Assembly (NCBI GenBank): GCA_964388035.1
Contig: CAYLZE010000019.1
Location: 1-60,529 of the forward strand
From: an uncultured archaeon
Lineage (GTDB): Archaea; Asgardarchaeota; Lokiarchaeia; Sigyniarchaeales; SOKP01
Length of the DNA: 60,529 bases
Reading direction: 5' to 3'
Shown: in pieces, positions 1 to 60,529 of the stretch
Numbering within the stretch: position 1 is the stretch's first letter
How the letters are laid out: every line of letters starts with the position of its first letter
Notes under the pieces: model-generated
Database searches by the model: none
Told to the model about the DNA's origin: nothing
What the model saw: only the letters and a program-made list of their open reading frames with translations
Position numbers and translations under genes: made by a program

Positions 1-538
1 CTTGAAAATTTAAATTATTTGAAAAAACTTCTTCAAAATGTTTTGGAGGGGAGGAACTCTTATAATACCAATCAATTAAATTTAAATGGGAAAAAAACTG
101 GGCTGAAGGGTCGAGCTCCATCCCGAACATGCTATTTTCAATAATATCCATTTTTATTTCACAAAAATCTCGTTCGGGTTCAATAATCTTTCTGATCTTA
201 AAAAGAAGTTCTGCGCAAGAGCGTAGAAATCTTCCCGAACCAGAAGCAGGATCAAGGATCTTAATAGATTGGAGCTTGTCAAGGACATTACTTTTAAATT
301 TAAGATCATCCCTAATTAATTTCTCAAAAGACTGGGCATATGCATTACTCGGAAATGAATGGGATGTTTCAGGTAAATTAAGGATATAGTTCAATATAGC
401 ATTTTTTACCATGAAATCCGTAAGAAAATGGGGGGTGTATGCAACCCCTGCATGGTTAATCCCTTCTTGTTCATTCTCAAACTTTGCTATAAAACGAGAA
501 ATAATGGATCGTCCGCGTTCAAGGGTATCTAAGCGCAT
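1..538 (-). CDS. N6-adenine DNA methyltransferase (Eco57I/N-6 type), 5' part; runs off the window edge
   Basis: Not in the ORF track. Hand translation from the ATG at 538 gives MRLDTLERG...GVAYTPHFLTDFMV...KILDPASGSGRFL...MFGMELD, i.e. motif X (YTP) and SAM-binding motif I (DPASGSG). Confidence 0.85.
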   Translation of the reverse strand, partial: MRLDTLERGRSIISRFIAKFENEQEGINHAGVAYTPHFLTDFMVKNAILNYILNLPETSHSFPSNAYAQSFEKLIRDDLKFKSNVLDKLQSIKILDPASGSGRFLRSCAELLFKIRKIIEPERDFCEIKMDIIENSMFGMELDPSAQFFSHLNLIDWYYKSSSPPKHFEEVFSNNLNFQ

Positions 539-687
539 TAATGAAAAGCAAAAGTCTAATTATACTTTTTTATTCTTGTATTAGTGATATTTCCTTAATA
601 ATATGAGTTTTTTGAAAATTGTTGATAGATTAATAGAAATGTAATAATATAATGTAAATACAAAAAACAAAATGGTAGTGATAACCA

Positions 688-1593
688 ATGGACAAATCGT
701 TTTTAGAAAAATTAATAGCGCAACCAGAAAAGATCACGCAGTTAAGGTACGATGATATTTCCCTCATTTTAATGGAATCTAAAAGCAGATTTCAAGAGGA
801 AAATTTAGTTATTGAATACCAGCCAGAAAAAGAAGAGGATTTAACTCTGGTTATAGGGGATATTCATGGAAATTTAACCTCCTTGATGAATTTCATTGCT
901 ATTATTAAAAATGAAAACCCTAACAAAGTTATTTTTTTAGGAGATCTTGTAGATAGGGGTGCCAGGCAATTGGAGTGCTTAATCGTGGTGCTCTGTTTAA
1001 AAATACTTTATCCTAAAAAATATATTCTTTTAAAAGGGAATCATGAGACGCTGGAAATGAATAAAGCTTATGGGTTTTTTGATGATTTTCATTACAGATT
1101 TGGCAAGGCAGGAGATTATGGAGAAATTTTGTCCTTATATCAACAACTTCCTATCTGTGCGATCATTAGTAAGAAAATAGCTTGCATTCACGGAGGAATC
1201 CCAGAGGATATTAGCTTACTTAAAGAGTTGAAAGGACTAAGAGCTACGGATCTCATTCAATCTCATGATAAAACACTAGAAGAAGGAATTTATCAAATCC
1301 TGTGGAATGATCCAAAAGAAGGTTTAACCGGATTCATGGGGAGTTATCGTGGACCCGGAATAAAATTTTTTGGAGAGGATGTTTTTGAAGCGTTTTTACA
1401 AGAGAATGAATTAGAATATGCAATACGAGGTCACGAATGTTATGAAGGGCTAGGATACAAGTGGTTTTTCAATGAACGCCTTCTTTCTATATTTTCATCC
1501 GAAGATTATAGAGGAGATTATTTCCCTAATCCAGCGGGATATGCACTGATTAAGAACAATCGAATCCATCCCAAAGAATTTACAACTTCATGA
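688..1593 (+). CDS. PPP-family Ser/Thr protein phosphatase (metallophosphoesterase)
   Basis: GDIHG, GDLVDRG, GNHE, HGG, LWNDP and RGHE motifs. Confidence 0.92.
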   Translation: MDKSFLEKLIAQPEKITQLRYDDISLILMESKSRFQEENLVIEYQPEKEEDLTLVIGDIHGNLTSLMNFIAIIKNENPNKVIFLGDLVDRGARQLECLIVVLCLKILYPKKYILLKGNHETLEMNKAYGFFDDFHYRFGKAGDYGEILSLYQQLPICAIISKKIACIHGGIPEDISLLKELKGLRATDLIQSHDKTLEEGIYQILWNDPKEGLTGFMGSYRGPGIKFFGEDVFEAFLQENELEYAIRGHECYEGLGYKWFFNERLLSIFSSEDYRGDYFPNPAGYALIKNNRIHPKEFTTS

Positions 1594-2016
1594 AATTAAT
1601 TCAGGAAATTTAGCTACAATTTCGGGTTTTTTTTTAATTTCTTCTTTCCATCGATCTTCCGGATCCATGGACGGACTCAATCCTTGCCTTTCAATAGTCT
1701 GTCGCGTTGGTATGTAGATATAAGCTCTTTTTGATTCACCGCTCTTTACTATGATTGGGATTAAAACTCGTTCATACAATCCCGCTTCTACTCCCTCATA
1801 ATAATCCAATTGTTTCAGTTGTGGTTCATTTGCATCAAATTTCAATGCCCAAAAACTCGCTCCTTCTTTTGGCAAGACATAAGGAAACCAATTACCTTTT
1901 GGGAAGATTCTGGCATGGTTTTTTACTAAACATGGCTCCACATTCTTCATTTCCTTCCATAATTCTCGAGTGATAAAGGTCCCATATCCCACCACCGAAA
2001 TTAAATCATCCGTCAT
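1588..2016 (-). CDS. Gamma-glutamylcyclotransferase (GGCT/AIG2-like)
   Basis: N-terminal VGYGT, LDYYEG...LYER, AYIY. Confidence 0.8.
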   Translation of the reverse strand: MTDDLISVVGYGTFITRELWKEMKNVEPCLVKNHARIFPKGNWFPYVLPKEGASFWALKFDANEPQLKQLDYYEGVEAGLYERVLIPIIVKSGESKRAYIYIPTRQTIERQGLSPSMDPEDRWKEEIKKKPEIVAKFPELIS

Positions 2017-2171
2017 GTTTTCTCGCTCCTATTCTATTTTACTTCATGAGTTTAATGATTATTTCCCATTTTTTCTTAAAAGCTAAAATTAATCCATTCT
2101 TTTAAAATCTGGTTATTATTATTATCATAATAACAAGAAGAATATTTTCAATGTAATGCTTAATTAATCAC

Positions 2172-4145
2172 ATGAATTCAGTCAATAATTCTCAACTTGA
2201 AGAAAACGGTATAAGCCAAGTATTTACTCCACATTATGTCGCTGAATTCATGGTAAACGAGTGCAAGAAATACCTAATTCTGAGCAAGAGAAAAGAAAAT
2301 TTAAATTTTCATCAATTTAAAATCTTAGAAACTTCTGTAGGAAGAGGAGCATTTCTAAAACCCCTTTTAGAGCAAGGCTTTAAGAAAATTGTAGCATATG
2401 AATTGGATAAACAGTTAAAACCTTTTTTATTGAAAGAATTTCCCGAGGTAAATCTTAGATTTGAAAATGTTTTAGGTTCAGATTTGGAGGAGAAATACGA
2501 TTTAATTGTCGGTAATCCCCCCTATCTTGGACAAAATTATAATGCAAAATTGTTTCAAACTTATGTTCAATCCTACCCGATTTGTCAAAAATATTTTGTA
2601 GGTAACATGGATTTGTTGTATTTTTTCATTCATTTAGGAATAGAAAAATTGAATCCGGGGGGAATCCTCTCTTTAATCACGACTAATTATTGGATTAAGA
2701 AATCCAAGCACACGGGCATTAAACTCCTAAAACCCCATATCATGGAAGAATGTTTTTTCCTCGAATACGTGGATTTATCTAATCTTACCATCTTTAAACA
2801 TGCTAAAGGACAACATAATTGCATTTTTTTTCTTCAAAAGAAAGCCCCCGAGGATAAACGGCTCCAATTAAATAAGAAAATACAAGTTATACAGGTAAAA
2901 AAGAATCAGTCATCTTCAATCTCCGAGGAAGATTATAGTAAGGAAACATTTCGGGCTTTACAAATGAAGAAGGAAGCAGAAAATGTCGTTCGGTACGAAT
3001 CAGGATTGACAAATAATGATTTACAAACAGATGCAGTTTGGAACCTGACATACCCCCAAGAAGTGAAGGAAATCCTTGAAAAAATCGAGAAGAAATGCAT
3101 CAGAAACGGGAGGCTAACCTTATTAAAAGACTTCTTCATTATTCGCAACGGGTTGATTTTTACAAAAGATGATCTTTTCATATTAAAAGAAAACGATAAT
3201 CTTAAAATAGAAAATGATGAATTTTTTGTTAAAGTAAATGGGGGATTCATTCAACTTTCGGATCGTGAAAAGGAACGATTGAAAAAGATTTATAAAAGCA
3301 AAGCTATTAAACCCTTTACCTATCAGCAGAATGAACATGAAGGGCATGCTATATTTTTTGATAAATTTGAAGTTGTGCCTTCGAATTTCCAGGAAAAGAA
3401 CGAATTTTTTAGGAAAAATTATCCTCATTTAACGGCATATCTTGAGCAATTTCAACAAGAATTGGAAAGTATTTTAATTAATGCCAAGGAAAATCCCAAG
3501 GACATTTATTTTCCACGAAGAGGTTCGCATGTAAGAAAGATATATGGACCTGGGCAAAATAAATTAGTTGGATTGGAACGTCTTTATGAAAGAGGACAGA
3601 AAATTTTCATCCGATACATTACAAATGAAAATGTATTTGGGTATTCGCAATATCCTTATTATGCAACTTCCGATACATATTTTCTTTGGCCAAAGATACC
3701 GGAATCCGAGATAGATTACCCTCTTATTTTAGCATATCTTAACTCGAAACTCATGTATTTCATATTTAAAGCAAAAAATATCACCATTAAACGGAGCAAG
3801 TCTAAATTGGAACAAGAGCTTCCCATCATCAATCCTGAAAATTTTAATTTACCAGAGCAGAAGCAAATATTATCCATAATTAGACAATTATCAAATTTAA
3901 TTCTTGATGAAAATTATTCGATCTCTGAAACGCAAGTAAATCGAATAAAAGTAAGGGTCATGAGATTAATAAATTGCGATGAGAGGAAGAAAAAATATGA
4001 TTTCGCCATGGAAAATGAAATTGCATCCTCAATAAAAATGCGAAATGTATCCTTACTTAAACATTACATGGATTCTCTATTTTTTGCCTTGTTAGATATG
4101 GAAGAAAGGAATGTAACTCAGCTTCTCTTGGAATATTATGAGTAA
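2172..4145 (+). CDS. Eco57I/TaqI-like N6-adenine DNA methyltransferase with C-terminal target-recognition region
   Basis: VFTP, ETSVGRGAF (motif I), YELD, VGNPPY (motif IV), DLLYFF, LAYLNS. Confidence 0.88.
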   Translation: MNSVNNSQLEENGISQVFTPHYVAEFMVNECKKYLILSKRKENLNFHQFKILETSVGRGAFLKPLLEQGFKKIVAYELDKQLKPFLLKEFPEVNLRFENVLGSDLEEKYDLIVGNPPYLGQNYNAKLFQTYVQSYPICQKYFVGNMDLLYFFIHLGIEKLNPGGILSLITTNYWIKKSKHTGIKLLKPHIMEECFFLEYVDLSNLTIFKHAKGQHNCIFFLQKKAPEDKRLQLNKKIQVIQVKKNQSSSISEEDYSKETFRALQMKKEAENVVRYESGLTNNDLQTDAVWNLTYPQEVKEILEKIEKKCIRNGRLTLLKDFFIIRNGLIFTKDDLFILKENDNLKIENDEFFVKVNGGFIQLSDREKERLKKIYKSKAIKPFTYQQNEHEGHAIFFDKFEVVPSNFQEKNEFFRKNYPHLTAYLEQFQQELESILINAKENPKDIYFPRRGSHVRKIYGPGQNKLVGLERLYERGQKIFIRYITNENVFGYSQYPYYATSDTYFLWPKIPESEIDYPLILAYLNSKLMYFIFKAKNITIKRSKSKLEQELPIINPENFNLPEQKQILSIIRQLSNLILDENYSISETQVNRIKVRVMRLINCDERKKKYDFAMENEIASSIKMRNVSLLKHYMDSLFFALLDMEERNVTQLLLEYYE

Positions 4146-4184
4146 AAATTAAGAAAATAAAAAGACATGAAGTTAATTATCGAA

Positions 4185-5420
4185 TTAATTAGATTTTACG
4201 ATATATTTTTGATAAAGAATGATACCAATACCAATGAATAGAAAAATGTAGAGTATCAGCCCTATCACTTGGAAAATGTCAATAGCACCACCAGTAAGTA
4301 GCGTACTAAACGTGATGGTATTACAATAGGTAAATGGAATTAAATTTACGATGGTTTCCAAGAGACCTCCATACATTTCTACCCCTATAAACCCTCCACA
4401 TAAGAATAACAAGCCAATAACTAAAAATGCAGATACGGGAATGGTAAATACTTGTTCGGGGATGATTATGCCTATGAGAGAGCCCATAGCGGCGCCCAAG
4501 GACAAAGTGCCGATGGATATTAAAAGAAACCCCAGAAGATCTGCCGGGAAGGGAAGCCCAATCCATAGAAATACAATCAAGGTTCCTAATATGAAATCTA
4601 CTAGAAAAGAGAGAATTAATGCAGAGATTATTTTGCCCAAATAGGTGTAATTTTGATTAGACTTGGAGGCTAAGGCAAGTTCTGGTCGCATGTTATCATT
4701 TTTTTCGTTGAAAATGAAAGCAGCGGATAATATCATGGACGAAATCAAGGACAAGAATACTATCGCTCCCGACCCTATCGTCCAAATCCGAGGTAATGTG
4801 GGTCTATTCGGATGAGCATCCTTGTATATATAAGTAACCTCTACTTGCCCATTCAAAACATTATCATAATACGCTTTCAGCTTTCTTTCAAAACAGAAAT
4901 AAATGTTCTTTAAATAATCTTCATTCACGTTTAAGCATTGTAACTCGATTATTATTTCTCCACCGTTCCAAGACCCTTTCTTCACCACTTTAATGATATG
5001 TTCGAAATTCTTGGGCAATATTACCACTAGAGAAATATCTTGTTGGCGCAATTCATCTATAAACTGTTCTTGGGAAGTCCCTATATATTCAATATGGCTT
5101 TTAACTATAGTTGGTCCAACTAAATCATTATCATTTAGATAATTTAGAAATTCTTGAGTATTTGGTAAGCTATTTGTCTCCAAAGCTTGATTAAGGTCTT
5201 CATCCGTTTTAAAATCAGGTATTACTATTGCCATTCCATAATTCATATTAGGCGTAGTAAACACCAAAGACATGAAAAATAAATAAATTAAGGGAAATAC
5301 TAACGTCAAGAGTAGTATGACTCTCGATTCTCCTCTTAAGACGATGCGGATGTTTTTTTTGATTTCCGTGCCTATTAATCTAAGTGCGTTTTTATTACTC
5401 TTTTTTTCCTTGCTTTTCAT
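4185..5420 (-). CDS. ABC-2 type exporter permease
   Basis: N-terminal TM, extracellular loop, several C-terminal TMs. Start moved to the ATG at 5420, which overlaps the upstream stop (ATGA). Confidence 0.85.
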   Translation of the reverse strand: MKSKEKKSNKNALRLIGTEIKKNIRIVLRGESRVILLLTLVFPLIYLFFMSLVFTTPNMNYGMAIVIPDFKTDEDLNQALETNSLPNTQEFLNYLNDNDLVGPTIVKSHIEYIGTSQEQFIDELRQQDISLVVILPKNFEHIIKVVKKGSWNGGEIIIELQCLNVNEDYLKNIYFCFERKLKAYYDNVLNGQVEVTYIYKDAHPNRPTLPRIWTIGSGAIVFLSLISSMILSAAFIFNEKNDNMRPELALASKSNQNYTYLGKIISALILSFLVDFILGTLIVFLWIGLPFPADLLGFLLISIGTLSLGAAMGSLIGIIIPEQVFTIPVSAFLVIGLLFLCGGFIGVEMYGGLLETIVNLIPFTYCNTITFSTLLTGGAIDIFQVIGLILYIFLFIGIGIILYQKYIVKSN

Positions 5421-6613
5421 TCTCTGAATCCCTCCCTTGAAATGAAGTACCACATTAATATCGTTAATGGAATAGCAATCATTGTTAATATCGCTAATCG
5501 TAACAAGCTATATTCTAACGAGGGTAAAAAAGTTTCGGCAAAAAGGATTTCCATCCAATACGTGCCCGGAAAAAATCTGGAAGCAATGTACATGTTTGGA
5601 CCTAATATCTTAATCGGTGCAAATCCTCCCATGAAAAAGAACATCAATATGGAACTTACAATACTAATTAAAGTAACGGACATAATATTTTTAATTTTCA
5701 ATCCGATAAGTCCACCGATACAAGCATGCAACCAAGTGGAAATAATAAATGCACAAGCCACAATTAAAAGATTTCCTCGGAACTCGATATTGAAGCTAAT
5801 AAATATTATAGACCCAATTACTCCTACTACGATTAGCCCCAGAATAATGGCAATTATTTGCTTCGACGCGATATAAGCCGTACGCTTTACAGGACTCATT
5901 GCAATCTCAATGATGGTCAAATCTTCGTATTCTTTCGTAACATTCAAAGACCCATAAAGCAAGCCACATACTACACCGTAAATCCCTAAAATTCCAATGG
6001 CAAACCCTTTTAAATTACTAATTTGTTGATCAATTACATATGTTTTTTTTGCCACCAATTCTGCCTTGTTACCATTTCTATGAGCAACACTCGTTTTTTG
6101 ATTAAATTCTAAAACGGCCTCATCCATTCTTTGGATATAATTTTTTACGTAATCATTATTAACATTTTGTACTTCTAAAATTAACGTCCCTTTTATTCGG
6201 AAATTTCTTGATGTAATATTCTTCTGAAAGCCCTCAGGAATGTAAATTAATCCCATTATTTCGTAATTTAGTAATTTTATTTGGGCAGATTCATAGCTAT
6301 CCATTATATACACGGTAAACCATGGTGCAAATTCACTCGAAATGTTTTCAATACACTCCGTCATTAATTCAGAATAATGGGATTTATCATCATCAACTAA
6401 CATGACGTTATAGGTTTCGGGATTATCAGATTCAAGAACAGAACTAAAAACCACGAGCAAGATTAGCGGTGGGATGACTGCCGCAAAAAAATATTTTTTA
6501 ACGCGCTTGGTTGAGAGGAGATCCTTCTTTAAAATTGTTAATAAATCTCGAAACCATTTTTTCTTGGAAGAAAAGCGATAAGATTTGGATCTCCCATCCT
6601 TTTCGTGTTCCAT
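5417..6613 (-). CDS. ABC-2 type exporter permease
   Basis: Same topology; KEYEDLTI...SPV signature; translationally coupled to both neighbours. Confidence 0.88.
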   Translation of the reverse strand: MEHEKDGRSKSYRFSSKKKWFRDLLTILKKDLLSTKRVKKYFFAAVIPPLILLVVFSSVLESDNPETYNVMLVDDDKSHYSELMTECIENISSEFAPWFTVYIMDSYESAQIKLLNYEIMGLIYIPEGFQKNITSRNFRIKGTLILEVQNVNNDYVKNYIQRMDEAVLEFNQKTSVAHRNGNKAELVAKKTYVIDQQISNLKGFAIGILGIYGVVCGLLYGSLNVTKEYEDLTIIEIAMSPVKRTAYIASKQIIAIILGLIVVGVIGSIIFISFNIEFRGNLLIVACAFIISTWLHACIGGLIGLKIKNIMSVTLISIVSSILMFFFMGGFAPIKILGPNMYIASRFFPGTYWMEILFAETFLPSLEYSLLRLAILTMIAIPLTILMWYFISREGFRE

Positions 6614-7626
6614 TATTCTCTGAACTCCTTACCGGTTAATTTAAGAAATACATCTTCTAAAGTAGATTTTTTTAGCGTGAATTCTTCGATACTAATGTTG
6701 CTTTTTCGGGCATGAGCTAAAAATTGTTCCAAAATATCTTGGAGGTTCTTAGATTGAAAGGTAATGCGGAAAAGGGATTCTTCTTCACTAATTTGCTTCT
6801 CTTCGTGGAAGTTTTCAATTAATTCCATGGGTAACAAAGTAGATAATGTACTGGAATCGAGGGAATCTTTTTTAGCTTTAAATTCAAAAATTGTCTCGGG
6901 AAAATAACGTTCTTGAATTTTCTGCAAGCGATCTGGACCCGCTACCATTTTAGTATCTATTATTATAATGCGGTCCGCTAATTTTTCAGCTTCTTCCATG
7001 TAATTGGTAGTTAATATGATCGTCATCCCTTTTTGAGCTAATTCCATGATATAGTCATGGATAGCTTTCCGGCTTTGAACATCGATTCCCAGGGTGGGCT
7101 CGTCCAAAATCAAGATTTGAGGGGCATGGAGCATTGCTCGAACTAATTGTAATCTTCGCATCATTCCTCCAGAATATGTTCTAACCAGATCATCTTGACG
7201 ATTTTTTAATCCAGCAATGGTTAGCATATGATCCACTTTTTCTCCGAGATCATTTTTATAAATACCATACAATCTCCCGTGAAATTCAAGGTTCTCTCGT
7301 CCCGTGAGCTCGCGATATAATGCTATTTCCTGTGATACTAATCCAAAATCACCTAATAATACTTTTCTATCTTTAACCGGGTCTTTACCCTCGATCAAGA
7401 TTGTACCACCGGTAGGTTTAATTTGTCCCGTCAGTAATTTAACAAATGTGGATTTTCCCGCCCCGTTCGGTCCCACTAGACAGAAAATCTCCCCTTTATG
7501 AATATCAAAGGAAAATTGGTCTAAAGCAACAATATTCTCGTATTTCTTAGTAAGCTCTCTAACACTGATGATGGTTTGGTTGGATTTCTGCTTTGTTTTA
7601 TTTTCGGAATCAGGCAATTTTATCAT
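6613..7626 (-). CDS. ABC exporter ATP-binding subunit (DrrA-like)
   Basis: GPNGAGKS, YSGGM, LILDEPT, C-terminal LEDVFLKLTG. Confidence 0.95.
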   Translation of the reverse strand: MIKLPDSENKTKQKSNQTIISVRELTKKYENIVALDQFSFDIHKGEIFCLVGPNGAGKSTFVKLLTGQIKPTGGTILIEGKDPVKDRKVLLGDFGLVSQEIALYRELTGRENLEFHGRLYGIYKNDLGEKVDHMLTIAGLKNRQDDLVRTYSGGMMRRLQLVRAMLHAPQILILDEPTLGIDVQSRKAIHDYIMELAQKGMTIILTTNYMEEAEKLADRIIIIDTKMVAGPDRLQKIQERYFPETIFEFKAKKDSLDSSTLSTLLPMELIENFHEEKQISEEESLFRITFQSKNLQDILEQFLAHARKSNISIEEFTLKKSTLEDVFLKLTGKEFRE

Positions 7627-7696
7627 TTTTGCATCATTTTCTTGTTGTATAATTCATTTATTTGATAATACACAAATTTAATTTTTAGTAAATTAT

Positions 7697-7712
7697 TACT
7701 ACTTTAGTAGTA
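7697..7712. promoter_or_regulatory. Palindromic operator TACTAC-TTTA-GTAGTA between the divergent ABC operon and the TrmB gene
   Basis: Perfect 6-bp inverted repeat just upstream of the TATA-like TTATATAAA; resembles TACT..AGTA TrmB-type sites. Confidence 0.55.
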
Positions 7713-7757
7713 TAATTACCATTATATAAATTTAATCAGCCTTTATTGTAAAAGACC

Positions 7758-8612
7758 ATGCACGATTTAGAAGAGTTATTGGATCAGCTGGGATTTAAAA
7801 GATATGAAATACAATGCCTTAGTACATTACTTAAATATAAATTCTTGAATGCAAGAGAAGCTTACAAGTACAGTGGAGTTCCCCAACCGAAAATATATGA
7901 AACCATGAATGATTTAAAAGAAAAAGGATTGATTGATATTGACGTTTCCAAAAAAATAAAAATCTATCGAATCAAGCCAAAATATATCATCATGAATTAT
8001 ATCGAAAGCGAAGTCAAAAAAATTAATGAATTAGGTAAAGAAAGCAAAAACCTTATTGATAATTTATATGGATCCGAAGAATCCGAAGAGATTTCTTTTA
8101 TTGGTGTTGCGGGAATGGAAAAGGTATTAGAATTCATGTATTCTGAAATAGATGCGGCCGAAAAATCCATATACATGTTTTATTCTCCTTCCCATTTCAA
8201 CCAAAAAATAATTACTCTTTTAAAAAAAAAGAAAAGCCAGAATGTCGATGTTAAACTCTTTTTTCATAAGGAAGAAGATATCTCATCTTTAAAAAATCAA
8301 TTGTCAAAAAATATAGAAATCAAAAAAATGAGAAATTCCATCAGTAAACCCCTACAAATGCTTTTTACAATGGTTGAAAAATTCTTGACAAAGGAACAAA
8401 GTAATAGTGAAATATTCGATGTCATTAAAAAAATAGGTTCAGATATTAGCGAAATTTTTGGAATCCTCCTTATAGATGAAAAAAAAAGTCTTTTTCGCAT
8501 CCCATTGCCCATTGAAACTCCCATGGTAATTTTATCCACCCTTCCCGAAATTGTAGAGTTCCATTTGGAGGGGATTCGAAAGATAATGGAAAATTCAGAA
8601 GTTGTCCACTAG
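7758..8612 (+). CDS. TrmB-family transcriptional regulator
   Basis: LGFKRYE...SGVPQPKIYETMNDLKEKGLI winged HTH plus PLD-like effector region. Confidence 0.9.
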   Translation: MHDLEELLDQLGFKRYEIQCLSTLLKYKFLNAREAYKYSGVPQPKIYETMNDLKEKGLIDIDVSKKIKIYRIKPKYIIMNYIESEVKKINELGKESKNLIDNLYGSEESEEISFIGVAGMEKVLEFMYSEIDAAEKSIYMFYSPSHFNQKIITLLKKKKSQNVDVKLFFHKEEDISSLKNQLSKNIEIKKMRNSISKPLQMLFTMVEKFLTKEQSNSEIFDVIKKIGSDISEIFGILLIDEKKSLFRIPLPIETPMVILSTLPEIVEFHLEGIRKIMENSEVVH

Positions 8613-8760
8613 CCATTCAAGGTTAGAAAATTTAAGGCTCTTGCATTTTTAAAATTTATTCCTTCAACATTAACCTTTTTTTAAATCAATGATTTTAACT
8701 ATAAACTCTTAGAGGTGTGTAATCGTAACCGTTTCTCTCCCGTTTCCCGAATATGATGAC

Positions 8761-9792
8761 GTGGGAAGTTTTCCCTTACCGACTTACATTGATAAAGAAG
8801 CATTCAATAAGTTTTATTGGATCGCGTATGATGCAATTCTAAATAAATCCGATATTTATCAAAATAGAGGGATTTATAATTTTTATGTCCATCCCCTTCT
8901 CCAGTCCTTTCAGCAAAAAATCAACGCGGGAGTGGAAATAATTAACTTTCCTCAGCACATGAACATGTATACTCAATTTTTAAAACCCATCAATGATCAT
9001 GAACTGCAACCCAATTTAATCGATCCCCAAAAAGCAATAATTACGGAAATGGTCATTTTAGAGCATTTTGCAAAGGAATTTTATGAAAGGACTCAAAATG
9101 TACTAAGAGTGAAGGTATGCATCACCGGACCCATCGAATTATACGTTAAAAAACAAGGATTCACGTTATATAAGGATTTAGCTCTTAATTTTTCAAAATC
9201 TATCAATTCCTTCTTGAAAAATTCGATAATAAATAACAAGTATATGAAAACGGAAATAATCTCCATTGATGAGCCTTCTTTGGGCTATATAGATATTTTT
9301 GGCATATCAGATGATGATCTAATAACTATCTATGACAAATCCCTGGAGCAAATCGACTCAATTAATGAAATTCATTTACATTCTCTCAATCGTGCGGATT
9401 TGGCGTTAAAATCAAAAAATATCGATGTCTTGACTTGTGAATATGCGTCAGATAATAAAAATGAAATTCCTAAAAAAGAGTTAGAATCTCACGATAAATA
9501 TATCCGAGTAGGAATAACTCGAACCAACATAGATTCCATCATTGCAGAAGCTTTAGATTCCGGAATCTCCTACGAAGAAATCAGGACTTTTGAGGGCGCC
9601 ATGAGCTTGATTGACTCGAAAGAATTTATTAAGAAAAATCTTTTACATGCCATGGCTCATTACGGGGATAGATTAAAGTATGTTGGTCCGGATTGCGGAT
9701 TATCAGGATGGCCATTCCCCCAAGTGGCTCACGAATTATTACATCGAACGTATGAAGTGATTCAAGAAGTAAAACGGGAACAATCTGCATGA
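8761..9792 (+). CDS. Cobalamin-independent methionine synthase-like protein (MetE catalytic domain, archaeal type); true start probably upstream
   Basis: (DD)VGSFP, CITGP, SIDEP, IHLH, GPDCGL; the frame is open upstream to 8713. Confidence 0.78.
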   Translation: MGSFPLPTYIDKEAFNKFYWIAYDAILNKSDIYQNRGIYNFYVHPLLQSFQQKINAGVEIINFPQHMNMYTQFLKPINDHELQPNLIDPQKAIITEMVILEHFAKEFYERTQNVLRVKVCITGPIELYVKKQGFTLYKDLALNFSKSINSFLKNSIINNKYMKTEIISIDEPSLGYIDIFGISDDDLITIYDKSLEQIDSINEIHLHSLNRADLALKSKNIDVLTCEYASDNKNEIPKKELESHDKYIRVGITRTNIDSIIAEALDSGISYEEIRTFEGAMSLIDSKEFIKKNLLHAMAHYGDRLKYVGPDCGLSGWPFPQVAHELLHRTYEVIQEVKREQSA

Positions 9793-9845
9793 TTTAAGCG
9801 TATTTAAAAAATAAAGAATAAAGGAGGGAAGAGAATTCTAATTTC

Positions 9846-10679
9846 TCAAAATTTCAATGCTTCTAATTTTAAAAATTGTTCATTTAGTTCTTTAGGATCC
9901 CCTGTAGAGTATATTTTTCTGATTTGAGGTTTCGCTATCATGCAAACAAGACCAGCAAGGAGCCTCGGTATGGTTCCTACTTTAACATCAACGTAAAAGT
10001 TCCTATCTTCATCCAGCCATCCTTGTTCAAGCCAATATTTATAATCAGCATTAGTTTCATCTTTCGTCAGATTATACATGTATTTTCTTATTTTAAACCC
10101 AATTACATCTCCTGAACTTGGTTTTTTATATTTTTTTTCTCTTAATGCTTTTACGAATACTTTACAAGTTTTTTGAATCTGCTTGGTCATCTTCTTTTCT
10201 GCTCCTTCATAGGGAATCGTATTCAATTCTAATCGATTTACAAAATTAAAGCCCCAAGCATTAGCTACCATGTTGAAATACCTTGTAACCTCTTTTGCTC
10301 CAGAAATTCCGTAATTACAAACGCCTATTGCTATTTTTCTAAAAAAGCGAGGTCTATGAAAAATGTATGAAAACCGGTCGAAAAAATTCTTCATGAGAGC
10401 GGGAACATTCAAAGCATACGCGGGAGCCATAAAAATTACGCCGTCTGCTTGATTAATCTTATTTAAAATATCGTCCCGGTCGTCTTTTCCAACTGGGCAC
10501 TTATCTTCTCCTTTAAAAAAGCAATTCAAACATCCCCGACATGATTCTAAATGAACATCTTTAAGATATAAGTATTCAAAATCCACTTCTTGAAGTAATT
10601 TTAATTCTTGTTCTAACTTTTCCATAACTATAGTCCCATATCCCTTTCTAGGACCGCCCATGATTGTTAAAACTTTCAT
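9846..10679 (-). CDS. Flavodoxin-like / iron-sulfur flavoprotein (NADPH-dependent FMN reductase family)
   Basis: GGPRKG, CRGCLNC...C, ADGVIFMAPAY, MKNFFDR. Confidence 0.85.
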   Translation of the reverse strand: MKVLTIMGGPRKGYGTIVMEKLEQELKLLQEVDFEYLYLKDVHLESCRGCLNCFFKGEDKCPVGKDDRDDILNKINQADGVIFMAPAYALNVPALMKNFFDRFSYIFHRPRFFRKIAIGVCNYGISGAKEVTRYFNMVANAWGFNFVNRLELNTIPYEGAEKKMTKQIQKTCKVFVKALREKKYKKPSSGDVIGFKIRKYMYNLTKDETNADYKYWLEQGWLDEDRNFYVDVKVGTIPRLLAGLVCMIAKPQIRKIYSTGDPKELNEQFLKLEALKF

Positions 10680-10890
10680 TTTTAACAGCCTTATTTCACT
10701 ACTTAATTAATGATAATATGGGGGCAACGATAAAAGAAACAATAGGAGACCAATTTTTCAAAATTCCATCTTAAATATGCCTCTTTCTTAAAGAAAGAAG
10801 ATTAATAAATGTATTCTAAAAATTAAATAAAGAATTAAGTTGTTATTATACATTTGAAATTTGATCCTTAAAAAGTCTCTATTCTAGAAA
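10657..10890 (+). repeat. Duplicated segment (flavoprotein 5' end plus upstream intergenic), second copy at ~12482-12720
   Basis: Shared CCCATGA..GTTAAAA.TTTCA, TTTCACTACTTAATTAATG, AATAGGAG.CCAATTTT, AAAGAATTAAG, ACATTTGAA. Confidence 0.85.
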
Positions 10891-10914
10891 TGTTGGGAGT
10901 CCAATTTAATATAT

Positions 10915-10972
10915 TCGTGTGAGTGAAGTCAGACTGTTAATTTTGAGAGTAAATAAATCGTTGGATAATTAA
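10915..10972 (+). pseudogene. Remnant of the Hsp20 gene 3' end
   Basis: Reads ..LLILRVNKSLDN* versus ..LVILRVNKSMNN* at the end of 12911-13528; GAGTAAATAAATCG is shared. Confidence 0.8.
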
Positions 10973-11062
10973 ATATCAATTAAAATTATATAAATAAACA
11001 AATTAAAGAAATAGTATAGGTCGAATCAAATTAATTGACGTGAAAAAAGAAGTGAGAATAAT

Positions 11063-12421
11063 ATGGGTTTTGCTAGAGAGTTTAAAGGAAAGTTTTGTAA
11101 ACTCAGAGTCAAGGATGCGTTTAAAAATGATGCCGGGAGAGGACTCGTGCGAATTGATCCTATTATAGAGGATGATTTAAACCTGCGAACGGGAGATGTT
11201 ATAGAAATTCTTCATCCGTTAATTAAGAAGAGAACGGCTGCGTTATTATTTCCCGGCAAGGATGAAGATAAAGGATCTAATACAATACGGATTGATCCTT
11301 CACTGCGGAGGAATTTAAATGTCTCAATAGATAATGTCGTAGTAATAAGAAAGATAGAGGCTGCGTTAGCTACCAAGGTTACATTTGCAGGATTGGAGAT
11401 AGCAGTAAACTTGAGGAATTCCCAGCAATTGGCAAAAAAATTAGAAAATCGCATTATTACCAAGGAAGATATCTTGGGCTTCTATGCCAATGAAAGGAGG
11501 GTAGATTTAATTGTTGTTGATTACACCCCACGGGCAGATGCCGTGCGGATTCACGTGGATACAAAAATCATTTTATCTGAAAAAAGTCATAAAGAGCTTC
11601 AAGAATTAGAACGGAGTAGAGTGACTTATGAGGATATTGGGGGATTGGCAGATGAGATCCAGAAGATTAGAGAAATGATTGAATTGCCAATTCGTCATCC
11701 AGAATTATTTAAACGCATTGGTATTGATCCTCCGAAAGGCGTATTGCTTCATGGACCACCAGGGACAGGTAAAACTTTACTAGCACAAGCGGTTGCAAAT
11801 GAAACAGAAGCTAACTTCATAAGGATAAATGGTCCCGATATCATGAGCAAGTTCTACGGACAGAGCGAAAAGAATTTAAGAAATATATTTACAGAAGCGA
11901 AAGAAATGGCTCCTTCCATTATCTTTATTGACGAGTTGGATTCCATTGCTCTAAAAAGGAGTAAAGTAAGGGGAGAAGTAGAGCGAAGAATGGTAGCCCA
12001 ATTATTATCCTTAATGGATGAATTAGAAGGAAGGGGAGAAATCGTTGTCATTGGAGAGACTAATCGGGTGAATGATGTAGATCCTGCATTGCGTCGACCG
12101 GGCAGATTCGATAGAGAGATTGAGATCGGGGTTCCTGATGCGGATGGAAGGTATGAAATTTTACAAATTCACACTCGAGGGATGCCTTTATGTCAGGATG
12201 TAGATTTAAGGTTCATTGCCAAGAAAACCCAAAAATTCGTGGGAGCAGATGTTGAAGCCTTGACTAAAGAAGCCGCCATGTTGGCGATCAGAGAAATATT
12301 ACCTAAAATTAATCTTGATAAACCCATTCCAGTGAAATTATTAACCAATTTGAATATAAAAATGAAGCATTTTCAGACAGCCATTACGGTTATCAAGAAT
12401 CAATTCAAAAAGATGAATTAG
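11063..12421 (+). CDS. cdc48: Truncated CDC48/VAT paralogue (N domain plus D1 AAA ring only)
   Basis: Collinear with the first ~440 residues of 13620-15842; [15 protein letters not shown] and RRPGRFD intact; no D2. Confidence 0.9.
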
Positions 12422-12480
12422 GAAAGAAAAGTAAAAATCATATTGATAATTTATATGGGTTCGGAGAATCCGAAGAGATT
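12391..12480 (+). pseudogene. TrmB gene fragment (copy of ~8000-8093) fused to the end of the short CDC48
   Basis: ATGAATTAGG, TATTGATAATTTATATGG and AGAATCCGAAGAGATT are shared with trmB. Confidence 0.85.
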
Positions 12481-12481
12481 C

Positions 12482-12720
12482 CCCATGACCGTTAAAATTT
12501 CACTTTTAACTGCCTTTTTTCACTACTTAATTAATGGATAATATGGGGTAATGATACAATATAATAATAGGAGCCCAATTTTTCTAATTTCTATCTAAAT
12601 TAAGAATCTCATTATATTATAAAATTAAAAAAAAAGTTCTTTTTTATAGAAGACAAAAAAAGAATTAAGCCGGTCTGAAACATTTGAACTTCTCTCCTCA
12701 AAAAGGATTCTATCTTGATA
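12482..12720 (+). repeat. Second copy of 10657-10890
   Basis: By-eye alignment; the flavoprotein start (CAT on + strand) appears here as CAC. Confidence 0.85.
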
Positions 12721-12844
12721 CCTCTCATGTTCTATTAGATACCTTTTATTATAATCAATAGGAGCTTTGCTTTTTTTTTTAATAGAAGTTAATAAAAACC
12801 TTTTAATAAGTGGCATTTTATAAATATAGTAGTGAAAAGAGAAG

Positions 12845-12865
12845 TTGTCAAGAAAGTTTTTACAA
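12845..12865. promoter_or_regulatory. Putative heat-shock repressor operator TTGTCAA-N7-TTTACAA upstream of hsp20
   Basis: Near-perfect inverted repeat ~20 bp downstream of the TATA-like TTTTATAAATA. Confidence 0.5.
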
Positions 12866-12910
12866 TTTATATTTTATCTATCATAAATTATGAATATGAA
12901 GGGATAAAAA

Positions 12911-13528
12911 ATGGATGACAATGATGATGACTATATAGATTTTTATGAAAAAATAAAGGATTTTTTTAAGCACAATCCTAAAGTTTTCGATTTAGATTTT
13001 CTGATATTCACGGAACCCCAAAGTGGATCGGGTGATAAGAAAAAGAAATCGAAACCCGTAAAAGTTCATTATCATTTTGAACCGGGCATGGATAAACCCG
13101 ATGTAAAAGTTGAGGGAAATGTCAATGAACAAGATTTAAATGAATACTTTAAAAATTTCCGTTTTCCTTTTAACCCTCGAATGAGTGAGAGTACAAACAT
13201 TAAAAGAAATAAGGCATTCGATGCGAATAAATTATCATTGGAACCAGAAATAATTAAAGAAGCACCATCGGTAATAGAACCCAATTCTGAAATAAATGAA
13301 AAGGAAAATTGTCTTGATTTGGTATTTGAAGCGCCTGGTGTGGAAGAAGATGATGTTATCTTAAGTTTTAGTGATGATGGACTGAGCATGAACTTTTCTG
13401 CGGAAACGAATGATCGAAGGTATTTTAAACACGTCCATCTTCCCAGCACGTGCACTTTTAAGGGATATCAATTAAGTGTGAACAACGGACTGGTCATTCT
13501 GCGAGTAAATAAATCGATGAATAATTGA
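12911..13528 (+). CDS. Small heat-shock protein (Hsp20/alpha-crystallin family, archaeal type)
   Basis: EP...LVFEAPGVEEDDV, RRYFKHVHLP, NNGLVILRV; adjacent to cdc48. Confidence 0.82.
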   Translation: MDDNDDDYIDFYEKIKDFFKHNPKVFDLDFLIFTEPQSGSGDKKKKSKPVKVHYHFEPGMDKPDVKVEGNVNEQDLNEYFKNFRFPFNPRMSESTNIKRNKAFDANKLSLEPEIIKEAPSVIEPNSEINEKENCLDLVFEAPGVEEDDVILSFSDDGLSMNFSAETNDRRYFKHVHLPSTCTFKGYQLSVNNGLVILRVNKSMNN

Positions 13529-13619
13529 ATATCATATTAATAATATATAAATAACAAGATTAAAATAAAAATTCAAGTAGAATTAAATTAATTGACGTAA
13601 GAAAAGATGTGAGAATAAT

Positions 13620-15842
13620 ATGAGTTTTGCGAGCGAATTCAAGGGAAAAAGCCACAAGATCCGCGTCAAAGATGCATTTAAAGAAGACTCCGGCAGGGGA
13701 ATAGTACGATTGGACCCAACTGTTGAAGAAGAGTTGAAATTGCGCACGGGAGACGTGATTGAAATCTTGCATCCCGTAATTAATAAGAGAACCGCCGCGT
13801 TATTATATCCGGGTCGAGAAGAGGATAAAGATACTAATACCATAAGGATTGATCCCTCACTGCGGAGGAATTTAAATGTTTCTATTGATGATGTAGTAGA
13901 AATTAGGAAAATAGATGCTGCGTTAGCTACCAAGGTTACTTTTGCTGGATTGGAGGAAGCAGTGATATTGAGAAATTCCCAGCAATTGGCGAGAAAGTTA
14001 GAAAATCGTATTATCACCAAGGAAGATATTCTAAGTTTCTATGCCATGGGGCGTAGGGTAGATTTAGTGGTTGTGGACTATACTCCAAGGTCAGATGCCG
14101 TGCGGATTCACGTGGATACAAAAATCATTTTATCTGAAAAAAGTCATAAAGAGCTTCAAGAATTAGAACGGAGTAGAGTGACTTATGAGGATATTGGGGG
14201 ATTGGCAGATGAGATCCAGAAGATTAGAGAAATGATTGAATTGCCAATTCGTCATCCAGAATTATTTAAACGCATTGGTATTGATCCTCCGAAAGGCGTA
14301 TTGCTTCATGGACCACCAGGAACGGGTAAAACATTATTGGCACGAGCGGTTGCTTATGAAACCGAAGCACATTTTATAACAATAAGTGGACCCGAGATCA
14401 TGAGCAAGTTCTACGGACAAAGCGAAGAGAATTTAAGAAAAGTATTTACTGAGGCAAAAGAAATGGCTCCCTCTATTATCTTTATAGACGAACTGGATTC
14501 CATCGCTCCAAAAAGGGGTGAAGTGACGGGAGAAGTAGAGAGGAGAGTGGTGGCTCAATTATTATCCCTAATGGACGGTTTAGAAGGAAGAGGAGAGATC
14601 ATCGTTATTGGCGCGACCAATCGGGTAAATGATATAGATCCTGCATTACGTCGACCGGGTAGATTTGATAGAGAGATTGAGATTGGAGTTCCCGACACGG
14701 ATGGGAGGTATGAAATTTTGCAAATTCATACTCGAGGGATGCCGTTATACCAGGATGTAGATTTGAGACTCATTGCGGAGAAAACCCACGGATTTGTGGG
14801 TGCGGATGTTGAGGCTTTGGCGAAAGAAGCTGCCATGTTGGCGATCAGAGAATTATTACCTAAAATCAATCTTGATAAAACCATTCCAGCAGAATTATTA
14901 AACGATTTACAAATTAAAATGGAAAATTTTCAAACGGCGCTCATGAGTATAGAACCGTCTGCATTACGAGAAGTCTTAATTACTCAACCCACGGAGACCT
15001 GGGAGGATGTAGGTGGGTTAGATAATGCCATACAACAGCTGCAGGAAGTAATAGAATGGCCTTTAAAGTATCCTCAGTTATACAGTCATTTACATTCGAA
15101 ACCTCCGAGTGGAATCTTGTTATATGGGCCTCCAGGAACTGGAAAAACACTTGTAGCAAAAGCTTTAGCTCATGAAAGCGAGGTAAATTTCATTTCAGTC
15201 AAGGGACCAGAATTCTTATCCAAATGGGTGGGAGAGAGTGAAAAAGCCGTGAGGGAAACCTTTAGGAAAGCGCGGTCTGCCTCCCCTTGTATCATATTCT
15301 TTGATGAAATAGACGCCATCGCGGGAATGAGAGGGCGATATGCAAGTTCCCAAGTCACGGAGCAAGTAGTTTCTCAATTATTGACTGAAATGGATGGATT
15401 AGAGAGCCTGAAAGATGTTATTTTAATTGCGGCAACTAACAGAATGGACATGTTAGATCCTGCGCTTTTAAGGGCGGGTAGGTTTGGAAGACACGTTGAG
15501 ATTCCCTTACCCGATTTAAATGCAAGAAAAACCATTTTTAAAATTCATATCGGGAATAAACCGTTAGCTAGTGATGTGAATATAGAGAAAATGGCAGAAG
15601 CGTTAGAGGGATATACGGGGGCAGATATTGCAGCAATCTGCGAGGAAGCAACCCTAATAAGGATAAGAACTGCAATTTTAGAAGAAGCGACTAATCCTTA
15701 TGAAGAAGAGAGCATAAAGACGGTTAAAATAACGAGAGTAGATTTTGACGCAGCAATTGAAAAGATATTGAAATCCGCAGATAAGGCCCAAGAAGCGTAT
15801 AAACGATACGCCAAGGAACCTTCAGAAGAATTGTATAGATAA
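13620..15842 (+). CDS. cdc48: CDC48/VCP/VAT AAA+ ATPase (full length, N-D1-D2)
   Basis: Two Walker A (GPPGTGKT) and Walker B sets, KWVGESE pore loop, C-terminal LYR (HbYX). Confidence 0.97.
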
Positions 15843-15906
15843 AAGCGTTGCAACGATTTTATCGTTTTAAAATAAATGGAACATAAAATAAGGAGGAGAA
15901 AAAAAA

Positions 15907-16692
15907 TTGGAAGCCGAAAAACAAGCTCAGAAAGGAGTTAATCTTAGTCTAGATTCCTTATTGGAAATTTTGGGAAATCCAACAAGAAGAGTAATGTTAG
16001 CTAAACTTGCGAAAGTACCTCATTCCACTTCGGAATTAGCGCGATCCCTTAAAATCTCCCGACAAGCAGTACACAGTCAGCTTGATATTTTAACCAGCAG
16101 TAATCTCATAGAGAAAATCGGGCCAACAGATAAGAGAGGAAGTAAATACAGAATCAAATCAAATATAAACGTTAGAATTGATCTTTCTCCCGATTATTAT
16201 AATATCAGTTACAAGTTCTTTGATATCAAGAGTAAAGACATGAAAATAGCCTTGAATGATGCAGGAGTCACGCAAGAATTCTTTTCAAAAAAACCAAGCG
16301 AAAAAACCAAGGAAATTGCCAAAACAATTAAAGAGATTGAAACAGAATTAGAAGGGATAGAGTTGAAAAGACAATCCTTGATTAAAAGTAAGCAATGTTT
16401 AATTTCAGAACTAAAAAACATTATTGAAATGAATTATGATACGGCTTTCATTAAGGAAGATCCGGAATACGATAATTTAGAGAAAGAAATTGCTCTTTCT
16501 CTATTTTTTAAACCGAAACGGTATTTTAAACGTATAAATATCGATAAACTCTTAGAAGATCTCTTTTTTTCAGATATGGGGGTAATAAGAAAGGAACAAA
16601 GCAATTTATTAGTGAAACGTTTGCTAAAGGATATATCAAAATTCATGGATTTTATTTACGAAGAAGATGAATCTTGGTTCTTTGATATTTAA
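15907..16692 (+). CDS. ArsR-family HTH regulator with coiled coil (HSR1/Phr-like heat-shock regulator candidate)
   Basis: LGNPTRRVML...ELARSLKISRQAVHSQLDIL; cluster context; TTG start after AGGAGGAG. Confidence 0.8.
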   Translation: MEAEKQAQKGVNLSLDSLLEILGNPTRRVMLAKLAKVPHSTSELARSLKISRQAVHSQLDILTSSNLIEKIGPTDKRGSKYRIKSNINVRIDLSPDYYNISYKFFDIKSKDMKIALNDAGVTQEFFSKKPSEKTKEIAKTIKEIETELEGIELKRQSLIKSKQCLISELKNIIEMNYDTAFIKEDPEYDNLEKEIALSLFFKPKRYFKRINIDKLLEDLFFSDMGVIRKEQSNLLVKRLLKDISKFMDFIYEEDESWFFDI

Positions 16693-16807
16693 TCATGTCA
16701 TTTTTTTTCACTTGTCTCTAATTAAATTCCGAAAAGATGATTCAATACAGCTAATAATCGAAAAACTGAGGTGATAAGAAATAAAAATCAAAGAAATTAA
16801 AGAAGAA

Positions 16808-17278
16808 ATGCCTGAAATATTCGAAAAAGTTAAAAAAGATGTCAAGAGAATATATAATCGACAAAGAGCAGGATTAAATTTAGGTTTAGTAGAAATGGGA
16901 ATGTTTAGAGGAGGTTTCATTGGTGGAATGCATTTTTCTCCTGGAACGGAGATTGTAATGAACAAGACCCCATTAAAAAAGATTGTGGAAAATCAACCCG
17001 ACGAAATCGTAAGAGCTTATGTATATCATATATTATTGCATGAATATATTCATTCTTTAGGGATCTTAGATGAGACCGTGTGTCAGCAAATCACTTTAAA
17101 CATAACAGAGAAGATTTTCCCACAAGATCATCCCGCAGTCGTGCTTGCTAAGAAAGGAATCGGGGCTTACTTCCCAGATTTAAATTTAATCTATGCTCCT
17201 CCCGAAATAAAGCCCGATGATATCTCTATCGAATATATAAGGGGATTTGATAAGTCTAGCTATTCTTACTATTCATAA
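16808..17278 (+). CDS. Zincin-like metallopeptidase (HExxH), archaeal conserved protein
   Basis: HILLHEYIHSLG..DE; possible ATA start at 16781. Confidence 0.7.
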   Translation: MPEIFEKVKKDVKRIYNRQRAGLNLGLVEMGMFRGGFIGGMHFSPGTEIVMNKTPLKKIVENQPDEIVRAYVYHILLHEYIHSLGILDETVCQQITLNITEKIFPQDHPAVVLAKKGIGAYFPDLNLIYAPPEIKPDDISIEYIRGFDKSSYSYYS

Positions 17279-17527
17279 AACTTAATTCATTCTTATTCTG
17301 GCATTTCAAGCTATTCCTATTGAATTGTTAATTAATTTGCTAAAATGAAATCGTTCCATTTTTTTTCTTTCGAAAAGGTCAAAATTAATTATAAAGCAAC
17401 TTTTAGCTAATTATAGGAAAAGATACACTTCATGAAGTGATTTCCCATATCTACGAATTCATCAACTTCCAAGTCTGAAGAAGAAAATATTGAAAAGCAG
17501 TTAGAGGTTGCTCCCGATCAGTTTACA

Positions 17528-18514
17528 TTGGAATGGAAGTATAAGGATGTGGATAAAAAACTAACCTATGACATCAAAAAATGCATTGGCTGTAGTTTAT
17601 GTAAACTTGTATGCCCCGTGGACGCCATTACTCTGGGACCCATCCCAGAAATTGCCCAGGGAATTCTCGATGATACCAATCCAAAGTTATTGATTGACCA
17701 TGATAAATGCTGTTATTGCATGCTTTGTGTTATAATTTGCCCCAATGATGCTTTTAATCAAAATATTACTCCCAATGATCAAATTCTTTTAGATCAATAT
17801 CCCACCTTAGACAAATTTTACAAGATTGATTTAGAAAAATGCATTGAGGATGAAAACAACGAGATTTGTCAATCTTGTCTTAAAGCTCGGGAAAGAAATA
17901 ATATAAAAGAATATTATCGGCTTCAAAAGGAATGCCCTGCCAAGTGCTTTTCCATTAGTTCTCCCATAAAAGGGGAAGTCATCATTAAGAAGCCAATGCT
18001 CTGGAAATGCGATCCTCAAGGATGCAAAGCCTGTGTTAATATCTGCCCTACGGAATCTTTCTTCATCCCTGAAAGCGCGGAAGATGTGAAAACGTATGGA
18101 AAAATAGCATGTAATGAGGACGCCTGTTTCTATTGCGGGGCTTGCGAGAATTCATGTCCCGATAACTTGATAACCGTGAACAGAACAGACATCATTGTCA
18201 TTGATCCGAAAGAGATGAAAAATTATCCTTGGATTAATGCATGGGTAAAGCATATTAAAAATATCTTGAGAAAGAGACTAATAGAAGGAAAAGAGCAGGT
18301 GGAAATCCCTCTCATCGAAAAAGAAATCGAAGAGATACAAGCCACTCTCGAAGAAGAAGTACCTCAATTGAGCGAGGCGGACAAAAAGAAATTAGACGAA
18401 TTGAATAAAAAGGTCCAAAGCTTTCTTCACTCTACAAAAATTAGATACTGGCTGGAAGCAAAAAAAACGGATAAAATTACCACGGAATTGAAGAAAAAAT
18501 TAGAATCTGATTAA
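17528..18514 (+). CDS. Multi-[4Fe-4S] polyferredoxin (FwdF-like)
   Basis: Four CxxCxxCxxxCP-type motifs plus additional Cys; the frame is open upstream to 17441. Confidence 0.85.
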   Translation: MEWKYKDVDKKLTYDIKKCIGCSLCKLVCPVDAITLGPIPEIAQGILDDTNPKLLIDHDKCCYCMLCVIICPNDAFNQNITPNDQILLDQYPTLDKFYKIDLEKCIEDENNEICQSCLKARERNNIKEYYRLQKECPAKCFSISSPIKGEVIIKKPMLWKCDPQGCKACVNICPTESFFIPESAEDVKTYGKIACNEDACFYCGACENSCPDNLITVNRTDIIVIDPKEMKNYPWINAWVKHIKNILRKRLIEGKEQVEIPLIEKEIEEIQATLEEEVPQLSEADKKKLDELNKKVQSFLHSTKIRYWLEAKKTDKITTELKKKLESD

Positions 18515-18743
18515 ATGGTTTATTATCAATAATAACTCGTTGCCTTAATTTCAAGTTAAAGCGCAAGCATTTATGAAATACCCCCTTTTTTTAAATATTC
18601 AATAAAACTACCATCAATTTATCTTTCCATTATTGTCTATGTTGCTGAATTAGAACTAAACTTGTAAATAATCAAAAGACTTGTAATTGTATCTAATTTT
18701 TCATGAGATGGTAATCAATTCATCTATAATCCCATTTTCCCTA

Positions 18744-18837
18744 TTGGTGGAATAGGCGCAAATTTATAAATTGGGAGTTCATTATATACATCATCAAAAT
18801 AACTTTTAAAACGTAGTGAAATTCTAAATGGAAGAAA
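18744..18837 (+). repeat. Duplicated promoter/leader block, copy 1 (copy 2 at 20389-20483)
   Basis: GGTGGAATA.GCGCAAATTTATAA.T..GGAGTTCATTAT...CATCAAAATAACTTT...AACG.AGTGAAATTC.AAATGG. Confidence 0.9.
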
Positions 18838-20054
18838 ATGAAGAATTACCATATGTATATAAAAGAAAACCCCGCCATCTGGATGAAACGAGCGCAGACG
18901 ATAAGTTTGACGTCCTTGTACCCAAGAGAAATCTCATCTTGCTCGTCGTAATTTTCGCAGCTTTATATTTTGCTCAGTTTTATTATTTTAGCGGGCTATA
19001 TTATCAAGTCATGTATCCCGCAAGTTATGATCCCGAGGCTGGTTTTTATTGGTGGGCACCCTTGGTATTTCTCGCGATTATTATTGTGCCCATATTAGCC
19101 TGGGGTGAATTTGGTTCAAGAATAGCATCTAGCAGCATTACCAAATATTTGAAAAGAACCGTATCAAAAAAGATGCCTGGACCGGCCGAAATTATATTGG
19201 GCTATCCCATGAAGACTAAGGACATTTATTATCTCGAAGCATATCCTGTAGATTTGGATTTGGGAAAATCCCTTGTAGGAGTTAAGATCTTTATTAAAAG
19301 AGTTTTGGAGGTCTTATTCCTCGCAATGGGCATGAGTGTTACAATTGCTCAAATAGCAGCACCTTTCTTATATTCCAAAATCGTCGCAGTGTATCCGGAC
19401 ATGTATTGGAACATAGAGGAGTTGATCATTGATTTAACGCTTTATTTAGGACCCTTCGCTTTGTTAATCCTCACATTCATCATGCCGGTGTTTTGGATTT
19501 CTGAGGACATTCAAGCCTATCGAATTAACGAATATCAAGACTCTGTCCGGTTGGGATTTTATTTAAGAACGGGATTATTAAGCAAAATACTTGGATTTTT
19601 TGGGATTATTTTAGTCTTTAACTTGGCCCAAGAATTTGCTACCGCCCTTTTAGTGGGAGAAACCGAAATTTCATATTCAGAATTAATGGCAACGCCTGAA
19701 CTTGCCTTCCAATTATACTCCACAGTGATAATCTGGTTTGCTCTTATTGTGGGAATGAGTGCCGCAATGCCCTTTTTAGTCACTCTCGTCTATTTATCCC
19801 TCTATCATTCAAAATGGGTGAATAACACGAGAATTAGGGCGAGCGAGTTCATGAAATTAGGCACGTTGGAAGTAGAAAACCCCAAAGTTGAGAATTTAAA
19901 ATATCTCAAGCATCCGGATAAGTTTGACACGACTAGTGGCTTTTTTCAGACCACGGTTGGAAAAATTGTACTAATTTGCTTGATAGGGGTTGCAGGAGCG
20001 ATTTGCATTTATCTCGCATTTATATTAGGATTCGAGGAAGCTTTATTTCCTTAG
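18828..20054 (+). CDS. Multi-pass membrane protein, unknown function
   Basis: 408 aa with about 7 hydrophobic segments. Confidence 0.8.
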   Translation: MEENEELPYVYKRKPRHLDETSADDKFDVLVPKRNLILLVVIFAALYFAQFYYFSGLYYQVMYPASYDPEAGFYWWAPLVFLAIIIVPILAWGEFGSRIASSSITKYLKRTVSKKMPGPAEIILGYPMKTKDIYYLEAYPVDLDLGKSLVGVKIFIKRVLEVLFLAMGMSVTIAQIAAPFLYSKIVAVYPDMYWNIEELIIDLTLYLGPFALLILTFIMPVFWISEDIQAYRINEYQDSVRLGFYLRTGLLSKILGFFGIILVFNLAQEFATALLVGETEISYSELMATPELAFQLYSTVIIWFALIVGMSAAMPFLVTLVYLSLYHSKWVNNTRIRASEFMKLGTLEVENPKVENLKYLKHPDKFDTTSGFFQTTVGKIVLICLIGVAGAICIYLAFILGFEEALFP

Positions 20055-20159
20055 CCTAATTGTATGAAATAATAAAGTAATCTTTAATTATTCCTCCTTT
20101 TTTTTCTATCTATTTTATTACTTAACTTTATTGAATTGTGGGAAATTTGATTTTCTAAA

Positions 20160-20380
20160 TTGTCATCAGTATCTTCTAAAATGAGATTCTTCATGGATCC
20201 CTGATCCTCTTTAACTACGATTTCAGTAGCGCTTGCCTCCATGGCCCATTCAATCGCTGTATTTACATCTTTAGTCAAAGAAAGCCCAAACCGCTCGTGA
20301 GCTCCAGTTACCGTAGAAACATCCTCCACTCTTACTCCTCCCATTGCACTTTCGATATCTACCGAATTATATACTTTCAC
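20160..20380 (-). pseudogene. Degenerate N-terminal fragment of an M55 (DppA-like) D-aminopeptidase
   Basis: VKVYNSVDIES...LTKDVNTAIEWAMEASATEIVVKEDQGSMKNL resembles the family pattern MK.YISvDmEG..T.evNAAieGA..aGAtev.VnDSHgsM.N; metal ligands altered, truncated. Confidence 0.65.
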
Positions 20381-20388
20381 AATCCTCT

Positions 20389-20483
20389 TTGGTGGAATAA
20401 GCGCAAATTTATAATTTCGGAGTTCATTATTATGTATCATCAAAATAACTTTAAGAACGGAGTGAAATTCAAAATGGGAGAAA
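20389..20483 (+). repeat. Duplicated promoter/leader block, copy 2
   Basis: Aligns with 18744-18837 through the ATG. Confidence 0.9.
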
Positions 20484-21607
20484 TATTATCGACTTTAACT
20501 ACCTCTCAAGAAGAAGAGCAACTGAAATATAAGAAGAAATTCATATTAGATTATCTCATCCCCGAAAGGGGAGGCATCTTAGGAAAGCTCGTACCGATCT
20601 ACATAGCCCTTATCTTTTTACTTTTTGGGTATGTTGCGGGAATTTTTAGCGATGTCACTACCTCTTTAGCGAAATATTCCTTTCTCTTTTGGGTCGTATT
20701 CATTACGGTGGGAATGTATGTTTTGTATTCTTTCGATAGAATCGCGATGCGAGTCGTCCACGAGGCAGAATTAAGATTTGATATTAAACCCGAATCTAAT
20801 GAACGACTTTTGCGTTTCGTATACGGTCCGGTGGGTATTATTATCTGGATCCTCATCACCCTTCCTTTTATTATTTATGATATCACGGGATTTGGTATTA
20901 CCGAGGAAGGCTGGCTGATCGATATCAGCTCTTTGGATAATACGTGGTATCCTGGGATTACCAATTATCCTAATGGAATTGGACTCAGTAGCATCCTATG
21001 GTTAGTAGTATGGGAAATCCCTTGGTTTTACATTTCAGCGTTAACGTGGTTATCCCTTGTCTACTTGATCTACGTGAATGTGGTCTTAAAAAATACCACC
21101 TGGAAAGGCGGAATCGAAGCAGTCATTAGACAAAACTTGTCGCGAAAATTTTTGGTCCATCTTTTCGCTCTTTACGTGCTTTTAGCACCCTACCTCGTGT
21201 TAAAGCTGATTTATCAAATTGTGTTTGAAATCTTAGGAGAAGCTATTTGGTGGAGCGATACTGTAGCAACCTTTTTATTATTTGCAGTTTTTTTCGTTGG
21301 GATGGTGTTTAGTCCATATATCATCACTAAAGATATTGAAGATGAAAAATTGAAGATGATAGATGACATTTCCAGCATTGAAGTGCGAGAGTTTGACGAG
21401 ACCGCAAAAAAGATACTAGCTGATGAGAACGTGGATTCTGCAACGATGGTCAAGGCCTTGGTGCTTCATCTTTATCAGGAAGAAATGATGGAAAAGTTAA
21501 CAAATAAATCGGGAAAGAGAGCTCTAATATTGAAGATTGCGCTTGCAGTCATAGGCCCCATTGCTTCTTATGGAATTAAATTCATTCTTCCTCTATTTGG
21601 GTTTTAA
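20474..21607 (+). CDS. Multi-pass membrane protein, unknown function
   Basis: Start reassigned to the ATG at 20474 (GGAGTGA RBS; equivalent to 18828 in the duplicated leader); about 7 TM segments. Confidence 0.8.
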   Translation: MGEILSTLTTSQEEEQLKYKKKFILDYLIPERGGILGKLVPIYIALIFLLFGYVAGIFSDVTTSLAKYSFLFWVVFITVGMYVLYSFDRIAMRVVHEAELRFDIKPESNERLLRFVYGPVGIIIWILITLPFIIYDITGFGITEEGWLIDISSLDNTWYPGITNYPNGIGLSSILWLVVWEIPWFYISALTWLSLVYLIYVNVVLKNTTWKGGIEAVIRQNLSRKFLVHLFALYVLLAPYLVLKLIYQIVFEILGEAIWWSDTVATFLLFAVFFVGMVFSPYIITKDIEDEKLKMIDDISSIEVREFDETAKKILADENVDSATMVKALVLHLYQEEMMEKLTNKSGKRALILKIALAVIGPIASYGIKFILPLFGF

Positions 21608-21783
21608 ATTTAGGGGCGAGACTCTTTTTTTTACTTTTCGCCTTTTTTTTTAACTTTTTTAATTGAACTTTATTTAAAATAACTGCATTTTTTTTAATTT
21701 AAATCCCAAAATCTTCCATGTTTAAATATTTCTTATATAACTAAGTAATACTTGGACAATGAAATTGGGTTCAGATCAAAATC

Positions 21784-22056
21784 ATGAAACTTAAGCTGAT
21801 CATAAAAAAAGAGAACCGATCCAAACGAGTTCAGCTTTTTCTTTGGGTTCAATATGCAAAAGAATTAAGAAACGATTTAGATCAAATTATTCAATTCTTT
21901 CACAAGGATATAAAGATCACTAAAAAGAGGAGATTTCATGAATACTATAAAATCACTTCTGATAATCCTGCTATTATCATCTCCCTCATGTCAACGCTTC
22001 AAGAAATTATCCCCGAAGTTTATTTTTCTGCGGAAAATCCATTGATTGCAAAATAA
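21784..22056 (+). CDS. Hypothetical protein
   Basis: 90-aa ORF with ATG and an upstream TATA-like element, in otherwise non-coding DNA. Confidence 0.6.
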   Translation: MKLKLIIKKENRSKRVQLFLWVQYAKELRNDLDQIIQFFHKDIKITKKRRFHEYYKITSDNPAIIISLMSTLQEIIPEVYFSAENPLIAK

Positions 22057-22274
22057 ATGCTCTTCCTCGAATGTTTAAAACGAATCCAAGATTTAAAATT
22101 CAAGCTAAATTTAATCTCCCAATCTAAATGTATTCTTTATCAAAATAAAATTTATTTTCAATCCATGCTTATTATTTTCATTAGTAAATTTAGATTTTCT
22201 TCCCATTATTAAAAAATAGAAAACTCAATGGAATAAATTGGAATAAATCCGTTAGACAAGAGATTTTTCTAAAA

Positions 22275-22377
22275 GGGAGGGTGGTCTAGCTTGGTATGAT
22301 CATGTAAAGGAGCTCCTTTACGTAATAAATCTTGGTTTGGGACCAAGGGGTCGAGGGTTCGAATCCCTCCCCTCCCA
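22275..22377 (+). tRNA. tRNA-Pro(UGG) with a ~29-nt intron at a non-canonical position (about 25/26)
   Basis: Acceptor GGGAGGG/CCCTCCC-A; D arm GTCTAGCTTGGTATGAT; anticodon arm CTTGG-TTTGGGA-CCAAG; T arm GAGGG-TTCGAAT-CCCTC; hairpin insert at 22301-22329. Confidence 0.92.
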
Positions 22378-22443
22378 TTAATTGGCTCATTAAACGGGTG
22401 ATATAGGCAAGTCATTTAAACATTCAGGTTGTTCTTATTGACG

Positions 22444-23031
22444 ATGAAAAAAGTTATCTTTTTACAAGCTATTGGGCAGTTAGATAGGCATATTTTAATA
22501 AAGCTAAAAAAAAACTTGGAATGGGTTTTAAAAGATTATGTGGATCGAGTAGAGATCTTATCAGGCATGGTTTCCTTAAATCCAAAAGAGTATGATGAGA
22601 CCCGAGGACAATATAATGCCTCAATTGTATTAAACCGAATTAAGAAAATGTTCTGTGAGACAGATAAATTCCGAATTTTAGGAATAACTGATAAGGACAT
22701 GTATGCATCCTATCTTAATTTCATATTTGGGATAGCGCGAAGTCGTAGAGGTTCTTTTATTAAACTTTCTACGCCCTGCATGGTCTCGATTACAAGATTA
22801 CGCGAAGATTTTTATCGTCGTTCGGAAAATGATTATTTATTAGAATTACGAACATTAAAAGAGTCAATTCACGAACTAGGACATACTTTTGGATTAGATC
22901 ATTGTGAAAATCATTGTGTCATGCAATTTTCAACTAGCATTTCCTATGCAGATGAAAAACCAGTCAGGTTTTGTTCTGATTGTTTGGAAGATTTAGATAC
23001 GAATTTTAATGCGTATATCAATTTTGCATGA
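22444..23031 (+). CDS. amzA: Archaemetzincin Zn metalloprotease
   Basis: RGQYNA, LNFIFGIA, HELGHTFGLDHC...CVM...FC..C. Confidence 0.9.
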   Translation: MKKVIFLQAIGQLDRHILIKLKKNLEWVLKDYVDRVEILSGMVSLNPKEYDETRGQYNASIVLNRIKKMFCETDKFRILGITDKDMYASYLNFIFGIARSRRGSFIKLSTPCMVSITRLREDFYRRSENDYLLELRTLKESIHELGHTFGLDHCENHCVMQFSTSISYADEKPVRFCSDCLEDLDTNFNAYINFA

Positions 23032-24042
23032 TTAATAGTACTGTTTGTATTTATCATGTAGTAGTTCCGCAGTTTGGAGAATATCTTTTTCATTTTTAAC
23101 CATATTCGCCAATTTTTTAGGAATCCCATCGAAACCGGCATAAGCTCCTACTAATGCACCTCCGATAGCACCTACCGTATCGGTATCTCCTCCCGATGTG
23201 ATTAATTCTTGGATACACTCTTGAAATGTTGATTTAAATTTCATAAAGAGGAATAAGGAACAAGCCACGGTGCTCATGGAATAGGGATGAACAAACGCTT
23301 TCCCCATGTACTCCTCTATAAAATAGGGCGTTTTTACCCCTGATTGTGAATACTTTATTAATCCCGATTCGACGGGCAAATCTAAATTCTTTTCAACGTC
23401 TTTTATCAAGTTAACGAACTCATCAGCAAATTCATTTTGAGCATATTGTATAGATTTGATCAACCCATCAATAAAATCTTTAGTGGAGAATCCATTTTTA
23501 GGGTTAACATTCACCAGAAAAGCGATAGCTCGACCAATTATGACCGAGCCATATTCCGCTGCGGGGTGATTATGAGTGAGTTTTGTTGCTTTGATGATCG
23601 CATTTTTTAATTCAATAGGGGACTCGTTATAGAATAACGCGAGGGGGATGCTTCTCATGATGGCGCCATTTCCTCCCGAATTTGATGCTGCTTGTTCCCA
23701 GGGAACACCGAGTTTTAATCGTTGAACACTTCTAATTGTTCCATATCCGGGCTTAATCGGAGGATCGTCCAACCATTTAATCAATTCCCTAACCAACTTC
23801 TTGATATTAAATCCATCTCCATTTATTAAAGCTTGAGCGACGTGCAGAGTGAGTTGGGTATCATCCGTATAGGTACTAAATAATTTTTTTTTTTTAATAA
23901 TTAATTGTTCAAAATTAGAAAATTGGGTTAGAATATGCCTTCTGGTCTGTCCTTCAAAAGGTTGTCCGAGAGTATCTCCAATTGCTCCCCCTAATATCGC
24001 CCCTTTAAATTTATCCAAAGTATCGAATTTCATTCTCATCAA
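23032..24042 (-). CDS. ADP-ribosylglycohydrolase (DraG/ARH family)
   Basis: GAIGDTLG, YTDDT, GNGAIMR, THNHP, GGDTDTVGAIGG. Confidence 0.93.
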   Translation of the reverse strand: MMRMKFDTLDKFKGAILGGAIGDTLGQPFEGQTRRHILTQFSNFEQLIIKKKKLFSTYTDDTQLTLHVAQALINGDGFNIKKLVRELIKWLDDPPIKPGYGTIRSVQRLKLGVPWEQAASNSGGNGAIMRSIPLALFYNESPIELKNAIIKATKLTHNHPAAEYGSVIIGRAIAFLVNVNPKNGFSTKDFIDGLIKSIQYAQNEFADEFVNLIKDVEKNLDLPVESGLIKYSQSGVKTPYFIEEYMGKAFVHPYSMSTVACSLFLFMKFKSTFQECIQELITSGGDTDTVGAIGGALVGAYAGFDGIPKKLANMVKNEKDILQTAELLHDKYKQYY

Positions 24043-24237
24043 GGAAAATGGCTTCTGTATTTAAACTATTTTGATTTTTTTAATTTAATAATCCTATATA
24101 TAGGGTGATAAGTTTTAATTCATGAAATATCATCGGTTCGTTTAAAAAAGGTTTTTTCCATAAATCTTGTATTTACAGATAAAGCCTCAAAAATTTTCGA
24201 GAGAAGTAGAATCTTCTCAAATCAACACAAGAAAACT

Positions 24238-24621
24238 TCAAATCGAATTTTGGAGAGTATTTGTAGAAGCAACTTCCTTAATCTTATTAATTAATTTATC
24301 CAATCTAAAGGGTTTTTCGATGAAATCATAAATTCCTAATTCTAAGGCTTCTTCTTTTATTTTTTTATCAGCGCTCACAAAGATTATTTTCGAACTCGGG
24401 TCATGAGCTAATATTTCTCGTGAAGCCTCAATTCCATTTTTCACGGGCATCCGATGATCCATTAAGATAATATCGGGTTTCTTATTGAAAGCCTTGTACA
24501 TTTTCACGGCTTCCAATCCATTATTAGCGATTCCTATGATTTCAAATCCGATTAATTTCAACATTTTATCATAGAGAATCTGTAGGGATTTATCATCTTC
24601 CACGATAAAAACCGATGTCAA
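24238..24621 (-). CDS. Stand-alone response regulator receiver (CheY-like)
   Basis: IVEDD, ILMDHRMP, FVSA, EKPF. Confidence 0.92.
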   Translation of the reverse strand: MTSVFIVEDDKSLQILYDKMLKLIGFEIIGIANNGLEAVKMYKAFNKKPDIILMDHRMPVKNGIEASREILAHDPSSKIIFVSADKKIKEEALELGIYDFIEKPFRLDKLINKIKEVASTNTLQNSI

Positions 24622-25026
24622 ATAAGTAAACCCTCCATTATCTTACCATCATATTTTAAAATTAAAAATTATCTAAACTAATTTTCTTAATAAAACCGTT
24701 AAATATAGTAATGCTAATTTAGACACGTTGGAAAAAAAATCCTTGATTTATTAATTGATATGAATGCAATGCATAAGATAATTTTTTATAAAAAACTTAA
24801 CTATTCTATTTTTAACATCGCAAAGAATTTCGTTTTTAATGAATATTCATTCAACTTACTCTCACTCAAGCTGGTTGAATGTGAGCAGGATACTTTTATT
24901 TTTTATCGAATAAAAGATGAGAAGAACTTAAGAATTAACCATAAAATATAATTTAAGACAAGTATTATTTTCCACAGAAAAGTATCATGATAGAGGTTAA
25001 TTGATTATAAAAAAAGTGAAGATACA

Positions 25027-26277
25027 ATGAGTTTAGGGCCGAAAAGTAAAAATTATGAGAAGATCTTGTTAATGTATTCGGGAGGCTTAGATACTTCGTG
25101 CATGGTACGATGGTTACAAGAGACCTACAATGCCAAAATATATACCTTTACTGCTGATCTTGGGCAGGAATTTGCAGATCCGAAGAGATTTCAGGAAATT
25201 GAAGAAAAAGCTTATAAGCTAGGAGCTGTTAAACACTTTACCGTGGATTTGAAGGATGTTTTTTTTGATGAATATATTGTTCCTACAATTAAAGCAAATG
25301 GCTTATATCAAGGAATTTATCCATTAAGCACGGCTGTAGGTCGTCCTCTAATTGCAATCGAGGCGGTAAAGATTGCCAAAAAGGAAGGTATTTCCGTGCT
25401 AGCTCATGGTTGTACGGGAAAAGGAAATGATCAGATTAGGATCAATATTACTGCAAAAGCTCATGCCCCAGAGATGGAAACATTACAACCGTTAATTGAA
25501 TGGAACATGGGACGAGATGAAGAACTAAAATATGCCGAACAACATGGCATTCCAATTAAAAATCAAAATAAGAAATACAGCACGGACGAGAATATCTTTG
25601 GAAGAAGCGCAGAATGTGATATATTGGAAGATCCGAGCGTGGAACCTCCAGAAGATTCAAGAGATTGGACCGTTGCTCCTGAAAAAGCTCCTGATACAGC
25701 CGAATATGTAACGATTAATTTTGAGCAAGGAATTCCCGTGGGATTAAACGGTGAAAAGATGAGAGGAATTGACCTCTTGAGAGAACTTCATGCTATAGGG
25801 TGCAAGCATGGGGTCGGGAGAATTGAACACATGGAAGATAGGGCAATTGGATTAAAATCTCGCGAGACCTATGAAGTTCCCGCAGCCTTGATTCTGATAA
25901 AAGCTCATAAAGATCTTGAAAAATATACCTGCACCAAACATGAAAATTCTTTTAAAACGATCGTGGATCAAAGATGGACCGAGTTAGTATATGAGGGGTT
26001 ATGGGTCGATCCTCTCCGAGATGCATTAGAAGCGTTCATAAATGAAGTTAATCAAAAAGTCACGGGAAGTGTGAAAGTTAAATTGTTTAAGGGAGGTGCT
26101 AACGTCGTAGCACGTGAATCTCCATATGGGTTATATGATTTGAATTTAGCCACGTATGATACTAAAAGTTCTTTTAACCAAAAATTTAGTTATGGTTTTA
26201 TCCCTATTTGGGGACTACAGAGTGAAATGGGCTATAATTTAAAGCAAAAAATCCACCAAAAGGAAAAGAAAGAGTAA
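25027..26277 (+). CDS. argG: Argininosuccinate synthase
   Basis: YSGGLDTS, HGCTGKGNDQ, GLKSRETYE. Confidence 0.96.
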   Translation: MSLGPKSKNYEKILLMYSGGLDTSCMVRWLQETYNAKIYTFTADLGQEFADPKRFQEIEEKAYKLGAVKHFTVDLKDVFFDEYIVPTIKANGLYQGIYPLSTAVGRPLIAIEAVKIAKKEGISVLAHGCTGKGNDQIRINITAKAHAPEMETLQPLIEWNMGRDEELKYAEQHGIPIKNQNKKYSTDENIFGRSAECDILEDPSVEPPEDSRDWTVAPEKAPDTAEYVTINFEQGIPVGLNGEKMRGIDLLRELHAIGCKHGVGRIEHMEDRAIGLKSRETYEVPAALILIKAHKDLEKYTCTKHENSFKTIVDQRWTELVYEGLWVDPLRDALEAFINEVNQKVTGSVKVKLFKGGANVVARESPYGLYDLNLATYDTKSSFNQKFSYGFIPIWGLQSEMGYNLKQKIHQKEKKE

Positions 26278-26377
26278 TCAGTTTCCCTCTCTTTATTTTT
26301 AAAAGTTAAAAATTCAAAAGGGATAATTCCCAATTTAATTTTTAAGCAATAAATTACTTAGAATGTAATAGATCATA

Positions 26378-27280
26378 ATGTCGAAATTAAACAAAATAAA
26401 AAATGCGGTCATTACTGCTTTAATTACCCCATTTAAGGAAGATTTCTCATTAGATGAAGCAAAATATCGTGAATTTGTAAGATTCCAAGTTGAACATGGC
26501 TGCCAACTTTTAAGCATGGGTACAACTGGTGAGAGCCCCACGTTATCACACGAAGAGCATCATGTTGCAATAGAAATTACTATAGATGAAGCAAAAAAAA
26601 CAGGGAAAAATCCATTTGTATTAGCAGGAACGGGAAGTAACTCGACGAAAGAAGCAATAAGTTTGAGCCAGTATGCGGAAAAAGCCGGTGCAGATGGGTT
26701 ACTTCTGGTAGTTCCATATTATAATAAGCCCGATCAACATTCTCTCATCGATCATTTTTCTGCGATTGCAGATGCCGTTTCGCTCCCAATTATTCTCTAC
26801 AATGTTCCGAGCAGGACGGTAAGAAATATTGATGTAGATACCGTGATTACTCTTGCCAACAAAAAAGACAACATCGTTGGCATTAAGGAAGCCAGTGGAA
26901 ATATCGATCAGATCACGGGAGTTATTAAAGGGACTCCCGATGATTTTCTTGTCTTGAGTGGCGACGATGGAATGACCTATCATTTAATGGCATTAGGAGG
27001 AGTAGGGGTTATCAGCGTTGCTTCAAATATCATTCCTTCTAAAATAGTAGAGTTCGTTAATACAATGGCACAAGGAAATTGGAATGAGGCTCGAAAGATG
27101 CAAATGGAATTATACGAACTTTTTAAAGTGTTGTTTGTTGAGGCAAACCCTGGTCCTGTAAAGTATGCAGCAGAGCGCATGGGAATCATGAGCAGGAGGA
27201 TGCGTTTACCCTTGAGTCCCCCGATTGAGGGAAATAGGGCTAAAATAGATAAAGTGTTACAAAGTTTAGACTTAATTTAG
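26378..27280 (+). CDS. dapA: 4-hydroxy-tetrahydrodipicolinate synthase
   Basis: GTTGESPTL, PYYNKP, LYNVPSRT, GIKEASG, SGDD. Confidence 0.96.
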   Translation: MSKLNKIKNAVITALITPFKEDFSLDEAKYREFVRFQVEHGCQLLSMGTTGESPTLSHEEHHVAIEITIDEAKKTGKNPFVLAGTGSNSTKEAISLSQYAEKAGADGLLLVVPYYNKPDQHSLIDHFSAIADAVSLPIILYNVPSRTVRNIDVDTVITLANKKDNIVGIKEASGNIDQITGVIKGTPDDFLVLSGDDGMTYHLMALGGVGVISVASNIIPSKIVEFVNTMAQGNWNEARKMQMELYELFKVLFVEANPGPVKYAAERMGIMSRRMRLPLSPPIEGNRAKIDKVLQSLDLI

Positions 27281-27305
27281 ATTAAATCCAAAGGAGAGTT
27301 GAATC

Positions 27306-28127
27306 TTGCTTCGATTATTAATTTTCGGTCCAACTGGGTCCATGGGCCATTTAATAAGTAGCTTGGCATTGGAGGATGAGGAAATTAACGTGGTAGCCGC
27401 TTGTGACATCGCACAAGTTGGAGAAGATTTAGGAAGTATCGTCGGAAAAAAAAATCCTAATGGTGTTAAAATAACACACGTGGACGTGTTAGAAGAAACC
27501 CTCAAGGCTACCAGACCAGATATCATGGTAGACTTTACTGTAGCTCCTGCAACCGAGCAAAACACTAGAATATGCTTGCAAAATAGGGTTAAATGTGTTA
27601 TTGGAACAACGGGATTAAGTGAGAAATTTATAAAGGATGTAAAAGATTTAGTAGAAAAACAGCACTCAGCCTGCGTTATTGCTTCAAATATGGCAACCGG
27701 AATGAATGTATTTATCAAGATTGCCTCTATACTCACAAAATATTTATCAGATTGGGATATTGAGATTATTGAAGCCCATCATAATCGTAAGATCGATTCT
27801 CCCAGTGGGACGGCCATTACCATAGGAAAAGTAATTTCTGATGCTTTAGGAGTTAATTTTGATGAAGTTTCTAAATTCGGGAGGAATATGGGTCCAAATA
27901 AGCGAAAAATAGGGGCGAAAAATGAAATTGGAATCCACTCTATTCGAGCAGGAGATATTGTTGGAGATCATGTGGTTTTATATGCCGGACCAGGAGAACG
28001 TATAGAATTGAAACACCAAGCACATAGCAGAAACTGTTTTGCAACTGGTGCCATCAAAGCTATCAAGTTTTTAATGAATGCAAAAGAAAGTAAAATTTAT
28101 GATATTAGCGAGGTATTAGGTATATAA
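27306..28127 (+). CDS. dapB: 4-hydroxy-tetrahydrodipicolinate reductase
   Basis: DFT, IGTTG, EAHHNRKIDSPSGTA, RAGDIVGDH. Confidence 0.96.
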   Translation: MLRLLIFGPTGSMGHLISSLALEDEEINVVAACDIAQVGEDLGSIVGKKNPNGVKITHVDVLEETLKATRPDIMVDFTVAPATEQNTRICLQNRVKCVIGTTGLSEKFIKDVKDLVEKQHSACVIASNMATGMNVFIKIASILTKYLSDWDIEIIEAHHNRKIDSPSGTAITIGKVISDALGVNFDEVSKFGRNMGPNKRKIGAKNEIGIHSIRAGDIVGDHVVLYAGPGERIELKHQAHSRNCFATGAIKAIKFLMNAKESKIYDISEVLGI

Positions 28128-28368
28128 ATTGTGGCTTTTTTTAATTCAAATTCTTTTTTTTAAAATAATTTCAAGAAATTGAATGAGATAAAATTATAAA
28201 ATTGTCAGAGCAGATCAGTATTATCATCAATCTTTTACAGATTTCATAATGCCAACTCTTCATGAACGATATTAAAGGGTATCAAGCTTTAATAGGGTCC
28301 CTTTATAATTTTATCTCAATAGAAGTAAAAGTTCCAAAGTTTAAAGTTTTTTTGTTAAAATCCCTATT

Positions 28369-29235
28369 TCATAATTCTATCCGCTCAATAACGCCTTTGA
28401 ATACGCGAATGGCCGGTCCTTCCATGAGGACAGTTTTTCCAGTATAGGTGATCAATAGATCTCCTCCATCATTATGCATGATAATGGGATGATTTTCTTT
28501 TAAAGATCCTGATATTGTCCCCGCAACCACAGCGGCACAAGTACCCGTACCACAAGATTTAGTAATTCCCACTCCTCTTTCAAACACTCTCAAAATAGCT
28601 TCCGTATCAGAAAGAATTTGAACAAATTCAACATTTGTCTTGCTTGGAAATCTCACATGAGACTCGATTAAAGACCCATATTTAATCAAATCGTTATCAG
28701 TCAACTGCTCATTTATAAAAATTATAGCATGAGGGTTGCCCATGGAAACAGCGGAGAAATTAAAAACTTTATCCAATATTGGGATTTTTTCATTGATGCA
28801 TTGAAAAGAATCATCAGGGGTAATAACGGGAATCTCAGCACAATCCAATATCGGCGCACCCATATCAATCTGAACGCTGGATACTTCACCCTCATTTATC
28901 GTTAATTTAGCTGTTTGAATTCCCTTTAGCGTTTCGATACTCATTTCTTCCTTCTTGACAATGCCTTGTTCATAAACATATTTAGCAAAACAGCGAATTC
29001 CATTTCCGCACATTTCCGCTTCCGAACCATCATTATTAAATATGCGCATCTTAATGTCTGCATTAACAGATGAATTCACATAAATTAATCCGTCAGCTCC
29101 GATGGAAAAATGGATTTCACATAGTTTTCGTGCTAAATCCGATTTAAAATTCTCTGGAATTCCATATTCAATATCATTAATTAGAATGTAGTCATTCCCA
29201 AGACCATGAAATTTTTCGAATGCAAGATTTTTCAT
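28369..29235 (-). CDS. dapF: Diaminopimelate epimerase
   Basis: KFHGLGND, EMCGNG, MGNPH, ERGVG.T.SCGTG; start set at MKNLAF. Confidence 0.95.
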   Translation of the reverse strand: MKNLAFEKFHGLGNDYILINDIEYGIPENFKSDLARKLCEIHFSIGADGLIYVNSSVNADIKMRIFNNDGSEAEMCGNGIRCFAKYVYEQGIVKKEEMSIETLKGIQTAKLTINEGEVSSVQIDMGAPILDCAEIPVITPDDSFQCINEKIPILDKVFNFSAVSMGNPHAIIFINEQLTDNDLIKYGSLIESHVRFPSKTNVEFVQILSDTEAILRVFERGVGITKSCGTGTCAAVVAGTISGSLKENHPIIMHNDGGDLLITYTGKTVLMEGPAIRVFKGVIERIEL

Positions 29236-29485
29236 ATTAATAGAATCCAATATCCCATTCACTTGAAGTAAGAAAGTATCTATTTGATAGATAGTAATTA
29301 TTAAGAATCCATTAAAAATCATTCAATTTTCAAATAAAAGAAAACAAAATTTAAAAGAATATTCCTTTATTATTTGTTGTTCTAATGAAATAAAAGAATG
29401 TGTGGACGTTCTCATGTAATTTTTATCTTGTATTAACCATTTTTTATCATGTTAGAAATCATAAAAAAAAATTAGTTGAAAAATA

Positions 29486-30808
29486 ATGGGTTATACTATC
29501 ACCGAAAAGATTCTAAGAGCTCACTGTGAGGATTCTAAGGTGAGTGCGGGAGATTATATCTTAGTAAATGTAGACAAATGTCTTGCAAATGATATCACTG
29601 CTCCGATCGCCATAGACGTGTTTAATAAAATTACTGAAGGAACGGGAAAAGATGTGTTTGACAGGCAAAAAATAATCCTAACTCCCGATCACTTCACTCC
29701 AAATAAAGATGTTGCTTCAGCAGACCAGTGTAAAATCCTCCGAGATTTTGTTTACAAGCATGAAATTCTGAATTATTTTGAGGTGGGTCAGGTAGGAATT
29801 GAGCATTGTCTTATTCCGGAACAAGGTTTGGTTTCTCCCGGGGATGTCTTTATTGGAGCCGATTCTCATACTTGCACGTATGGTGCATTAGGTGCCTTTG
29901 CAACTGGGGTGGGTTCTACCGATTTAGGATTTGCCATGGCACTAGGACAATGTTGGTTCAAAATCCCAGAATCCATTAAATTCAACTATACAGGAAGCCT
30001 TCATAAATGGGTAGGAGGAAAAGATTTAATATTATACACGATTGGTCAGATTGGAGTGGATGGAGCGACATATAAAGCGATGGAGTTCACAGGAGAATTA
30101 ATACAGCAGCTTTCCATGTCAAATCGATTTACCATGTGCAACATGGCGGTAGAAGCGGGAGCAAAGAACGGTATCATCACTCCCGATGAAATTACAAAAA
30201 ACTATTTAACATCGGTTGGGAATTCTAAATATAGATTTTATGAAAGCGACCCCGATGCAGAGTATTCTAAAGTGATCGAAATCGATTGTAATCATATTGA
30301 ACCCCAAGTTGCCATGCCCCATTTACCAGAAAATGCAAAACCCATTTCCGAAGTGGAAGGCTTAAAAATTAGGATAGATCAAGCAGTAATCGGCTCTTGT
30401 ACCAATGGACGATTAGAAGATTTGAGAAATGCTGCCCAAATAATTAAGAATAATAAAATCAACGAGAAAGTTAGGTGCATCATTATTCCTGGAACACCAC
30501 AGATTTATCTCCAAGCCTTGAGAGAGGGATTGATAGAATTGTTTTTGAATGCTGGGGCGATTGTATCCACCCCCACATGTGGTCCGTGCTTAGGGGGATT
30601 CATGGGTATTTTAGCGGAAGGGGAAAAAGCTATTTCCACTACGAATCGGAATTTCATCGGACGAATGGGGCACGTGAAGAGTGAGGTATATCTATCGAAT
30701 CCTGTCGTTGCTGCAGCTTCCGCAATAAAAGGATATATTTGCTCCCCAAGTCAAATCATTAAGAAAGGAGAGAGAACTGAAATTTCAGATGGAGGAAAAA
30801 AGCCATGA
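29486..30808 (+). CDS. leuC: 3-isopropylmalate dehydratase / homoaconitase-family large subunit
   Basis: [27 protein letters not shown]. Confidence 0.9.
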
Positions 30809-31314
30809 TAGGAACTGTTATCAAATATGAACAAGCAAATATTAATACGGATTTAATTATCCCTGCTAGATATTTAATAAAGTCAGATCCTGTTTTTTTA
30901 GCAGAGCATTGCATGGAAGATCTGGATCCCCATTTTCTTAGGAAAAAGAAACTATTGGGCGCCGAAATCTTAGTAGGAGGCCCCAATTTTGGCAGTGGTT
31001 CTAGTCGAGAACAAGCACCTCTTGCGTTAAAAACGTGTGGCGTGAAATGTATCATCGCACCTCATTTTGCTCGGATTTTTCTTAGAAATTCCATCAATAT
31101 TGGATTGCCTATCTTAGAATTTGATAAAATTGGAGAATTAAATGAAGGAGATCGATTAGAAATAGATTTTGAGAAAGGTATTTTATCTAATCTAACCTCG
31201 AATAGGACCTATAATATAAAGAAGCTACCCCGATTTGTCCAAGAAATTATCGATTCGGGGGGATTAATTAATTTTGGAAGAAAAAAAATTCTAACCGAAA
31301 TAAATAAGAATTAA
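30805..31314 (+). CDS. leuD: 3-isopropylmalate dehydratase-family small subunit
   Basis: [30 protein letters not shown]; ATGA overlap with the large subunit. Confidence 0.9.
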
Positions 31315-31368
31315 AATTATCCTTGATTAGTTAAAAAATAACTCACTATTTAATAAAATTATATTAAT

Positions 31369-31887
31369 ATGAGATTTAAAAAACTAATAATAGTTATTTT
31401 TACTTGCTTCTTACTTTTACCATATTCGGTTGTTTTTGCATATAGAAACGTTGAAAAGATAACGGACCTGAGATCAGCATTCTTTTTGGTGAATTTAAAT
31501 AAAGGGGATACGTTAATCGTAACTGTAGACTCATTAGAAGGTGGAAACTATGCCTTATTTCTCTTTGATAAGCGTCCTGAAGAGACTCACGTGAATTTCG
31601 ATGGGACGCTCGACCCTGCTATTTATAGTGAATCTATTCAACACAGCCAAGGAAAGAAACCCATATTAAAATATACCGCTGAAGAGAACAAAATCTATTA
31701 CATTCAACTCATTCTCTTGAGTGGTGGTCCCGACACTTACATTCTTGAATCAAATAAAGAGTTATCAAGATATTACTTGCCTCAATTAGCCGGATACAAT
31801 ATCGAAATTCTAATTATTTCAACCCTTTTGATTGCAAGTATAATATTTATAATGAACAGAAAAAGGTTCATTAAAAGGGAAATTTAA
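31369..31887 (+). CDS. Exported/surface protein with signal peptide and Loki-CTERM-like C-terminal anchor
   Basis: MRFKK plus hydrophobic VFA signal; beta-rich body; LAGYN plus TM plus RKR tail. Confidence 0.7.
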   Translation: MRFKKLIIVIFTCFLLLPYSVVFAYRNVEKITDLRSAFFLVNLNKGDTLIVTVDSLEGGNYALFLFDKRPEETHVNFDGTLDPAIYSESIQHSQGKKPILKYTAEENKIYYIQLILLSGGPDTYILESNKELSRYYLPQLAGYNIEILIISTLLIASIIFIMNRKRFIKREI

Positions 31888-32151
31888 CCCTTTTGTAATT
31901 GTTTTTTTTATATTTCTTCTATCTTATTTTATCTGTTATTTTTTCCTTCCTCCAAACATGGATTTTTTTGATAATTATTGGTATATAAATAATAGTGAAT
32001 TTTGATCTTTTGCTCCTAAAAATATGGGAGAAATGCTAAATAATGTCTCAAATCGGTGATCCTTGATCAATTTTGAACAGTCAATTTTAAATTTTACCAA
32101 AGCATTCCTTACCTATCATATTATAAATAAATTAAAAAAGAAGAGAAAATC

Positions 32152-33354
32152 ATGTCTTTTGATGAGTTATCTAAGAAATTAGCCGAATTTATGAAGGATA
32201 CGGAAGAATTGGAATTGAAAGATGTAGATTTATTTGCCGAATATTTGGAATATCAAATGTTGCCCCAAATGGTAGTAGCTGCTGCTCAGGCCGCGGGATT
32301 GCCAGGTGCAGCCCAATTAGGTAAAGCAGAATGGACTCCTTCTAAATTCAAGTTAGATTTGGAATATCCCGGCGAAATTGCGACGATCCAATTCATTCGT
32401 TCGAAAGGAAAAACTTGCACGATTGGTGGCGAGAAAGTGCCGCCCTTTTATAACTTTCTAGGATTAAGTAAAAAAAATCCAAATCCTCCTTTAGTTACGT
32501 ATGACGTCTTTGATATGGGAAGTGAAATGATGCTTCCAAAACCCATCAAGGAGGAATACAAGGAGGTATTGGCAAATCCAGCAGAATGGGCTAAATTCGC
32601 AGTGGATAAATTTGGCGCAGAATGTGTCACGTTTCACTCTTTAGGAATCGATCCTGGCACCTTGGATTGGCCGATTTCTAAATCAAGACAACTTTTTGAA
32701 GAAATCCTCCAAGCAGTAGACGTTCCCGTAATTATCGGTTGTTCGGGAAACAAAAAGAAAGATGTTGAAATGTTTACAGAGCTTGCTGCTATCTCGGAGG
32801 GTGATGTGCTAATGCTTTCTGCAGCAGATAAGGCTACTTGGGAAGAAGTCGTTCCATTAGCGGTAAAATTTGACCATAATTGCCTTTTATGGACAAGTTT
32901 AGATTTAAACAACCAGATCAAGATGAACAAAGATGCTATAGAACTGGGGTTGGCCAGAAATCGCATTGTAATGGATCCTACATGTGCAACGCTTGGCTAT
33001 GGAATGGAATATTCATTCTCCATTTACCAGCGCATGCGGGTGGCGGGCTTGCTAGGAGAACAAGATTTAGCATATCCCATAAGTGGTGGAACCACCAATG
33101 CTTGGGGAGCAAGAGAAGCATGGATGAGTGAAAAGCAAGTTCCAGATTGGGGTCTAAGGGAATATAGAGGACCCATGTGGGAAATTCTAAATGCTCTAAG
33201 TTTGAGCTTAGTTGGATTAGATTTAGCGATGATGTTTCATCCTGTTGCTGCGAAAGCGCTCAAGGATATCACTACCCAATTCTTTGCAGAGATTCCTAAA
33301 GTTTTGGAAGATAAAGGATATTATGATTGGGTATCAGCTAAATTAAAACGTTAA
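32152..33354 (+). CDS. cdhD: CO dehydrogenase/acetyl-CoA synthase delta subunit (corrinoid Fe-S protein small subunit)
   Basis: IGGEKVPPF, PVIIGCSGN, IVMDP..ATLGYGMEY, NAWGAREAW, MMFHP. Confidence 0.92.
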   Translation: MSFDELSKKLAEFMKDTEELELKDVDLFAEYLEYQMLPQMVVAAAQAAGLPGAAQLGKAEWTPSKFKLDLEYPGEIATIQFIRSKGKTCTIGGEKVPPFYNFLGLSKKNPNPPLVTYDVFDMGSEMMLPKPIKEEYKEVLANPAEWAKFAVDKFGAECVTFHSLGIDPGTLDWPISKSRQLFEEILQAVDVPVIIGCSGNKKKDVEMFTELAAISEGDVLMLSAADKATWEEVVPLAVKFDHNCLLWTSLDLNNQIKMNKDAIELGLARNRIVMDPTCATLGYGMEYSFSIYQRMRVAGLLGEQDLAYPISGGTTNAWGAREAWMSEKQVPDWGLREYRGPMWEILNALSLSLVGLDLAMMFHPVAAKALKDITTQFFAEIPKVLEDKGYYDWVSAKLKR

Positions 33355-33468
33355 TCAAGGAAAAAGCTATTTCTTCTTTTTATTTTTATCTTTTTTTTAA
33401 ATTTATTCCTTTCTATTTTATAGAGGTTAAATAATTTAGAATATATTTTTAGAAATCAAATTCTAAAA

Positions 33469-34965
33469 TCATTGAACTTCTTGTAATACGATTACAAAAT
33501 TAGAACCGGCAGTATAATCTCCTTCTTCTCTATTTTCAACCCAGACTTTACCGCCGAAGGAGACCATGAGTTCTAAAACTAACGATAAGCCGATCCCCAT
33601 CCCTTTTCCTCCTTTAATCCCTTTTTGTCCTTTTTGAAAGATTAGTTTTTTCTGCTCATCCAAGATGCCAATTCCATTATCCAAGAATTCAAGTTTGACT
33701 AGCTGCTTGGAATCTTCAATAGATTCGGATATTTTTATTTCTATTTGTACTAAATTATTGTAATTATAATTTGTAGCATTCAAAAAGAAATTATCAAATA
33801 TGTCAATCAATAATTCATTTGCTTGTACAAAAATGGCTTTTTTAGGCCAATCAATTTCTATTTTAACTTCCTTATTATGAGGTGCATTTAAAAAGTTTTT
33901 AATTGCTAAAGCTAAATATTCAAGTATATTAATTTTTTCGAGGTTTAATCCTTTTTCTTCTATAACTGTGAGCTTTCTTATATTATTAACCAAGCAGCTG
34001 CCTCTAATTACTTGTTCCTCAATCAATTTCATAATTCTCTTTAATTTGGGGGAAAAATTATCCTCTTGGAAATAAGGATTAGCCAGTTCGAGGGATGAGC
34101 TTATCACTTGTAAAATATTACTCATATCATGAGTAAAAATATCTTTATACAGATCGGCTCTGTTATATGCCTCTTTATATTGTTCTTCAGAAACTTTTAA
34201 CTTTCTATAAAGTAAATCCAAGGGATTACTAAATCCAATTTCTACAATCGCTTTATAAATGAGATAAAACGCTACAATCTTGAGGAGATGCCCTATTAAA
34301 TTAAATTCATCATAAACACTTATATATTGCGTGAAAAAAAAATCTGAAAACATGGATACTACAAGGCTTAATGATAAGAAGAGATAAACGCTCCTATCAA
34401 AAGCTTCTTTGAAATGATGTAGACCGAGCAAGGATATAAAAAGAATTGCGATAATAACATATTCACTTATTATTTTAAATGGTGTTAATCCTTGACTTTC
34501 TATATAGGCGGAGGGAAAATAACCCAAAAAAATAATTGTTACTAAGAAAAATGTAAAGAAAAAAAATATAAGAAATACTAGATACACGTTTACTTTTCTA
34601 TTAATGAAAAATAAGGCGATAATAAAGGATACTGCTTGCATAAATCGGGCTACAACCCAAAATTGAGTCGGCAAATCAGCAGTATATCCTAAAATAATGT
34701 TCATTCCTTTATAGGTTAGAGTGTGGATTAGATCAATGGCGCTCACATGAAGAGAAGCAATGCCTAATACCAAAAAGAAATGATTTTCAATATTTTTTCT
34801 TGCATTCCAAGCAATAATAAATATTACTATTCCAATAATTATGCTCAATAATTCAGCGGTGACGTGAAAAAGGAGGTAATTATAAAAATGGAAGCTATAA
34901 ATTGCTAACAAGACTAATACGTATATAATGAATTCAATTACCTTTTTCTTATTACTTACCATCAT
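33469..34965 (-). CDS. MASE3-domain sensor histidine kinase
   Basis: NYLLFHVTAEL, HTLTYKGM, LTPFKIISEY (MASE3); THDMSN H-box; DNGIG; GMGIGL. Confidence 0.92.
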   Translation of the reverse strand: MMVSNKKKVIEFIIYVLVLLAIYSFHFYNYLLFHVTAELLSIIIGIVIFIIAWNARKNIENHFFLVLGIASLHVSAIDLIHTLTYKGMNIILGYTADLPTQFWVVARFMQAVSFIIALFFINRKVNVYLVFLIFFFFTFFLVTIIFLGYFPSAYIESQGLTPFKIISEYVIIAILFISLLGLHHFKEAFDRSVYLFLSLSLVVSMFSDFFFTQYISVYDEFNLIGHLLKIVAFYLIYKAIVEIGFSNPLDLLYRKLKVSEEQYKEAYNRADLYKDIFTHDMSNILQVISSSLELANPYFQEDNFSPKLKRIMKLIEEQVIRGSCLVNNIRKLTVIEEKGLNLEKINILEYLALAIKNFLNAPHNKEVKIEIDWPKKAIFVQANELLIDIFDNFFLNATNYNYNNLVQIEIKISESIEDSKQLVKLEFLDNGIGILDEQKKLIFQKGQKGIKGGKGMGIGLSLVLELMVSFGGKVWVENREEGDYTAGSNFVIVLQEVQ

Positions 34966-35124
34966 TTTTAGTTGACTTTCCTAAAAATACTCATTCATTA
35001 ATTCATAAAGCCCTTTATAACATTGGACAAAATTAGAACATTAGAATTAATCATATTTGATATTGATATCGTTCTAATATAAATATCTTACTTTATAATA
35101 TTTAATTTTTAATAATATAAAGAG

Positions 35125-36876
35125 ATGGATATATCTTTTTTTTTTGGATTTTCATATTTATGTTTTTTCGCTTGCATGATTTATTACTTTTTAAATCGTT
35201 CACGGGGAAACAATAAATTTAACAAGCCATCTATACTATTGTTTAGCTTTCGAATCGGTATAATATTTTGCTATACTTTCATTGTTTTCCTTTTCATTTC
35301 GAATATTAAGCAGATTTATCGCAAAATATATGATATGGAATCCTTGGTATTGATTAATGGGGCAATGTTTGTAATTTTCGTGTCCGTGGTTTTCCTTGCT
35401 TTTTCCTTGAAACATTCCAGGGAATATTTCTTTAAATTACCTTATCCCTCTCGCTCAGAAAGCCGTAGAGGCTCGATAAAATTAGGAAAAATTTTATATA
35501 AAAACCATAAGAAGTATAATTTTTATTTAGATCTTGAAGATCTCACCCAACACATGTTTATCTGCGGCATCACCGGCTCGGGAAAAAGCAATCTCGTGCA
35601 ACATTTTCTCTTAAAGTTTACGCGTAAACATTCCCTTCCCTTTTTATTGGCGGAATTCAAGGGAGAATATCAATTTTTGCAGGAGAGAATCCCCAATTTG
35701 CTCATCTTAAAACCGGGAGAAAACTTCAGCATCAATATGTTCAACCCCGAAGGAGCGGATGCCCAAGTGCATGCGGAGCGTATCTTCCAAATATTCGAAT
35801 CGGGGGGGATATTTGATGGCATTGAATATAGCCCTCAAATGGAAAGGGTGTTCGTGGATATTTTGAATAAAGTATGCAACAAAAAGGAGAATAGAAATTG
35901 GACGCACTTTCAGGAAATTTGCCGGTACAACAGGAACCATTCCAAGGATCCCACCCTGGAAAAAAGCATCCAAGCCATAGAAAACCGAATTAGACGATAT
36001 AACATTGGTACCTTGAAAAAAATTTTTAGTACCGAAAGCATGATGGGTGCCAGGAGCTTATTTAATCATAACATTCTACTAGATTTGAGTTCTATCATCC
36101 GTTTGGGAGGAGAAAAACAAGATGCTCTCTTTTTTCTGAACATGGTGCTGAAATACCTATGGGATAAAAATGTTTCCGAAGGAAGTGAAGATTATAATGG
36201 AATACGACACATGACCATCATAGAAGATGCCCAATATTTTGCTCCGGAAAGGGGGGGTGAAAAAGTACGACTGAGTACTTACTTGGAGGATATAGCATTA
36301 TTGCTACGAGGGACGGGAGAATGTCTCATATCTCTTGCTACACGTCCAAATATTAGTAGAGAGATTCTAGCCAACTGTGGCATCTTGGCGTGTTTTCAGA
36401 CCCATTTACAAAAAGATACAATGGTAGAACTGCTTAATCTCCAAGAAGATCGAAAAGAGTATCTCTCAATGCTAAAAAAGGGTGTGTGCATTGTAAGGGT
36501 CAATTCAATAGAGTACCCATTTGTCCTTAAAATTCCACATATTAAACGAAACTGGATATCAAGGGAGATTATAGAGAAAAATAATCAGAGCATGTTAGAG
36601 GAGCATTTAAGCTTGATGAAAAAAAAACACAAAAACAAAAAATATCGATTATCTGAAAAATTCATTCCTACGCAATTTCGAGAAAATCTTATCGATCATG
36701 GAAAAACAGAAAAAAGTAATACTGAATCCGAATCGGAAAGAAATTTCTGCAGCATATGTGGTCGTGAAATAACAACCGGTTGCAAATATTGCGCCACTTG
36801 TATCTCCATCACCGAAGCAGAAGAAAGAGAGATTAAAAAATTGGAATATTTCTTAGAGAAAATAGTTAAAGAGTAG
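35125..36876 (+). CDS. Membrane-anchored HerA/FtsK-superfamily ATPase (DUF87) with C-terminal Zn ribbon
   Basis: Three N-terminal TMs; QHMFICGITGSGKS; IIEDAQ; ATRP; CSIC..CKYCATC. Confidence 0.82.
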   Translation: MDISFFFGFSYLCFFACMIYYFLNRSRGNNKFNKPSILLFSFRIGIIFCYTFIVFLFISNIKQIYRKIYDMESLVLINGAMFVIFVSVVFLAFSLKHSREYFFKLPYPSRSESRRGSIKLGKILYKNHKKYNFYLDLEDLTQHMFICGITGSGKSNLVQHFLLKFTRKHSLPFLLAEFKGEYQFLQERIPNLLILKPGENFSINMFNPEGADAQVHAERIFQIFESGGIFDGIEYSPQMERVFVDILNKVCNKKENRNWTHFQEICRYNRNHSKDPTLEKSIQAIENRIRRYNIGTLKKIFSTESMMGARSLFNHNILLDLSSIIRLGGEKQDALFFLNMVLKYLWDKNVSEGSEDYNGIRHMTIIEDAQYFAPERGGEKVRLSTYLEDIALLLRGTGECLISLATRPNISREILANCGILACFQTHLQKDTMVELLNLQEDRKEYLSMLKKGVCIVRVNSIEYPFVLKIPHIKRNWISREIIEKNNQSMLEEHLSLMKKKHKNKKYRLSEKFIPTQFRENLIDHGKTEKSNTESESERNFCSICGREITTGCKYCATCISITEAEEREIKKLEYFLEKIVKE

Positions 36877-36949
36877 ATAATTAATAGAATAAAAATATAA
36901 TTAAAAGTTTCAAATCAAGAATTTGTTTAAAAACTAAACCGCGAAGCTA

Positions 36950-37186
36950 CTACATTTTTCTAATTTTAATAAAATAATCATCCCCTAGAATTTGAAAATC
37001 AACAACTACATCGCCTTGTTTTTCAACAAATCTTTTGATATTTTCTCCTGCCTCGGGGAAATCTCCTTTTATTTCAAGAATTTCACCGCTTGCCATCTCT
37101 TTTAACATTCTTTTCGTTTTAGCTACGGGTTGTGGACAGACTAATCCACTACAATCTAATTTTCTTAGTTCTATCAAAATAATCAC
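36950..37186 (-). CDS. TusA/SirA-family sulfur carrier
   Basis: LDCSGLVCPQP. Confidence 0.9.
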   Translation of the reverse strand: MIILIELRKLDCSGLVCPQPVAKTKRMLKEMASGEILEIKGDFPEAGENIKRFVEKQGDVVVDFQILGDDYFIKIRKM

Positions 37187-37195
37187 CCATTCGGA

Positions 37196-37555
37196 TTAAG
37201 TAAAAAGGATATTATCGGCTTCTTCGCACATTTCCAAGAATCCGTTCATGGTGGTTTTTTTTATGCCATCCATTAATTCCTCCTCGGACATTCCACGAGC
37301 TTTCATGCAGACTCCACAAGCTAATACTTTTGCCCCCTCATCTATCACGTCCTTAAGCCATTCCCCCACGTTATCATAGTTACTAGGGTCTTGGCCTTTT
37401 TTTCCTACCCAAATTCCATCTTCCACAAGAAATATATTTACGTTATATCCTTCTAAAAGGGCAGTATAAGCAAACCGGAGCATTGTATATGGTCTTTCTT
37501 TTGTGTATTGTCCAGAACCAATAGCTATGGTGAAGGTTTTCTTCTTTTCTGACAT
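37196..37555 (-). CDS. DsrE/TusD-family sulfur relay protein
   Basis: IFLVEDG, ACGVCMKARG. Confidence 0.9.
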   Translation of the reverse strand: MSEKKKTFTIAIGSGQYTKERPYTMLRFAYTALLEGYNVNIFLVEDGIWVGKKGQDPSNYDNVGEWLKDVIDEGAKVLACGVCMKARGMSEEELMDGIKKTTMNGFLEMCEEADNILFT

Positions 37556-37618
37556 TTTAGTTGCGAATTTGATCTTATTTATTTCTATTAACTTAAATAA
37601 TTTCCAATTATATATTAA

Positions 37619-37653
37619 TTTTTTCGAAATAATTTATTTATTTTTTCGAAATA
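37619..37653. promoter_or_regulatory. Paired TTTTCGAAATA sites between the divergent dsrE and lysR genes
   Basis: Direct repeat of palindromic TTTCGAAA with a 22-bp period. Confidence 0.5.
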
Positions 37654-37740
37654 CAAATAAATAGGATCTTTACCTTTAAGATCTTGACGAGTTTTTGAAA
37701 ATATTAAATAATAAAAAGGGATATTTTTTAAAAGTAAACC

Positions 37741-38637
37741 ATGAGAATCGAATATTTGCGCACTTTCATAAAATTATGTGAATATAAAAGTTTCTCAAAA
37801 TTGGCAGAGGATCTGAATATTTCTCAAAGCACCTTATCGCATAGAATTTCTCAGTTAGAAGAGGAATTTGCGAATGTTATTTTGATTGAAAGAACAACAA
37901 AAAAGTTTGAATTAACCCACGCAGGTGAGATACTATTGGATCATGCCAAAAAAATATTAGCTTTATATGATACGTGTGAACAAGAAATATTGAAATATAG
38001 CAAACAACATGTAGCAACAATCACCATTAGTGCCTCTACTTTGCCGGGTTCTCATATTCTACCAAAATTCATCACCAATTTTAAAAGTAAATATCCCAAT
38101 GTTGATTTTAAAATAATTATTAATAATTCCAGACAATCTATTGACTTTTTGAAAAAAGATGTAGTAGATTTTGCAGGAGTAGGTGGTTTAATGGATGAGA
38201 AAGAAGATTTATTTGATATTAAAATTATTTATGAGGATGAATTAGTTTTCATATGCTCACCTAAACATGAAATAGTCACTATTAAAAACAAACAAATAAG
38301 CTTAAATGACTTATTTTCCTATCCTTTCATTACTAGAGAGGAAGGTTCAGGTACACGTAAGGTATTTGAACTGAATTTCGAGAAATATGAAAATTTAAAA
38401 CAAAAATTAGTAATTAATGATAATAATAGCATTATAACTGCAGTAAGTAACTCAGATTATATCTCAATAATGAGTGAAATAATTGCTAAAAAATCCGAAG
38501 ATGCGGGATTAATAACGATCTTTCGCATTAAAGAATATCCCGTTATCGCTAAAAGGAAAATATATTTCTTAAAACGAAAAGGAAAAGTTATTGAAGATTT
38601 AAAAAATAGATTTTGGGAACATATAAACATGGTATGA
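37741..38637 (+). CDS. LysR-family transcriptional regulator (CysL / selenium-associated type)
   Basis: SFSKLAEDLNISQSTLSHRISQLE, ASTLPG, REEGSGTR. Confidence 0.92.
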   Translation: MRIEYLRTFIKLCEYKSFSKLAEDLNISQSTLSHRISQLEEEFANVILIERTTKKFELTHAGEILLDHAKKILALYDTCEQEILKYSKQHVATITISASTLPGSHILPKFITNFKSKYPNVDFKIIINNSRQSIDFLKKDVVDFAGVGGLMDEKEDLFDIKIIYEDELVFICSPKHEIVTIKNKQISLNDLFSYPFITREEGSGTRKVFELNFEKYENLKQKLVINDNNSIITAVSNSDYISIMSEIIAKKSEDAGLITIFRIKEYPVIAKRKIYFLKRKGKVIEDLKNRFWEHINMV

Positions 38638-38689
38638 TCATTACTTTAAAAAGAATCCAGAATTCCACTAAGGCTTTTCAATTTATCTC

Positions 38690-39733
38690 CTAAATTTCCT
38701 TCACGGAAAAATCCTTGATGACTGATTTTTCAAAATTGAGGTCTCTAAAATATATCCTAAACTGATTTAAATGTTTTTCTATATCTGAAAATCTACGAAT
38801 TTCTGTATCTTTTCCAAGGATTTTTTCGATAGCTTTTTCGATCTCTTGAATATCGAATTGAATCTCTTTAATCTCATGGGCTTTTTCTTTAAGTTGTTCA
38901 TCCCAAGGTATTAATTTAGGCAATGAATTTAAACCTCTCTCGTTCCAATGGATTTTATTTTTGAATTCCTCGGTTAAAGGTTTTAATTCCTTGGAATCCC
39001 AAGTCTTAACCTCCCAAGGAGATAAATCTTCCATTTTTTCAATATTAGAGTTAGTTTCCTTATCCCATTCATATTGATGCATCCAGTTCGCGACGATAAG
39101 AGCGTGATAATTGCTAATATCTTCTAGAGCAAAAAATTCCCAAGGAGTTTCACTAAATTCATCATTCCAAAAATCTTCATGGTTATCATGTTGAAAATGA
39201 TATCCTATCTTACTTAACTCGTGCTTTACAGGGTCTTTCTTGAAATAAATTTCAATCTGAGTAATATCAAGGGTATCCTCGAGAATTTGATCATGATATA
39301 ATTTAAGTAATATATCTTTTCCTTTATTAGGATGAACTTTTCCAGAAAAAATAGGGTAATAGGTCAAGCAATAATAACATTCTTCTTGATTTTTCAAGAT
39401 TTCATGTATTTCTATCCAACATTCAATTGGTTTTATATTCACTCGAGATTTAAGATAACTTCTTAAAAAAGTGGGGATTAATAGAACAGAAAAGATGATT
39501 AAGAATAAGAATAGAATAAAATAATAGACATCTTGGGCAAAAAAAAAGATCCAAGACACGATACATGAGATGAGTGCTGCTAATAATATGAAAATCCCCA
39601 ATAGGGAAGATTTTGAACCGTGTTCCTTTTCTTTGGTAGAATATTTAATGATGGGAGCATTATCTACAAGAAGATTAATTCCATATTGGGAAATAAATTC
39701 ACCAATATCACTTTCCATCCAGTTCTTTTGCAT
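38690..39733 (-). CDS. Hypothetical protein with two N-terminal TM helices
   Basis: 347-aa ORF; no motif recognised. Confidence 0.7.
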   Translation of the reverse strand: MQKNWMESDIGEFISQYGINLLVDNAPIIKYSTKEKEHGSKSSLLGIFILLAALISCIVSWIFFFAQDVYYFILFLFLIIFSVLLIPTFLRSYLKSRVNIKPIECWIEIHEILKNQEECYYCLTYYPIFSGKVHPNKGKDILLKLYHDQILEDTLDITQIEIYFKKDPVKHELSKIGYHFQHDNHEDFWNDEFSETPWEFFALEDISNYHALIVANWMHQYEWDKETNSNIEKMEDLSPWEVKTWDSKELKPLTEEFKNKIHWNERGLNSLPKLIPWDEQLKEKAHEIKEIQFDIQEIEKAIEKILGKDTEIRRFSDIEKHLNQFRIYFRDLNFEKSVIKDFSVKEI

Positions 39734-39805
39734 ATATTATTAAAAAATATTCATGTTCAATAAATCATTTTTCTTAATAGATTCTAATTTGATTGTATAT
39801 AGAAA

Positions 39806-40507
39806 ATGAAAAAGGCATTGCAAAAAGTTGCTATGGGTACGATATCTATTAGAAAATGTCGTAAGGAAGATAAGGAGGGAATTATAGAGGTGTGTTATCA
39901 CACGGGATATATGGGAGAGGATGCGCAACCCTATTTTTCAGATAAAAAATTATTCGGATTATTATTTTGTTCATATTACCCTATTTATGAACCATTCAAT
40001 TGTTTTGTGGCAGAAATTTCTATTAAAAACCAGAAAAAAATTGTAGGATATGTACTATCTTCCCTTGATTCAAAAGTTCAAGAAAAAATTTATAAATCTA
40101 GATTTTTATGGAAAATCATAATGCGATTGTTCTTCGTTTCTCTTTGGTTTCATTTAGGTGACTTTTTATTAGTCATGCGATACATTCTTCATCGATGGCT
40201 ACTTAAACCAGCTTCAAATCATAACATTCCTATTGAAAAAGGATATCCTGCCCATTTACATATTGATGTATTGGAACCCTATCAACATCAAGGTATTGGT
40301 ACAAAATTAATCCGCGTCTTGGAAAGTCATCTCAGGATCCATCACATAAGAGGAGTGTATTTAGGGACGAGTGAAAAAAATTATAAAGCGGTTAAATTCT
40401 ACAAGAAATCGAGGTATAAACTTTTAAAAATACAGTCAGGATTAAACTTCTGGCCGGGATCATCATCTGTTAGATCCTATTGTTTTGGAAAAAAAATATA
40501 TCCATAG
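39806..40507 (+). CDS. GNAT-family acetyltransferase
   Basis: YPAHLHIDVL..YQHQGIGTKL, N..AVKFYKK. Confidence 0.88.
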   Translation: MKKALQKVAMGTISIRKCRKEDKEGIIEVCYHTGYMGEDAQPYFSDKKLFGLLFCSYYPIYEPFNCFVAEISIKNQKKIVGYVLSSLDSKVQEKIYKSRFLWKIIMRLFFVSLWFHLGDFLLVMRYILHRWLLKPASNHNIPIEKGYPAHLHIDVLEPYQHQGIGTKLIRVLESHLRIHHIRGVYLGTSEKNYKAVKFYKKSRYKLLKIQSGLNFWPGSSSVRSYCFGKKIYP

Positions 40508-40626
40508 TTTTACTTTTAAAATAAAACCATATTTTTATTTTTTTCTCCAATCTTTTAGACTTATGAAAAATCTAAAAATTCAAGCAGTTTACAGATTTTT
40601 ATTATAAACAAACTTGAGAATAAATA

Positions 40627-42933
40627 ATGGTTGTCTTCGAAACTTTTCTTGAATCCATTAAAACTGAAGATTTTTATGCGGATCAGATTAGCTACATTCA
40701 ACACCTTCCTGCTAAAAAAGCCAAATTTGGAACCCTAAATAAACTTCTTAAAACAAGACTTTTACGATGGTTGGAAGCAAATAACATCAAATTATGGGGG
40801 CATCAAGCTAGAGCTATCAATCACGTTTTAAATGGTAATAATTGCGTGATTTCCACCTCAACTGCGTCCGGAAAATCCCTTTGTTATAATCTTTGCGTCA
40901 TAAATTCTCTTTTACAAGATGAACAAATGACCGCACTCTTTGTATTTCCCACGAAAGCTTTAGCAAGAGATCAATATAATGCATTGAAACATCTTTTTGC
41001 TGATCTTCACATTAAATCCAATAGAGTGGGCATTTATGACGGTGATGTAGAACCAGATGAAAAAAAGAAAGTCCTAAGTGAAGCCAATATTATCATTACA
41101 AACCCTTATGGATTGCATTACTATTTGCCTTGGTTTAAGCAAAAATGGAATCGCATAGGAAAAAATCTGAAATTCATTATCTTGGATGAGATCCACGTAT
41201 ATCGGGGCATTTTCGGATCAAATTTTTCATTTTTGCTCAGGAGATTGAAAAGAATGTTGTACTCCTTTAATTCTCATCCTCAGTGGATTTTATCCAGTGC
41301 AACAATTTATAACCCTAAAAAATTTGCAGAAAAATTAACGGGAGAACCTTTTCTTGCCATTGAGGAGGATGATTCTCCCTCAGGTACCAAGGAGGTCATA
41401 TTATGGGATTTGCCCTATGATGAAATCTCTAAAAAGTATCGTTCCCCGCACCAAGAAACCAAAAATTTGTTCGTGATGTACTTACAACAAGACATTCAAA
41501 CGTTAACATTCACTTTATCAAGAAAAATGGCGGAATTACTCGCCATGTGGACAAAAAAAGCCTTACCTTACTTAGCGGATCGGATAATGAGTTATCGTGC
41601 AGGGATTAGCAAGACGACCAGGAGGAGGATCGAAACCCAATTTAAAAGCAGAGAGCTATTAGGGGTAAGTTCTACCAATGCTTTAGAATTAGGAATAGAC
41701 ATTGGATCATTGGATGCTACAATAACTTCTGGATTTCCGGGAACAATCTCTAGTTTTTATCAACAAATTGGAAGAGCGGGAAGGGGAGAAGAACTTTCAA
41801 TATCAGTGTTCATACCAATGGCTAATCCCTTGGATCTATTTTACATCCATAATCCGGATGTGCTATTTGGTCCCACAAAAGAAGAAGTTCTAATTACTTT
41901 AAAGAATAAGTATATCATTAAAAATCATTTGTGTTGTGCAGCAAAAGAAATTCCAATTAAGGAAGAAGATTATTTCATCTTCGGTATTGAAGAAAAAGAG
42001 CAATTTATTGGATACTTAGCCGAGTTAGAAGAAGAAGGTCTTTTAATCAAAAGGAGCGGGCGATACTTTTGGAAGGGAGATTTTTATCCAAATTCGCATT
42101 ATGGATTAAATAATTTATCCAATAAAAACTACAAGATTTTTCTAAAGAGAGGGGAAAGAGAGGATTTACTTACAATTGAAGATGAAAGCTTTGTTTTTAG
42201 AGATCTTCATCAAGGAGCCGTTTACTTGTATGAAGCAGAAACCTACATCGTTCAAGAGTTGGATATTGAGAATAAATTGGTTTACATCACGAAGGTAGAA
42301 GCGGACTTTTATACCCAATCGTTAAAACACACTCATATCACCACTCTCACGATTCTAAATTCAAAAATGGCAGGTCCTAAAAACAATATCGAGTGTTTTT
42401 TTGGAGACGTGAAAGTGGAACATGAATATTACTCTTACAAGATTATTGACTCCATGACCCAAGAAATTCTTGCTCGACGTCCCTTGGAAAACATTCCCTT
42501 GATCGAATTTGAAACACAGGCACACTGGTTCTTAATACCTTTTCAATTTCAAAAAGAATTAGAGGAAAAAGGATACGATCTGGGAGGTTCTATTCATGCC
42601 ATAGAGCATGCAATGATTGCAATTGCTCCTACCCTCGCACAAATCTCTCGGTGGGACTTGGGAGGGGTCTCTATTGACTTTGACCCCATAAAACAACAAC
42701 CCATAATCTATATTTACGATGCCTTTCGTGGAGGCATTGGAATTTCAGAATTGCTTTTCAATAACATGAACGAATTATTTAAAATGGCCTATCATCTCAT
42801 CAAGACGTGTAAATGTACCGCTATTAATGGCTGTCCGGGGTGTATTATTTCTCCTAAATGTGGCAATTTAAACGAACCTTTAGATAAACAAGGGGCCTTG
42901 TTTTTACTGGAAAAGATTCTTGCGCTTCAATAA
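40627..42933 (+). CDS. Hrq1/MrfA-like DEAH helicase with DUF1998 Zn domain
   Basis: TASGKS, PTKALARDQ, DEIH, NALELGIDIG, QQIGRAGR, CKC..GCPGC...KC. Confidence 0.93.
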   Translation: MVVFETFLESIKTEDFYADQISYIQHLPAKKAKFGTLNKLLKTRLLRWLEANNIKLWGHQARAINHVLNGNNCVISTSTASGKSLCYNLCVINSLLQDEQMTALFVFPTKALARDQYNALKHLFADLHIKSNRVGIYDGDVEPDEKKKVLSEANIIITNPYGLHYYLPWFKQKWNRIGKNLKFIILDEIHVYRGIFGSNFSFLLRRLKRMLYSFNSHPQWILSSATIYNPKKFAEKLTGEPFLAIEEDDSPSGTKEVILWDLPYDEISKKYRSPHQETKNLFVMYLQQDIQTLTFTLSRKMAELLAMWTKKALPYLADRIMSYRAGISKTTRRRIETQFKSRELLGVSSTNALELGIDIGSLDATITSGFPGTISSFYQQIGRAGRGEELSISVFIPMANPLDLFYIHNPDVLFGPTKEEVLITLKNKYIIKNHLCCAAKEIPIKEEDYFIFGIEEKEQFIGYLAELEEEGLLIKRSGRYFWKGDFYPNSHYGLNNLSNKNYKIFLKRGEREDLLTIEDESFVFRDLHQGAVYLYEAETYIVQELDIENKLVYITKVEADFYTQSLKHTHITTLTILNSKMAGPKNNIECFFGDVKVEHEYYSYKIIDSMTQEILARRPLENIPLIEFETQAHWFLIPFQFQKELEEKGYDLGGSIHAIEHAMIAIAPTLAQISRWDLGGVSIDFDPIKQQPIIYIYDAFRGGIGISELLFNNMNELFKMAYHLIKTCKCTAINGCPGCIISPKCGNLNEPLDKQGALFLLEKILALQ

Positions 42934-43242
42934 CCTACGCTTTATTTTTCTTTTGTTTTGAATAATTTGGGCCAAAATGAAAAAGAACATGGTAATCTGA
43001 TAAGATTGAAATAATGAAGATCAAAGTGTTTTAATTGAATTAATTTAAAAGAATGAATCACCTGTGATTTTCAAGATGAGAAGAACACTTTAAAAGGTTC
43101 TATTTTTTAGGATCGCGCCGTAATCGGATGAAAAGGAAGCTTAATCCGAATTATCCTAAATACCAAACTTTAATTGGTTAAATTTTACTATATTAAGATA
43201 ATAAATTTAATCCCCCAATAAGTTAATGGTTATGGATAAGTC

Positions 43243-43788
43243 ATGTTTAACGAGACGCACAAGATCGTGATTTTTGGTGAAGCCGGAACCGGAAAAACCA
43301 CGTTGATGCATAGGTACATCACAAATCGTTTTAGTGAAGATATTAAAATAACCATTGGTCTGGATTTTCATGTTAAGACTTTGTCAATCGAGGAGAAAAA
43401 AGTTAAGCTTCAAATCTGGGATTTTGGAGGAGAAGAAAGGTTTCGTTTCCTCTTTCCATCTTACATGTTAGGAGCAAGTGGAGGAATTTTCATGTATGAC
43501 ATTACCAATTATTCCACATTAGTTCATATTGATGATTGGCTTTCGCTGGTGAAAAATGTCTTGGAAGAAATGAACAAGCCGAGAATACCATTGTTGGTTA
43601 TTGGGGGAAAAGCCGATTTGTCAAGTGTTAGAGAAGTACCTTTCAAAGAGGGGGAACAAGTAGCCAAATCTAGGGAAGCTCAAGGATTCATGGAATGCTC
43701 TTCTAAGTCGGGAGATAACGTGGAAAGAGTTTTTGAAACATTAGCGCGATTAATTCTGGAGGAAAATTCTTCAGATCACGAGTTTTAG
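43243..43788 (+). CDS. Rab-like small GTPase
   Basis: GEAGTGKTT, TIGLDF, WDFGGEERF, GKAD, CSSK. Confidence 0.93.
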   Translation: MFNETHKIVIFGEAGTGKTTLMHRYITNRFSEDIKITIGLDFHVKTLSIEEKKVKLQIWDFGGEERFRFLFPSYMLGASGGIFMYDITNYSTLVHIDDWLSLVKNVLEEMNKPRIPLLVIGGKADLSSVREVPFKEGEQVAKSREAQGFMECSSKSGDNVERVFETLARLILEENSSDHEF

Positions 43789-43881
43789 TAATAAAATTCC
43801 CAAAGAATCTAAATAAGAGAAGTTAGAAACTTATGAATTATTAATAGAATTTTTATTTTTTCTCTTTCTAATTATTATAAT

Positions 43882-44391
43882 ATGAACCAGTTAAGTCTTA
43901 GATGGAAGGATTTTATATCTCCAACGTTGAGTATCTCGGAATATTTAGAAAAGTATAAAGATAAAACCAATATCATTAAAAATTACGAAGATTACATGCC
44001 TGAACAAAAAATAATCAATGAAATCGCATCTCTCTTGAAAAGTACCCATGAAAAGCTTAAAATCGTGGCTTTAGGGGCTGAATGGTGTCCGGACTGCTCG
44101 AAAAACGTTCCAGCCATGATAAAGATAATAGAAAGTTTGATGAAAGTTGCAGATGCGGAATTAAGAATCCTTTATGGGATAATGGTTAACGCTTTACATG
44201 GAAAGGGAGAAATTTTATGGCACAAAGGAAGATCTCCTCCCGAAGCAGTGGATCCCAAGTTTGAATTGAAAGCTATTCCTACCTTTTATATATTTGATTT
44301 CGAAGGGGAATTGCTAGGAACTATTGTTGAGGGACCTAAGATTTACCCCACGTTAGAAGAAGAGCTCCTTACCTTATTAAAAAAAAAGTAA
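43882..44391 (+). CDS. Thioredoxin-family protein
   Basis: WCPDC, IPTF. Confidence 0.88.
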   Translation: MNQLSLRWKDFISPTLSISEYLEKYKDKTNIIKNYEDYMPEQKIINEIASLLKSTHEKLKIVALGAEWCPDCSKNVPAMIKIIESLMKVADAELRILYGIMVNALHGKGEILWHKGRSPPEAVDPKFELKAIPTFYIFDFEGELLGTIVEGPKIYPTLEEELLTLLKKK

Positions 44392-44447
44392 GTTTTTTCT
44401 TGCCAATATAGATAAAATATTAAAGAACGTTTTTTCTCTTTCATTTT

Positions 44448-46508
44448 ATGACTGCACAAGATAAACTTAAATTAGTCCGGATAATCATATTTAAACACGG
44501 AATCTCTTATTTCATTAATCACGGGCAAATGAAAGGTTCCGGTACTTTCGAATTGGAATTTAAAATTGACGAAATGAATGATATTTTAAAAAGTATTTTT
44601 GCTCTCGATACCAGTGAAAAAGGATACATTTCTTTTATCTCCTATGACGCTGCAATAGAAAGCTCTCAGTTATTAAAATCCATCATGCTTGACATCCCTG
44701 ATACGGATTCCTTCTCGTCCTTGATAACGCAAATTAAAGGAGCTCGTATCAAATTAAGTATTGGAAGTTCACAAGAATCGCAAGGCACGATCATGGGTAT
44801 TGAGGAAATCGAAAAACTTGCGAAAGAAGAAAAAATTAGCGAAAAATTGTTAATAATTTTAAAAGAAGACGCCACTATCGCTAAAATTCCTTTCTCTGAG
44901 ATCACCTCTTTTAAAATTTTGAATGAAGATCTTAACAAAGACTTAAAATTTTTCTTGGATACTAGCATTGCCGGGAAAAAAAAAGATTCAAAAAAGATAA
45001 TCATCCACTGTGAATCGGGAGGAAATGAGGAGGAGGAAAGAAAGATTCTGGTTAGTTATTTAAGAGAAACTCCCATATGGAAAACCAGTTATAGAATAAT
45101 AATGAGTAAAAAACAAGCTCAAGAGGAAAAGTGTCTTTTGGCGGGATATGCTCTCGTAGAAAATACAACTAATGATGATTGGGAAGAAATAGAACTCACT
45201 TTGATTGCCGGCATGCCCGTTTCGTTCATATACGATTTTTATCGTCCCATATTCATTGAAAGACCAAAGATCCAACCCCCCAAGGTTCTCAGTGCAAGAC
45301 CTACCGAGATTGAAGAGGGAATGGATCTACAAGAGTTTAAAGAATATGAGAGGGAAGAAGCTCCAAAGAGGAAGATGGAAAAAAAAGTTTCTTTTGATAG
45401 AGTTGCAGCAACTGGGGCCATGTATGCAGCTAAGGCACCTCCTCCTCCTTCTCCCATGACAGTAGCAGACATGGATGATGAAGCCTTGTTTGGTAAAATG
45501 ACGGAACAAACCTCGACAAAAACCCGGGATCTCGGGGAATTATTTGAATATAATATCACCACCCCAGTATCCATTAAGCGGAAGCAGAGTGCTTTAGTAC
45601 CCATTCTCACGGAACAAATAAAAGCGAAACGAGTACTTCTATATAATAAAATCGAACATGATCAAAATCCCAATGCTTGCTTAGAAATAGTGAATAACAC
45701 GGAATTGACCATAGAACGAGGCCCCGTTACCATTATTTATGATGATAATTTAGCGGGAGAAGCTATAATTCCTTTTTTGAATAAGGAGGATACTCGACTT
45801 CTTAATTATGCCGTAGAGCAAGCAGTATTAATTACTTATGAAGAGAAAGCACAAGATCTAAAGATTCATAAAGTTTCTTTTAGGGGCTCCTATTGCTATG
45901 AATATTATTTTTCAAACACCTTCACCACGTATAAAATAAAAAACAAGACGGAAGAAAGTAAGGTACTATACTTGGATCATCCAAAAAGAGCGGGGTATCT
46001 CATTAAAGAAAGTCCCGTGGAACCGGAGGAAACCCAAAATTATTGGAGATTTAAACTTCAAGTAAATCCTAAGGAAGCAATTGCCTTTAAAATAAAAGAA
46101 CAAAAAGAGAATTATAGTAGCTATTATCTGTGGAATTGGGATCAAGATTATTTCAAGAATAAAATTGCGTTTTACATGGAACAAGAATTCATTAACAACC
46201 AAATAGAATCTAAATTGCGAAGTATTGGGGGATTAATCGGAAAAAAGAATGCATTGCAACAGGATAAAACAAAACTCGAGAATGAAATGTACCAAATGAA
46301 TGAGGAGCAAGAACGCTTGAGAAAAAATATTGCTGTTCTTGGGAATACGTCTCAAGAAGAGCAATTGCGGGAGAAATACGTGCTCAAACTTAGCGAACAA
46401 GAGAAAAGATATGAAGAAATTAAACGGGAGTTAAAAACATTGGAAAAAGAAATCAGCTCGTTAGAAAAACAAATTGAAATGGAAATGAACTTGTTAGATT
46501 ATAACTAA
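44448..46508 (+). CDS. DUF4139-like protein with C-terminal coiled coil
   Basis: IFKHGISYF, MNDILKS, PIWKTSYR, VENTT.DDW, GELFEY.I..PVSI...QSALVPI, Q.RLRKNI. Confidence 0.75.
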   Translation: MTAQDKLKLVRIIIFKHGISYFINHGQMKGSGTFELEFKIDEMNDILKSIFALDTSEKGYISFISYDAAIESSQLLKSIMLDIPDTDSFSSLITQIKGARIKLSIGSSQESQGTIMGIEEIEKLAKEEKISEKLLIILKEDATIAKIPFSEITSFKILNEDLNKDLKFFLDTSIAGKKKDSKKIIIHCESGGNEEEERKILVSYLRETPIWKTSYRIIMSKKQAQEEKCLLAGYALVENTTNDDWEEIELTLIAGMPVSFIYDFYRPIFIERPKIQPPKVLSARPTEIEEGMDLQEFKEYEREEAPKRKMEKKVSFDRVAATGAMYAAKAPPPPSPMTVADMDDEALFGKMTEQTSTKTRDLGELFEYNITTPVSIKRKQSALVPILTEQIKAKRVLLYNKIEHDQNPNACLEIVNNTELTIERGPVTIIYDDNLAGEAIIPFLNKEDTRLLNYAVEQAVLITYEEKAQDLKIHKVSFRGSYCYEYYFSNTFTTYKIKNKTEESKVLYLDHPKRAGYLIKESPVEPEETQNYWRFKLQVNPKEAIAFKIKEQKENYSSYYLWNWDQDYFKNKIAFYMEQEFINNQIESKLRSIGGLIGKKNALQQDKTKLENEMYQMNEEQERLRKNIAVLGNTSQEEQLREKYVLKLSEQEKRYEEIKRELKTLEKEISSLEKQIEMEMNLLDYN

Positions 46509-46623
46509 TCTCTTTTTACATTTAAGATAATTACCTTTTTCTTTTTAATACTAGTTTTTAAATTTCTCAAAAGATTAAACTATCTAATTATCAAATTCAA
46601 TGCATGAAACTTCTCTCTAAGAC

Positions 46624-47478
46624 ATGTCAAAGACCCAAAAAATCAAAATAACACTCTCTTTATGGGACATAGGGGGGCAGAAACGATTTGACTTCTTTAA
46701 AACGGATTTCTTTAAAGGAACTGCTGCAGTGGGATTGGTTTTTGATTTAACGCGTCCCGATACCTTTGAAGTGATTAATACCTATTTTAAGGAAATTCGC
46801 CAACATGCCGGCAATATCCCCATTCTTTTAGTGGGTAATAAAAATGATCTTAAGAAAGAGATTGGAGAAAGCATTGAACGAAGTAGAATTATTAAAAAAG
46901 CTAATCGATTTAACTTGCTTGAATATGTAGAAACCTCTGCTTTAGAAGACATGAATGTGGAAGATTTATTTTATAAGCTTTCTATCGCCGCATTATTGGA
47001 TTTAAGGCCTCGATTGGGTGAGATTCAGCAATCAGAAGGCAACTCGTCTCATTTTAGATTTAAAATCATATTAGCAGGTCCTGCGGCAGTGGGGAAGTCT
47101 TCATTGATTCAACGCTTTACCCACTTGGATTTTAACCAAGATTATAAGCTCACGGTTGGCTTGGATCTCATGACGAGAGAGATCGAATTGGAAGAAAAAG
47201 ATTTACCTCCGGAAGCACTTAGTATAATTAAGCACGCGCTTTTAAAATACTCAAAAAAAACCAATCCTCCTCCTCTGAAAGCAAATCAAGAAGAAACAAA
47301 AATGGAAAAAGAAATTCCATTCAATATATCACTTGAAAGTCTAGAAACTATTAAAAACCATGATGAACGAGACCAACAAGAAAAATCTCGATTTGCATCA
47401 AAGAAAATATATTTGATCTTATTATTAATCCTGATTGCATTTCTAATTGTAGTGTCTCTGTTAATCTTCTTAAAGTAG
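46624..47478 (+). CDS. Circularly permuted Rab-like small GTPase (G3-G4-G5-G1-G2) with C-terminal TM anchor
   Basis: Motif order WDIGGQ, NKND, ETSAL, GPAAVGKSS, LTVGLD; terminal IYLILLLILIAFLIVVSLLIFLK. Confidence 0.88.
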   Translation: MSKTQKIKITLSLWDIGGQKRFDFFKTDFFKGTAAVGLVFDLTRPDTFEVINTYFKEIRQHAGNIPILLVGNKNDLKKEIGESIERSRIIKKANRFNLLEYVETSALEDMNVEDLFYKLSIAALLDLRPRLGEIQQSEGNSSHFRFKIILAGPAAVGKSSLIQRFTHLDFNQDYKLTVGLDLMTREIELEEKDLPPEALSIIKHALLKYSKKTNPPPLKANQEETKMEKEIPFNISLESLETIKNHDERDQQEKSRFASKKIYLILLLILIAFLIVVSLLIFLK

Positions 47479-47571
47479 TAAAAATTCTAATTAACTAATT
47501 TTATCAATCCTTCGAATATTTCATCTACGGTATGAGTAAATCAAGTACAAAACTCTATTGGCAAGCTCAGA

Positions 47572-48561
47572 TTAAATGAAAAAAAGCTGACTGGCGATCA
47601 TGTCTGCAGTATGTAAAAGAGTTCCTAATTTTGTCATTTTTAAAGGACGGTATTTTGACCAGGTTCCATGGTGAAATATGATAGCTTTACTAATCTCATC
47701 ATCGTGGAATAAATTAAAGGTGTCCAAAACTGCAAAACATTCGTCAACATGTGAATCTTTTCCAGTCAATTGAAATTTTAGCTTAATATTCCGGTTAATT
47801 TCAGGTAAATGAGCTCGATTGATTTTAACTTTACAATTTTGGATTTTTTTTTTAAACGAATAATTAGAAATCTTGCCAAAATCATGATAAATCGCAGAAA
47901 GAATTACTTGTTTGATAGAATAATTATTTTCCATTGATTGATAAAGATAACGAGCATAATTTGCGACTAATAGTACATGATCATGTAATCCTCCTTTATA
48001 TCCTCCATGATATCCGGCTATGGAAGCGGGCAATCTCTTAGATTCTTGGAGAATGAGATGCAATTTCCTTTTCGTCTCAGCATCCAAATGTATTAATTCA
48101 AATAAGGAATCAAAACTCATCACTTTGAACCTTATTTTCTCTTGAATTGATTTATTAATGAATATAGAGAAAGTATTTGGTTCGGAGACGTGCTTTGCTT
48201 TAGAGTTTTCAATTTCTTGAGAAATTTTTTGTAGTAAAAGAATTGTTTCCTCCTCATCGAGAGCACGTAGCACGTCAAATATCTTTACTATATGCTTGCA
48301 AAATTCATGATTTACTTGTCTACGGGAGAGGAAATCCGGACATTTATGGTGCACGATCTTGTAGAATCCTTCTTGTTTCAAGTCTATTTTTATTTCATAA
48401 GGAAGAATTTCTGAGCCCTGAATTAAAGCTTCAATGAATCCTTCTTTAAAATCATTTTGAATAATGTCAACCTTTTTGTTAGGAATAAGTCTTGCCCGCT
48501 TAATTGTTGTTAATTCTGCGAGGCTTTTAATTAAAGTTTCATATTCTAAATTTGATGGCAT
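47572..48561 (-). CDS. SWIM-type Zn finger fused to an HD-domain phosphohydrolase
   Basis: HKCPDF...FCKH; GGLHDH, YHDFGK, FHHG, HTADM. Confidence 0.8.
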   Translation of the reverse strand: MPSNLEYETLIKSLAELTTIKRARLIPNKKVDIIQNDFKEGFIEALIQGSEILPYEIKIDLKQEGFYKIVHHKCPDFLSRRQVNHEFCKHIVKIFDVLRALDEEETILLLQKISQEIENSKAKHVSEPNTFSIFINKSIQEKIRFKVMSFDSLFELIHLDAETKRKLHLILQESKRLPASIAGYHGGYKGGLHDHVLLVANYARYLYQSMENNYSIKQVILSAIYHDFGKISNYSFKKKIQNCKVKINRAHLPEINRNIKLKFQLTGKDSHVDECFAVLDTFNLFHDDEISKAIIFHHGTWSKYRPLKMTKLGTLLHTADMIASQLFFI

Positions 48562-48676
48562 TATAAGATAAAGTAGATATTTGTTCTTTTAAAGTAAATC
48601 CCGGTGATAGTAACTAAAATAATAATAAAAAAAAAAATAAAGAGGGCAATATTAATATGATCAATTAGAATAATTT

Positions 48677-48910
48677 ATGAGGGAAATAATCATGATCTCT
48701 GAATTGGAAAAAGAATACGATAAATTAATGGATAAAAGAGATAAGCTGGAAGAAAAATGTGATACGCTGCCTCAGTGCGCGGAAGATGATGGATGCGAAA
48801 CTTGTAAGGTTTATAAGCAAATTGCGGAACTCGATGAAAAAGTAGAGGCATTGGAAGCTAAGATCGAAAGTTTAACGGCAGGGGAAGAAGGAGAAGACGA
48901 AGAAGAGTAA
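48677..48910 (+). CDS. Small acidic coiled-coil protein with a four-Cys apex
   Basis: Heptad-like arms flanking C-x5-C-x5-CxxC. Confidence 0.7.
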   Translation: MREIIMISELEKEYDKLMDKRDKLEEKCDTLPQCAEDDGCETCKVYKQIAELDEKVEALEAKIESLTAGEEGEDEEE

Positions 48911-49074
48911 AAATCTCTTAATGTTAATTGACCATGTTTAAAATTTTGTTTATTTCTTATTCCTTTTTGTTCTTTTTTAATCATGCTTTAATTTTCACCC
49001 TTTTTAAATTGCGTTTTTATCAACATGTAAAAGATAAATTTCATTCTTCACTTAGTCTTAAAAAGTCACATTGA

Positions 49075-49428
49075 ATGTTAAAATCAAAAGAAAGGATACC
49101 TCTGACAACCATGAATGGGATTCCCGAGGAATTTATAGATATAGTTGCTCAAAATTCTCGCGTTCAAGCATTTCTCCAAAATTCTGAACGGGTGGAAGTA
49201 TTAGTTAAAGAAATAACCTTTCAGGAGCTAGAAAGATTAAAAAAAGAGTACCCCAAATTTTTCAATTGGAACTTGGAAGAAATAAAACCAAACGACAAGG
49301 GTATAATCTTATACAGTATTACCCTCCTCAAGCGAGATCGCTCCCCGAATAATTATACCAAAACGAAAAAAATTAAATTATATATCGAGAAATCCACCAA
49401 AAAAATACTTAAAATCTTATCTAATTAA
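49075..49428 (+). CDS. Hypothetical protein
   Basis: 117-aa ORF with protein-like composition. Confidence 0.6.
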   Translation: MLKSKERIPLTTMNGIPEEFIDIVAQNSRVQAFLQNSERVEVLVKEITFQELERLKKEYPKFFNWNLEEIKPNDKGIILYSITLLKRDRSPNNYTKTKKIKLYIEKSTKKILKILSN

Positions 49429-49598
49429 AGCTAAATCCTCTTCATATCTCCTATTCACGCATGAAGATTAATTAAATCGCTTTTTCTCTCAAGATAAAAT
49501 GGAATATATTCGCTATCAAGGATTACTAAAAATTACCCTTCATTAATTTTGGGAGAATGGTTTATTTACCTAATCCATGATATTGTGAAAGGTCCCAA

Positions 49599-50399
49599 TC
49601 ATATTGAGTCTATTAAGAGCATGTCTTCATTATGTATCTGAAAGTCAAAAATATCTACATTTTGCTTAATATGTTCTTTATCCTTTGATCTTGGAATGCA
49701 AATAAATCCACGCTGCAAGCTCCACCGAATTAATATTTGAGAAATGGATTTATTATATTTATCCGCAATTTCCCATAATAACTCATGGTGCAAATCATTT
49801 ACATTGGTCAGTGAATGATACACTTCAATGGCAATATTTTTTTTTAAACAATACTCTGTCATATCGTTTTCAAAAGTATAATTCAGAGGGGATAAGATTA
49901 TTTGATGCACAGCGGGGATAACGTAATGATTATTGACTAGTTCTTTTAGAGCGGTGAGTGAGAAGTTTGAGATTCCGATCGCCCTCACTTTTCCCTCATC
50001 ATACATCACTTCCAAGGCTTCCCAAGTTTCATTGTTCAATCCCACAGGCCAATGAATTAAATAGAGATCTAAGTAATTCAAATTCAGCCTTTTAAGACTG
50101 TAATCAAAAGCTTTCAAGGTATCATGATATCCTTGTTCGGTATTCCAAACTTTACTCGTGACAAATATATCTTCTCGAGGTATCCCACTCTCCTTAATTG
50201 CTCTTCCAACATACTTCTCATTTGCATAAATTGATGCCGTGTCAATTGATCGATAGCCTATTTTTAAAGCCCATTGTACTGGCCTTAAAGCAGAAGAGCC
50301 ACTCAATTTCCATGTTCCGAAACCTAATCTGGGCATCAACACGCCATTATTTAATTCCACCATGGAGTTTAAATCGATTTCTTTTTCCAATAGCATCAC
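49599..50399 (-). CDS. Aldo/keto reductase
   Basis: LGFGTW, IDTASIY, TSKVW, DLYLIHWP, AIGISNF. Confidence 0.95.
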   Translation of the reverse strand: MMLLEKEIDLNSMVELNNGVLMPRLGFGTWKLSGSSALRPVQWALKIGYRSIDTASIYANEKYVGRAIKESGIPREDIFVTSKVWNTEQGYHDTLKAFDYSLKRLNLNYLDLYLIHWPVGLNNETWEALEVMYDEGKVRAIGISNFSLTALKELVNNHYVIPAVHQIILSPLNYTFENDMTEYCLKKNIAIEVYHSLTNVNDLHHELLWEIADKYNKSISQILIRWSLQRGFICIPRSKDKEHIKQNVDIFDFQIHNEDMLLIDSI

Positions 50400-50713
50400 A
50401 TCATTGGGGAGAAAAAGAGATTTTTCTCATTATAATGCGAATCTAAAGATTTAAAAAAATAATTCTAATAATTTATTAATATCATAGTAAGAGATTAGAG
50501 CGCAAAAAGTAGAACCTTCCGCTTTATCATTAAAATATAAAACAAATCTTTCAATTCTATCAATTAAACCAAAACAAACTTAATTAATGCGTCATGAATA
50601 GAAACTTTTCTTTGATAATTAAATTAAAAAACAAAAATAGATTCCCATAATTATACTAAATTTACTAACATGTATAAAGATAGAACCTAAATACCAAATA
50701 AAAAGGATAATAA

Positions 50714-52021
50714 ATGTCCGAACAACAAGAAAAAAGAAAATTTGAAGTGCAAGCAATAAATGATGATATCTTAAATGCGTTAAGTCTGAAAAATCGGTAT
50801 AATTGGGTTAACGCTAACCTTGGAAACTTGCTCTCTAAGGAACAGAATGCATTTTTCCGAGAAGTCCAAAAGTTCTGCTTGAGGTATGAAAAGAAAAATA
50901 ACATCACCCACGGTCCCGACGAGGATATCTATGATTGGGTGCCCGAATTTGGCGAGCGTGGATACATCTCTAGGCAACATAAAGCAGATTGCGTGGATTT
51001 GAATTATGCTGAGCACGGGCTTGCGATGGATTTTGTTCGCAATTTAGCCATTGACATGTTCGACCCGCAATTTGCAATGGGCGGAGGTGCAACAGTCCTT
51101 GCTATTAACCCCGTATATGAACATCATGATGGTGTACCCGTAAGATTAGAAGCACTTAAAAACATGCTCACCGGAAAATCAGCGGGAGCAATATTAATCA
51201 CCGAGCCTGAGAGAGGCTCCGATGCGGTCCATCAACTTACCACCTGTGATGAACAACCCGATGGTAGCTTCCTTATTAATGGCACTAAAATCTATAATAC
51301 TAATGCTCCCCGTTCCGATTTTTGCGTTTGCTATGCCACGGCAGAGCAGAACAACGGCAGTAAAATGGCCCAATTCCTCATCAATACTAAATGGGAAGGT
51401 TTTAAAGTCGAGCGCGTCAACATTCCCTGGGTTCCGAAATTATATCTCGGCAAGGAAATCATGACGAACGTCCGCGTGCCCAAGGAATACATTCTAGGGG
51501 GCGTGGGCAAGGGGCGCGAGCACCTGTTCGAGGGACTGGTGCCAGAGCGGATTTGTATCGCCGCTATGAGCGTTGCAGAAGCTTGGGGTGCACTTGCACA
51601 TGCAGCAATTTACGTGAATTTAAGAAAACAGTTTGACCAGGAGATTTTAAAGTTCCAGGGCGTGGGATTTTCATTGGCAGATTATTGGGCAAGAACCACT
51701 GCTCTTACCTTTGGTTTACTTAAATTTTGCGAAACTTATGATCAGAAAAAGGAAGCGTTTGGTGGAGAGATTCCCCAAAATATCGCTCAGGCAATGGTCG
51801 CTGGAGCAAGTCAATTCAAATACGTGTGCACGCAACTTTCAAAGGATGTTTGCTATGAATGTGCCAATTTAATGGGCGGTGCCGGCTTGTGCGATAATAC
51901 CTTAATGTATGATTATCTAAATATATCGCGCATCCAGGAAATCGTGGGCGGCAGCAGGCAAATCCAGCAATACATAATGTCAATGGCACTAAGAACTTTA
52001 TTCAAGATGTCTGTTTTCTAA
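50714..52021 (+). CDS. Acyl-CoA dehydrogenase, copy A
   Basis: ITEPERGSD, NGTKIYNTN, RKQFDQEILKFQGV, MGGAG, EIVGGSRQIQ. Confidence 0.92.
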   Translation: MSEQQEKRKFEVQAINDDILNALSLKNRYNWVNANLGNLLSKEQNAFFREVQKFCLRYEKKNNITHGPDEDIYDWVPEFGERGYISRQHKADCVDLNYAEHGLAMDFVRNLAIDMFDPQFAMGGGATVLAINPVYEHHDGVPVRLEALKNMLTGKSAGAILITEPERGSDAVHQLTTCDEQPDGSFLINGTKIYNTNAPRSDFCVCYATAEQNNGSKMAQFLINTKWEGFKVERVNIPWVPKLYLGKEIMTNVRVPKEYILGGVGKGREHLFEGLVPERICIAAMSVAEAWGALAHAAIYVNLRKQFDQEILKFQGVGFSLADYWARTTALTFGLLKFCETYDQKKEAFGGEIPQNIAQAMVAGASQFKYVCTQLSKDVCYECANLMGGAGLCDNTLMYDYLNISRIQEIVGGSRQIQQYIMSMALRTLFKMSVF

Positions 52022-52351
52022 TGTGCTCTTATCTATTTAACTCTTTTTTTTCTTACTTTATTCTTATAACTCTTTTCTTAAAATTGAACAAATTCTGGCC
52101 ATTTAAAATCAGAAATTTAATTCGTCTTAATCAGTTCCTATTTAGGGTTAATAGTTTTTTTTTTCCGCAAATTTTTAAATAATAATTTATAAATTTTTTC
52201 TTGAATGAGATTTGCTACGACATAAATTATAAAAAACCAGAAATCTTCTTATCCGGTAAGAAATATTATATTAAATAATATATCTTTATCCAAAAAAAAC
52301 AAGAATTTCAAGTAAAAATTTGAACTGAAGTTTAAAAAAAATTCAAGATGG

Positions 52352-52621
52352 ATGATGAGCGAGCCAATAAAAGAGTTTCCCATTCACGATAAGCATGGTA
52401 ATAAGGTCCTTGTCGTCAAGCTTATTGAAGGAAGGTCAGAGATTTTCATGGGAAACGATAAAGAACCTTTCATGTCATGCCACTACGCGCCCATTTCCAT
52501 TCCTACTAAAGAGTTCTCAGAATATGGACAAATCGAGTCCATCAATGATCTTATCGATGAATTGGATAGTTTATTGGAAAGCACAATGGATTGGGAGTCG
52601 GCTTTAATAAAAAAAAGTTAA
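52352..52621 (+). CDS. Hypothetical protein
   Basis: 89-aa ORF between the inverted acyl-CoA dehydrogenases. Confidence 0.55.
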   Translation: MMSEPIKEFPIHDKHGNKVLVVKLIEGRSEIFMGNDKEPFMSCHYAPISIPTKEFSEYGQIESINDLIDELDSLLESTMDWESALIKKS

Positions 52622-52739
52622 CCATGAAAAATGTCAAATCAATGGGTCAATCCAAATGAATAGATAAATGGCTTCTATTATTGGATAAAAGAATGAGACT
52701 CAAAGATTAAATATTAATTTTGTTATATAAATGAGATTA

Positions 52740-53039
52740 TCAGACACTTTTTAAGAGCGTAATTATTTCTCGGCTTAATTTTTTAAGAATGGGGACATGT
52801 CCTTCTGAAAAAATAGTATCATTTAATATAACTACGGGTCTTTCAAGCAAGCCGAATTTTTCGGTGATTTCCTTGGATTCAACATCCTGATACATGATTT
52901 CAATGTTATTTTTTAACTCTGGAAATTCTTCGAGCATCCTTTCAATTATTTGTTTGGTTTTACAGCATTTAGCACACACGTTTTCATCATCTTCCTTGGC
53001 TAAAACGTGCATGATTACTTTTTTTGTGTCAATTCCCAT
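52740..53039 (-). CDS. Small thioredoxin-fold protein
   Basis: CAKC, RPVVILN...EGHVP. Confidence 0.75.
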   Translation of the reverse strand: MGIDTKKVIMHVLAKEDDENVCAKCCKTKQIIERMLEEFPELKNNIEIMYQDVESKEITEKFGLLERPVVILNDTIFSEGHVPILKKLSREIITLLKSV

Positions 53040-53384
53040 TATTTAGCTCTTTCATTTCGTGATGATATACCTATGATAGTAAAAAAGTTTAAGATTAAAA
53101 ATCTTTGTTATTAAATTATCATGATTTGATCTTAATTCTCCATAATTATTATGAATTTAGTTCATTTTATAAGAGATAATGCACGATTTTGTTCATATTG
53201 AAAAAATAGTCATTTAACTCAAATCTCGTTTGATTGTAATATTATCCTTAAAGTTCTTAGCACTCATGTGGAATAATTTCAATACTGAAAAGTATTTTGG
53301 TACCTGATCTATTCATTCTAATAAAACGCAAAATAAATTTCTTAAAATTATTTTTTATCTATAAAAGCAAAAAAATGATAGGTC

Positions 53385-53597
53385 CTCAATGCCATGCTCA
53401 TTATGTATTGTTTATAAAATTAAAAAAAAGAATTAATTTAATTAGAGCTTTTTAGAAAAAAAAATATCCAAAGACAAAGAAAGAAAAAAAAAGAATTAAA
53501 TAGATAAGAGCACATTAGAAGAGGCTCATTCTGTATAGCGTTCTCACATTACGCTCATTTTGTATAGCGTTCTCAGTGCCATGCTCATTATGTATTG
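53385..53597 (-). repeat. Stacked copies of the acyl-CoA dehydrogenase B 3' end
   Basis: 53524-53546 is ~identical to 53553-53575; 53385-53410 is ~identical to 53572-53597; 53485-53520 is the reverse complement of 52016-52051. Confidence 0.85.
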
Positions 53598-54842
53598 CTG
53601 GATTTGCCTGCTGCCGCCCACGATTTCCTGGATGCGGGAAATGTTTAGATAATCATGAGTCATGGTGTTATCACAGAGTCCTGCACCGCCCATTAAATTG
53701 GCACATTCATAACAGACGTCCTTTGATAAGCTAGTGCAATGATATTTAAGTTGAGAGGCTCCTGCAACCATGGCTTGGGAAATATTCTGTGGAATCTCTC
53801 CGCCAAATTTTTCAAACTTTTCATCATAAGATTCCGCAAATTTAAGCAATCCGAGCGTTAAATTAGTCGTTCTGGCCCATAGATCTGTCAGAGTGAAACC
53901 AACTCCTTGGAATTTCAAGATTTCTTGGTCAAACTGTTTTCTGAGATTTGCATAGATAACGGCGTGCGATAAAGCACCCCAGCATTGGGATATAGCCCCG
54001 ACGGCAATTCCAATACGTTCAGGGACCAGGCCTTCAAAGAGGTGCTCGCGTCCCTTGCCCACGCCTCCCAGGATGTATTCCTTGGGAACGCGCAGATTCA
54101 CAAGCTTTTCTCGACCCAAAAAAAGCTTGGGAACCCATGGTATATTGACCCGTTCGCAATTCCAGCCGTCCCAGGCAGTGTTGATGAGAAATTGGGCCAT
54201 TTTATTTCCATTATTTTCCTCGGCGGTGGCATAGGCAACGGCCCATTTGGCCTTGGGTGCGTTTGTATTGAATATCTTGTCGCCAGTTAATAAGAAACTC
54301 CCGTCCGGCTGTTCCGCGCAGGTGGTTAATTGATGGACGGCGTCCGAACCTCGTTCGGGTTCTGTAATGAGAATGCAGCCTGAGGCCGCACCAGTAACCA
54401 TGTCTTTAAGTGCTGCCAATCGCTCGGGGATTCCCTCATGGTGATCGTACACGGGATTGATTGCTAAGACGGTAGCACCGCTACCCATTGCGAATTGTGT
54501 ATCGAACATGTCAATAGCAAGGTAACGCATGAAATCCGTAACAGCTCCGTGATAATCATAATTGATATCAATCATTTCAAAATTATGTGCTCTGGTGATA
54601 TATCCTTCTGCCCCGAAATCAGGGATCCACTTATAAACATCCTCTTCGGGACCGTGGGTGATGTTATTTTTCTTTTCATACCTCATGCAGAATTTTTGGA
54701 CTGATTTTAAAAAATTGAACTGCTGGGGAGTTAAAACCGACATTAAATTGTTATTTACAAAGTTATATCGATTTTTGAGCGACAATTTTTCAAGGATATC
54801 ATCATTTATGGCTTGGGTGACAAATCTTTTATTTTCTGACAT
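53544..54842 (-). CDS. Acyl-CoA dehydrogenase, copy B (convergent inverted paralogue of copy A)
   Basis: Same motifs, collinear with 50714-52021. Confidence 0.92.
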   Translation of the reverse strand: MSENKRFVTQAINDDILEKLSLKNRYNFVNNNLMSVLTPQQFNFLKSVQKFCMRYEKKNNITHGPEEDVYKWIPDFGAEGYITRAHNFEMIDINYDYHGAVTDFMRYLAIDMFDTQFAMGSGATVLAINPVYDHHEGIPERLAALKDMVTGAASGCILITEPERGSDAVHQLTTCAEQPDGSFLLTGDKIFNTNAPKAKWAVAYATAEENNGNKMAQFLINTAWDGWNCERVNIPWVPKLFLGREKLVNLRVPKEYILGGVGKGREHLFEGLVPERIGIAVGAISQCWGALSHAVIYANLRKQFDQEILKFQGVGFTLTDLWARTTNLTLGLLKFAESYDEKFEKFGGEIPQNISQAMVAGASQLKYHCTSLSKDVCYECANLMGGAGLCDNTMTHDYLNISRIQEIVGGSRQIQQYIMSMALRTLYKMSVM

Positions 54843-55151
54843 GTATTTTTCCTTTTTTGAGCTTATTTTGTATTCTGATTAAATAAAATATATTATGATT
54901 AATATGTTGAATCTTAATAAATTTTTCAAAAAAAGTAAGGGGTGTAACATAAAGATTATTTTTAAAGTGCATTATTATGGAAAAAAATACTCAAAATGAA
55001 TTTTTCAGTACTTTAGAAGTAGGAAAATGTATTTTTTATTGATAGGAATCGCAATCCTTTGTAAGGGTTGCAACATGGTGATTTTAAAGACCTCGTGCCA
55101 GTGGCTTGTTTCATGTGAACTCGAGAAGAATGAAATATTCCATGCCATGTT

Positions 55152-55904
55152 TCATAGGATAATTTTTTCCAGCCTTTGAGAAAATTTTTTAGAGATAATT
55201 AAGCCGGTTTCAAAAGGACAATTACTTTTAAATTGAATGACGGAAAGGAAATGCTCGTTAATTCCTTTTAAAGATAATATGCCAAATTCTTCTAATGAAA
55301 TGAGCTCATTTACCCGATAGTTTCCTGATATGAACCTGCCTTCTAATAATCGGATGATTTCTGAAAGCACCGAAGGATGCAGGTATGATATAACTACTCT
55401 TCCTGTTTGAGTTAACAATGCGGAAGAGATCACGAAGGAGGAGAACGTGTGCAATTCATTAAATACATCCACTAATTCTTGCTCAATCTCTTTAGATATT
55501 AATTCTTTGCTTTTCTCCACGATATCGTGGATGTTATGCTCGAACTCTGAAAATTTAGTTATTTCTCCGTCAAAACTACTGGTTAACACGTCCATGTCAA
55601 ATCGATTCAGAAATTGATCCTTGATCTGTTTTAATTGAGTCCGTAATTCCACCAAGTTATCCGTCCGTTCACTGAAAATTGCAAACATCAGCTCATCTCC
55701 GTTTATTTTTTCAATTTCAAAGATAAATCGAAAGGGACCGACTTCAATTTCTGATAATTTCTCCGTTTTTAAGGTATGTTTAACAAAAGAAAAAATGGCG
55801 CTTAAAAAGCTGCTGGTTAAGTTGATATTAAAGATATCTTCATATGCCTTATAAAAAATCAATTCACCGGTGTTTCCTTTCAATATAAAGATGCTTTTGA
55901 TCAT
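55152..55904 (-). CDS. Longin-like domain plus roadblock/LC7-like domain protein
   Basis: N-terminal IKSIFIL...G.LIFYK, SSFLSAIFSF, EIEVG..RFIF, F..RF (longin pattern); C-terminal SSALLTQTGRVVIS (roadblock pattern). Confidence 0.65.
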   Translation of the reverse strand: MIKSIFILKGNTGELIFYKAYEDIFNINLTSSFLSAIFSFVKHTLKTEKLSEIEVGPFRFIFEIEKINGDELMFAIFSERTDNLVELRTQLKQIKDQFLNRFDMDVLTSSFDGEITKFSEFEHNIHDIVEKSKELISKEIEQELVDVFNELHTFSSFVISSALLTQTGRVVISYLHPSVLSEIIRLLEGRFISGNYRVNELISLEEFGILSLKGINEHFLSVIQFKSNCPFETGLIISKKFSQRLEKIIL

Positions 55905-56137
55905 TCGTACTGGGAGATTTTTTTAATTTTAGCTAAAGATTATTGCTTGATATACAGTTATTCTAATGAAATCCTAAATATAAAAATGCACTTAAAAGTT
56001 TAGGATAAGAAATGCATTAAAATTAATTTTTGAACCCTCGAGAACTTGAATGTAAGAGAATAGTAAAAAAAAAGTATTTTCTTCTTTATAACTAAAAAAT
56101 AATGGAAATGAGGGAAAAAAAGGAATCCTAATTTAGG

Positions 56138-56974
56138 TTAAAATCCATCGAATTTACTCCACTCATCATCCTCGTCAGTCTCCTCAGTTTTTTCTGTCTC
56201 ATCTTCAACATTATCTTCGTAATCGTCAGAATACTCCTCTGAGTACTCGGATTCGAAGTCATCATCAAAACTGATGGCTTTGTCTAAATCGGTAATGGTA
56301 GCTTGCACAGTGGTGGGTTTTTCCATGATAACTGGTCTTTCAACTGCCTTTTTCTTCTCTACGAGTTTAAGATAATCGCCGTGGATCTTGATGGTGATGG
56401 GAGTTTCTTCTTGAAGTAATCTCACTACCACTTCTTCACTACTTGAACTATCATGAGGCATTCTCATTACTATTGCTTTCGCGCCTTCAAATACTCCACT
56501 AATAATTTCCACGGTATCTCCCACGGATATGAACTCGGTGACACTTCTTGGCAAGAGAACGTGTCTTAATTCGGTTAGTTTGATGTTTTGTACAATCCTT
56601 CCTTTAATGTGAGAAATTCCTTGGACGGCGATTTGAACATCATGCTTTTGGGGAGCTTCAAAAAACACATAGCCCGGCAGCATCGGGGAGATAAGCATGG
56701 ATCTAATATCGGGTATCACGTCTAGAATGCGAAAACGATAAAAAATTTGTCTTAGAACATTACTTTCTTGATTGATGGTGGTTCTTACGGCAAATAAGGT
56801 GGTCAAATCTTCAGCTTCTTCCGGCTCGATGGAGAGGACTTCTCCATCCACTTTAATTAAATCATCGGGAGTTTCCTCCATTTGGTCTTCCTCATCTGCC
56901 AGAGCTTCCTCTTGATCTTCCTCATCTGCCAGAGCTTCCTCTTGATCTTCTCTTTTTTCTTCTTGATCAGCCAT
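56138..56974 (-). CDS. spt5: Transcription elongation factor Spt5 with acidic N- and C-terminal extensions
   Basis: FAVRTTINQE, LPGYVFFEA (NGN); GDTVEIISGVFEG (KOW); start set at MADQEE. Confidence 0.92.
   Translation of the reverse strand: MADQEEKREDQEEALADEEDQEEALADEEDQMEETPDDLIKVDGEVLSIEPEEAEDLTTLFAVRTTINQESNVLRQIFYRFRILDVIPDIRSMLISPMLPGYVFFEAPQKHDVQIAVQGISHIKGRIVQNIKLTELRHVLLPRSVTEFISVGDTVEIISGVFEGAKAIVMRMPHDSSSSEEVVVRLLQEETPITIKIHGDYLKLVEKKKAVERPVIMEKPTTVQATITDLDKAISFDDDFESEYSEEYSDDYEDNVEDETEKTEETDEDDEWSKFDGF
56886..56950 (+). repeat. 30-bp in-frame tandem repeat (two copies plus a partial) in the spt5 5' region
   Basis: TCTTCCTCATCTGCCAGAGCTTCCTCTTGA x2, encoding the 10-aa repeat EDQEEALADE. 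Confidence 0.95.
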
Positions 56975-57180
56975 ATTTTCTTTCACGACTCCTAATTGAA
57001 TTTGGGTAATTTTTAATATCAAAATGAAAAGAAGTCAAATAGTGATAGGAAATTCTAAATTTTAAAATTTATGCATTACAGATATAATATTTTCATCAAG
57101 ATTTTTTAAAGGCATGTAAAACAAAATAATCGAAAAAGACAAAATTGACTCATGAATCATGTTTAAAGGGAGAAATAACT

Positions 57181-57540
57181 TCATAAAGGAATGTTATTTA
57201 TATCCAGAATTTCAGGAATTCTGTTATTTCGCTCTAACCAGGATATTTCAGCATTTGGGTATCTCCAAGTAATTTCGCACTTACCAAGTTGGTCTTTTGT
57301 TTCAGTTTCGAATTCCCAGGGATTTACGATGATCAGATCGCCTTTCCTAATCCACACTCGTTTTTTAATTTTACCGCGAATTCTCCCGATTCTATGCTTG
57401 CCGTCTTCACAAAAAACCTGCATTCTATCATTTCCATAGATTTCCACTACTCGGGCGAACATTTCCCCAATTTTTTTATTAGGAAGCTTGACCCTTCGAA
57501 TAATGGGTTCTTCATTGCCTTTATTTCTTTTCTTTGCCAT
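57181..57540 (-). CDS. eif1a: Translation initiation factor aIF-1A
   Basis: CEDGKHRIGRIRGKIKKRVWIRKGD..IV.PW, I.WRY. Confidence 0.96.
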   Translation of the reverse strand: MAKKRNKGNEEPIIRRVKLPNKKIGEMFARVVEIYGNDRMQVFCEDGKHRIGRIRGKIKKRVWIRKGDLIIVNPWEFETETKDQLGKCEITWRYPNAEISWLERNNRIPEILDINNIPL

Positions 57541-57676
57541 AATTATTCATCTATAAGATAGGGTAGGTTTTATTATTTATCATTCAATTTGATCATCTGG
57601 GCGATATACTCCTTTAATGGATACATTTTATCATTTTGCGAGGATTAATTTCTAATCTCATGCATTTCTCCCGTTC
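57487..57676 (+). repeat. ~190-bp direct repeat, copy L (aIF-1A 5' end, intergenic, decayed cupin 3' end); copy R at ~59210-59399
   Basis: TCATTGCCTTTATTTCTTTT, CCATAATTATTCAT, AGGGTAGGTTTTATTAT, TATCATTCAATTT, GGGCGATAT and ATGCATTTCTC are shared. Confidence 0.92.
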
Positions 57677-57871
57677 ATGTTGGGGGATCAAGTTCTCGTG
57701 CAAGAAAGAATGCTCACCGAGGTCATGGAAGATTTCAAGGATAAAAAAAATAAGCGGGAGCGAGAGTTCGAATAAAACCACCGGGTGGCGTATGGGAATG
57801 ATATAAAATTAAATGCTTGAAAGAATAAAATAAAAATAAGAAGATCTGAAAGTTTTTAGCTTTAATTCAAT

Positions 57872-59263
57872 CTAATTAAGATTATTCTTCGGTGGCAACC
57901 CTCGCGGCAATTTCCAAAAGCCCAAGGCGAGGCTAATCGCTATAACGATAGCGGAAACAAGGAACATTGAGACCGGACCTAAGGCACTAACCACGAACCC
58001 GGCAGCAAGGGCCCCGATCGAGTTTCCGAGAATCGTCATTGTATTGTAAATCCCCGTGGCTTTCCCCCTGAGGGTTTCCGGGACACAATCCAAGACGAGC
58101 GCGGTGAGGGGGGGCATGACCAAGGAGATACCAAATAGCGAGGTGATGAGAACGGGGATGATCACCCTCCCTGGGGCGAACAGTGCAAACACTGAAAATG
58201 AGACGGCAATAGAGAGCCCTATGAGAATTGGTTCCCTCCGCCCACGCCGATCCGACCAGATTCCCGCAGCAAAAGACCCACCAAAAAAGACAGCAATCCC
58301 CGGAATGAATATTAAACCCATCTGGAATACTGAGTATCCCAGTGTGACCAAGAATAGGGGGGCGAAGGCAAAGAAGGACCCCATTGCGGAGTTCACCGAA
58401 ATGCCAATGATTCCCATCACGAGAAAACCTCGGTTTCGAAAAGGACTGGAATTTGAAGGACACGCCATGGAAGCATTTAAGCTGTCCGGGGACGAGGTGC
58501 TGGTTGTTTTCGTATTACTCAAATTTCCAGCTCGTTCAGAATATATTAGAGGTTGGTCAGATGAGGGTTTCAGAGAAATATTTTCCTTAAATCTGGAATC
58601 AATGGATGAAGTTGGCGGCCTATTTTCCGGTGTCTTGGTTGTAACTAATTTCTTAGTTTTATTGACTTTCATGGGGTGCGTCTCCTTTAACAATACCACA
58701 AGGATTATGGCCGACACAAACGCCAATCCTGCTCCGATGTAGAACGGGACGCGCAATCCGAACAACCCCCCAATTAATCCCCCGATGGGCACTCCCACAG
58801 CTGACCCCACTGCATATACGATCGAGAACCCTGCCATGGCTGTCCCCCGCTTCTCTGCAGGGAAGATATCGCCGAGGGTTGCTTGGAGGACGGATATTAT
58901 TGCCCCCATTCCCTGCACGGCCCGGAAGATAATGAAGATTAGGAGGGTTTGGGCCAGACTGACCATTAAAGCTCCGAATGCATATAAGAACGCGGAAAAA
59001 AGAAGTATCCCCCTTCGTCCATGCTTGTCCGAGAAATTTCCTAGCGGGAGTTGGGCTGCAGATTGAACGAACCCAAAAATACTGACCGTGAATCCAATTA
59101 AAATTGCTGAGGACGCGAATTCTTCCACCACGAGAGGTAATGAAATAGTATAAAGGTTGAACCCAAGACTCCGCACGAATTCACTTAATAAAAGTGCAAA
59201 GACCACAGCCTTTAGTCTTAGAATTAATGGTTTATCATTGCCTTTATTTCTTTTTTTTCCCAT
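57872..59263 (-). CDS. MFS transporter with an aIF-1A-derived N-terminus
   Basis: GNFSDKHGRR (motif A), FRAVQG, SDRRGRR; about 12 TMs; visibly GC-richer than its flanks. Confidence 0.93.
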   Translation of the reverse strand: MGKKRNKGNDKPLILRLKAVVFALLLSEFVRSLGFNLYTISLPLVVEEFASSAILIGFTVSIFGFVQSAAQLPLGNFSDKHGRRGILLFSAFLYAFGALMVSLAQTLLIFIIFRAVQGMGAIISVLQATLGDIFPAEKRGTAMAGFSIVYAVGSAVGVPIGGLIGGLFGLRVPFYIGAGLAFVSAIILVVLLKETHPMKVNKTKKLVTTKTPENRPPTSSIDSRFKENISLKPSSDQPLIYSERAGNLSNTKTTSTSSPDSLNASMACPSNSSPFRNRGFLVMGIIGISVNSAMGSFFAFAPLFLVTLGYSVFQMGLIFIPGIAVFFGGSFAAGIWSDRRGRREPILIGLSIAVSFSVFALFAPGRVIIPVLITSLFGISLVMPPLTALVLDCVPETLRGKATGIYNTMTILGNSIGALAAGFVVSALGPVSMFLVSAIVIAISLALGFWKLPRGLPPKNNLN

Positions 59264-59399
59264 AATTATTCATGTATAAAAGAGGGTAGGTTTTATTATA
59301 TCATTCAATTTTATCATCCGGGCGATATTCTCCCTTAATGAAAATCACTTTTACATTTTTTGGGGATTTATTTTTAATATTATGCATTTCTCTGGGTTC
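59210..59399 (+). repeat. ~190-bp direct repeat, copy R
   Basis: Aligns with 57487-57676. Confidence 0.92.
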
Positions 59400-59639
59400 G
59401 ACTAAAAAAACACTACCCTGGGGGGCATCTATTTCTTCACCATTAATTATCATCACGCCATCTCCTTCCACAAAATAAAAAGTCTCATCAACAATTTCAT
59501 GACCGTGAGGTTTAGAGTCCATGTATTCTCCTGGCTTTAATAAAATGATCCCCCAATCGATACTAGGGCCGCGCATCAGATACTTTACTCCCGAATCCTT
59601 TTTTCTAAATTCGAGATCTTGCTCGTTTACTCTTTTCAT
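59301..59639 (-). CDS. Cupin-domain protein
   Basis: PHGH...DETFYFVEG, VEPREMHNIKN. Confidence 0.9.
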   Translation of the reverse strand: MKRVNEQDLEFRKKDSGVKYLMRGPSIDWGIILLKPGEYMDSKPHGHEIVDETFYFVEGDGVMIINGEEIDAPQGSVFLVEPREMHNIKNKSPKNVKVIFIKGEYRPDDKIE

Positions 59640-59817
59640 TTAAATAACCTTGAAATTATTTTCTACTTATAATAAATTAATTATCTCCTTTTAATTAAAC
59701 ATTATAGTAAAACTATAAAGAGCGGTTAAAAAAAAGCCAAACCTTGCCATTATAGAATAATTCAAACTAAGATGGAAATTATACTTTTCCTACATACTTG
59801 TATCTTTTTAATTTCTT

Positions 59818-60339
59818 TTATACATTTAATCTTTTTATGACGATGTCCGCCAAAATTTCAAATGCTTCATGAACATTTTCCCCGTTTTTAGATGATACTT
59901 TGACATAATCAAACAAGTTATATTTTTCTTTTAATTCTAAAACATAATCATCCTCTACGGTGATTTGATCTTTTAAATCCAGCTTAGTACCCACGAAAAG
60001 TATGGGTAATCCTGGATCGTGTTTACGACAGATTTCCACCCATTCACATAAATTTTCTAAGGTTAACGGCCTGGTAAGATCGAACATCAGCAATGCGCCC
60101 TTGGCCCCCAGGACATAACTATGGAGTAAAAAGCGAAAACGTTCCTGCCCCCCAAAATCCCATATTTGAAGGACAACCTCCCGATTGTTCAATACCAACT
60201 CTTTTAGAAAGAATTCTACCCCAATGGTCATTCTTGTCTGCTCTAGAAAGGTATTCGATACGTAACGATGGAGCAGCGTGGTCTTGCCCACTCCACCCTC
60301 TCCTGCAAGTATTACCTTTAAAACGATTGGTTTTGGCAT
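59818..60339 (-). CDS. Rab-like small GTPase
   Basis: GEGGVGKTT, TIGVEF, WDFGGQERF, TKLD, VSSK. Confidence 0.94.
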   Translation of the reverse strand: MPKPIVLKVILAGEGGVGKTTLLHRYVSNTFLEQTRMTIGVEFFLKELVLNNREVVLQIWDFGGQERFRFLLHSYVLGAKGALLMFDLTRPLTLENLCEWVEICRKHDPGLPILFVGTKLDLKDQITVEDDYVLELKEKYNLFDYVKVSSKNGENVHEAFEILADIVIKRLNV

Positions 60340-60529
60340 GATATATTGTAATCCGTGGGTTTAATTTCAACTTATTCAAGAGATATAATTAAAATACATT
60401 TAATATTCAAGATAAAACTTCAGAAAATAAATAAATATATCTTGCTTAAAACATAAAAAAATGAATTTATATTTCTATTGGTGAAGAATTTTCTTGATAT
60501 TTCCGATAGATTTCCTCTTAAATTGGGTA

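Follow-up and report, generated by a model that had tools for sequence, protein, structure and literature searches.

A full-length cdc48 gene of this Asgard archaeon is preceded by a second, shorter cdc48 copy that comprises only the N domain and the first ATPase module (D1). This arrangement raises the question of whether a single-ring derivative of a double-ring AAA+ protein has been retained as a gene, is slowly being lost, or was created by the assembly. The analysed window (the whole stretch of 60,529 nucleotides, contig C19; all coordinates refer to it, and features lie on the plus strand unless stated otherwise) belongs to a MAG with a size of 5.47 Mb in 211 contigs, a completeness of 96.7%, a contamination of 7.26%, and a GC content of 35%. 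Its closest protein matches are labelled Promethearchaeota/Lokiarchaeota, which marks the organism as a Loki-type Asgard archaeon. As the original prediction had stated, the short copy (P0001; 11063–12421) is an open frame of 452 codons, which encodes an N domain, the N-D1 linker, the D1 AAA module, and the lid. Pfam searches assigned CDC48_N, CDC48_2, a single AAA module, and AAA_lid_3 to it. The N domain, consisting of a double-psi barrel and a beta-clam, was recognized by PF02359 (E 9e-19, 67.9 bits, cut-off 35.1) and PF02933 (E 3e-5, 23.9 bits, cut-off 22.4). The only PF00004 stretch covers residues 227–356, and the frame ends seven codons past the D1 lid, leaving no tandem D1 + D2 arrangement.

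The parent gene (P0002, 740 amino acids; 13620–15842) has the complete N-D1-D2 architecture with a C-terminal LYR (HbYX). It is a full member of the group formed by Thermoplasma VAT and archaeal CDC48, reaching 949.5 bits with TIGR01243 (cut-off 802.65) and an E value of 2e-217 against VAT (PDB 5G4F). TIGR01243 is also the best family for the short copy, which differs from the established members in scoring below the cut-off (504.4 bits, model positions 3–436 of 733) and in lacking both D2 and HbYX. The two proteins share 375 of 445 residues (84%) in an alignment without gaps, and the DNA block 10932–12381 is 83.7% identical to 13488–14938. The observation that many differences between the copies fall on third codon positions was borne out by the count (143 of 220 nucleotide differences). 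The D1 catalytic set is unchanged, with Walker A GPPGTGKT at residues 231–238, the Walker B residues DE at 290–291, sensor-1 N334, and the arginine fingers R345 and R348, and pore loop 1 (KFYG) is kept. Alignment to the parent thus agrees with the predicted integrity of Walker A, Walker B, and the arginine finger, and the exchanges of GATN to GETN (A332E) and of MDG to MDE (G320E) are both real. The predicted absence of D2 and the HbYX tail is equally evident, as the short protein ends with KNQFKKMN and the parent with EELYR. In addition, the D1-D2 linker (xPSALRE...) is absent from the short copy, the homology stopping at residue 445 immediately before PSALRE; the final seven codons and the TAG stop derive from the junction and a trmB-derived fragment.

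The origin of this structure can be read from the flanking sequences. At the duplication junction (12396–12480), cdc48 homology ends near codon 445 and gives way to an out-of-frame internal fragment of trmB (12413–12480; 87% identity to 8026–8093), which contains the TAG stop. It is followed on the minus strand by a flavoprotein 5′ stub with its upstream intergenic block (block B′, 12482–12705; 74% identity to 10657–10875 with four gap events), of which only about 24 nt of frameshifted coding sequence belong to the flavoprotein. On the other side, a 3′ stub of about 40 nt (10932–10972) is all of hsp20 that is left upstream of the short copy. The hsp20, trmB, and flavoprotein pieces had been described beforehand as decayed to stubs, and this description fits. 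Intact single copies survive of trmB (7758–8612), a methionine-synthase-like gene (8761–9792), and an FMN reductase-like flavoprotein gene (9846–10679, minus strand). A 63-codon ORF (12625–12816, minus strand) between block B′ and hsp20 had no family match and is probably a chance ORF in an AT-rich spacer. The duplicated unit reached from within trmB through codon 445 of cdc48 and was a partial tandem duplication. Because the unit ended at this codon, the left-hand copy has lacked the D1-D2 linker, D2, and the HbYX tail from its origin onwards. After this founding tandem duplication, two later deletions removed one copy each of the trmB 3′ part, hsp20, and the genes for the methionine-synthase-like protein and the flavoprotein, and the N-D1 copy with its upstream region escaped them.

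The fragmented state of the assembly and its 7.26% contamination would allow another origin, namely that sequences of two strains or species were joined into a chimera in the MAG, and an identical block of 229 nt shared by the two copies (see below) could mislead an assembler. However, the ordered and decayed fragments at the junction stem from trmB, the flavoprotein gene, and the intergenic block of the same contig with 74–87% identity, the divergence is similar on both flanks of the identical block, and no variant of the locus was found on any other contig of the MAG. Since no mis-join would produce diverged pieces of neighboring genes in their proper order, the tandem arrangement is regarded as real, pending read-level confirmation, and an artefact is very improbable.

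Comparison with a genome of the same genus (G001; locus L021, C19:62000–77000) places the duplication within this lineage. The G001 locus consists of a methionine-synthase-like (metE-like) gene, hsp20, cdc48, and an HTH regulator in that order, and contains no trmB, no flavoprotein gene, and no short cdc48 copy. Relative to G001, the genome studied here has extra genes at two places (4185–8612 and 9846–10679). The first set comprises three minus-strand ORFs and trmB between a 657-aa ORF and the methionine-synthase-like gene, and the second is the FMN-reductase-like flavoprotein gene ahead of hsp20. These extra genes are lineage-specific insertions older than the duplication. In a nucleotide tree, the short copy and the parent were paired with 100% bootstrap support inside the genus clade, with G001 next to them. 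Segment-wise protein trees always placed the short copy in this four-member genus clade, with no settled place within the clade for codons 1–60 and 241–445.

The original prediction had also proposed a search for the gene in related genomes, and there its outcome was negative: the N-D1-only form of this orthologue was not found in 30 relatives, and it is absent from G001 and from 134 other family genomes (135 genomes of the family were covered, of which 124 carry the gene). Seven open frames in the family are shorter than 735 amino acids; six were checked and are all cut by contig ends, and the seventh (718 amino acids, in G100) is long enough for D2. Among the best 120 of 8000 scored proteins from a database of 5.8 billion, no short form was present, all being 735–743 amino acids long, and the closest outside orthologue of the parent among the listed matches (P0004) is 95% identical. 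With the short protein as query, JGI metagenome contigs yielded no second instance, the best relative being 74% identical. The short copy is thus a lineage-specific feature known from a single MAG and not a new class.

The divergence between the two copies is unevenly distributed. The identical block of 229 nt (11535–11763) spans codons 158–234 from the N-D1 linker to Walker A; a run of this length was reached in 0 of 20,000 codon shuffles, in which the longest run was 96 nt, and the block is a recent gene-conversion tract. Third-position identity between the copies is at the random level in codons 1–60 (0.38), rises to 0.64 in codons 61–150 and 0.91 in codons 151–240, amounts to approximately 0.70 in codons 241–420, and falls to 0.56 in codons 421–445. 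This segment-wise pattern identifies the pair as a mosaic of tracts homogenized at different times. Gene conversion has occasionally taken place between the copies, in the direction from or to the parent, and the average dS may underestimate the age of the duplication. In codons 1–60 of the parent (13620–13799), GC3 is 0.52; it is 0.48 in the G001 orthologue, 0.33 in the short copy, and 0.30–0.39 in the rest of both genes. Together with the saturated third positions in this segment, these values indicate that a GC-rich 5′ patch present in the parent has been lost from the short copy.

The sequence preceding the short copy has fared differently from its first codons. The duplicated upstream region (10932–11062) comprises the hsp20 3′ stub, a TATA-like element (TTATATAAATA, 10986–10996), a motif that also occurs upstream of the parent (AATTAATTGACGT, 11029–11041), and GTGAG before the ATG. 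Both AATTAATTGACGT and GTGAGAATAAT-ATG were found upstream of both cdc48 copies. The 84 nt preceding the ATG of the short copy are 80% identical to the parent upstream sequence, and 30 of 34 positions match in the adjoining hsp20-derived stretch, giving 80–88% identity over a total of 118 nt. As the third positions of codons 1–60 are at the random level, this conservation indicates that the upstream region has been either constrained or converted separately. The short copy had been credited with its own copy of the cdc48 promoter; judged by its conservation, the duplicated upstream sequence is a putative promoter. The motif AATTAATTGACGT was also considered as a shared operator and rejected, since it occurs in exact form nowhere but upstream of both copies of cdc48 and its near matches are no commoner than in shuffled sequences.

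Whether the reading frame itself has been under selection was addressed with codon models (own GY94/F3x4 branch implementation, nine orthologue sequences, synonymous sites saturated towards the outgroup). The pairwise Nei-Gojobori comparison of short copy and parent gave a dN of 0.086, a dS of 0.715, and an omega of 0.12. In the branch model without a clock, omega amounted to 0.15 on the short branch, 0.04 on that of the parent, and 0.021 in the background, and an omega of 1 on the short branch was rejected (2dlnL = 12.2). As the two copies have coexisted in a single genome from the duplication onwards, equal dS was imposed on their branches in a further model, which yielded 0.19 for the short copy and 0.029 for the parent and rejected both neutrality of the short branch (2dlnL = 103) and equal omega of the two copies (2dlnL = 40). 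The original prediction had made its case dependent on dN/dS outside the identical block; leaving this block out did not change the results, and omega of the short copy stayed well below 1 with equal dS. Conversion resets dN and dS jointly and hence cannot explain the low omega.

The state of the frame leads to the same conclusion. The 1335-nt coding alignment contains no indel, compared to four gap events in the 290-nt non-coding block, and the short copy has acquired neither a stop nor a frameshift despite about 222 inferred substitutions on its branch. In simulations with the observed substitution spectrum, the probability of finding no stop was 0.013 after 100 neutral substitutions and less than 1/4000 after 222. 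Neutral decay of the short copy is rejected, and purifying selection has acted on it, roughly 7–9 times more weakly than on the parent. A branch-site model resolved this average into approximately 74% of codons with an omega of 0.02 and approximately 23% with an omega of 1 on the short branch, so that about three quarters of the codons are as constrained as in the orthologues and about one quarter is drifting freely, among them pore loop 2, the MDG motif, the position ahead of sensor 1, and the lid GxxGAD. No positive selection was seen on this branch in the branch-site test (foreground omega converged to 1, 2dlnL = 0), and codons with double hits, an excess of which would separate the release of a subset of sites from a recent release of all sites, were not significantly enriched (9 observed versus 6.2 expected, p = 0.18). 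The omega of 0.19 is an average compatible with both histories. The claim that selection has kept the short copy is therefore supported, given an omega of 0.15–0.19, the rejection of neutrality, the intact frame, and the conserved upstream region.

The amino acid replacements reveal the other side of this history. Polarization with the two nearest orthologues assigned 62 of 70 differences to the short branch and 7 to the parent branch. Of the short-branch changes, 25 affect columns with a conservation of 95% or more among 118 orthologues, whereas the G001 orthologue has one such change; nevertheless, short-branch changes are rarer at conserved than at other columns (25/281 versus 37/164, Fisher p = 1e-4). 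The near-invariant residues replaced include four in pore loop 2 of D1 (P297L, G300S, E301K, T303R), one in the MDG inter-subunit motif (G320E), the alanine two residues before sensor-1 N334 (A332E), and two in the lid motif GxxGAD (H390Q, G391K). Replacements on the short branch lean to N, K, and I, with 31 gains versus 14 losses of FYMINK residues. Core changes of the A342 type, such as A332E and G320E, might block proper folding or ring formation. AlphaFold2 monomer models based on a shallow alignment of 45 sequences were of low confidence, with a mean pLDDT of 64.4 for the short protein and 59.8 for parent residues 1–452, which served as a control with the same alignment, and did not discriminate between the two. 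The original prediction is hence supported with respect to the retention of the short copy but understated its decay, as seen from the concentration of changes on its branch, the neutral-like quarter of its codons, and the missing linker.

Changes at 25 near-invariant columns, a skew towards FYMINK residues, and absent positive selection are also the pattern of a slowly dying gene. The short copy could be a decaying leftover without a positive function, whose frame has stayed open through slow decay, refreshment by conversion, and the purging of misfolding or hexamer-poisoning variants for as long as it is expressed. The excess of changes on the short branch, the codons evolving at an omega of 1 with a foreground omega never above 1, the AT-biased replacements, the loss of motor motifs and the D1-D2 linker, the occurrence in a single genome, and the clear activity of gene conversion are all in line with this explanation. 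However, if the short branch were neutral, the pairwise omega would lie near 0.5 instead of at the observed 0.12, and conversion cannot lower omega. An omega of 1 was rejected with or without a clock, the frame is free of stops and indels, and the three other redundant gene copies were deleted, whereas the short copy was left in place together with its upstream region. A mere leftover is possible but less probable than the main reading given below.

The replacements have also altered the charge of the protein, which could mirror a new role of the paralogue, for example in the binding of acidic partners or nucleic acids. Relative to the parent, the net charge of the short protein is higher by 16 and the pI has shifted from 5.5 to 9.0, from acidic to basic. 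Random non-synonymous mutation predicts a gain of 4.4 ± 5.6 (P = 0.023 for 16 or more), although this test used a symmetrized spectrum and its result is marginal. Long retention, with a dS of about 0.4–0.5 per branch and local saturation, would also suit a neofunctionalized paralogue. On the other hand, the branch-site test found no class with an omega above 1, and replacements of E by K and D by N go back to G-to-A mutations, as AT pressure at 35% GC would produce, making the acquisition of a new function quite unlikely.

Upstream of the parent lies an intact hsp20-like gene (12911–13528; match to NF041800 with E 4e-13), and downstream a Phr-like winged-helix regulator (15907–16692; match to the heat shock transcription regulator family NF053602 with E 3.5e-13); both matches score under the curated cut-offs. 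An hsp20-like gene was present upstream of the cdc48 orthologue in 11 of 11 inspected loci of the family (L010–L020). The Phr/HSR1 regulons of Pyrococcus and Archaeoglobus contain an sHSP gene and an AAA+ ATPase gene (PMC10653856), and the row of hsp20-like, cdc48, and Phr-like genes (12911–16692) looks like an Asgard counterpart of this euryarchaeal heat-shock regulon. The likeness consists in the position of the parent between the two genes and in the family-wide hsp20-cdc48 pair; it differs from the known regulons in that both family matches are under their curated cut-offs and in that no operator was found. The genome encodes four full-length Cdc48 paralogues including the parent, and because its flanking genes match the composition of the Phr/HSR1 regulon, the parent is probably the stress-inducible one among them. 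The C-termini of the four are LYR, LYG, LFV, and FYK (the other three on contigs C94, C76, and C18; loci L002, L004, and L005), and judging from these residues, several of them may dock on the 20S proteasome. A further open frame of 422 amino acids (C82:21736–22590, minus strand) is similar to the parent in the D2 half alone (41% identity, residues 453–737) and encodes a single-AAA protein.

What the short protein might do can be approached through well-characterized relatives. Residues 8–467 of the parent align to residues 20–482 of p97, and by this alignment parent residue 445, where the homology of the short copy ends, corresponds approximately to p97 residue 460. The short copy therefore resembles laboratory N-D1 truncations of p97/VCP (the “short” 1–458/1–460 and “long” 1–481 constructs; PDB 3HU3 and relatives) in having the same N domain, N-D1 linker, and D1 with lid, the same end point at about residue 460, and Walker A/B plus both arginine fingers. 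[quoted passage not shown] Activity comes back on adding linker residues 460–472, the first half of the linker being what restores it, and the first 11 linker residues are conserved as far as VAT (PMC4730245). The short copy lacks exactly this conserved linker half (PSALRE...) needed for D1 ATPase activity (PMC4730245). It further differs from the p97 truncations in being a natural gene instead of a construct, in its altered pore loop 2, MDG motif, pre-sensor-1 residue, and lid, and in being basic, not acidic.

A natural single-ring comparison is offered by AMA of Archaeoglobus and methanogens, an archaeal AAA protein that likewise combines a substrate-binding N domain with a single ring (PMC3493965). 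AMA, however, is old and widespread, and HbYX and activation of the 20S proteasome are common to all its members (PMC3493965), whereas the short copy is a recent derivative in one genome without HbYX. Archaeal CDC48 also needs its C-terminal HbYX for stimulation of the 20S proteasome (Forouzan et al., PMC3493965). As the short copy is devoid of both the linker segment and HbYX, a role as unfoldase or proteasome activator is very unlikely.

These considerations leave as the main reading a lineage-specific partial tandem duplicate of the heat-shock-locus cdc48 that is under weak purifying selection and has a presumed non-motor role, to which a probability of about 0.5 is assigned. The gene would be expressed from its duplicated heat-shock-type upstream region, and its product would fold like the laboratory N-D1 fragment of p97. 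Through the conserved D1 interface, it could form its own ring or mix into rings of the 84%-identical parent, retaining nucleotide binding and the binding of N-domain partners. It would have little ATPase or threading activity and would not open the gate of the 20S proteasome, so that it may serve as a binder without motor function or as a subunit that attenuates the stress Cdc48, rather than as an unfoldase. N-D1 fragments of p97 crystallize as rings. As the N domain, the nucleotide-binding residues, and the arginine fingers are kept as well, an ATPase-poor ring or parent-mixing subunit is the most economical model, and a retained protein of this kind is the most likely reading. The role as a holdase or in co-assembly with the parent that was envisaged in the original prediction is reasonable but hypothetical. 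The data agree with a partly degenerate, ATPase-poor derivative no less well than with one that is actively useful.

A more specific proposal is that the short copy encodes a selected N-D1-only subunit, co-induced with the heat-shock Cdc48, that would mix into its hexamers or cap them as a basic ring and thereby tune unfoldase output and proteasome coupling. This is unlikely; if true, the genome would itself encode an attenuator built into a double-ring AAA+ motor, and this Asgard archaeon would harbor a living intermediate between the double-ring and the single-ring architecture of AAA+ proteins.

The CDC48 family itself is already known, and new here is the natural N-D1-only variant. As this is a feature of one genome, and of a MAG, its wider significance is limited either way. 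If the short copy is a slow-dying remnant, it provides a clean Asgard example of tandem duplication, reciprocal deletion, and gene conversion. If, according to the main reading, it is functional, it would be the natural counterpart of the much-studied N-D1 fragment of p97, and the parent and its 84%-identical truncated paralogue would be a ready pair for studying the effects of a D1-only subunit on Cdc48 rings. It would then also show that partial duplication on its own is enough to derive from a double-ring AAA+ unfoldase a single-ring form on which selection can act, in the lineage of archaea nearest to the eukaryotes.

What the first reader, a model, noticed from the sequence alone, without database searches (positions are those of the whole stretch)
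46624..47478. Circularly permuted, tail-anchored Rab-like GTPase (G3-G4-G5-G1-G2)
Seen: the protein starts at strand beta3 (KIKITLSLWDIGGQKRF, G3), runs through NKND (G4) and ETSAL (G5), then after a short linker has FKIILAGPAAVGKSS (G1) and DYKLTVGLDLMTREI (G2, beta2). A charged linker and a ~22-residue hydrophobic C-terminal helix follow. Each motif occurs once, and the break falls in the beta2-beta3 hairpin, where a permuted fold could close. The upstream intergenic DNA holds no frameshifted G1/G2. Established: YlqF/YRG GTPases permute as G4-G5-G1-G2-G3. The G3-first order is known from the rare eukaryotic cpRAS domain, which sits inside larger proteins. Inference: this is a stand-alone, membrane-tethered permuted Rab-like GTPase in an Asgard archaeon, anchored by a tail helix instead of prenylation, and possibly derived from a trimmed tandem GTPase.
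Basis: partly seen in the sequence, partly recalled or inferred. Interest (0 to 1): 0.88.

Follow-up and report, generated by a model that had tools for sequence, protein, structure and literature searches.

The report
Permuted membrane-anchored Rab-like GTPase
This Loki-type Asgard archaeal gene encodes a real, conserved Rab-like GTP switch whose two sequence halves are swapped and which carries its own membrane anchor; it is an apparently undescribed archaeal family with the same swap as the rare eukaryotic cpRAS domain.

Summary
ORF 46624..47478 (+, 284 aa) has each G motif once, in the order G3-G4-G5-G1-G2, followed by a flexible linker and a 22-residue C-terminal hydrophobic helix. The cut maps exactly to the beta2/beta3 hairpin of Rab11.

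It is not a truncation or a misassembly. All 120 best homologues from independent assemblies start at beta3 and keep the same order. The AlphaFold model (pLDDT 81) aligns with Rab/Rho structures over beta3-alpha5. It also aligns collinearly with YlqF-type permuted GTPases over beta4-alpha5-beta1-alpha1-beta2, so a closed G domain forms in the model.

New here:
- The family was found only in one order (67 of 400 Asgard genomes sampled), usually as a single copy.
- Its sister group is a canonical Lokiarchaeial Rab-like clade (support 96/82). I infer an origin separate from cpRAS; no joint tree with cpRAS could be built.
- Orthologues carry either a tail-anchor or a polybasic tail, and long forms with an unknown C-terminal domain also exist.
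- The gene sits in a conserved block: Rab-like GTPase, thioredoxin-like protein, DUF4139 protein, permuted GTPase, HD hydrolase.

This scan found the same family earlier in other genomes. No paper I could search describes it. GTP binding, membrane insertion and partners are untested.

The parts
46624..47478 (+). Whole ORF of the circularly permuted Rab-like GTPase (284 aa, stop codon included)
46666..46680 (+). G3 motif DIGGQ (residues 15-19), at the end of beta3. Q19 corresponds to the catalytic Gln.
   Evidence: D15 and G18 are invariant and Q19 nearly invariant in A1 and A2.
46837..46848 (+). G4 motif NKND (residues 72-75)
   Evidence: N72 and K73 are invariant.
46933..46941 (+). G5 motif TSA (residues 104-106)
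46999..47052 (+). Connector from alpha5 to beta1 (residues 126-143), with the family-specific, nearly invariant D-x3-R-L-G-E. The model gives it a short strand at 132-136.
47077..47100 (+). G1 P-loop GPAAVGKS (residues 152-159)
47143..47193 (+). Switch I / G2 (YKLTVGLD, T177 invariant) and beta2 (184-190), the last element of the G domain
47209..47262 (+). Conserved helix after beta2 (residues 196-213; P195, E197 and I202 conserved)
   Evidence: (pLDDT 86-90)
47263..47406 (+). Poorly conserved charged linker (residues 214-261), low pLDDT
47407..47472 (+). C-terminal hydrophobic helix I262-L283 (tail-anchor), preceded by KK
43243..43788 (+). Context: canonical Rab-like GTPase (181 aa) of the conserved block
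43882..44391 (+). Context: Thioredoxin_9-like protein
44448..46508 (+). Context: 686-aa DUF4139-family protein with a C-terminal coiled coil, directly upstream
47572..48561 (-). Context: HD-domain protein with an H-x-C...C-x-H N-terminal domain, convergent with the GTPase gene. Its presence across genomes tracks the permuted GTPase.
48677..48910 (+). Context: conserved 70-77-aa acidic coiled-coil protein with four Cys, which closes the block

Best explanation
The gene encodes a functional small GTPase of the Rab-like type. Its chain starts at strand beta3 and ends at strand beta2 (G3-G4-G5-G1-G2) and still folds into one closed G domain. A short conserved connector (D-x3-RLGE) joins helix alpha5 to strand beta1.

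The G domain lies in the cytoplasm. It is followed by a conserved helix, a flexible linker of about 50 residues and a terminal transmembrane helix, so the switch is permanently tethered to the membrane. Rabs instead attach reversibly through prenyl groups.

I infer that it acts as a membrane-resident GTP/GDP switch that recruits effectors through its Rab-like switch and interswitch surface. With a permanent anchor, it would have to be controlled by nucleotide exchange and hydrolysis alone, not by extraction from the membrane.

The family arose inside one order of Loki-type Asgard archaea from a canonical Rab-like lineage. The route was probably duplication, fusion and trimming of the ends.

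Shown here: the motif order, conservation, a closed fold in the model, the phylogenetic position, the tail types and the synteny. Inferred: GTP binding and hydrolysis, topology, effector recruitment and the route of origin.
For: Permutation:
- Pfam Ras matches in two swapped stretches.
- The Rab11B alignment puts the cut between Rab11 residues 55 and 56.

Conservation:
- 438 homologues were found. The 120 best all have G3 near residue 10, G4 near 67, G5 near 99 and G1 near 143, and all start at M-x-K-[IV]-T-L-S-L-W-D.
- Residues needed for nucleotide binding are invariant or nearly so in both alignments, including the long forms in A2: D15, G18, Q19, N72, K73, S105, G152, G157, K158, T177.

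Fold:
- The AF2 model has pLDDT 81 and pTM 0.70 and contains all six core strands.
- Model residues 5-125 align to Rho/Rab chains at Z 11.5-13.1, rmsd 1.6-2.3.
- Model residues 18-189 align collinearly to YRG-type permuted GTPases: YlqF 1puj (Z 11.3, 140 aa), YqeH 3h2y (Z 11.2, 142 aa), YjeQ 2yv5 (Z 11.0) and a pre-60S chain, 8pv1_Cd (Z 11.8, 146 aa). This places beta1, the P-loop, alpha1 and beta2 correctly relative to beta4-alpha5.

Membrane tether:
- 41 of 120 homologues have a TM helix that ends 0-6 residues from the C-terminus.
- The 8 residues before it hold on average 4.2 K/R and 0.1 D/E.
- The other 78 have tails with 30% K+R.

Origin:
- In the ML tree of un-permuted G domains, the permuted clade (21 short and 3 long forms) has support 100/99.
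- It is sister, at 96/82, to a canonical clade (99/98). That clade includes a roughly 175-aa GTPase that is 94-99% conserved in most genomes of the family.

Real locus:
- The gene is single-copy in a conserved block in 37 loci examined.
Against: - There are no biochemical, expression or localisation data.
- The coordinates of the model could not be inspected. Closure rests on alignment ranges and confidence values, and an assembly of the domain in trans cannot be excluded.
- The P-loop has Ala-Ala where Ras has G12-G13, so the hydrolysis rate is unpredictable.
- The anchor is not a constant feature of the family, since 78 of 120 homologues lack a TM helix.
- Many close relatives lack the gene altogether (for example genus g12: 1 of 42), so it is dispensable.
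- The tree holds only paralogues from this genome and a few relatives. It has no eukaryotic Rab or cpRAS sequences.
Confidence: 0.8

Rival explanations
1. The G domain is completed in trans. The beta1-alpha1-beta2 segment of one chain packs onto the beta3-alpha5 body of another, giving domain-swapped dimers or membrane-bound oligomers instead of a closed monomer.
For: The permutation breaks the beta2/beta3 hairpin, and the alpha5-beta1 connector is only about 16 residues long. Closure is seen only in a monomer prediction.
Against: - AF2 closes the domain within one chain with high confidence in the beta1 (pLDDT 88-91) and beta2 (83) blocks.
- The alignment to YRG GTPases over model residues 18-189 is collinear.
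- The connector is nearly invariant, as expected if it has a fixed intramolecular path.
Confidence: 0.08
2. It is a nucleotide-binding but essentially non-cycling pseudo-switch: a constitutive membrane scaffold that no longer hydrolyses GTP at a useful rate.
For: The P-loop reads G-x-A-A-V-G-K-S, with Ala at both positions equivalent to Ras G12 and G13. One long form (L085) has lost the Gln of G3 (DPPGE). The anchor is permanent, so there is no membrane cycle.
Against: Q19 is nearly invariant and T177 invariant across short and long forms. Canonical Rabs also lack Gly at the G12 position and still cycle with the help of GAPs (established knowledge).
Confidence: 0.1
3. It is an artefact: a misassembly, or the remnant of a tandem double GTPase truncated at both ends in this genome only.
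For: A tandem of two GTPases read across its junction gives the same motif order. Adjacent canonical pairs do exist (L087), and tandem gene models score well with the family profile.
Against: - The same order and the same start appear in 120 of 120 homologues from independent assemblies and in 67 genomes.
- About 17 clusters at 50% identity start at beta3.
- The tandem hits checked by name were eukaryotic gene models.
- The upstream spacer is 115 nt with no P-loop in any frame.
Confidence: 0.01

Closest known systems
cpRAS domain of eukaryotic CPRas proteins (Elias & Novotny 2008, Biol Direct 3:21, PMC2430557)
   Same: Same circular permutation: G3-G4-G5-G1-G2, cut in the beta2/beta3 turn, with alpha5 joined directly to beta1. 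Both derive from the Ras superfamily.
   Different: - cpRAS belongs to the RAS family proper (TIE G2 motif), is eukaryote-specific and monophyletic, and always sits inside proteins of about 840-3900 residues with VWA or alpha-2-macroglobulin-like domains.
- The protein here is archaeal and stand-alone, with a Rab-like G2 (YKLTVGLD). It carries a tail-anchor or a polybasic tail and is sister to canonical Lokiarchaeial Rab-like genes.
- No joint tree was possible, because no cpRAS sequence was available by reference.
Asgard and eukaryotic Rab-like small GTPases (for example Rab11, Rab23, Sec4 and the Thorarchaeota Rab 7ezb)
   Same: These are the best sequence and structure matches: Rab11B 3.1e-27, Thorarchaeota Rab 3.6e-23, Z 11-13. 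All five G motifs are present, with Rab-like switch I and beta3 residues. The protein is 46% identical to a conserved canonical paralogue once un-permuted.
   Different: The order of the chain is permuted. There is no C-terminal Cys motif for prenylation. Membrane attachment is by a TM helix that follows beta2, not by a lipid after alpha5.
YRG / YlqF-YawG family of circularly permuted GTPases (YlqF/RbgA, YqeH, YjeQ/RsgA)
   Same: These are natural circularly permuted P-loop GTPases. The model aligns with them collinearly over beta4-alpha5-beta1-alpha1-beta2 (Z 9-11.8, 120-146 residues).
   Different: They have a different cut point (G4-G5-G1-G2-G3, between beta3 and alpha2) and belong to the TRAFAC ribosome-assembly class. 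Identity is only 13-20%. They are ancient and universal, and they are not membrane proteins.
Membrane-spanning small GTPases such as tail-anchored Miro and SR-beta (from my own knowledge, not tested here)
   Same: A Ras-superfamily G domain held on a membrane by its own TM helix instead of a lipid.
   Different: Those have the canonical motif order and are eukaryotic. No homology beyond the G domain was examined here.

Membership tests
Ras superfamily small GTPase (Pfam PF00071) | All five G motifs with the residues that bind nucleotide and Mg | tested here: met
   G1-G5 are each present once. Pfam Ras E 1.3e-35. Key residues are invariant in the family.
Ras superfamily small GTPase (Pfam PF00071) | Canonical chain order G1-G2-G3-G4-G5 | tested here: not met
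   The order is G3-G4-G5-G1-G2. There are two swapped stretches against Pfam and PDB sequences.
Ras superfamily small GTPase (Pfam PF00071) | Six-stranded alpha/beta G-domain fold | tested here: met
   This holds for the predicted model only: pLDDT 81, Z 11-13 to Rho/Rab over residues 5-125, and Z 9-11.8 to YRG GTPases over 18-189.
Ras superfamily small GTPase (Pfam PF00071) | GTP binding and hydrolysis | not testable with these tools
   This needs purified protein.
Rab family in the strict sense | C-terminal Cys motif for geranylgeranylation | tested here: not met
   The protein ends ...VVSLLIFLK and has no Cys in its last 90 residues.
Rab family in the strict sense | RabF motifs (IGVDF, KLQIW, RFrsiT, YYRGA, LVYDIT; recalled from Pereira-Leal & Seabra 2000) | tested here: inconclusive
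   By eye there are partial matches: VGLDL, TLSLW, RFDFFK, FFKGT, LVFDLT. No profile test or tree with eukaryotic Rabs was run.
cpRAS | G3-G4-G5-G1-G2 order with the cut in the beta2/beta3 turn | tested here: met
   definition
cpRAS | Member of the RAS family proper (TIE-type G2) and of the monophyletic eukaryotic cpRAS clade | tested here: not met
   G2 is YKLTVGLD. The best PDB matches are Rabs. The sister group is a canonical Lokiarchaeial Rab-like clade. A direct tree with cpRAS sequences could not be built.
cpRAS | Embedded in a large protein with VWA or alpha-2-macroglobulin-like regions | tested here: not met
   The protein is 284 aa, and Pfam finds GTPase families only. The long forms carry an unrelated C-terminal domain with no Pfam match.
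YRG / YlqF permuted GTPases | G4-G5-G1-G2-G3 order | tested here: not met
   G3 comes first, not last. The NCBIfam YqeH, Der and RsgA models score far below their cut-offs.
Tail-anchored membrane protein | A single TM helix within about 30 residues of the C-terminus and no N-terminal signal | tested here: met
   The hydrophobic stretch is 262-283 of 284 (Kyte-Doolittle mean 3.57) with K/R before it. The N-terminus is beta3 of the G domain.
Tail-anchored membrane protein | Post-translational insertion, with the G domain cytoplasmic | not testable with these tools
   The topology is inferred from the positive charges before the helix.

The most novel reading that the evidence does not exclude
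The permutation is adaptive, not neutral. Moving the chain ends to the interswitch hairpin makes the membrane tether leave directly from beta2, next to switch I. The nucleotide state would then be passed mechanically to the conserved post-beta2 helix and the tether. This would be a lipid-free counterpart of the Arf interswitch toggle. In this reading the protein works with the linked HD hydrolase and/or the DUF4139 coiled-coil protein as a Loki-specific membrane-recruitment module.
Probability: 0.15. Interest if true: 0.8.

Novelty: new variant of a known kind. Interest (0 to 1): 0.6.

Why it matters
A G3-first permutation of the Ras fold was once argued to be impossible. So far it has been documented only for the eukaryotic cpRAS domain, whose function is unknown.

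This archaeal family is a second case and, by my inference, an independent one. It is small, stand-alone and present in many genomes, which makes it much easier to express and solve than cpRAS. It could show how a small GTPase tolerates an open interswitch hairpin.

It also widens the known range of membrane attachment in Asgard small GTPases. These proteins lack prenylation, and here orthologues carry either a tail-anchor or a polybasic tail. That bears on how membrane-associated GTPase switches worked in the archaeal relatives of eukaryotes.

The restricted distribution and the frequent absence of the gene argue that it is a lineage-specific invention, not an ancestor of eukaryotic machinery.

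Tried and rejected
- Complex prediction of the G domain (residues 1-220) with the neighbouring HD protein gave no answer (score 0.01, controls not run). It is neither support nor evidence against binding.
- The AF2 model of the 686-aa DUF4139 neighbour was poor (pLDDT 55.7, pTM 0.25), so I ran no fold search with it. Its sequence has no PDB relative.
- I looked for an un-permuted ancestor at the syntenic site in 16 related loci that lack the gene. None was there; the block simply runs from DUF4139 to the small acidic protein.
- The tandem, three-stretch hits of the representative search that I checked by name were eukaryotic gene models from a plant, rotifers and a fungus. They are not relatives.
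- Two junction-spanning matches (G188, G192) turned out to be multidomain proteins with a degenerate G domain followed by a canonical one. They are not permuted.
- A 99-aa 'half Rab' in this genome (C38) is only cut by the end of its contig.
- The Atlas shape search added nothing beyond canonical GTPases.
- Literature searches found only the cpRAS paper. I searched for permuted GTPases in Asgard archaea, for the motif order, and inside two Asgard GTPase surveys.
- No joint tree with cpRAS was built, because no cpRAS sequence could be obtained by reference.

Full report
**1. The observation**

The + strand carries an ORF at 46624..47478 that encodes 284 residues. Each GTPase motif occurs once:
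- G3 DIGGQ at residues 15-19
- G4 NKND at 72-75
- G5 TSA at 104-106
- G1 GPAAVGKS at 152-159
- the G2 threonine T177, within YKLTVGLD

Pfam Ras matches at E 1.3e-35, but in two stretches: protein 4-119 against profile 43-156, and a second stretch. The alignment to Rab11B (4ojk) places the cut. Query 143-194 pairs with Rab11 4-55, which covers beta1, the P-loop, alpha1, switch I and beta2. Query 10-119 pairs with Rab11 56-163, which covers beta3 to alpha5. The cut therefore falls exactly in the beta2/beta3 turn.

The spacer upstream of the start codon is 115 nt. It has no P-loop in any frame. Residues 262-283 are a 22-residue hydrophobic stretch, one residue from the C-terminus.

**2. Not an artefact**

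A search of the large protein collection gave 438 relatives. Every one of the 120 best, from many independent assemblies, starts at M-x-K-[IV]-T-L-S-L-W-D. All have G3, G4, G5 and G1 near residues 10, 67, 99 and 143.

An exhaustive profile search found about 17 clusters at 50% identity in which one collinear stretch begins at residue 1. The high-scoring proteins with three or more stretches are tandem GTPases. Those I could name were eukaryotic gene models.

In the window's own genome (5.47 Mb, 96.7% complete) there are about 67 Ras-family loci. Only this one is permuted.

**3. The fold**

The AlphaFold2 model, built on 83 homologues, has pLDDT 81 and pTM 0.70. Its strands lie at 6-15, 33-41, 67-72, 100-103, 142-151 and 184-190. 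Confidence is low only in the two switch regions and in the linker before the terminal helix.

Sequence-order aligners can align only part of a permuted domain to a canonical one. Rab and Rho chains align to model residues 5-125 at Z 11.5-13.1 and rmsd 1.6-2.3.

The second half was checked against GTPases permuted at a different point, which are collinear with this protein from beta4 to beta2:
- YlqF 1puj: Z 11.3, 140 residues, model 19-187
- YqeH 3h2y: Z 11.2, 142 residues
- YjeQ 2yv5: Z 11.0
- a pre-60S chain, 8pv1_Cd: Z 11.8, 146 residues, model 18-188

Together the two sets show that the model is a closed G domain. This describes a prediction, not a structure.

**4. Conserved features**

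Invariant or nearly invariant across short and long forms are W14, D15, G18, Q19, N72, K73, D75, T104, S105, G152, G157, K158 and T177.

The alpha5-beta1 connector is specific to this family and nearly invariant (D126, R130, L131, G132, E133). A helix after beta2 is also conserved (P195, E197, I202). The P-loop has Ala-Ala where Ras has G12-G13.

**5. Tails**

Among the 120 homologues, 41 end in a TM helix that stops 0-6 residues from the C-terminus. The 8 residues before it hold on average 4.2 K/R. The other 78 have a tail with 30% K+R and no TM helix.

Both types occupy the same genomic position, and they are interleaved in the tree. They are therefore orthologues with interchangeable means of reaching a membrane. 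That the G domain is cytoplasmic is inferred from the charge distribution.

**6. Long forms**

Some genomes encode proteins of 435-755 residues with four parts:
- the permuted domain at the N-terminus
- a Pro-rich and acidic low-complexity linker
- a conserved domain of about 130 residues with no Pfam match
- one or two TM helices

**7. Distribution**

With the G domain as query, collinear matches at E <= 1e-30 occur in 67 of 400 sampled genomes of the phylum, all within one order. The window's own family has 63 of 134 and a second family has 3 of 14. The other families have none.

A probe that spans only the G5-alpha5-connector-beta1-P-loop junction gave the same set. Elsewhere it matched only the P-loop half.

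Within the family the gene is patchy: genus g11 has 50 of 54, g2 has 5 of 5, g10 has 4 of 10, g12 has 1 of 42, and g5 and g6 have none. NCBI names on some hits (Odin-, Thor-, Hermod-, Hodarchaeota) come from submitters. They sit on loci with the same synteny and over 60% identity, so I do not read them as evidence of a wide spread. Absence elsewhere means 'not found with these queries'.

**8. Origin**

I re-ordered the permuted sequences to canonical order in a script. I then aligned them with 31 canonical G domains of this genome and a few relatives.

In the careful ML tree, 21 short forms plus 3 long forms make one clade (100/99). Its sister, at 96/82, is a canonical clade (99/98). That clade holds two paralogues of this genome, an adjacent gene pair from another genome (L087, 21 nt apart) and a roughly 175-aa GTPase. 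That 175-aa GTPase gives matches in 130 of 135 family genomes, at 94-99% identity in most of them. The fourth long form (L085) sits on a long branch outside the clade, but an AU test does not reject a single permuted clade (p 0.58).

The un-permuted protein is 46% identical to the conserved canonical GTPase. cpRAS, in contrast, is reported as a monophyletic, eukaryote-specific offshoot of the RAS family proper. I therefore infer a separate origin. This was not tested in one joint tree. The duplication-fusion-trimming route remains a hypothesis.

**9. Neighbourhood**

In 37 loci with the gene, the order is as follows (square brackets mark genes present in only some loci):
- [MrfA/Hrq1-like helicase]
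- canonical Rab-like GTPase
- Thioredoxin_9 protein
- DUF4139 protein of about 683 aa with a coiled-coil end
- [methyltransferase]
- permuted GTPase
- [HD protein on the opposite strand]
- acidic 4-Cys protein of about 70 aa

In 16 related loci without the permuted gene, the block is otherwise largely intact. Neither a permuted GTPase nor an HD gene lies between the DUF4139 gene and the small acidic protein gene.

The full-length HD protein occurs in 33 of 135 family genomes. Of these, 32 have the permuted GTPase, usually right next to it. These genomes are related, so the counts overstate independence. The linkage is a lead for partners, not evidence of binding.

**10. Literature and earlier notes**

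Full-text searches found only the 2008 cpRAS paper. The searches covered permuted GTPases in Asgard archaea and the motif order. Two Asgard GTPase surveys do not mention permutation or TM anchors.

This scan noted and followed up the same family in several other genomes, with the same verdict. This report adds the structural check against YRG GTPases, the restricted distribution, the canonical sister clade, the long forms and the conserved neighbourhood.

**11. Verdict**

This is a real, conserved, apparently undescribed archaeal family with the cpRAS-type permutation. It is a new variant of a known kind. Its function as a membrane-tethered switch is well grounded in sequence but untested.

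Noticed in passing
window 40627..46508 and 48677..48910: A conserved gene block runs helicase, canonical Rab-like GTPase, Thioredoxin_9 protein, DUF4139 protein of about 683 aa, then an acidic 4-Cys protein of about 70 aa. The DUF4139 protein is 60-72% identical in 103 of 135 genomes of the family, with or without the permuted GTPase. Its function is unknown.
   Followed up: partly
window 47572..48561 (-): An HD-domain protein with a conserved N-terminal domain carrying invariant H72, C74, C88 and H90 (zinc-site-like), plus intact HD residues. Its full-length form occurs almost only in genomes that have the permuted GTPase (32 of 33).
   Followed up: partly
L085:2061-3527, L088:64-2187, L089:1412-2731; P0122: Long-form permuted GTPases (439-724 aa). 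They have a Pro-rich linker, a conserved C-terminal domain of about 130 residues with no Pfam match (motif ...EP.FPGC[IV]CVP...ITPL...), and one or two TM helices.
   Followed up: partly
G000:C38:42543-42841 (L090); L093:1273-1797: A canonical Rab-like GTPase of about 175 aa gives matches in 130 of 135 family genomes, at 94-99% identity (first 99 residues) in most of them. It belongs to the clade that is sister to the permuted family. In this assembly it is cut by the end of a contig.
   Followed up: partly
L087:1327-2394: Two adjacent canonical Rab-like genes (177 and 170 aa, 21 nt apart) from the sister clade. This is the kind of arrangement from which a permuted gene could arise by fusion and trimming.
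   Followed up: no
P0206: A 243-aa sequence from a foraminiferan transcriptome (Bolivina argentea, EukProt). It starts at beta3 of a Rab7-like domain and has its P-loop at residue 145. It is either a eukaryotic permuted Rab or a transcript artefact.
   Followed up: no
P0146 and P0135: Two different TM-anchored permuted GTPases (284 and 316 aa) with consecutive accession numbers in the same assemblies. They are probably adjacent paralogues.
   Followed up: no
whole genome G000: About 67 loci match the Ras family profile in this 5.47-Mb genome, several of them inside multidomain proteins of 300-680 aa.
   Followed up: no
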